In this document: positions 1 through 64,000 of the stretch, piece by piece
Position numbering within the stretch: the first letter of the stretch is position 1
Layout: every line of letters begins with the position of its first letter
Origin: Phallusia mammillata
Lineage: Eukaryota
Length of the DNA stretch: 64,000 nt
Assembly (NCBI GenBank): GCA_965637545.1
Contig: OZ281501.1
Span: 6,510,001-6,574,000, forward strand
Direction of reading: 5' to 3'
The notes under the pieces: generated by a model
Told to the model about the DNA's origin: nothing
The model's input: only the letters and a program-made list of their open reading frames with translations
Databases searched by the model: none
Program-made: the position numbers and the translations under genes

Positions 1-1576
1 CCAGGCTTATACAGCTTAAACACACTATAATATTGGAGCTGCATTTGCGAAGGACAGTTGTGACATCAGCACAGACAAGATTTAAAGAAAAACACCACAA
101 TCATGACCCAATCACGTTTTTACTACCTGTGATGAATTGAGGGGCATTGCTCGGTAATGGAAATTTGTGTCCACACATCTTTCCTCTTATTCAGTCAGTA
201 AGATTCTAGAGTCTAGACCACTCGAAGCCGTGTCCGGTCCTGCCAAAACCCCTTTGCAAACTCAAGTTTGAAAACCGCTGCGTTAAATAAACAAATGCAT
301 GCCTCCACGTTTGTGGATTAATAGTAATCTTTGAGAGTTGTTCCGGTGTACTATAAAAAGGAAACAAACGTTCAAATAGAGACAAGCAGACCTTGTTTAG
401 CCTAAGCGGAAACTTGATCATATATATTGCTTCAGAGCGGCTACAATCGAACAACAACAAAAAACAACCACAACAATTACAGGATAATTGCGCGGGGTTA
501 GTCATGCGAATATATATTTGTACATGTAAAGACCATAATCACAATGATACAAATATTTGCTGCACAATTTTCATTTTTGACAGCACATAAGTTCATGCAA
601 GTCAACAATTTTTCGGAAGTGCATGTACAGTAATCAAGAATTTTTATAAAGGCTTTGTATTAAGGCAAACGTTTGTTAACACCGCTAGTGAAATTGAACA
701 GTATTGTTGTAAACATTTTAAACTGTAGATATAGCTAACACCATAATGCACCAAAAAACGTCAAATCGAACCATACGGTTTCTAACACATAGGTAACTGG
801 TATTCACTGTAAACACCTTCATAGTTTTCAAATTCATGTTTTTAAAGTCAAAGTATTGTCCAATTAGGGATTTTTGTAATATAATTAGTGTTTTATATTA
901 ATGTGTTAATAGTATACCAACATGAAACAAGGCTGCACAATGAAGAAAAAATATTGAATTTTGACCCAAACCCCACGTTGTACAGTTCAAAGGTTGACAT
1001 TAAAATATAGTTAAAGCAAATAACATGCAGCGTTTTGCAGCAGAGCATATTATACACAAATATGATATTAAAACGTAGTGCAGGGTGGTTACAAGTCGCG
1101 CCCTTGCAATCGAAATCAGTCATTATGACGTCATGGTACTATTGAAACGAACAACAATGACACATTCCAAAACCTCGTCAGCAGTGCACAAACATACATT
1201 AGCATGTACATTCGATAAAAAGTCAAACGATCACTGATCGAAATTTACGATTAAAACTGCGTTTGGATATATAAAATCAGGTGTGCCTTATTCAATTTGA
1301 GCTATTTATTGGTAAATTTTATTTTGCTCGTATATTTTTGCAAATAAAACTTTTTACTTTTATGAAATATTTTACTAAAGCAGACAAGGTTTGCCTGTAT
1401 AGCTTTATTAAATATTGACAGGCTTTCCAGTAAAAACAGCAACCTTTTATAGCCCCAGGTTGCTATAACTTTAAACAATGAACCAAAAGTTTTCAAATCA
1501 GCAGATCTTCCAAAAGTACAGACGTTCATGTTCACTGTTCCGGAGAAGCATTTTAAAACGTGACCGTCTCCTGCTA

Positions 1577-1669
1577 TTACGCTGGAAGTCGTGCATTTTT
1601 GTGGTTGCTGCATACTGGTTTGTCATTCACCGCATAGAAGCCGGCGTTCTTTAAATCGCAATGGCATAC
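1577..1669 (-). CDS. PDLIM7: PDZ-LIM exon 9 (LIM3 end, stop)
   Basis: [30 protein letters not shown] (TAA TAG). Confidence 0.93.
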   Translation of the reverse strand, partial: VCHCDLKNAGFYAVNDKPVCSNHKNARLPA

Positions 1670-4600
1670 CTGGAACATATTAGAGTTACATCATCGAAAT
1701 AATGATGGTAATTTAAGAAAATTGGCTAATTTAAAATAACGATATCACAGATAAACACAAACATATTTTAGGTAGTCCATCTAGCATTTAATTTTGTTGT
1801 TAAGTGTATAGTAACAAACGAGACATAAGTCCCACACATCATACATATTTTTCCATTTTGTATTGTTTGCTGTTTTAGTAAACTATATAGTCAAATAAAA
1901 TATTCGTCTCATCCTAAATCAACAAAGTATTTCCACAAATATGTCTTCTTCCATCATAAAATCGAGTCAACAGTTCATGTTTTAATCAACTCTCCATCTT
2001 TAATTCCCAAAAAGGCAGAAACAAAAGGGTCCTCAATGCGAACAACTTATCTTTAGTGGAGATTTGTGGATTTGATCAAACATAAAGCCACATTTTTTGC
2101 CAGTAAGTTGCAAAACAGCAAAAATTTGCAAAGATAACCACAGGTTACTGAAACGTCCAACACTTACTGTGCATGTAAAGCAGGATTCGTGCCATTGTGC
2201 CTTAATAGCTTCCACATAATGATCCCCTGCATCAATTGGATATCCACAACCTTTGCACATCGTACTGAAGAGTCGGTTAAAATCTGTAAATTAGAATCAA
2301 AATGATTGTCAGGGCCCAGGCACTAGAATAGTTGTGATAAAATGTATAATATTGTTCTGTAATGGTCCAAAACCTAACACAAAAACATAAAACATATGTT
2401 AACATTCGAAATCAAGTCATTTAAAAACAGTCATCGTAAATAGTTTTTGTAAACTTATTTGTTGTTTATCAATTCATTTTTTTTTCTTTTCAATCATCTA
2501 TAACAAATGTTTTTTTGAAACTTATTTGGTTTATTATTAGCCTTATTGCACATCGAAATCTTAAACAAATGTTTGCAAAAGCAAATCTTCTTACAGTTTA
2601 ACAGGACGAACACAAATTTTATCTATCAGTGTTCATAAAACCTTGCCAATAACCAACATTAGACTTTGACAAAAGGAAAATATTTCGTCTTTTAACATTT
2701 TAGGTATAAAAATGCAAGCCATTACATTCTTATTTTTGGTCAGACTCAAGTTAACCGACATCCATTGTCATGTTCCACAGCCACAACCGAATGGTTATGT
2801 GGTTTACAAAGACAAACCGCAACGAGCGAAAATGCGTGCACAACAATATGAATCATCGCAGCAAATAGCCTCAAGCGATGCAAAGACATTTAACGTCTTG
2901 ACCTCAACCCTTGGTTGGGATTCTCAAGCTTCTATTGTTCTTTGTCTTTATTCTTATGTTACGACGGTCTTTGGTTTTGTTTACTATCCTAACCAGAAAG
3001 CTTAAATAGGTATGTGGCAAACATAAAATACTTTTATACCGTTTAAAACCTTGCAAAAATTTTGGTCGGAATATTTTTAGTAATGCGGAAATTTTGTATT
3101 TTTGTTATTTTTTTAAATACATTATGAAAGCTTTGTGTAGTCTGCATTAGGAAAAAAGTTTTTGTGTCGCCCTAATGGAACATTCAGCGTATTTTACAAC
3201 ATTTAGTTTATTATGACATTCAGCAGGGTTCGAACTTGCGCCGCTGAGAACATCACAAGTACCATAACTTACCTTCCACGCAATACGGCTTATCGTTTTC
3301 CATGTGGAAGACTCCGTCCCGAAATGGTTTCTGACAAGCTGTACAAACGAAACAGGTCACGTGCCAAACCTGGTTCAGGGCATGCATCACTTCCTGTAAC
3401 CATAACAACAAGGTACGGTGAGGTTTCTGGGCCTACACTGGTTTTATGATGCGTGAGGAATAAGAAAAGAAAATAAATCCAACCGAACGACTAGTAGTTG
3501 AAGGCAGACGAGAAAAATGAAACCAAGCCGTTCTTTGCAATGAACGTTTTTTGCCACGCTACTATATTACTTAAAATTTAGTTTCAAAACAGAAAAAAGT
3601 AGTTCATGCAGAGTGCAGACCAATAAAACGAAACATCGGTATGCAAACCATAGTACGCCAAACCTGCAAAAAGTGTAATAACGCATACGATATTTTACTT
3701 TCTAGGGTGCACAGTAGCGTTTTTGTGTTAATAAAACTCTATGTTTTGCGACCTCATTAACTTGCACAAACGGTTTCTTTTGTTTGAGAAAAATCCATAA
3801 AACAGCTTGCGTCTCAACTTGTGGTTCGCAATCAAAAACTGTGGGAACATTTTCCAGCAATCGTCTTTCTGCTGGCAGCGGAAGGCTATCAATAACTTAA
3901 GCGAGTTGAATTGCTAAATTGCGCCAAATTGCCATAAATCGGGCATGTTGAATCGGTAGCAGATACCAATCTGTATAGGCTAGCAAGCAGTGGTGGGATT
4001 CAGTCGGTTCGCACCGGTTCTATAGAACCGTCTCACAAAATTTTATGAGATCAGCGAACCGGTTAGCATGACAAAGAATTTGAATTCAACCGATGGAAAT
4101 TTGAATCCACGACTGGTTTTATGAGATTAGCGAACTGACTGCATAAAAATGTGAATCCTACCACTACAAGCATGTTATAAATTAACGCAGGATCATAACA
4201 AAAAATTGCATGTGTAGGTAAAAGTGCTTCCAAAAATGCTTTCTGTCATTAATTGTGGAAGTTTGTTATTAAAAAGGCAATGGTTTTAAAACTAGACATA
4301 CATATTTGCAAAAACTTTTAATATAAGAATTTTTATCGCTCGAAACGTGCAACAAACCAAATCGCAAAATCGCAAAATCGCAAAATCGCGCTTTGTTACA
4401 TCATTGTTGTGGGAATGAAAGAAGGCCCATACAAGTAAAAGTTAAACAGTACAAAGCTTTGTTTCCCATTCCCGAAAATCTTGAGGCGGCATGTATAGGA
4501 CCGATAGGCCATTATCTCATGAGTCAACATTTATCTATCTCTTCATTATCTTATCCAACGTTAAACATACATATTTGCAAATCCGGCCACTTACGCCAAC

Positions 4601-7600
4601 AATTTTCTTGTTGCATTTTCCACAGGACTGTGCGAAGTAGCGTTCGTAACATCCAGAGCAGTACCGTCCACCCTTCTCTTCTATAAATCCGCAGTCTTTG
4701 AGAGGGCGCCGGCAGTTGGGAGAAGAACAGACGAACTCCTCTGGGTGCCAGTTTTTTCCTTGAGCTGTCAGGTACGGCCCTCTGCAGATAGAGTATAACG
4801 TTTCATACCAGTGCGTTAACCAAACACTAGTCTATTATGGGGCCTTGTGGCTGATTATAGTGCTGGTGAAATGCATGATGTGGGGTCGTGTTTAAGACAA
4901 TATGACATATCAGACGTTTATTGATGTTAAAAACGAGATATTAACAAACATTTCGACAGCAATTTCAACGTAACTTTAGTATGAAGTGGTCCTGACTAGC
5001 ACCGAATCACAACAATGGGAATCAGGTTGCTGTGTTATAACAGAGAATAATTCATTTGAGTAGTGGTTGTATGATTACACAGCAGACAATATGATCACTG
5101 GTGATCGTTTTTCGAACGTTTAATGTTTTCGAATGTGTATTGACAACATTTTTTCCTGTAGCGTTTTTGCAGGCTTACCTGATTTGTTTGTGACAACCCT
5201 CACACAGAAGTTCTTGTGTTCCGCCACCCGCGTTTGAAAGTGTAACTGGGACTGTGACACTGCGTGGGGGAGGGGGAAGATCATCTGGTGGGCTAACTTC
5301 ATTTGTCTAAACACAAACACCATTAAAACATCACGCAAAATAAAAATAATCCAAAAAGGGATAACACCGTTGCAAGTTTACTCCATAAATTTTACATAAA
5401 TCGGCACATTATAGTTAGAAAAACGTTTTCCGAGTTTAGTCAACTTTTTTGCATACAATATTTACACCCCTTGAAACATCAATAAATAGTATTCCATGTA
5501 AAACTTCAGAAACCTGCTGTCTGAGAGATGATGCTGGTGGTGGAGGAGGAGGAAGAAAGTCTTCATTTCTGTCTTGAGTGACTGGTTTTGTTTGTGTCGG
5601 CTGCCAAGTGTTTTGCTTCTGTGAAAAACAAAGAAACAATCAGTAAAAACGTATTTGGAACCTTTTTTTGGTTTAACGGTATATCTTTTATTTACACCTA
5701 AAAAACAGTTCATGCACAAAGCTCAATTAAACTCTTCTACTGAATTCCACAATATCTAAGCATGTCATAATTAACTTGATGTGGTTAATTTTCCCTAAAA
5801 GTAAGATTTTTGTTTGTAGTTTTAAGTTTTACACACGATGTTTAAGCACTTTGCATTGGAATATAAATGTTGCAAAACACATCTCATCTTTAAAGCATAT
5901 CACAAGCTTAAAGAACAAACTTCAAATAACACCCCAATTAATACCCTATTGGCTTTTATATTAGCAAATGACACCAACTGTTTAACAACCTAACAAAGCA
6001 CTTGGTCAACAACGTCCCATAAAAGCCAATACGTTTATCTGTTTACTCCTGTCTCTTGCATTGAAAGCATTGGACTCTCTGTACACACATTGTCCTATTT
6101 TCAACATTTGCCTGCAAACTGTCGCCTAACAGTTACTTACATTCGGAATGTTTACTGTGGAGGTGTAACTTGGTTTGCTGGCGGGAACTGAAGACGGCTG
6201 GTACGATGATTGCTGCGGCTTAGGTGGAGAAGAGTTGACGCTGCGTTGCGAATTGGCGCTGCAAGCAAAATGGAAATAGTTTTGCTTTCGTGCCTTGATT
6301 GGTTGTTATTTTATGCTACATTTGCAAATCAATTACATGCTTTACGTCTGTTTTAGTACTATATAGTGTCCTTTCATGCCAAAACAGGACAAGTAGTTTG
6401 CATTTATAGCCTAATTATGCAAACTGTAATATAGTATTTTGCTGTATTCGGTTGCAACTAATATATTACAGATCACATCAACATAGTACAGATTTTTTTA
6501 CAAAAGCCTTTAACACAGTGTTTGAATGAAATCACAAACCCCACATCTAACTCAGTACTTACTTTTCAATTTTTAGTGACAATGTACTCGTGGAAGACTT
6601 AACGTGATTTTGTGCTTCTAAATGAGACAATACCGTCGCGTCGTTGTTGTTAATCTCCAATATAACGTCACCAGGGTTCAGACCAGCCTTTTCGGCTTTG
6701 CCTCCGGGGGTCACCTGAGTTCAAAACATGATCAAGGTTTTAGATGACTGAAGTAAGGTTATCTGACAAGGCCTTAAACATTGTATCTGATTTGTTAAAC
6801 GTATGCCTGTTTATATGTTACAAAATAGCCTACACTTGTTAGCCGAAGGGTGTCATGCAATCATGTACTACAGTTTGGTGCACTAAAATAGGAAAACCGG
6901 CTTGTTATCTGCCCAGTGATAAGTGCTATAATTTTTTTTTATTTTAGGCTCGACAATTTATGTCATAGTTCAATTAAGTGGACTTGGTGCTTGTAAACCG
7001 ACTCTGGAAAATATATTCTATTTGAAGTGTATTCATTTAAATTTTGTATCTATTCGGTGGATGCTACCGGCTTTCAAACGAAAGTGAATGGGTGCGTTAC
7101 ATTGCCAGGAAGCAATGGCCACGTTTTAACTATTCACAAGACTTCCCCTACGAAAGCAAAGTAACTTTGCCGCGAAATAAAAACGCAAGCACAGCATGCA
7201 TACTTGCTGTGCACACATTGCATTTTTAAACCGCCGCCAAAGATATGACACATGTAACCTAAAATTGGTTCCCAACGCGTAGGTTGTAGTCATTTTTGGT
7301 CAAGAACACTTACAAAAATTGCCCTAATAACTTTTGTTCTGTTTGTGAACCATGGTCACAGTAATTGGGTATCAACGTTAGAGCCCTTATAATTAGAACA
7401 TGGCAAGAATAACATGCCCTCTATTTTACCCGTTACCAACCCCTGACCCGCTTTCTATTCACAGCAAGCGCTGTAGTTACACGGGCCGGCGTGAAATAAC
7501 GAGGTTAAGATGATTTGAGAACTTCGACGCCGACGGGCCATATAAGGTCATGTAGCTAGCCAAGCGTGTCACGTAAAAGAACAGCTATTGTGTCGTCATA

Positions 7601-8426
7601 AAACGGTCTGCCCACGCGACGAAACAAAACGTCACTGCACTGTCGTAATTTGGCCTCTAAATTTTTGTTTCCTAATCTGTAGTGTTATCTCAGATAATTC
7701 GAAATCAGTAATGCTATTTACCCTATTTGGAAAGTCGGCAAATCTGCGCTTTAACAGTAAATTTGGTCCTAAACATTAGACCTCATTTCCAACCCTGCAC
7801 CAACCTTTTTCCATATTTGTCTATAGTGCCAGGTAAGTGGAATGTGAACATTATGCCTGCGTGCGGGCTGGGTGACATCAATCATGAGCAATACATATCT
7901 ATTACGATGGATTTGCCCACGTAAAATAGTTCAACTACAACCTAACATATGGTTTTCACCACCAGTGTATAATGTAACATAAAAACAAACTTTTATTCTT
8001 ATTAATTTTCTTAAGTTACTGCAAATCTTGTTAATTTCAAGTTGAAAAGCTTCACAAAACTCTTGTAGCTTTGCAAAACGTAGGTACAGCAGGTACAACA
8101 GATCCATAAAACACATTTTCATGTTACATCTCTAGCTAGTTTCCGTTTTTATGTTAAAGGTTTGTGCTTTTAACATATGATCAAAACTGAATATTGTTAC
8201 AGATTAATTTGCGGTGATTTGCAGTCGATATAGCATTAGAACCTAATTTATAACACAATACATTTGTAAGCAACATAGCACACCTTATCAAACTTGTACA
8301 CGTGTGTTTTAGAACAAGGTGTGAACTACTGACCTTTGAAATTGCAAGGCTTGCATGAAAGTCGCTACCGCCGACAAGCCGAAATCCCCAAGGACTGCCT
8401 CCTACTAAGGTCACAATATGTGGCAT
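1577..8426 (-). CDS. PDLIM7: PDZ and LIM domain protein, Enigma subfamily (PDLIM5/PDLIM7/LDB3 pro-orthologue), 9 coding exons, ~370 aa
   Basis: Exons 8334-8426, 6563-6714, 6141-6258, 5514-5618, 5179-5306, 4595-4781, 3273-3393, 2168-2283, 1577-1669; all GT-AG, phases consistent, 1113 nt. N-terminal PDZ (PWGFRLVGG...[21 protein letters not shown]), Pro-rich linker, three C-terminal LIM domains. Symbol stands for the family; exact orthology not resolvable. Confidence 0.93.
2168..2283 (-). CDS. PDLIM7: PDZ-LIM exon 8 (LIM3)
   Basis: [38 protein letters not shown]. Confidence 0.95.
3273..3393 (-). CDS. PDLIM7: PDZ-LIM exon 7 (LIM2)
   Basis: [40 protein letters not shown]. Confidence 0.95.
3988..4166 (+). 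mobile_element. hAT-type MITE, family A copy 1
   Basis: TIR CAGTGGTGGGATTCA / TGAATCCTACCACTA; 8-bp TSD 6/8 (ctagcaag/caagcatg); related copy at 61411. Confidence 0.75.
4595..4781 (-). CDS. PDLIM7: PDZ-LIM exon 6 (LIM1/LIM2)
   Basis: [18 protein letters not shown]...[32 protein letters not shown]. Confidence 0.95.
5179..5306 (-). CDS. PDLIM7: PDZ-LIM exon 5 (linker + LIM1 start)
   Basis: [16 protein letters not shown]...[11 protein letters not shown], donor gtaagc. Confidence 0.88.
5514..5618 (-). CDS. PDLIM7: PDZ-LIM exon 4 (polyproline linker)
   Basis: KQNTWQPTQ...[16 protein letters not shown], phase 0->0. Confidence 0.75.
6141..6258 (-). CDS. PDLIM7: PDZ-LIM exon 3 (linker)
   Basis: Ser/Pro-rich open frame, ttgcag|...|gtaagt, phase 2->0. 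Confidence 0.8.
6563..6714 (-). CDS. PDLIM7: PDZ-LIM exon 2 (PDZ)
   Basis: [50 protein letters not shown]; cag|...|gtaagt. Confidence 0.93.
7538..7547. promoter_or_regulatory. CArG box (SRF site) in PDZ-LIM intron 1
   Basis: CCATATAAGG, a perfect CC(A/T)6GG, in a CpG-rich patch. Confidence 0.5.
8334..8426 (-). CDS. PDLIM7: PDZ-LIM exon 1 (PDZ start)
   Basis: [31 protein letters not shown], donor AAG|gtcagt. Confidence 0.93.
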
Positions 8427-10849
8427 AATTGAAGATCAAAAGACGTACTTTGTTAACACAAACTTAAAAACAGCAAAAAGTAAATAGTCTGTTGCAGTCT
8501 GAAACATAGCAAAAAGTTCAGTCCTGACCTGACCCGGCGAAAGCTTAAAACCAGTCAGCATTTACAGACATCTGTATGCTGAAAAGAATCAACTACAAAA
8601 TCAGTAACATTGACCCTAATCATCACTCTGTGTCACTTGTGCCAGCTTAAGCTTATGTGGCCGTATAAATCTCGGTAACAGTTGCAGATAGCGTCATTGC
8701 AAAGCAAAGCTTCCTGTTTGGGCACCGGCTTTCCATGACATCACCAGCATTGGTTTGGCACAAGCAACAGCGGCAACCCTGCCTGTGTTTACGACCAGCT
8801 CAAACTACTCAGTGCACTACAAGTCCACGCCTAGTCGCCTACATACCACAAAACTAGCAGTGTTTGCGCAAGCTGAAAAAGGGCCTGTGCAGGGCTTGAA
8901 ATGAAGAACGGCGATCTGTGCTTTGCGCGAACGCCTGGAGGTGTACGAACAAAGTCCGAACTGTCTTCACTTGTCGAATTGTAAGATAACTGTCCTTGCC
9001 ATGCATGTGTGACGTAGTATGGTATTATTTACATGGCAGTTTGGTACATTTGAGTAGGTTACAACATTTTAAAAAGCTGCTCATTTATGCTATGACTAAA
9101 TTAGTCGTAATTAGACCGGAAGTACCAACATTTAAAAGTAACATGATCCATCTGTTAATCTGTAATCTAGTAACGCCATTGTTTAATTCAACCGAAAATT
9201 CCGCGTACCGGTAGTGCTGGTACTAAATCATTAGCTGACTGCAAATAATTTATGGTTAAATTCAATATTTGTTTGAGAGAATCACACTGATTTTGCATTT
9301 GTGGTGTTTAACTAAAGACTTACGAAATTTGCAGTATTCCATCTGCCGCCTGCTATTTAAAACACCGTTTGACTTGTTTACACAGCAAACATCTCTTGAC
9401 TGCTTTCATTTTAAAACACCACTGCGACACACCGACAAAAAAATCGGTAGCGTATTTGATCGTTTAAAAAAATAGCTTGTAATTTTTCCACAAAAGCGAG
9501 GGAAATGGAAAAATAAACACGGTCAACGTTGCCAACACCGAAAAGCCGCGGTCAAGCCCGATGCGAAACGAAAAGAAAGTCGAAAAACGGCAAGGCACGA
9601 ATAGTGATGGAACTACACGGCGATCCACGAATAAAACTCCAAAAAGGAAACTTAAAAGGGTAATGTTGCTCACAATTACATGGCGAATAAAACAGAATGC
9701 GGGGTATAAGTTGAGGGCAGGTAAAAGTAGGCAAGTCTGTGTAATTTCCGTTAACTAAACTTATTTGCTAAGTAAGAAAAGCAATCTGTATTTTGAAACA
9801 CACTAAGTTGGATAAAGCAGCTATAGTACAGTAAAAATATTATCTTGACAAGTTTGTGTGACCTATTGGTTCGAATAAGCAAAGAAATACTAAACTATTT
9901 GCGCAATAAACAGACAGAGTGAAATTATCACAGACAGGCAGTGTATAGAACATTATGCTGAAGTGAAAGTCTATAAAAAGGTGGTTAGTCGAAAAGGTAC
10001 AAATTTGCAACTCACATATCAAGTTACACAACATAAAACCCCTTTTCTACCTATAAAATGTGTTATCATTTATAAAACCTGTGTAGTTTGTGTTGTACGT
10101 GAGACAAAACATCAATTTGAAGAGCTTTCACGGCAGTAGAGAATGTAATTTTTCAAAAGTTTGTAACTTATCATTTTATTGTTCAGCGGTTTAAAAACAC
10201 AGTTAGTTTTAATATTTGATATTATCACTAGAATTCCCCGCTGCATTCAGAACTATTACATAAATTTGGGTCTATTTGAAAAAAGCGTTATAGTGCAATT
10301 GACCACATAAAGTGAACAAATGCATTCTATGACAATAAAAGGACAAATCAATGCCTGCTGATTTGCTACAAGTCGCAGCCGTCGTTAGAAATCACCATAG
10401 CAAGGCGCGAAACGGGGGAATCATCAAAGCAGCAAAAGCGTTTGCAGCCGTCCCCCAAGTGGCGAAAGTTAGCTTAAAAATAGCCAATTCGCAGGCTCGG
10501 AGGCGAAGGTAATTGCAATAACAAACAAATAGAAAGAGAAACGTAATACTGCAAGAGTGGGATCGGTAATAAATAAAACAAGTGGGATATGCAAATAGGC
10601 TAACAGAGGTGGCTGGAGGGGTGTGTCTGAGGCGTGTCCGTCAGTTGACAAGCATTTTGACTGCAATTCCGTTAGGCAAAGTTCAAAGGCAGGGAGCGGT
10701 GTTCGATCAACCCTTGCACGCGGGCCCAACCTTTTGCCCCGCAGTTTCAAGCTGTACAAACGGTCCAAATTGACTGGATGGGATTCGAAAATAAAAAGCG
10801 CTGGGGCCGCACGCAGGCGATGACATCACGAGTCGGATACCTCACGTCA

Positions 10850-11006
10850 TCAAGTACCCCGCGTTTTTAGTTTAGCGCTTGGCAGGCGTCGGTAGTTGCA
10901 TCTATGAGGATGCGTTCTCGGTCCGCGACCATCTTTGCGCACTTCTCTGCAAGATAACCTTGAGTTGAAGGTCATTGCTCCACCATTGACCGCAGGTAAA
11001 CCCGAC
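10850..11006 (-). CDS. ADAMTS3: ADAMTS exon 27 (basic tail, stop)
   Basis: SGLPAV...[37 protein letters not shown] after a 77-nt intron. Confidence 0.7.
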
Positions 11007-14000
11007 CTGTAAGGTTACAAAAGTTCATTAGATCTGTAAAATTCAAACAGAATGCAAGAAAAATACATCGTGGTTGCACTTACTGGTAACAAGGCACCAC
11101 ACACATTGATTGTGACGTGACAGGAAGCTTGCAGGCGGATGACGTCATCCACGCTAATTGAGCTACATCCCAACATCCGTATATGGGTCTCCTGTCAAAG
11201 CAAAAACAGCGTTAGCACGATTTTTTGACGTATGACAGCCGGTGATGTATTTCCGCTGCGGAAAGGAATTTATCCACGCCTAATGAATGCCGGTTTGTTA
11301 CTCAATTCCTCATTTGGAATACATATATTTGTTAGTTTAATTATTTCCTCCACGAGAAGAAATTTTCATGCCTGAAATATAAGTCGCTGGAACTATCTGG
11401 ATTTTTTGTGGAAAGTGGCCTTTCGTATGTATTTCTGTTGTGTTACTGAATATATGTATCAGAAATCGTCTGGTCTGAGCATCGTACAACTTTGACATTC
11501 TACACTGTGTCACGAAGCTATTGTATGGATTCTAATTTGTTTTGACATTTGTTTAACCGTGTTTGTTTCACGTGTGGTTCACCTTTATTAAACTACTTGG
11601 GGATTAATAAAATCAAGTTTGTATTATTCACAATCATTTATGACACTATTTTTTCCCCAAAAACCTTTTCAACCATTTCCTAAAATTACATACGCCAAGA
11701 CGAATTTAGATGTACCAAGCTCTTAAGTTGGATTTCTTTCGCCACAATTTGGGAAACAGCCTTCAATAAAAAAGCCTAAGCTTGCATCTCAAAAACAATT
11801 TGAATACCTTTTTCCAATTCCACATATTTTCACATCACATCTCCCCCAGCTCCTTACGACTGAAGTCACGTCTCTCTTGCGCCGTCCAGCGGTCGCACCG
11901 TCATTGGAAGCCGAAATCCTACTCCCGTTGTTGGTAACCATGGAAACAGGAGTACTAAGAGTATCGTTGCGAGGAGCGAGAGTCTGGATCACTTCACTAA
12001 ACTCCGAGTCCTCTGGATCATCGTCGTAGTCCTCCGAGCTCTCCATCGCAGTCTCCTCATCTACATCCTGTGCTCCTTGGTCCTGACTTTCGGATGCGGA
12101 TGTTGGAAACTGGAGGACTTGAGGATGGACAAAGATCTCGCCGTGGATAGAGGGAATGCCAGTAGCGTTTGATTCAAGTGATGTCTGAAGAAAGAGAGGG
12201 AATTGATTTGTCCACGTTAATAAAATAGATACATAATTAGAGAGATGGTGCTTTGAATTTAGTGATATTAAACTTCGGTTAAACCGGATTCGGTTAATCT
12301 GGATCTTCGCCTAATCAGGACAATTTCTTTGGTGCCAACTGGTCCAGATTAACCGAGGTTTACTGTAGTAGCACTTTTCTACCCCTCAATGGACAATTTT
12401 GGTTGGTACATTTTCTGAAACGGTCGACCAAGCAAGTTTAACACTGCTTTTCTTAAGTTACAAAGTTTAAATTCAACCAAAATTCGATTACGGTACTGGA
12501 ACACCCTTCTACACAAAATAGCAAACAATTATAATTTTTTCTTCATCTATATTTTTTGTTTCCTTTTTTGGTTTATTTTTTGGGTGTTACCACATTATTG
12601 TGATGTGTACGACAGCTTGTGGTAAAACGTAAGATTTAATGAAGTCCTTATGTTTTCATGCATACCTGAAACTCTTAAAAAATGCACCACATTTACATTT
12701 TTAAATTTCAGTTTAGTTTCATACCTCGTTGTTGCCGTTGAGAGTTCCGTTGGAAAAAAGATTAGAAATAGCGACGCTTAGTGGACGACCGGCAGATGAT
12801 TGCCCCGACCGCGAGGTGACGCCATTCTGCCTTTGATGTTTCTCGCAAGAGCGACAGCAGAGTTTCCGATATCCAGTAATGTCACAGTAGCTAGTAATGG
12901 CATCCAAACGGCAGAAGATTGACTGGTCAGTTGTACAAGGTGCAGCTACAATACAAAAACACCAATTTTGTTATTGTGTTTTCAAACAAAAATTGTATAT
13001 CTAGTTTAGTGGTTCCCAACCGGGGAGGATTTTTAAATTTTCGGTAAATATACACGTAATTTCTGCGAACATAACCTGTGTTGTTGATAAAAGGCCCATT
13101 TTTAAATGATCTTTGTAAGGTTTAGCATCTATTCTATTATGTAGTATATTAGGGAGAAATGGAAGGTTTTGATTTGTTAAGGGAGTAACTCGTCGAAAAA
13201 AATGGGATCCATGTTCTAGGTTTACATTTTTTAGATTCATTTGCAAAACGAAACTCGCTAGTTCGCTGCCTTAAGCTATTGATTGACCTTCTTGTCTTGG
13301 ACTTGTTAAAAACCTACGCTGCAGGTTGTTATACAAGGTTGTTATAAATTAAGTTCGGCCAAGAACGATTTAAAACACACCGCATAAGGAACTCGAATCT
13401 TGCATCGATTTTGTATCATTCCAAATATTAATGTCAGTGCTTGTGTTAGCTGGGATATATCTACAGTATATGTTTGAAAAGTGCTTAGTAAGCAAAACAT
13501 GCGTTATATATAAAAAAATCAGTGTTCATGCGAGTCATGCGATTTGGCAGCAAATACCTTCCGCAATTGTGGACCGTACGGGCGCTTGAGTTGTGGTAAT
13601 GCCTGCATGGCAAAAGCTGGGGTTTAGATAAGCTGCTGCTGCGTTAAATCGATTTCCAATTTAACGCAAGTACGTGCAATTATTTAGCAACCGATTACAA
13701 TGCCAATAACGTAAAGCAAATTGTAGCTCAGCTTCAGCACATATATAATAGCAAATGTTGTGTATGTTGTTAAATATAATAAAAAACGCAAAAAGCCGCG
13801 TTGCTATAGCAAATTAGCTCATGGTATTGAACATATACTGTAGTGTAAATAATCCATTTTATGTCAAAAAGCCATCCCTGTTTTTGCAGCAAAAATTGAG
13901 ACATTGTCCTAAAAGTTACACAAAGCAACAAGTAAATACAATTTTGGAAACCCCATTTCTAGGCAGCAAATTTCATACACCTTTTAGTCAGCAAAGCAAC

Positions 14001-17000
14001 AGCTCTTTTTAAAGGCAGCAGTGTAAACAATTTTTAATTATTCAATAAGAAGTTCTTACGTTGGCATTCGGTCACTTGGCAGTGTTGTACGTCACTTGGT
14101 CGATCTCCTAGACACTCGCTAGCGCTAACGAGTCGACTACGGCCTCTGCAAATGACCTGGCGTCGTTGAATGCCTTCACCGCATGTTGTGGAACACTGCA
14201 GAATTTTAAAACAATATTTGTTCAGTTGAAACCGAGTAGAATATTGAACCAATTCGTGGATTTTTTATTATGATTTAACATTAGTTTTTTTTCGAAATAG
14301 CCTGATTATTTGAATTCTGTGAAGAAATTTTCACATGTAAGTAAACCATCGATTTTATTCGTTAGCTGCTCCCGTTTCCCCATATTCGGTTTATTTCCAC
14401 TGATTAAATAAAGTGTTTCATTTTATTTTATTTAGTGAATTTTATAGTTATTTTCACGGGTTTCAAACCCAGGATGCTCCAGAGGAAAGATCTCAGCTTT
14501 TTTGCGTCTGTATATTGGATCTTAACTTTTTTGCGTCTGTATATGGGAGCGCCGGACCATTCGGCCAAGTTGTCTCATACCTCGGACCAGTTTCCATAGC
14601 GCCAACTAGCGGGACACGCAGGTTTGGTGCAGGACTGCTGAGTGTCGGGTCTGGGTTGACTCAAGCAATACGCGTCAGGTATGCTTTCAGCCACACCGTA
14701 GTTGTTTGTGCGACGACACGAAACAGCTCGACGTTTGATTCCAGGGACACCACAAGATCGTGAACATTCCTCCCAGCTGCCAGTATGCCATCTGAAAAAA
14801 TATGTTTAAATTGGACACACTGTACTTGTACGAAGATCGTATTGTTTAGTGTGTTGTCCTAATGAAAGCGTCTCGACTGGGAAATCGAAAGGACGGTTTG
14901 CTTTATTATAAAACATCTTAAAGACCAATACAATTTTAAATCATGTACAAAATTGTAATGTGCTATAATGTGTGTACAAGAGATGCGGTGAGACATTTTG
15001 GAGAAGATAAAAGGTGGAAAAAGTAGTTTCAAATAGTACCTAATAAGGTCGCATGGTGAACTGCACGGCTGAATAGTTGGTTTCGGAGTTCGCCCAGAAC
15101 ATTTTCTTTTGTTCACCCATCTCTCACCGATCGTACTACGACAACCGTAGCGGGATGACCTAAGCAGGATAAAAATACTTTAACTTGTAACCAAGGTAAT
15201 ATAAATCAAAACTCTCTGATCCAGGTAAAAAAGTCTTACACGATTTAGACGGTGGTACAGGATGGTGAAAGGGATCAAAGAATCTCTACGTATTAGCGAA
15301 GTATCTATAACTACGCACAAAGAACCATCAACAGAACTATTATTTTCGCCTATGAAAAGACATGCCTGTTTCTGTCTTATTTAAAGAGAATCATATTTAA
15401 CAGGCGAAATTAATATTTCTGTTTTTGAAAGTAAAAGATAAAAAAAAACAGTGATCGTAAATGTTGCTGTTTTTAAAGATTTTTAGCATAATATACGTGT
15501 TTCAAGCATGGCACAGACTATAAAAAATACATTTATGGTGGTGTTTGTAGAAACATGTTCGTCCAAAAGAGCATAATAATTTAAAAAAGACATACCTCAT
15601 TCCGTTTCCACAAGATACTGAACATGACGTCCACTTGCGGATGACGTATCGATACGTGTCACGTGGTCTCGGCACGTTATTTACGTGCATGATGTAACTA
15701 TAACGAATGCCTACTCGCATTGTCCGCCTCTGAATCAGAATCTGACAAAAGAAAAACTTGCGGTGATTTTGTGGAAATTGAAACGCAGGGTTTAACACAT
15801 GGTCAACAGTTTGGATATAAAGTTGCGCAAAAATAAATAAAAAACCGACTGCCCTGTCCAAGAACTGCCCAGTAAAAAAACTGCATTGTCAAACCGATAT
15901 AGTTGCAAATTTTCTAATGCCTTGTTTATGTGTTTGAAGAAAAATGAAATACAGTAAATCTTGGTTAATCCGGACCCGTTTGGACCAAACAATTTGTCCG
16001 GATTAAGCGAAGATCCGAATTAACCGATGTCGATTACTTAAAGCCTTACAACAATACAAATCATTTGTACCTCAAGTTTTGCACGAATTAGGCGAAGATC
16101 CGGATTAACCCAATTCGTTTCAACCGAGGTTTACTGTATAACGCATTTGAACTTTATTCTTAGCGAAAAGTTCAACGACACACAATTCTCCCGCTAAACA
16201 ACAATTACGCCTACAATATGACGCAACGCACGAACGCACGCAGAAAAACATCCAACCGCGCATAAAACCTTTATATCCGCCTCACATGCTCTTTAGGGGC
16301 CAAAGTCCCATCCGGTGACAACAAAAACACTACAGCTCCTACCACGAAATGATTCATCACCCAATGCACCTGATTGTCATTAGTAAACAAGGTCTACGTA
16401 CGGAAAGGGATACGTGCGTCATCACATTTGCAACCAAGCTCGAAACCGCTTCGTTAAGTGAAGATTTCTGTCAAGGGGGTCTTAGCATCAAGCTACCAAC
16501 AATATAATGCCTTAGGTATGGTAAATTTTCCGTTAACAGACAGGCTGGATTTACAGACAGTTGTTTGAGTCATAACAACTGATTTTAAAGAACTGCAAAA
16601 GGTTGTGTTTGAAGACAAGGCTAATTACCCTCACGGTTTAGTTGATGTGGTAACATTAGCACCCTATTACGCATAGATTCGTTTAGTAGCTTTTAAAGTG
16701 GACTGAAGTGAGCAAAACCGTATCCTGTCTGCTGTCGTCGTAACCTCATATCACCCAAAGACTAAGAAAGATTTCTCTAGAACTCAAGTGATCTTGTTAG
16801 GCGAAATCATGACAAATGATCGTGGGATTAGTTTTGACCGCAAAACAGGTAATTCTGCCACAGTGGGTACGTGTGAATAGAAATACGTCAATGTATGTTA
16901 TCGCCATGATTGTCAAAGAGCTAAAAGCGACTTGCGATCGTGAATTAAGTTTCTGAAGCTAATAAAAGTAGGACATTAATTTTAGTTCCTATTTGGTTTT

Positions 17001-20000
17001 GTAATTTATCTTTTAATTTGTTTTCTCTGTAAAACCAAACTATTTCTGTTTATTAATGTTTTTTGTCATCCAACAGTCCATTTTTGGTCACTTCGGCAAA
17101 GAAAAGGTGAAAACAACAAATTACCAAACGTTTTTCATAAAAATGTGGACAGAAGTTGACAGTTAAGAATGCTTGGTTCTTGGATACTTGGCGCTAAAAC
17201 TCTTGTGGTCAAAATGTCATATTTGTGACGCAATTCGGTTTTTCGAAGAAAATATGACTAAACAATATCCAGGAAAAGATCAATGTTTGTCCAAATCAGT
17301 GTGAAGGCAAAAGTTTTGGATTCGGCTTTACTTTTATCTACGAAATACGAATTAGCAACAAATGCCCTGCTTAGCTTTCGTGAAAAATGATACTCAGAGC
17401 TTTATGACGTCATTTATCTATGACGTCACAATATCATTTCTAATTCTTTTATTTGATGTGTTACTGAAGCTTTTCGATTCCCAACTATTGCGCCTAAACA
17501 CGTAGTCTTTAAATCACCCTTTAACCCACCATTTAGATTATATGTCATGTTGTGATGTTGAGCAAAGTTTGATCGACCACCAAGTATGAAAAAAGGCCAT
17601 CCTAATACTTGTACTGAATTGACCAGGCATATCTGTTCTGGTAACTCAAAGCAAACCTCAACACACTTGGTTTAAGCCCAAATTTAACTATATGTAACAA
17701 ACTTACCATAAGGATGATATCAGCGTTCACGGGCCCAGGAGCAGCAAGAGTTTCGACGTCATCGATACTATCGTAAGTCCAAACTGTCCCGGCATTCACC
17801 ACCCTGTATGGGAAATCCCCTTCTGATACCCGACTCCCCCGACCGTTGAGAAAGTAGCGGCGATCATTGCGGTTCTTTAATGCTGCGAATGCGTAAAGTG
17901 AGAAACGTTAAGCTATATAGAGGGCGTGGAATTGGGCTATTGAAAACAACAGCACCCATACTGGAAATAAAGTTGGCCATGAATTAGGTCCATTATATCA
18001 GGGGTCCGCAAATACTTTTTGGCGCGACCCTAAAATAATTGCTCCAAATTATCGCGACCCAAGCATTTTGTTAGCATGTAAGTTTGTGGAAAATACTAAG
18101 CAACTAGATATCAATACTAAGACTGCTATTATGCTTTTGTCAGTTGCCATTTTCTTGCACAAAATAAAGCGAAACTCAGCACATAAAACAGTATGTAAAC
18201 GAACGTATTTATTCAGCAAAATGGTAACAGAAAAGCATGACTGCTTGCGCAGGTACGCTTAACTTATTGCATTGTTACATAGACTGCATGTAACTGTTAC
18301 GTAGTCATATGTAACAATGCAATAATAATTTGGTTGAAAAAGCTGGAAGTTCATTAATACTAGATGCGATGCTTATATATTCATGGCAAATTTAAAATAT
18401 TTTGCGACCCAGACTGGAAGGTCTCGCGACCCAAATTTGGGTCGCAACCCACCATTTTCGGACCCCTGCATTATATGTATTAATTTAAGCCGCAAAGTGT
18501 GTTAACAAATCAAAATGTAAGCGTTTAAATATAAAGCTAAATGGTTTTTGTTGTTATATAGGTGTGAGATTTCAGCTAAAAAAGATTCGAAGTCGAATTT
18601 TAGTGGACATTATTACATTTTTTAAATGTATTTTTGTAGCACGAAATAATTGACAACAACCTCATAAAATCTGACAGCGAGATCCCGCGGTGGCGCTATT
18701 GAGCGAACAAATAAATTAGGGTCACAACATTTATTAGCTTTCAAAACCTAAACCAGCCGAGTGGCCAATACAAGGCAAATCGACATCCAATACATACAAA
18801 GAATGAAGAAGGGCCAAGGAATTTTACATTTGATTGACACCTGACAAAACAATCACGCAAGCAGAGAGTCACGTGCGAAATATTCCCTTAGCCCCAGCAA
18901 AAACCTCAAGCGTTTGTGTCAGGCGGTTTCCCAACAGGTCAACGCCGCTCACCGAATACTAGCTTAACTTATTACGGAAACCGATACTTATTGGCAAGCG
19001 TACGGCAGCATTGGCTTTCACGTCGAATCATTCCGAATTGGGTCATTGCGATAGAGCCCCTGGGGACCTGTGAGTTAGGTTTGGAGGCCACAGACCCGTC
19101 GTGGTGGATTTGTAAGTGAAGGCCTCGGTTAAGCCTGGCGTTATTGCGACATGATTTGATTAAAAAGCTTGGATGTACGACGGGCATATGGTTTCATTAC
19201 ACTGGGCGATTTTCTTGACAACCGAGTACATTGGATTTTAGCATACCCAGTGATTTTTTTAAACTGAAAGGTCACTTAAATCTTTCAAAATCTGGGGTAA
19301 GGTCAATAAAACTAAATAAAAAACGTCATTCTCAAAGTATTCTATAAATATCGTTTCGAATTAAATTGCCTTTTAAAGTCGCAAAAAGTACAACAAACGC
19401 ATAATATCCTTCCCAATGGACGTTAGGGTGCTTTGCTAGTTTGCGTATTTTTAATAAACGTTGTAATGATTTCAAATCACCAAACGGTCAAATTGTCCAC
19501 AAGCAATATTTGGACAACTTACCAAACATATTTGAGTTGTTTGAAATTCTGATCTCGCTGATTCGTATATGTCGTGCACCTCGTGGTATCTTGTACATCT
19601 TCATGTAATCTGGAAAACACAATACAAAGAAAGATAAAAATAGGTGCCTTACATCACAGCGTGTTGCGTATGCTGACATAGTTTACCCACTACGGGTATT
19701 GCCAAGACTGTATGTGACGGTTATACGGAAGGCTCCCTAAGGATTTTGGACCCTTTCTCATACATTGTTTACAATTCTGCGCCAACGTGGTAACATAGTG
19801 GTGACGACGTAAGTATTTATGGTAGCTGCAACTAACAGGGATAGCTTGGGGAAGCTAAAACGATGCATACCGTTTTAATAGCTTATGCAGGAATAGGAAT
19901 ACCACGTCTTTCACATAGGACGGGTTTGCCTGTTTGGAAAATCGGGGATGCAAAAAAAAACATAATTCGGTTTTGGTAATCTATGTCGTGATAGCCTTAA

Positions 20001-23000
20001 TTGCACCTAAAAGGTCAAAATACCCTGATAACCATACTCTTACATAAAGTACGAGCAATGCCAAGTTCTGATCTGTTGGCCATACAAGCTATAGGTCGAA
20101 TAAATTTACAACACAGTAAATGCTAAGTTGTAATAAATTGAAAACTCCTCTATACATGTTGCAGGTTTGTTTGAAGGTTTGGTTTGGGTGACCGCTAAGT
20201 AGTTTTAAGAGACCGCAAGTGTTTCATTTAAATACCAAAAATAGCCATATTTGCTTAAACGAATTATTTATTAGGCTACTGGCAGATTTTGGGAAACCGC
20301 TGGAGAAATTTGGGGGACCGTTTCGGTCCCCCAAAACACCTCAAAAAAACACTGCATGTTTGTATTCTAGCTATAAAAAACAAACAATAAAACAGCCGAC
20401 AATAGTAAGTATATGTCCTAGGCTCTAACGCGGAACAAGCAAAGCATTGCGGAAGTACAAAGTCTTCGTGGCGATTTCGCGTTGTAATTCTTGCCAGGCC
20501 TTACAGGTCGAGCTTTTGGGATTATATTTATTAAAACAGGCTTGATTAGGGCCTGCGACTTGGCACTCGACCATATTCATATTGCGATATCAGGCCTTGT
20601 GAATCCAACTTTCGGGCCACGATTTTAGACCGGCTTAGTAATCTGGCTCCTGTAGAAACTTACGGTTAAGTTTTCGTTTCGTCTTCTTGGCAAGATCTCC
20701 CGTAATGTTCCTGCAATCTCTTCCGTTTCCACTGCAAACTCCGCATGCATCTTCTCGTAACGGTGATCCGATCACTTTATCACATCCGACATTCTGGACA
20801 AAATATTTTCATGTCAATTTCAAAATTCGATCTGCCAAACGTAAAATGTGTAAAAACGTTGTTGCAAGCAATTTTTAAACGCTATTCTAATCTTCGCTTG
20901 AAAGAACCCGCGCCTAACATATCAAGTGTTGTTATTGTTGATTTAATTTATGAAAATATTTTTTTGAAACAACTTCCGATTGGACTTTGATATGCGACAA
21001 AATGAACTCGCAACAAAATTGCTCGTTTTTAATGAACCACAAGAGCAACAGCAGTGGAGCATTTGCAAAGAGTTTCGTAATTGTCCAAGAAGACAGGCTC
21101 AGTAACTAAGAAATTAAGAAAGACAAGCTCATTACAAAATCAGGAATAGTTTTCTGACTCAAGTCGTAGAAACAGTCCCGATTTTTTTACACACCACAAA
21201 TGGCAATTTGCTGTTTTATGTTTAAAGTAAATCAAATATATAAACTAAAATAAATAACTGTGACAATCAGATACGCAAAGCGACAGGTCTGTAATTACCC
21301 AAGGAATCCCGCTTTACCAATTTCATTTCATTTCAAATAAATACTACAATTAAAGATAATTATGCCAGTGTTAAGACAGACAACCAATGCAGGAAAGGGA
21401 AAGAATGTACATTAATCACAAGATCCTTTTTTTGCTGCCAAACGTACGTTTCAACTGAATTGTTCAAACAAGAGAAAAACATGGCTACAAGGCGGTCTTC
21501 CTATGGTTGCCACTTGGTTAGATAATACCCCAGTGGTTCCCAAACTTTTTTCTTTTAAGGCGCATTTTAGAAAAAACAAAAATTATTTGGCGCACTTCGA
21601 ACATTTGAATAATTTTTTTAGCTGACAAAGGCACTAACTATGAGGTCATAAAGCCGCTATACAGGTCACTCTCGTAGTTAAATAGCCTAGTTGAACATCT
21701 CAGAGACGTGGAGCACGTTGGCCTAGTGGTCTAGGCACCTGGTACTGCTACTCTACTTGATTGATTTTAATTTCAATATTTTTTGAGGCACACCTAATGA
21801 AATTTTGCGGCACACAAGTGTGCCGCGGCGCATAGTTTGGGAACCACTGTAATACCCACTTGGCGTTGCCGAATTGGAAAAACACCGATGTCACTACTTA
21901 ATCAATGTAACCGCAAAGGGCGTCTCGCAAAGGGCAAACATAGAAAACTGACTCTGCAGATGGCTTGATTACACAGTCACGAACGGGTTGATTGTACAAC
22001 ACACTATATAGAGGATTGGAGACGCCCACCAACAAACTATAACGAAAATCTGTTGGTTGGGAAAATATAGGCGTGTTTGAAATCAACAAAAAAATCCAAA
22101 AATAAAAATACTTAAAATTTTGCCCGTGTCTCGACTCATAAATACACTACGTATGGACCAAATTGATAGAAACAAATTGATTGAAATTAGGACTTTTGCG
22201 CATTCAGACAGTTTTTACCAACCAGACTGAAAACTTTGACGTCTAAGAAGTGTATCTATTTACGTTTCTTTGTGCTGTTTGTTGTTTTTAGATACTGATA
22301 ATGCCCATTACTTCGGTTAAATATATATACATATAAAATGGTGTTTCGGTCTGTTATTATATGCGACTGTTGTCTCCATATCTAGTACTGAGTCTCTGGT
22401 GATTCGTGATTTAAGATTATACTAGACAGTTTTTACCAAAAAAATATGCTTCGTTCTGGCCATAAAATGTTAACACGTGTTAATTTCAATCATCGATAAA
22501 TACATTCGAGTCCTGATTTGAACTCAAACCACTCGACTTTTCCAGTAAGGGACTTCACATATTCCACATCAAATGTAACTTTGTTTATAAGTTTAAGTTT
22601 AAATGTATTTTGATGGTGGATTGAATCTTACCACGCATTCCCCTCTAATGCATATCCCATGTGGATCATCATAACTGCATGAGGTTCCATCCGCTACGAT
22701 GTCTCCCATTGACACCACCATGTCCGTCTTCTTGGAAACGCAAAAGAGCTGGCACTTGAGAAATTCTGGGAAAAAACTTTGACGGTTTTTGATCAAAGAT
22801 AAGATGAAAGTGTTTATCTGGGAAAATTTGTTTTCCGTTGCGGGATAAGTGACGCTCTTTGGGCGTTAAAGATAAAACGTTGATGTGGGTGCGACTTAAG
22901 ATTAAATGACAACGATTTTTTTTATCAACAAGTGTTGTTTTAAGTCAAATAAGGACAAATTCCTCTAAGATTTCCAGCTGCAGCAGAAGCGTTTGAATCT

Positions 23001-26000
23001 CACCATTTTTTGACATAACGTTACCCAATGTCGTACAATAAAAGATTATAGATTGGATAATTTGCGAAATCAAAAGTAACGGATATCAGGGAAAAATCTT
23101 ACGATAGTTGCACAAACATTGGGCAAAGTTTAATGATAAAAAAGAAAGTAGCGCTTTTTTGTAGATTTCACTTATTTACATGTAGGTTTTCTATATGCAA
23201 TAGCATAAAAAATAAAAAAAAATATGTAAACTGTCAAACGTAGACACTTCAATGCAGGGTAAAAATGACTACGACAATTGATGAGATTGATCGCAAGTTG
23301 TGTTTTTTGTACATAATACGACAATTGTAAATCAAATGAATTAAGCCTTCTGCACGGAGGTGATTTGGACCAAACTTCGTAATTAGTCACTTTTTTGTCG
23401 TATTTTTAGTTAGTAAATCAAACTTTTGGGCTTTTTGGAAATGAAAACGGAACTCTGTATCTGCATATTTAAATACCTTTTGGATTTTCATAAGGAAGCC
23501 ACTTGTGTCGCCTGTTATTGATCGTCACCCCATTGCTGTACATACATTGCTCGGCGCGATAATCCCGACCCTCAGGGCACGGACGCGTATTGCACAGGTC
23601 CGGATCCATATTCTGACCCACACAATTTCGACCGTTGTTTGATGGTCTAAAACACATACAAACTGGGGTTGGGCGAGGATTATTTAAAAGTCTCAAAAAG
23701 TTTTGTTTAAGTTTCAAATTTAACACAGTATTTTTTAGCGTACATTTTTCGCAGTTTAAGAAAAAAAAAGATATATATATTTTTAAAAAGAAAAATATAT
23801 TTTAGGTGCTACGGAGTGAATTATTCTTTTAATGTTGAAAAACTGCAATTAAAAGGCACTACAAAACCCAATAGCAGTTAAAGAGTTTTTTTTTATACAA
23901 GTGCAAGGAATAAAACCATTTGCTTCATTGGTGCAGTGACCACTTTCCTATAAGCGTTAAAATACCATCAATAGTAAAGTAAGGCGAACAGTTCGATTTT
24001 GAACCCAAATTGGCCGAAAGGAAATGATATATCATTGTTTAACCAGGAAAACTGTTTACTATTGAAAAAGCGTATTGACAACCTGTCAACTAATGTCTGA
24101 AAAAATCTAGCTAAGGCAAAATGGGACCGAGGATCAAAGAGTCGTTTCGGGTCAATCGCGGACACCGTCATTCAAATTCTTCGCACTTACGGTGGGTTGT
24201 TGCACTTTCGTGTTCTGTACATTACACCGGTTCCACAAGTTCTTGAACATTCACCGTACGTTGACCATGGTCCCCAGTTTCCATCAACGACCTGATTGCT
24301 GTCGCGACGAACACAATGACTCTTGAAGCACCACTGTCAAATATAACCGAAATTGATGATGGGGATTTCAAATAAACAGACAGGTATACAAAGAAACAGC
24401 ACTATTGCAGAGTCAGGCCAAAAGCAACTTTGAAAGGGTTACAGATGACTTATTTTGGGTTTTCATAATTTGTCAAATGTCACTAAGTAGTATGTTCCTA
24501 ACGAGTACAATCCCAAAGGAGGGGCAGGGGCAATATGTTTTTTAAAGGACAATTGAGGTATTGATCAAAACTTTAACTGTGTTTTGTCGATTTTGCATTA
24601 TTATCTAAACTAAAAGTAATTTTTAGTATCTTGTGAAAACCGTATCAGAGATTTTTTTAGCTGATAAGAAGTCACAATTTTTAATAATGGTGAGACTTTA
24701 GGTTTTTTAAGTAACTAATTTAGGCGTAGGCAAAAAAGGTTAAGGCACACTGCTCAAAAGCAAATGCGTTTTCCAAAAAGTTCGATATAGTCACAAAAGG
24801 GCTATTTATTTAAAAAGCTGTTTTCACTTCAAATTTTCCAACCAAAAACAACTTTTAGAAGTTAGCATATGCGCCCACCCCGCTCGTTCCACACCAAAGA
24901 CAGAAAAACAAGAATATAAAGTTTTTAGCTCCCATTTCTGATTAACTTAAACTTTGCCGTTGGCTGAGATCAAAGAGAAGTATTTGCGCATTTCTTGTGG
25001 CTCGTCTCACTTCAGTTTGTGTTCGCGGGTTGTTAAAGCGTGCTACAGCCAAGATATGCCACTCGACTTCTTCCGCTTCTACCAACTCGTCAACGGCCGT
25101 GTATGTAAAATTAGCGAGCTAGGTGTTTTTAACGTTAAGTACCGTTAACCTTTTTTGTGGTGAAAAGTAAAGTGGGTTTCTTAGCTCGTTTTGGCATTTC
25201 GTGTAAATGCACTTAAATGTTTAACAAGACGGAAGCTCTTAGGAATTCCAAACGTAAACTGACATTTTTGCAAGTGTTGCGGCTACAAGGTGTTTTAAAC
25301 CGACCACGACAAACACGTTTCAGTTTATCATTTTATAAAAGAAACAATTGGGATGGTTTCAAGATTCAATTCTGAAGTAGTTTTATGCTGGTAAAGTCCA
25401 ATTTTTATGGCTTATACTGTGAGCGATCTAAATCAAAAGAAACATCAGTGAAGTTAAATCTTAACAAAATTCTGTTTTACATGGCTGCATGTTACCCTTG
25501 CAACCCCTAAGTATGCGTCACATAAAAGCGTTCAAAATTCTTCCAAATTCCACACAATTCCTGTTTTGATTGCAGCTTGAGATTAGATATTTTAATTTGA
25601 AGCTTTACTGACACAACCAGCTGTTATACTGGCGAGAAAGACTCTCAGATGACAAGGGGTTCACACGCACCAGCCCACGATCAACGGATAGGGGTAAACA
25701 GATTATGACAAGTGAGGGGTAACAGGTGGGACAAGGGGCTTTTGAAAAGAACACGCGACACCTGGGGCCGGTTGGGTAACGCTTTTTTTCAAATACGGTT
25801 GTCTAAGAGATTTTTCTGCACGGGCCTGTGAATTTTTACGTGTTGTGTTTTGCAAAGGTGTTAATGCCTTAACTTAATCGCAGCCCAGCAAACAAGCCTA
25901 AAGTTCAACCACACTCTACAACAGGGGTGGGGAACCTACTTTATATCGCGGGCCGCATGAATTGCACAACATTTTCGGGCGGGCCAAATATTTTTTTATT

Positions 26001-41000: not shown

Positions 41001-44000
41001 TTTGTCTTGAGCTTACTCTAATTTGAACAGCAACGTGTCCAAAATAACTATAGTAAACGGGCCTTTTTGGGTGTTGCAATTTGGTTTGGACAAAAGACGT
41101 GAAGTTCTATAACCACATAGATCGTCGTAAAGTTCAACCATTGTGGCTTACAGAGCCTTTCTGATTAACCGTCGCAAAAGTTACTATATGTGTTTTTTGG
41201 GGCTGTCAAAAAATAAGTTTTCTAACTCACCCTTCTAGCGTCGAGCTGGTAAATCCGCGACAAAATAATATTGATGTGAAGACCCAGGGAATCGTCGTGG
41301 TAAATTTCGTCCACCTGAAATAGATGCAAGGTGGTTAAATGTGTAAAGCGAATAGGGCGTGAAAACAAATTATCGCCGCGATACGACGCTGCGCAATCCA
41401 TTCCACATCGTCGCAAAAATCGTCAACAAACAAACGTGACGACAGGCGAGGTGGGTGGTTGCCACTAATGGAAGTGAGAAAAGATTCAGGAGCAGCAAAA
41501 CAGGACGTTGAGGGATGTTTATGTCGGGGTTAAAGCGATAGTCACAGTAAAATTAAGCACCCAGGCACCGAGCGAACGAACGTTTTTGACATTTTTACCT
41601 ACCCTTCGCACTTCGCAGAATCGGTAAGTGTTTATAATCGCACCAATCCACACAGGCCAAGCATGAGTTTCCTGTGCGGTTTGGAGCAAAACAGGTGCTC
41701 TCAGGTCAGTTTTCAGGGCACTATAGACCCTACAAGGTTGCTAATCAAGCCCTAGGGTACATGAAGTAAAAAAGCTATGGCCTGGCGCACTAAGTTTACT
41801 TGCAGCCGCTAGTTTTTGTCTACGTGTGCTGTAGTCCTCATCGCAACGCGAAAACAAAGATTTAAAGACCACAAGAAGGTTGCCGCCTCCGCTTTGGCGC
41901 TTCGTTCTGCGGTGGGGTTTTGTCATGGGTGGCGCTCTCTCGGTGCGTTCTTTGAAGTTACCTTTTGCTTGTAATTGCTCAGAAGCGATATCGCGTTTCA
42001 AAATACCTGCAGCGGCGCTTTGGGTACGAAACAACGCTCAGCAAAAGGCGGTCTTCGAAAGCGGTGGCGCAAAACATGATTGATTTCGAAAAGACAAGCG
42101 CGACAAAACGCTTGTTGCAGCCGCTGACGGTGTTTATTGTTACAGCAGGTAAACGTGTAGGGTTTGACTGCTTTCCCCGGCTAGGTCTGCTATATGTCCA
42201 ATCTTGCTTGAGTCAGGAGACGCCGCAGCGAATATGAACACCGAATTTGGTGAAATCACTCCTACAGGTGTCAAACGACAAATCAACGCGATCTCTTCGA
42301 CAGGATATAGCGGCATCGGCAAGATTTTTGTCTACAGCGAGGCTGCAGGCCTCTTTGCTCGGCACAGGGCTTTGGCCGCTGGGAAATGCTTCTTGGTTGC
42401 GCGGTTTTATTTGAAGGCAAGCAAAGGCCTTGTGTTTGTTGTTGTGTTGACGTGTTTACGCGCGTAGTTCCGCTCAGAACCGGGGACGCCGCTGCACCGC
42501 GACAATGCCGTCTTAGATTGTTGCGAGCTGATTAACGTGGCGGCTCTCTCGCGGGCCTCCTTAGCAAATTCTAGCATAAACAGGGCCAGCAACGAACCGC
42601 TCGACGATTGCAAAATAATCGAACCAACAACGCCGATAATCTTACTTCTTACTCGACTGTCACACAAATGCAAGTTTCGAAACTAACGCTTGTGTTACTT
42701 TGTTTTAATACACAGGAAATGCATTTACAATGGTAACCTCTGGCCTTAATTTTTGCACTAAAATAAGTAAACGTAAAATCGCTCAAAAGCTTGCACGCAC
42801 TGCTTGCTATGTTGTAACGTGACGTAGGCGCGTTGACGTCACCGTCACTCCATATTTGGCACTGTCAATCACGATTGCTCATTTTCGAGCGGATTTAAAC
42901 CCGCAACTGGTAAACGGGGCTTGGGGGGTCCGGTACGGTCGCAACGATTCGTCATCTTCGATTGGGCCCCGCCCCCCATTTCGAGCCCCCTTTAACCCAG
43001 CTGTTGACATTTCAGTCCCCTAAACGACATCGCGATTGCGAATTCGTGTCTCTTTTGATTTTTTTATGCGCGGAAATTATGTTAAGGTCGGAAACGAGGC
43101 TTGGGTGATGTTATGAATACTTTAAAGCTGGTATTTTTGTTGGCCGATGCCACGACTTGTGTGTTGAGGTACATTGGACACGGTAAGGTATTATGTTTGG
43201 ACAAGGAATTCCCTCACGTTGGCAAGGCAACCATGAACTTCCTGCGTGTAGAGGTACTTCAAAGCATTTTTTCGTAAACAATATATAACAGGGGAAAAAC
43301 TATATTTCATGTGGTAAAGGAATGTAAACAAAGTTTGTGAAATTGCTACACGGGTTAAATAATTGTTTTGGATCTTTTTATGGTTCAAAGAGTTGAAATA
43401 TTTAGCGATTTAAAACTTTTTACCAGTGTTTAAACACATATGTGCACATGTAATATCGTATAGATACCGATATATAAATAAGACTGCATATAGAACATGG
43501 GAAGACATTTCAGGTTTATGTATACAGTCACGTATTACATATTAAAATATAAGAAATCGTTATTCAAAAACAAATCTCAGATTTTTAACACCCTACTAAC
43601 CAGGCTATTTGCATTTTGGAATTCCCTAAATTACGAATATCGTTTTGGAATTTTTTTCTCCTGCCGTTGTTTCAAATGAGAATAGGAAGTTGATTTCCAG
43701 TGAAAACCACATTGTGTAACACCATGAAATGGATATTTTACGGTCCGCAAACATATATTTAACAGGCCACGGTGCCGAAAACGAGTTTCTAATAGCTTTC
43801 TGCTTCCAACTGGCCCAAGGTTAAACAAATGAGAAAAAAGTTAAACATGTGTATGTTTTAAGTGAACTATATATTTTTTTACGATTTGGACACAATACTT
43901 AATGCATTAAATAACTTTGAAACAGTCTTTCGTATTTTAGTTTTTTTGATATGGCAGCACGAAAGTCGCTTTTTACGGGTTTTATACGTTAAATTAAACC

Positions 44001-47000
44001 ATCAGGGTCAAAGTTAGCCTCACAGCACTTGACGCCATATGGGACTATCGGCCTACGATTCATGCTTGACCTACATAATTCGCACGCAAGGTAAACCGAA
44101 CCATTATCAGATATCAGCATAAGTTCAGGCTTACCACGGTTCAAATTGTATAAGATGAACCGCAGTATAGTTCACATAGCTTGGTCCGTGGGAATGGTCA
44201 ACACCTTGTACCATATTAAGCACCTAAGACGGCTGACATTGACCTTTGTGGAGCTCGTATTGAAAAGGCGGTGCCGTTTTTTGGGCAGAAATATAGAGAT
44301 CTATTATTATCAGTGCTTGTTTAAACTTTAAATATGAATGTGGCATTTTAAGTTACGTGCCATTCCCGGGGAAGCACATTCGCCTGTTTTCGCTGCGTTT
44401 TGCGATATAAGCTTACATATAATACTACATCTTCTTGTGAAAAAACGCCAATTTTGTACTTAAAATACAAACTAAATGACAACTAATAACATTGTCTTTA
44501 ATGCATAAACGTATCAATGAAACCAAACTTTAAATTCAAATAAAAATCTTTTTATGAAAGAAATGTCCATAACATGCAGTCAACTTACAATGTTCATGAG
44601 AGTAAGCAGGTAGTTTTCCACGTGTTCGCTGCCATGGAAACGCACCACTTCGTAATCAGCGACAAGCATGACTTCCATGTTGTAAGCATTACGTTTCGAA
44701 TGGCGTTTGCTCCTGCTGTGTTCCTCTGTAATTAATTTTGTATGTTTTATAACTTGAGTATACAGACGAGTTTCAAAACTACCAGAATTCTGGCCATTCT
44801 CGCAACGATTCCCACATTTCATTATACACATCACAGGTTGGAAAATGCTTATTTTCAGGTTAAATTCGGTTGACAATGTTATAAAGAACAAATATGTTTC
44901 GCTAAACAAGCATATCCAGTGTCTATCTCTTTTAATGCCATTTATAGAGACTAAAAATGCTTTTTAGCGAAATATATCTGTTCTTTATAAGATTGTCTAC
45001 TGATTTTAACCTAAAAATAAATCTTAACAACATTTCTTGTGTTACCAGAACTCTAGTATATATAAATTTTGTGTAAAACTGTGCTGAGCTCCTGTTTTGG
45101 CGAAAACGAACCAGGATTGAGTTTTTATCTCGGGGGGATCCCCACTCTTACTGCTCTGGTTTAATATTGTTCCAAAATCGCGTCGTTGGGGGCGAAGACT
45201 GCTCGAAATCAATCTGACGACTTTCTCGAATTGTCACCGAGTGACAGGGCAACAATACGACGACTGTTACTGCACTTCAGCTAATCATCAATTGTGGCGA
45301 TGCTTACGAGACATATACAGGTAGACAATTGAATTGTGGTTAAAAGATCTTGTTTTATTGAGAAGTGCGCGGGTTTTAAACGAACATCTGTCGCGTTTTG
45401 TTGAAGGTTGCGATAAAGTGTGGTCTCCCGTCAGCGATAAACACTGTGTGAACTGTTTGATAGACAGTGATGTCTTACCAAGCTATACAAGTGCGCTTTG
45501 TTTATTCGTATATTGCAAGCAATCTTTCCAAACTTAAACTGTGACAAAAGGGATTTTGAAGTCTTTATATACATGTTTGCCAAGCGTCTGCCATTGTCCC
45601 GTGCTGTGTGCAATACATTTACGTCATGTATGACATATGCATGGTCATGTTTACAAAAATCTTACCTCGGTCAACATTCAGTGCTTGTGACGTCATCTTT
45701 GAGACTGCGCCCCCCAAGGAGTCTGTGACGTCTCTTTCCGTCCGTCGATGGCCTTCCATGCCTAAGAAAGGAAACAGATTTTACGGGAACTGGAAACCTC
45801 TGACAAGTGACGTAGCAATGTCGGTTAGTGACGTCATAAACTTTCAAGTGTATTAACAGTAGGCGTGAAGCACCGATCACGTTTTTACGTCACGGGGCGG
45901 TCTGGTGAGCCACTTGTAGTGTAAACTGAATGAATACAGAAATTGCTGTGAAAAGTTCAATATCGTGATGTGGTAAGTGTGCAGTAGGTCAAGTTACTAA
46001 ACCAGATCTGCATAGTTCAAATACTAATACATGTAAAATAGTTTAAAGAAAGCAAATTTGTTATCAGGTTGACAATTAGCAAAGTTGTAAAATAATTGCC
46101 ACACACCAATTTGAAAATACAAAAATATCACACGAACACTGAGGATTGTTGTGTGACATTTCGTTTGCAACCGAGCACAACATTACCAACCCAAAAGCAA
46201 AATCTCAGTCTTCGTCTCTCGCACCACGCCCACAGAAAAGAATGATGAGGCAATGCAAAGTGAAACCTGACAAAGTGATAACACTCGCTTCCACGAAAGC
46301 TTGTGGCTATTACACAGTGTCGGTATTGTTACATCACCGTTGCTGCACTGTCACGTCACCATATATGCGCAGTGGATTACGCAGCGTGGATGGCTGGGTT
46401 GCTAGGTCGGACAATCGCTACATTGTCCCGACAACGGTAAACAAATGGTTTTGGTGCGGGAGAGCCACGGCTGTTTGGCCTTGCAACAAAATGTTGTGAA
46501 CACAGATGCGATCGCGGCAGGAAACAAAAATACCGTAGTCACGTGACAGGCAATCGCATGCGGTCGCGGGAGAATGTGGGGGGTTCATGTGTAGAGTTGG
46601 GGGGTACTTGGGGCTTGGGGTTAAGGGTACGCGTGCCAAGATCTGTGGTTCCCACGTTTGGTGTCAGTTGACCTTGTAACACGTGAAGGTCATTGCCCTA
46701 TTTTTAAAATGATTCTTTTAGAAAAAGGAGTGTGAGCTAAGCTTTTTGTTCAATAAAACTGTGTGTGTGTGGATTGATTTTAGACTTGAACATGTGACTG
46801 TATACCATGCATGAAAACCTTGCACCCTTTTGCCCCAAATCAAAAACACCCTCTTACATATTCCCCAGAAACGCACCTAACCTTCCCTTCCAGCGGAGGT
46901 TTAAAACCACTTGAAGGGGCAGGGGAAATAAGCATTCGACTCGATGGTTCGAAAAGTCAGTCAGCACAGGCTTAATCGTTGGCTCCGGAACAATCAATCG

Positions 47001-50000
47001 GTTGGGCCAGGTGCGAAAGCGGGGACTTGACGCCGTTGATCCCTGGCGCGTCAATCACGGCCTCAGGACAGGGAAACTTTGACATGAAAGGCCCGAGGAC
47101 AGGAAACTAAAGGGAATGACGAACCCCGGGTGAAAAAGAAGGCTGACACGCGAACTGGGTCTTACAAGGTCGTGCGCTGAAAGGGCCGTTGAGTTTATGG
47201 ATGTCAAGAGAGGGAAGTTGTAACAATTGATGTCGTTTACATGTCCGCACAGTCACAAGGGTTTCCAAGACGAACCCGGAGACGCGGAAGTCCTGGGACA
47301 AGAGGCGTTAAGTCACCATCGCGCACGAGCGCAGGTCACAGGCGATTTAATTTCCAGTTTCAATCGCGGTAGTGTCATCGCAACGATTGGAGTTTTGAGG
47401 TTTTTGAAACGGTCCACGACCACTGAATGGTGATGTATCGCACGACGCACGCGCAAGCTAAGGAAATTATGACCCAAACAAATAATATGTTAGGTCGCAA
47501 ACATCTTGAAAGTGGCCTGCTCAACGGAAATGAAGCGAAGTGAAGCAAGCACATCGGGGGGTCCTACGAGGTAGATCAGCGTGCTGCCGCCGTGCACGAA
47601 TGTTTACAAAGCAATACGCGCTGACAGAAGATGATTTTAACCACTTTAAACGTTTTGCCGACCCCACATTGAACTGATACTCCTGGCTACCGCAGCTGGC
47701 CTACTTTCCGCTAACCCTTTTTTAAGAATTGCTTAAACTGCGTGTGGTCGGGCCATGGTTTAACCAGCGAGATTGGCGCGACGATATGGGACTGATTAAA
47801 GATAGTGGGCGTTGGGATGCATATGATAGCTCGGCGCAGTTTATTCGTTACAAATAGAACTGATAGCGGATGTCAATATAAGCGCAATCTCTCGCCATCG
47901 GGGCAGGGCTCACGGCGTCGGCCGGGATCAGGAGAGGAAAAGGCGGGGACGATGGACTTATCGCATGTGAGAAACCAAAAGATACCGCTGCTAATTAAGT
48001 CATTAGTCGGACGCTGTAAACCGCTGAGGATTGAAAGTGAGCAAAAAATAAGTGACTAACACCGATTGAACGCTCATTAAGGAGTTAACTTTGACACAAC
48101 GTCGGACCATGTTGCGGAAACCAGAGATGTAAGTTACGTGGGCCAAGTTCAAATGCTAAACAAGGTGTCTTGTTCTTGGTTGACATCCCAACCTTAGTCC
48201 AAATTTGCGGTTCTTATCAGCTAGCTGCTAAAACATCAGGCTTGTGAACCGATGACCTTTTGTTTCTTGAGTTACAAAGCAACGCTTAGATGTAGCTGGA
48301 ATTGCGCTTAAGTAAGACACAATGACAAAACAACAAAGACATTTTCAACCGTTTATCCACAAAAAATATTTTACACATTATTATTCTACACACCATTTGA
48401 GACAAACATAACTGAGTTTAAGAACTTCAATAACTAAACATCATTGCAGTTCGCTCTATCAATGCCAAACAGCCACCAGCAAAGCAGAAACACAGACATT
48501 CGTCTCGAGCAACACCGAAACGCCAGACAGCATTGACGTCATTGCGCGGTGGCCACCCACCGTGACGTCATAATGCTTGAAACAATGCAACGCACAAAGC
48601 ATCTAATTGTGCGTGAGCAGCCACGCTGCGCTATTTGAAACACAAGGCGTATATGACGTAACTTACGCTTTCCCTCGTTCTCCGATTTTATTGAGGCAGC
48701 GCGCCTGTAGATCACGTGCCGTTGGGGCTTCGAGGGGTTGTCATGAGTTTCCAGAGGCTCAATAAAGAACTCTTCTTTGCCCGTCTTGATTAGGCCTGCC
48801 TGCAAATTTAGGGAATGCAGTAACCGCTTTCGGAGGTAATTACAACATAAGCTTGCCGCATATTGCCTTAACAAGACGCTGCGCTATGTTTAGCGGCTGA
48901 CTTTGTGGGCGCAAATACGGTACATCGTGATTCTAAGTCCGTAATCTTCACTAATTTGTGGAAGGCTACGGTCGCCAGTCAAGTGTCCCGTTGTTTCATA
49001 TTTTTAAAAACTTGCCTGACTGGAAATAATGGGTGTTGGTTGAGGCAAAACGCCTTTTTCGAAAGCACTATATAACATGTTGTATACACAACCATGTACA
49101 AATGTCGCACAAATTTAGACCAGGACTTATAAAGATCTATCTGGATAAATAACATAGGAATACGCAATGACATGATTAGGCTAAGATATTGTATGTTATA
49201 ATTCATGATATCCATCATTCCTCATACTTATTTGGAGGACATTTACATCAATATACTTTAGCCATGTTTTAGCTGATATAGCAAAGTGACATTACTGTTT
49301 GAACTCACCAATCCTTCGCAATTGCTGATCGCCACAGCTGAGTCCGGCATTTGACTGACTGTGCCAAAATACAAGCAATCCGATGAAATGTCCTTTTCAA
49401 TCATTTCACCATCCGGGGTAAAACGTACCGACTTTGCACCGGGAGCAATCAGGTGTTCCTTGGTTTCAACGCTAATGCGCATGCGCGAACCGAAAGCCGT
49501 GACGCTAAAATGGATGAGTCGAGGGGGTGGCTCATCACTCGAATCCGTGGGCTCAACGTGTACTGTCCTTGTAGGGAACCGACGTGCTTCGTTAAATCCA
49601 TTATGCCGCCAATGTGAAGTTGTTATATTTGCTTCGAAAGGCATGGTGTCATTCCTAACATCTATGGTGTTGTTTGGTGCCCTGGAAATACTCCCATCCC
49701 CAATGGCCACAACTATAGTTTCAATATCGTCCACTGAGCGCCTTCTTCGAGCAGACGATGGGATAGTCGGAGCATTTCGGATGTTGTGAGAGATAAAATC
49801 TCCGTCCGCCGTCACCAACGCCGGATGGACGATCTCGTACTCCGTGAACATGTTCTCCAAATCCTCTACGTCGATTAAAACATGATATGGGTTAAAACGT
49901 CGACGCGAAATGGAATGCGATTGACAGATACGTTTCGGGTAAAACATTTAGTTTCATAGAAACGCGTCAAACCGAAAGCTACAATTACGGTTTAACATTT

Positions 50001-51240
50001 AAAAAGGATATAAATTACCTCTTGCATCTTTTTTGCAATTGGTATGTTTGCAATTGGTATTCAAATCTCATTGAAGATAACCATACTTTTGTGTAAAATA
50101 GAACTTACCGATTGTAGCGCCATGTAGGACCCCAGCGACCTACAAACACACAAACAAACAGTAATAAAAAACGATGAAGTCAGCAAAAATACAAGGGCTT
50201 TTTTGAACGTTGTAAATTGTGATACATGCTTTGCGCCTGCACTTTGAACTGTAACCAAACGGATGTTTTGGCAGTTAAAATGTGGATTACCATAGAAAAT
50301 TTAGATTGTTTAAAGCAACTTTTTTGCCTTTTTTAATCAAGCATGCAAAGTGGACGTTAAAGACCAACTATCACCATTTTACATGACCTTTGACTATCAT
50401 TTAGGTTTGAATTTTGTTTAAATCCTGAAAAGTAAATCGAACCCTCTTTAGGCGACAATCTAGGACCGTAAATTCTGATAACCCCTCCCATATGCTGATG
50501 ACAGATCTAACTCAGCACATAACAACATACTACGCGTTACTTGATTACGGGTTGGTGCCGACGTTTTAATGAGAGTACCACGCGCATATTCTGACATACG
50601 CGCAACTAAGGTGGTCGAAAAATATGCCACTAGTGTGTGAACTACAGTTACGACTAATCCACAACTGTCTTTCCTTAGCTACCTTTTTTAAACTGTTAAC
50701 CACAGCCAGAATAGAAAATGTTATGTGCTGTGTTCAACGACTGTTCGAACTTCGAAGTGCAATTCATATTTTATAAGTAACTGGTTTTGAATGTTCAGAA
50801 TAACCTTACTTTGATTTTAGCTATATTGTTTTGTCATCAATTCTCCAAGAATTGTCTGGAACAAAGGTGGACTTTATGAGGTTATCTCTGTTACCTAACT
50901 TATCGTGTTTTACATGCGAGTTACACGGTGAACTTCATCTTCGAAATTTCGAGCTAATTTCGGAAACACTAAAATCCATGCTTTCTGTAGAAACGTGAAG
51001 CTCATATCACAAACTACCATATCCACAGCCATTAAAACCTAATCAAAACTTATGAGTTTTTATTTTTACAAATCACCAGATGGTAGGACTAAATTATATC
51101 TACGTTATAAGTTTTACATCGAAACGTAAACCACGCTAGACAAAATATATCTTATATCTAGGTCTTAGATTTAACAAGGTTACCTCCTTTAGTAAACAGA
51201 TGAGAAAAGCCAGCAAAACAAGGTGGACAGCCGATTTCAT
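10850..51240 (-). CDS. ADAMTS3: ADAMTS procollagen N-proteinase (ADAMTS2/3/14 pro-orthologue), 27 coding exons, ~1367 aa
   Basis: Signal peptide, prodomain with furin sites, metalloprotease with HETGHVLGMDHD and Met-turn SIMAP, disintegrin-like, TSP1, Cys-rich, spacer, 3 more TSP1, PLAC, then an extra C-terminal module. The [22 protein letters not shown] and [17 protein letters not shown] motifs are characteristic of the ADAMTS2/3/14 clade. Exon phases are consistent, total 4104 nt. Confidence 0.93.
11084..11191 (-). CDS. ADAMTS3: ADAMTS exon 26 (extra TSP1)
   Basis: [35 protein letters not shown], gacag|...|gtaagt. Confidence 0.8.
11808..12184 (-). CDS. ADAMTS3: ADAMTS exon 25 (acidic linker, RRKR, extra TSP1 start)
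   Basis: tttcttcag|TSLES...[14 protein letters not shown]...GRRKRDV...[15 protein letters not shown], donor AG|gtattc. Confidence 0.82.
12270..12365. mobile_element. Partial copy of the same Tc1/pogo-type MITE
   Basis: Ends GATTAACCGAGGTTTACTG|TA; shares GATCTTCGCCTAAT (inverted) with the 15952 copy. Confidence 0.65.
12725..12945 (-). CDS. ADAMTS3: ADAMTS exon 24 (PLAC)
   Basis: [32 protein letters not shown]. Confidence 0.93.
13558..13602 (-). CDS. ADAMTS3: ADAMTS exon 23 (45-nt linker, phase 1-1)
   Basis: atgcag|..[15 protein letters not shown]|gtattt; skippable without frameshift. Confidence 0.55.
14060..14195 (-). CDS. ADAMTS3: ADAMTS exon 22 (TSP1 #4)
   Basis: [17 protein letters not shown]...[17 protein letters not shown]. 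Confidence 0.95.
14500..14571 (+). repeat. Short dispersed repeat (second copy 37206-37248)
   Basis: GTCTGTATATGGG..GCGCCGGACCATTCGGCCAAGTT occurs at both sites. Confidence 0.6.
14581..14791 (-). CDS. ADAMTS3: ADAMTS exon 21 (TSP1 #3)
   Basis: [23 protein letters not shown]...[12 protein letters not shown]. Confidence 0.95.
15040..15159 (-). CDS. ADAMTS3: ADAMTS exon 20 (TSP1 #2)
   Basis: [39 protein letters not shown]. Confidence 0.9.
15596..15741 (-). CDS. ADAMTS3: ADAMTS exon 19 (spacer end, TSP1 #2 start)
   Basis: ILIQ...IRYSYIMH...[14 protein letters not shown]. Confidence 0.92.
15952..16136. mobile_element. Tc1/pogo(Tigger)-type MITE
   Basis: TA|CAGTAAATCTTGGTT ... AACCGAGGTTTACTG|TA; internal CGGATTAA repeats. 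Confidence 0.75.
17707..17882 (-). CDS. ADAMTS3: ADAMTS exon 18 (spacer)
   Basis: [14 protein letters not shown]...AGTVWTY...[16 protein letters not shown]. Confidence 0.92.
17999..18468. mobile_element. hAT-type MITE
   Basis: TIR CAGGGGTCCG / CGGACCCCTG; perfect 8-bp TSD cattatat; subterminal GCGACCC repeats. Confidence 0.9.
19523..19609 (-). CDS. ADAMTS3: ADAMTS exon 17 (spacer)
   Basis: [18 protein letters not shown]. Confidence 0.92.
20162..20354. mobile_element. Degenerate hAT-type MITE
   Basis: Imperfect TIR CAGGTTTGTTTGA / TCAAAAAAACACTG, flanked by catgtt(t)g-like duplication; GGACC repeats. Confidence 0.5.
20664..20793 (-). CDS. ADAMTS3: ADAMTS exon 16 (Cys-rich)
   Basis: [32 protein letters not shown]. 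Confidence 0.95.
21531..21849. mobile_element. hAT-type MITE
   Basis: TIR CAGTGGTTCCCAAACT / AGTTTGGGAACCACTG; perfect TSD taataccc; GGCRCAC repeats. Confidence 0.9.
22632..22765 (-). CDS. ADAMTS3: ADAMTS exon 15 (Cys-rich)
   Basis: KCQLFC...[20 protein letters not shown]. Confidence 0.95.
23477..23646 (-). CDS. ADAMTS3: ADAMTS exon 14
   Basis: [10 protein letters not shown]...[18 protein letters not shown]...HKWLPYE. Confidence 0.95.
24191..24333 (-). CDS. ADAMTS3: ADAMTS exon 13 (TSP1 #1)
   Basis: WCFKSHC...[31 protein letters not shown]. Confidence 0.95.
25922..26551. mobile_element. hAT-type MITE
   Basis: TIR CAGGGGTGGGGAA / TTCCCCACCCCTG; perfect TSD ctctacaa; CGGGCC repeats. Confidence 0.9.
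26766..26879 (-). CDS. ADAMTS3: ADAMTS exon 12 (disintegrin-like)
   Basis: [38 protein letters not shown]. Confidence 0.95.
29045..29177 (-). CDS. ADAMTS3: ADAMTS exon 11 (disintegrin-like)
   Basis: DFRCLMDDP...[24 protein letters not shown]. Confidence 0.95.
30103..30246 (-). CDS. ADAMTS3: ADAMTS exon 10 (third His, Met-turn)
   Basis: [47 protein letters not shown]. Confidence 0.97.
30314..30660. repeat. Compound micro/minisatellite
   Basis: (GT)n(GA)n, then five copies of GTAAAAGAGCYAAGTTAGTAAGTACAAGAG separated by (GTGA)n tracts. Confidence 0.95.
31773..31821 (+). promoter_or_regulatory. Array of five direct RGKTCA nuclear-receptor half-sites
   Basis: AGGTCA-n7-AGGTCA-n7-GGGTCA-n1-AGGTCA-n4-AGTTCA. 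Confidence 0.55.
32091..32196 (-). CDS. ADAMTS3: ADAMTS exon 9 (HExxH zinc site)
   Basis: [36 protein letters not shown]. Confidence 0.97.
36181..36331 (-). CDS. ADAMTS3: ADAMTS exon 8 (catalytic; GC donor)
   Basis: SNRLII...[10 protein letters not shown]...[14 protein letters not shown], ends CAG|gcgagt. Confidence 0.85.
41231..41314 (-). CDS. ADAMTS3: ADAMTS exon 7 (catalytic)
   Basis: [28 protein letters not shown]. Confidence 0.93.
42680..42980. promoter_or_regulatory. Intronic promoter/enhancer cluster (CArG, CREs, CCAAT, GC box)
   Basis: TGACGTAG 42820, TGACGTCA 42834-42841, CCATATTTGG 42850-42859, GATTGG 42960, CCCCGCCCC ~42967; minus-strand TATTAAAA 42703-42710 and TTAGTT ~42684. 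Confidence 0.55.
44589..44725 (-). CDS. ADAMTS3: ADAMTS exon 6 (furin site RSKR, catalytic start)
   Basis: [45 protein letters not shown]. Confidence 0.93.
45666..45761 (-). CDS. ADAMTS3: ADAMTS exon 5 (prodomain, symmetric phase 1-1)
   Basis: ctttcttag|..[31 protein letters not shown]|gtaag; strong splice sites, open frame. Confidence 0.65.
48667..48799 (-). CDS. ADAMTS3: ADAMTS exon 4 (prodomain)
   Basis: [16 protein letters not shown]...HVIYRR. Confidence 0.93.
49309..49865 (-). CDS. ADAMTS3: ADAMTS exon 3 (prodomain)
   Basis: [16 protein letters not shown]...RRRR|SV...HFSVTAFG...CLYFG.V....[11 protein letters not shown], donor gtgagt. Confidence 0.92.
50109..50139 (-). CDS. ADAMTS3: ADAMTS exon 2 (31-nt mini-exon)
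   Basis: tttgtag|[11 protein letters not shown]|gtaagt, phase 0->1, links signal peptide to prodomain. Confidence 0.72.
51184..51240 (-). CDS. ADAMTS3: ADAMTS exon 1 (signal peptide)
   Basis: [19 protein letters not shown], donor GAG|gtaacc; not in the ORF track frame. Confidence 0.75.
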
Positions 51241-53220
51241 ATCTTCTCATGCAGGCAAACTTATAGGCTGTCCAGTAATTATGCCAATACTCTTGGTTGA
51301 GCAGCTTACCATCTGTCTGCACTACCTGGACACGCTTGGTTGCGCGACGAGTTCTTTTTTTCCGCGTTGATTTACTGCCCTGCTGGGTTGGAAGGAGGAC
51401 ACTGTGCATCATATGAAACAAGCCATTCGCGTACCGCGCTTATAATTCTCGGGGCCTTTTTCCATTCTCAGAAGCAGAAAAATAAATACCAGTTATGCAA
51501 TATCAAAAAAAAATTGAAACAACATTCAGATAAAAATTGAGCGAAAGATCCAACAAAAATACTATCTGTTTCACATATTATTGATAATTATATACAAGTG
51601 TTTGGTATGTTTCCAAAGAGAAAATAATGGTTTAATTGGGACAAAATCTTGGTTGCTGTTCTGTGTTACACTTACCGGAAAAGCAGTTATACCCAGGCCT
51701 CTATGAAGCCTACAACCTCCTTTCTATGTTTTTTTCATGTGAAAAGAAAGTCTTGTACTTTTTTGTTTAACAATTGAAAGTGTGTACAAAAGAACGTTTG
51801 ATCCGAAACGAAAATACTTTCGGGTCATCTGCATTATCAACAGTGCTGAAAGGAACTGCATCAACAAGCGATAAAACTGTTACATATTTTGTCAACAGTC
51901 CTACTGATCCATCTTATCTCTAGTTAAAACGAACCTGTTATCGGGACCGGCTTGATTTCTCGTGTGTGCCGACAGAAACTCTGGGTGCTAGGTTGCACAC
52001 TACCACTTCAGTTCGGCTCTGGGTTGCTTGTTTTCGGGCCAAAAGCCCAAAACATTAACCAAAAAGATTCGATTCTTGCCTGGCATTCTTTCGTTACAAT
52101 AGCTTGGTGTGGCGCATCAAGAGGGACTTCAAAACTTTCTCACGCACTGTTTTCTGGCTGTGACGTACAATGGACACGTGACACGGGTGATTGCAATAAA
52201 GTCGAGATCCTCTTTCAGTCAAAAGCAACGAAAGCATTCTGTCCAACTGCCCTGCGTTCTTATCTTGCATGCGATCAAGTGCTTAACGTTTTGCTTAACT
52301 GCATTTTCATGCTTTGGTTATAAGTTTAGAGACTAATTTCAACTGACAATCGGTACGATGCCTTTGGAATAATTCATGTTATAATGCACATATTCGTTGA
52401 CTTTTCTAAACAGCAAAAAGGTGTTTAACGACATTGAAAATTGATATTCCTCAAATTAACTTTTCTTTTAAGCATCTTGTTGACCTCTGTTCATTCAAAG
52501 GCAATTTAACGCCCTCCACTTTAAATTTGAGACACACAATGTGTCATGATGGTAGTCATGTTTCTAAATTTTGCCACAACAGGCATGACCATCCTTGTAT
52601 TGATAGAATGGGTGGGGATGCTTCAAACCAGTAAGTGCTGAATAACAAATGCAATAAGGAAATGAAAGCACTCTCGGTATCAACAGCCTCGTCACAGCAC
52701 AAAAACGAGACACAATTACATCCATCTGAATTATTATAGAACATGGACATGTTGTAAAACTAATCAAAAAACAAAGATTTCAAAACCAAGAGGAAAAACT
52801 CTTGACCCCCATATTTTGCACTCTATAATACAAATAATAACCGTTGCCACTAAATACTGTTTTTTTGACACATATAAAAACAAATGGCGCCCTTGCTTTA
52901 AACTTTAAACCATTGCAGTAGACTATTAAGCGTCAATAAAAATGTTTTTTGTAGACTAATTGGGTGATATTGAAAATTTATCTATGGCAAACCAGACAAG
53001 ATCTCGCGGTTCTTGGTGTGTTTTACCACAATAAATGAAAACACTGTGAAATAGAAATCGTTTTCGGGTGTGATTCCACAAACAAGGATTTATTACAAGG
53101 ATATTAATCCTTGCAGAATATGTTTCAAATTTAGTAGACCACAAATTATTACAACAAAAAACTATCATTAAATGAAAATTATAATAATTATATTTTAAAA
53201 TCAAAAATGATCCACTAGTG

Positions 53221-53965
53221 CAGTGGTTCTCAAACTGTGCGTCGCGACGCCCTGGTGCGTCGTTTCAATTTTCCAAGGGCGTCGCAGAATATTTCTGTTT
53301 CGTGACTGAACTCAGTTTATCTCATAAAAATGAGGTTTCAGTGCGGTTAACGTATATCTACGTCCAAATACTTTTTGCGTAGAGTGCGGATTGACGTAAA
53401 TTTACCTCAAAAGTTTTTGATCAAAAACGCGGTTGTCCGGTAATGTACGTCGAGAACGGTACAAGCAGCAAGAGCGTGATAGGCGCGTGTCTGGGGCGAC
53501 GCTTGGCGGGCATTAAACTTGATTATGTGAAGTAACGAAGGCGGCTTTTCTAGCAAATGCTTGAGGTAATTATAACGTATAATTGTTAGCTAAAGTTTTA
53601 AGTGATTGTTGTGCATGAGTTGCAGCAGTAAATTTTGTGCATCAGTTATTGTGCGTAAGTTGAAACATTACTTTCATTGTAATTCGTTATTGATGCTGTT
53701 GAGGCCTTGCAGCAGACAAGACAATGTAATTGTGCGCAATAATTGAAACAATTAACAAAAGCCCGCAAGTGATTGCCGGGTGCACTAAAAGTGTTGAGTG
53801 CAGTTTTATAACTTTGTCGAAAAACAGTTCGGCTAAAATTGTTCTCTAAGTGCTGTATAACTGTTTATTGATAAGTTTCCTCATTACCTTTTATTTGCTG
53901 GTGCGTCGCAAGTCCAGAAAACTTTTCCAGAGGCGTCGCAACAAAAAAAAGTTTGAGAACCACTG
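53221..53965. mobile_element. hAT-type MITE
   Basis: TIR CAGTGGTTCTCAAACT / AGTTTGAGAACCACTG; perfect TSD cactagtg; GCGTCG repeats. Confidence 0.9.
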
Positions 53966-54819
53966 CACTAGTGTTTAAACTCTGTAGTGCCTCTAGCGGC
54001 AACAATTGTTTAAAAACGGTTGGCAGAATTATTATTTTTTAATTGGTCTTTTAATTTAGTTCTCTTTGTATACTGAAATAAAAAAAATAACATTATTATA
54101 ATAGAGCATTGTTTTTCAGTGCCATTTTTGATCATTTGATATCGAATTGCAGAAAAATAACATTGTTTAATATTTTAACACAATGCATGTCGCTGTGAAA
54201 CTCTGTCTAAACACAATTTGCGCCATTTAAAATTTTGCAATTTTTGCGATGGCAGATATTTGAAAACGATGTTAAAATACATGACAGAAGAATATTATGA
54301 TACAACGTTGTATGTACATCATTTGTGTAGTCAAGCGTATCAAGGATTCCCCCTGCATTTTGGCAAAATATTTAAAATTATTTTTGTGTTGATGCATGTC
54401 GGCTAGATCTAAGTGCTGCTTGTGACTTCTATCAATTTGGTTTAAATGAACGTTTCAATAATGATATAGGATTGGGAAAACACAAAAAAACCTTACAATA
54501 AAACACTTTCGGTACTTAAGTTGGTGAAAAAGAAATTGTGTGTTAAAATCTCACACCATTAAGTAATGTTTTAATTTTTGATTTTTTTTCAAAGCCAAGG
54601 TCACATTTGACACAAGAAAGAGAGAAAAAAGATAATATGTAATATTGCTTTTAACCACAGATAAATGTATGCCTTCACTGGCGTACGTCAGAAGCATCAA
54701 CAAAAACAGGTTGTTTTGAGATCATTTTCCACAGTTAATCCAGTTTTCCATTGTTCGTGAGGTTAAGTAAACTTTTGCGTTTAATACTTTTTAAATTTTT
54801 TGTCCAATTTAAATTTTCG

Positions 54820-54998
54820 TATCACGTGAGAAAACGTCACAAAGAAAAATACAAAATATGTGACCTTTGAACTCAACAGGGAACTGTGGGTAGAACAGAA
54901 TTGTTCGAAACGCCATCTTGAGTCCGTTATTTCTAGTCGGTGCGCCCTCAAGTAAGATAGTTTCACCCGCAAAAGGGCGGTGCAGGGCTCTATTTACG
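54820..54998 (+). promoter_or_regulatory. CTCF promoter and probable non-coding first exon
   Basis: CACGTG E-box (~54823), DR1 TGACCTTTGAACT (54861-54873), YY1-like CGCCATCTT (54911-54919), strong donor ACG|gtaagt at 54998/54999; local CpG rise. Confidence 0.55.
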
Positions 54999-55374
54999 GT
55001 AAGTTTAGCAGTTTAGGCTGTTACGTTTGTGTTTTTATAATTTTGAAATTAAATTCTGCACTGGAAAAAACTAATTCACCAGCATTGCGACAATACGAGA
55101 GCAAAGAATGCCTGAATGTATTGTAAAAATCAGGTAACCGCCACTTGTTTAAATGTTTGCAAGCCGCCACAGATTTGCACAACTGTAAGTTATATATTTT
55201 AGATACATTCCAACTTTAAAAAGCCATTAACTTCACCCTGATGCATATTATACAAAATTTTATCATTTGTTTTGGGTTTAGCATTAAATTTTCCCTTGCA
55301 ACTTGTGTGGTTGCAAGAGTCTTGAAATTGTTATAAACCTTGTTGCAGATTTGTGTCATTTTTAGAATTCAAAG

Positions 55375-61904
<6,530 letters not shown>

Positions 61905-62371
61905 CTTTGTCACCTGTTTGGCTATAGTTATATTTCTGTGCTCTGTGTACATGTTCATCACACTTTGTGTAGGAAAAATTTGTTTATCAGTTGCTGCTGG
62001 TTCGGGGTTATAGTACCAGCTGTGGTAGCTGGAAAGATTGAGATCGAGTCTTGTACAGAGAGGAGTACGCCATTAATCTTGTTAATTCTAATTATCCAAA
62101 CGGCTCGGTTGTTTTTATCCTGCTATTGTGTATTCATTTGTCAAAATAAACTCGTTCAAAACTTCAACGTTTGTGTGCGGCAGAAAATAAAATAACAATT
62201 CTACTGGTTTTGTACATAGAATTCTAAATAATATTTATGGAGTGGTGTATAGATTAATTTTAGTTGCAATAAATCGAGAGATCTAACTTTGTGGAAGAAA
62301 ATCGCGAAATGACGTAACTAATTATGACCGTTCCGCACCATTGGATATTTGGCGTCAAGCGGAACGCCGTT

Positions 62372-62385
62372 GTTGCATGGACAAC
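62372..62385. promoter_or_regulatory. RFX X-box upstream of NPHP3
   Basis: GTTGCATGGACAAC, an imperfect palindrome resembling GTTGCCATGGCAAC, ~130 nt upstream of a ciliary gene ATG. Confidence 0.65.
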
Positions 62386-62510
62386 AAAAACGAAAATTTG
62401 TTTTGCTTTTGTGAATTATCGACAAATTTAAACTAAACGGCGGGTAGCAATTCATCTCCTAATTAGAGTTCGGACGAATATTTCTAATTAAAAACATGCC
62501 ATAACAAAAA

Positions 62511-63491
62511 ATGGGATCGACTGGTTCAATAGTCGCCGGTCAAGACAATGGAGTTGAGGTTAATATTCCCAACGAAGCATCAGGGCAAGAAAATGGGCGA
62601 TTTGATGTCTCCATGAAAAGACATCACAGTCAACCAGCTAGTAATTTTCTCCAAATGATTCAAAGACAAAAGGTAGATCATTTTGTATTCCTCAAATTTT
62701 GTGAATTATTTTTAAATATGGTAACTTGTGCATTTTGGGGTGTACATTCAGATTCCTACGATGTTTTTGTACCAGGGTTTCTGAATCATTTTACTTTACC
62801 ACTTTTTTGTACACTGAGAAACACTAGTCTGCATAATATGGCAGTTCCCGGCAAGATCTCGGACATGCAGGACCACTTTTTTATTCAGCATGCATGCGCT
62901 CCTGCAAACCATTTATGCCGTGGTGCAATGCAAGTAATAAACAGGACTGGACCGTACTAAAAGCTAAATTTCTGTGTACAATTACAAAAAAACAGGGTGC
63001 AAAATATAAAAAAAAAACATGTACAGCTGCCATACTTTGCAGACTGGCAGAAACACGTAGGTTGAGGGGCTCTGGTACAGTTGATTGGGGTTATTAGCAA
63101 CTCAAATTTTTTATCTTGCGAATAAGGAAGGTTCTGCATGTCAAAAACAACTTTAAAAAGTTTTACTTGGCTTCATCACAATTCACAAGATTAAACAAGT
63201 ACATATCAATCAATCAATCAATGCTCAGGACTTGGCGTCCCCTCGCTTTGTTGGACACAATGTTCTTTCTTCGGATCGTACATATACACTATACAAGTAC
63301 ATAATACACTATATTTTCTTCAACAGCATGGTGATGTTGTGTCAAGGCCTACTGCAAACATACGTTCTTCTGGATCGTTTGACCCCTCGTCATCTATATT
63401 TGCCCTTCCAGAAGCAAATGACAAAATACGAAAGGAATATGAAACATTCAAGTTTACAAAAGACCAAGAAATCCAAGCCCTGCAAAGAAAG
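62511..63491 (+). CDS. NPHP3: Nephrocystin-3, first two coding exons (62511-62672, 63327-63491); gene continues beyond the window
   Basis: N-myristoylation start MGSTGSIV (cf. vertebrate MGTASSLV) and coiled-coil EANDKIRKEYETFKFTKDQEIQALQRK (cf. NPHP3 [24 protein letters not shown]); canonical splice sites; upstream X-box. Confidence 0.78.
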
Positions 63492-63735
63492 GTTAGTTGT
63501 TTACAATTGCACTACATTTCAATTAGGTCTCAAATGGTTTCATCAAATTGATAATAGAGGGTAAAAAGTAGTGATGTACCAAACCATCTTCAAAAGATAT
63601 AGGCCAAAATTTGTTAAATGACCGAAAAAAAAATTTTTGGGGCTAAATTTGCCCAAACCAAATGAATTGTATGAAGAACCATTTGTTGTCAATGCAAATT
63701 ATTATGTATATTGATACTGTATGTAAGCTGAACAT

Positions 63736-64000
63736 TAGGGATGCGCCGAGCAGAGCCAGAACCCGAGTACTCGGTACTGAGCATCGCTATTTTTGATGCT
63801 CGGTGCTCGGCCGAGCAGTTGCACAAACTGACCCGAGCATTAAATTTGCATATTCATGCCTTGCTAACATAGGTAGCTAGTGTTCGAAAGGGTGTCTATG
63901 AACAAAAACAAATGATTTTTCAAATGTATTAAATTGTGGAAAAACGTGTACTTCTGAGGCCTGTACAGCTTAATACACCGCTGGTGACGTAAGAGGCCTT
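63736..64000 (+). mobile_element. MITE family B, left part (runs off window)
   Basis: Left TIR TAGGGATGCGCC, CCGAGC/GCTCGG repeats, similarity to the 59850 copy. Confidence 0.7.

Follow-up and report, generated by a model that had tools for sequence, protein, structure and literature searches.

A conserved, probably convertase-released copy of TSP1 repeat 2 in the ascidian-restricted tail of an ADAMTS2/3/14 orthologue from Phallusia mammillata

Proteases of the ADAMTS2/3/14 clade share a layout that runs from a prodomain through M12B protease, disintegrin-like, TSP1, Cys-rich, and spacer domains to three more TSP1 repeats and a PLAC domain; for ADAMTS2, the layout is taken here from reviews (PMC4349717, PMC12362006). 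Binding to heparan sulfate is described for ADAMTS1, 2, 4, and 5 (PMC8275829). ADAMTS12 is processed at its C-terminal end and binds substrate through its distal repeats (PMC3712723, PMC13673249). Outside the family, SOD3 has a heparin-binding domain at its C-terminus that can be removed by furin (PMC12774472). The gene considered here corresponds to the one orthologue of ADAMTS2/3/14 that ascidians have (PMC549037), and the Ciona sequence in the 2005 family alignment has 997 aa and stops at PLAC (PMC549037, supplement 2). In UniProt, the Ciona gene appears as two entries (P0122, P0138), a 1049-aa protein that ends ten residues past PLAC and a separate, uncharacterised 177-aa tail. Sequences of the region past PLAC, here called the tail, are already in public databases, where the module they contain is unannotated: older Ciona gene models split the tail off or end at PLAC, and Pfam misses the module. 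No description of the tail was found in the titles or abstract openings of published literature on ascidian ADAMTS3 and on tunicate ADAMTS duplication or furin; Huxley-Jones 2005, on the six Ciona ADAMTS, may mention it.

The window, a stretch of 64,000 nucleotides from the genome of Phallusia mammillata, contains an ADAMTS gene of 27 exons on the minus strand, from 51240 to 10850. A database protein of 1367 aa labelled ADAMTS3 of Phallusia mammillata (P0001) contains the entire frame, tail included; all 26 of its junctions fall on GT/GC-AG sites without a mismatch, and the upstream exons of the gene rest on this mapping. One intron in the protease domain (36181/32196, minus strand) is of the GC-AG type. 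Three minus-strand exons encode most of the tail. The exon at 12184-11808 contains an acidic, Ser/Thr-rich linker, the sequence GRRKR|DV, and the first half of a Cys module, and as a query it returned a single protein, P0001, at 100% identity. The second half of the module is encoded by the exon at 11191-11084, and the exon at 11006-10850 supplies the basic end and the stop. The 3' UTR (10251..10849) extends at least to 10251 in record 2 of contig X1, and hexamers of the AATAAA type lie at 10213 and 10180 (minus strand).

Splicing was checked over region 9800-16000 in assembled contigs of four runs (4 of the 20 listed), each from a different study. The runs are RNA by inference rather than by record, and the spliced joints themselves serve as evidence. 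Junctions 12725/12184 and 11808/11191 are spliced with canonical ends in contigs of three of the four runs, and 11084/11006 in contigs of all four; single contigs, X1 (3925 nt) and X4 (4460 nt), reach from the TSP1 #2 exon past the stop codon and on into the 3' UTR. Because contigs bridge all three junctions, which the first-pass annotation had proposed from the DNA, the tail exons are part of the ADAMTS mRNA as it claimed. A separate gene, or an mRNA that ends at PLAC, is ruled out by the single contigs that span the junctions. An in-frame alternative exon of 45 nt (13558..13602, minus strand), between TSP1 #4 and PLAC, is present in contigs X1 and X14 and skipped in X4. A good-looking acceptor-like site lies at 11033 (minus strand), 27 nt upstream of 11006, and splicing there would bring a stop six codons later, with loss of the two-Cys basic piece; all four runs take 11006 and none was seen to use 11033, a negative limited by the fact that contigs drop rare forms. 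An intronic repeat, probably a small mobile element, occurs in opposite orientations at about 12269-12363 and at 15941-16000, and also in many unrelated contigs. By six-frame translation, a neighbouring gene of the PDZ-LIM type lies on the same strand from about 8435 down to 2000, with PDZ-like exons at the N-terminal end and several LIM-like exons.

By Pfam, P0001 has a prodomain and reprolysin, Cys-rich, spacer, and TSP1 domains, and Pfam together with alignment recovers the whole ADAMTS2/3/14 layout. The zinc motif HExxHxxGxxH is at residue 446, and RSKR|H at residues 296-299 marks the boundary of the prodomain. The six cysteines of the PLAC exon (12725..12945, minus strand), which also carries the start of the linker, align with those of vertebrate PLAC; the Pfam PLAC match (E 4.7) is below the cut-off. 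Over residues 300-1125, the best 120 of 2595 relatives include proteins of Ciona (59% identity), Clavelina (57%), and Styela (52%), as well as vertebrate ADAMTS3/14 (46-49%). One of these 120 is an SCO-spondin-like protein, and the remainder are ADAMTS3/14-named or unnamed look-alikes. A second TSP1 repeat of the YGC type also places the protein with this clade. By its sequence, the Phallusia gene belongs to the ADAMTS2/3/14 clade; its procollagen N-proteinase activity is putative.

The orthologues of Ciona (P0002) and Clavelina (P0003), with their long isoforms, have a tail of the same layout: an acidic linker, R-x-K/R-R, and eight cysteines. The furin-type site and all the cysteines singled out in the first-pass annotation are thus conserved in both animals. 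In Phallusia, the linker comprises residues 1115-1254 (in the tail exon, 11885..12184, minus strand), 140 residues with a net charge of -16, 33 Ser/Thr, and five N-x-S/T sequons; its charge ranges from -16 to -39 across the three species, and its identity between them is 23-30%. The proprotein-convertase consensus, RRKR|DV in Phallusia (residues 1255-1258; 11873..11884, minus strand), RQRR|SM in Ciona, and RRKR|ST in Clavelina, lies in a low-complexity linker in each and 11-14 residues before the first cysteine in 3/3 species. In shuffled sequences, the chance that a motif of this kind falls within the final 25 residues is 0.002-0.006 per species, a figure that, because the three species are related, reflects retention and not three events. 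The P1' residues are small (D, S, S), and the sequence has the features of a furin substrate, in an exposed linker of a secreted protein. Convertase P-domain matches are found on four contigs of the genome. A convertase consensus is not always cut (PMC3281273). Cleavage at RRKR|DV is nevertheless predicted here as likely, since R-x-K/R-R is retained while its flanks diverge. Because the protein is secreted and its prodomain is bounded by RSKR|H, the tail would meet the convertases that act on the prodomain.

The piece released by this predicted cut in Phallusia would have 109 residues and eight cysteines, with a computed mass of 12.1 kDa and a pI of 10.2, in agreement with the Cys-rich basic piece of about 12 kDa that had been forecast; across ascidians, the predicted module measures 12-16 kDa. 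The balance of K+R minus D+E in the predicted pieces is +14, +16, and +15, despite their differing sequences. The TSP1-like part contributes +4, +3, and 0 of this charge, versus +8, +12, and +11 in the original TSP1 #2, and most of it lies in the last exon. Tyrosines occur in the most acidic stretch of each linker: EDYDDD in Phallusia (about 12091-12002, minus strand), DMYYDE in Ciona (residues 1157-1164), and DNYYGDD in Clavelina (residues 1255-1264). These acidic Tyr clusters resemble contexts of tyrosine sulfation.

A furin-type motif is also found near the C-terminus of vertebrate ADAMTS14 (P0013, P0015, P0024, P0065, P0099, and others), in the form R-x-R-R|D/E and mostly 18 residues before the end. 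The strict R-x-K/R-R is present in 29 of 68 ADAMTS14-side tails and in 0 of 47 on the ADAMTS3 side, with K at P4 in several more; teleost, shark, ray, and frog sequences carry it. This motif is possibly an overlooked convertase site, and kinship with the ascidian site is conjecture.

The six-cysteine part of the tail, judged by profiles and exon structure, is a diverged copy of the gene's own TSP1 #2, the origin first proposed for it. The original repeat is divided between an exon at 15596..15648 (minus strand), which encodes its first half (residues 893-910) and whose junction is seen in three of the four runs, and a phase 2-2 exon at 15040..15159 (minus strand), which encodes YGC through C-x3-C and is the template of the tail copy. 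The copy is divided likewise, into a first half with W, C1, and C2 (11808..11872, minus strand) and a phase 2-2 exon with YGC, W, and C4-C6 (11084..11191, minus strand). The claim that the two repeats have matching introns stands for the phase-2 intron that splits an Arg codon (R910 in TSP1 #2, R1280 in the copy), four codons ahead of the Tyr in YGC. It stands in part for the second introns, both of which are phase 2 but lie two codons apart, four codons past the last Cys in TSP1 #2 (R950) and two codons past it in the copy (Q1316).

For each of the four TSP1 repeats, profiles were made with 60 of 126 vertebrate sequences and with those of four ascidians. On the three tails, the vertebrate TSP1 #2 profile scores 7.5, 4.7, and 7.6 bits and the tunicate one 15.9, 12.4, and 18.5 bits, values that none of 200 shuffles reaches; profiles of TSP1 #1, #3, and #4 give at most 4.0 bits, and #2 alone beats every one of the 200 shuffles in each of the three species. 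Run the other way, a profile of the tails scores vertebrate #2 at 14.4 bits on average, versus 1.7-3.4 for #1, #3, and #4. HHalign gives the tail copy 89.7% to tunicate #2, 75.8% to vertebrate #2, and 0.2-7.4% to the other repeats (an SCO-spondin control recovered one repeat and was left out). The HMM search that had been suggested was negative by Pfam, with PF19030 and PF00090 below cut-off (best E 0.37 and 1.4, in one of three members, and no match for the Phallusia tail), and positive with the vertebrate and tunicate TSP1 #2 profiles. In the ESM Atlas, TSP1 clusters lie closest to the copy (score 0.90, 162 of 256 features), which is a lead only. AlphaFold2 models of the tail are of low confidence (pLDDT 37.7 and 44.3), a Foldseek search with the second of these gave no match, and a PDB sequence search with the tail returned nothing below E 0.17.

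Finer features agree with this origin. A W before C1, C-G after C2, and six cysteines in TSR register are invariant in 3/3 tails, and the putative fold of the copy is a disulfide-knit TSR. The third-cysteine signature YGC/FGC is found in 62 of 62 matched TSP1 #2 rows, in none of #1, #3, and #4, and in no other ADAMTS rows examined; the tails have YGC, FGC, and YAC. Cysteine spacing is 4-10-13-9/8-3 in the copies versus 3-10-13-11-3 in tunicate TSP1 #2, whose final gap of three (C-x3-C, 4/4 tunicates) is four in 60/60 vertebrates. The copy has diverged from its original by four residues between C1 and C2, a shorter C4-C5 loop, and less charge. The O-fucosylation motif of POFUT2, CXX(S/T)CXXG, is common in TSRs and not required (PMC5043182); its core C-x-x-S/T-C is found in repeats #1-#4 of the three species and in none of the three copies. 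Each copy is 28-32% identical to its own TSP1 #2, whereas copies of different species are more alike, which argues for one old duplication event. The presence of C-x3-C in tunicate but not vertebrate TSP1 #2 suggests that this event followed the splitting off of the tunicate line; C-x3-C ends are also seen in the second repeat of ADAMTS9/20/GON-1. At the DNA level, the phase 2-2 exon of the copy and that of TSP1 #2 are no more alike than chance would give, with 162 of 1000 codon shuffles scoring as high.

The last coding exon (10850..11006, minus strand), defined by contigs and alignment, encodes two conserved cysteines, an invariant P-R-x5-C, the basic end, and the stop. It follows the TSP1 #2 copy after a phase-2 intron, a position like that of TSP1 #3, and the first-pass annotation had taken it for a degenerate TSP1 #3 (proposed source exon 14581..14791, minus strand, from sequence comparison). 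Position and spacing would fit this: C-x16-C occurs in two of the three species, every TSP1 #3 row has a C3-C4 gap of 16, and the third Cys of TSP1 #3 comes first of 40 when ranked by the context of C7. In repeats of the TSP1 #3 type, the third and fourth cysteines pair with each other, so that retention of this pair alone would be plausible. No score is significant, however. BLASTP gives no alignment with TSP1 #3, HHalign gives 3.0% versus 5.0% to vertebrate #2, and, with the TSP1 #3 profile, 10, 56, and 178 of 200 shuffles score as high as the exon in the three species. The P-R-x5-C end fits TSP1 #2 equally, with MAFFT placing the end of TSP1 #2 on it rather than on C5-C6, and the context of C8 ranks TSP1 #2 cysteines first. 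TSP1 #3 is a candidate source of the exon, suggested by position and the C-x16-C spacing.

Between species, the identity of the TSP1 #2 copies is 39-55%, equal to that of the original repeat (39-55%), and the tail module has acquired invariants of its own in 3/3 species: S before C4, V-x-P-C-Y, and P-R-x5-C. Both Styela models, which are gene models and not genome sequence, end 26 residues past PLAC. The absence of TSP1 after PLAC in vertebrate orthologues, as first claimed, is borne out by 0 of 115 ADAMTS3/14 sequences with a TSP1-like motif there, a set in which no sequence is named ADAMTS2, and for ADAMTS2 by the reviews cited above. Five of the 115 have at least two cysteines after PLAC, and in one of the five these belong to a second PLAC. 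In a fish ADAMTS14-like protein (P0006), a second PLAC copy follows a Ser/Thr linker, another duplication within this part of the protein. The module is single copy in the Phallusia genome. A profile search of 1.84 billion representatives found no stand-alone homologue of the tail, bar the Ciona fragment of the same gene, and the same search missed P0001 and P0003, so that absence elsewhere does not follow from it; an unrelated repeat protein that it returned at E 1e-5 was rejected. Word-based searches with the tail find P0001 only, though Ciona and Clavelina carry it, which makes blanks weakly informative. A metagenome scan gave 57 pattern matches, none of which was confirmed.

Taken together, the tail holds a conserved, ascidian-restricted, and probably convertase-released copy of TSP1 #2. 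One gain on the line to Phlebobranchia and Aplousobranchia is the simplest reading of these sequences, and we infer that the exons of TSP1 #2 were duplicated once, later than the tunicate/vertebrate split and earlier than the parting of Phlebobranchia and Aplousobranchia. The tail carriers in the data are three species, and the timing rests on the Styela models and vertebrates, in a set with no amphioxus, echinoderm, thaliacean, or appendicularian orthologue. Published dates place the Ciona/Phallusia split at 285 +/- 37 Mya and the stolidobranch split at 389 +/- 32 Mya; by the former, the layout has been retained for about 285 million years (PMC5899321).

The favored explanation, to which a probability of about 0.45 is given, is that the module serves as a detachable, polyanion-binding anchor, with both binding and cleavage predicted. 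The basic module would bind sulfated polyanions and anchor uncut enzyme in the matrix; a proprotein convertase, of those that also remove the prodomain, would then cut at R-x-K/R-R and free the enzyme from its anchor. Partial or timed cutting would set the share of anchored versus free enzyme. The conserved cysteine frame and a charge near +15 point to binding of sulfated polyanions, for which the heparan sulfate binding of several ADAMTS and the furin-removable basic part of SOD3 offer precedents. Against an anchor, the module could be masked by the acidic linker through binding in cis, and the TSP1 copy taken alone carries less basic charge than its original. The chief alternative is a brake, by which the TSP1 #2 copy, as a C-terminal prodomain or exosite mimic, would fold back on the enzyme or compete for its substrate until cut. 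Full activity of ADAMTS2 requires its second and fourth TSRs, and partial removal of the region past them raises activity 3-4-fold (PMC12362006, citing Colige 2005); the second repeat is the unit that was duplicated and placed in that C-terminal region. However, a copy so diverged (28-32% identity) and devoid of the basic surface and O-fucosylation motif may not act as a mimic, and latency is already supplied by the N-terminal prodomain with its RSKR|H, which leaves a brake rather unlikely.

The strong consensus site in a flexible linker, the pI of about 10, and a module conserved with its own new invariants would also suit an independent product, in which the enzyme is the carrier of a cationic Cys-rich peptide (matrix ligand, signal, or defence) released one-to-one. 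This is unlikely for a module that is single copy in its own genome and that, among the 1.84 billion representatives, has no stand-alone homologue save the Ciona fragment. A combined scheme, a two-product precursor cut at both ends whose module is a detachable brake or a separate ligand and in which the R-x-R-R|D of ADAMTS14 is a vertebrate remnant of the same step, is likewise improbable. If uncleaved, the module would remain as a fifth TSR at the distal end and add an exosite on a mucin-like arm, in the manner of ADAMTS7/12; the four TSRs past the mucin domain of ADAMTS12 bind COMP (PMC3712723), and dense O-glycosylation near the site, deduced from 33 Ser/Thr in 140 residues, could block the cut. 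The full R-x-K/R-R at the same place in all three species, between diverged flanks, makes a permanently attached repeat quite unlikely. Very improbable is a module borrowed from another TSP1 gene, or ancestral and lost in vertebrates and Styela, or a functionless relic. Such histories would accommodate the C-x3-C of ADAMTS9/20/GON-1, the lost DNA likeness to the #2 exon (162/1000), the R-x-K/R-R of 29/68 ADAMTS14-side tails, mostly about 18 residues from the end, and a comparison set of chordates without outgroups. They are opposed by the YGC/FGC mark, specific to TSP1 #2 of this clade (62/62 rows), by the intron shared with the gene's own #2, and, for a relic, by conservation equal to that of the original repeat.

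The findings concern a single gene of a single group of animals, with a function that is predicted. The copied repeat is one that ADAMTS2 needs for full activity, and it sits where removal activates ADAMTS2; the ascidian enzyme is thus a clean natural test of C-terminal control of procollagen N-proteinases. The comparison also draws attention to the furin-type motif conserved close to the C-terminus of fish ADAMTS14.

The ascidian enzyme resembles vertebrate ADAMTS2/3/14 in its domain order from signal peptide to PLAC and in a Cys-poor region past PLAC. A TSP1 repeat past PLAC, behind a convertase site, is a layout not seen in the vertebrate enzymes. ADAMTS2 trims its own tail by autocatalysis and not at a furin site that precedes a folded module. 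The module shares W-x-x-C, six cysteines in register, and C-G-x-G with the TSP1_ADAMTS repeat (PF19030), from which it differs in its sub-cut-off score, the four residues between C1 and C2, the lost O-fucosylation motif, and the shorter C4-C5 loop. Like the ascidian protein, ADAMTS7/12 have TSP1 repeats separated by a mucin-like linker; theirs precedes four canonical repeats with PLAC last, whereas the ascidian arrangement is one diverged repeat after PLAC, behind a convertase consensus. The heparin-binding domain of SOD3 is a short linear basic stretch. It is unrelated in sequence to the ascidian tail, which is predicted to be a disulfide module. The two are alike in a basic, furin-removable C-terminal part that governs matrix binding, experimentally for SOD3 (PMC12774472) and by inference for the ascidian enzyme.
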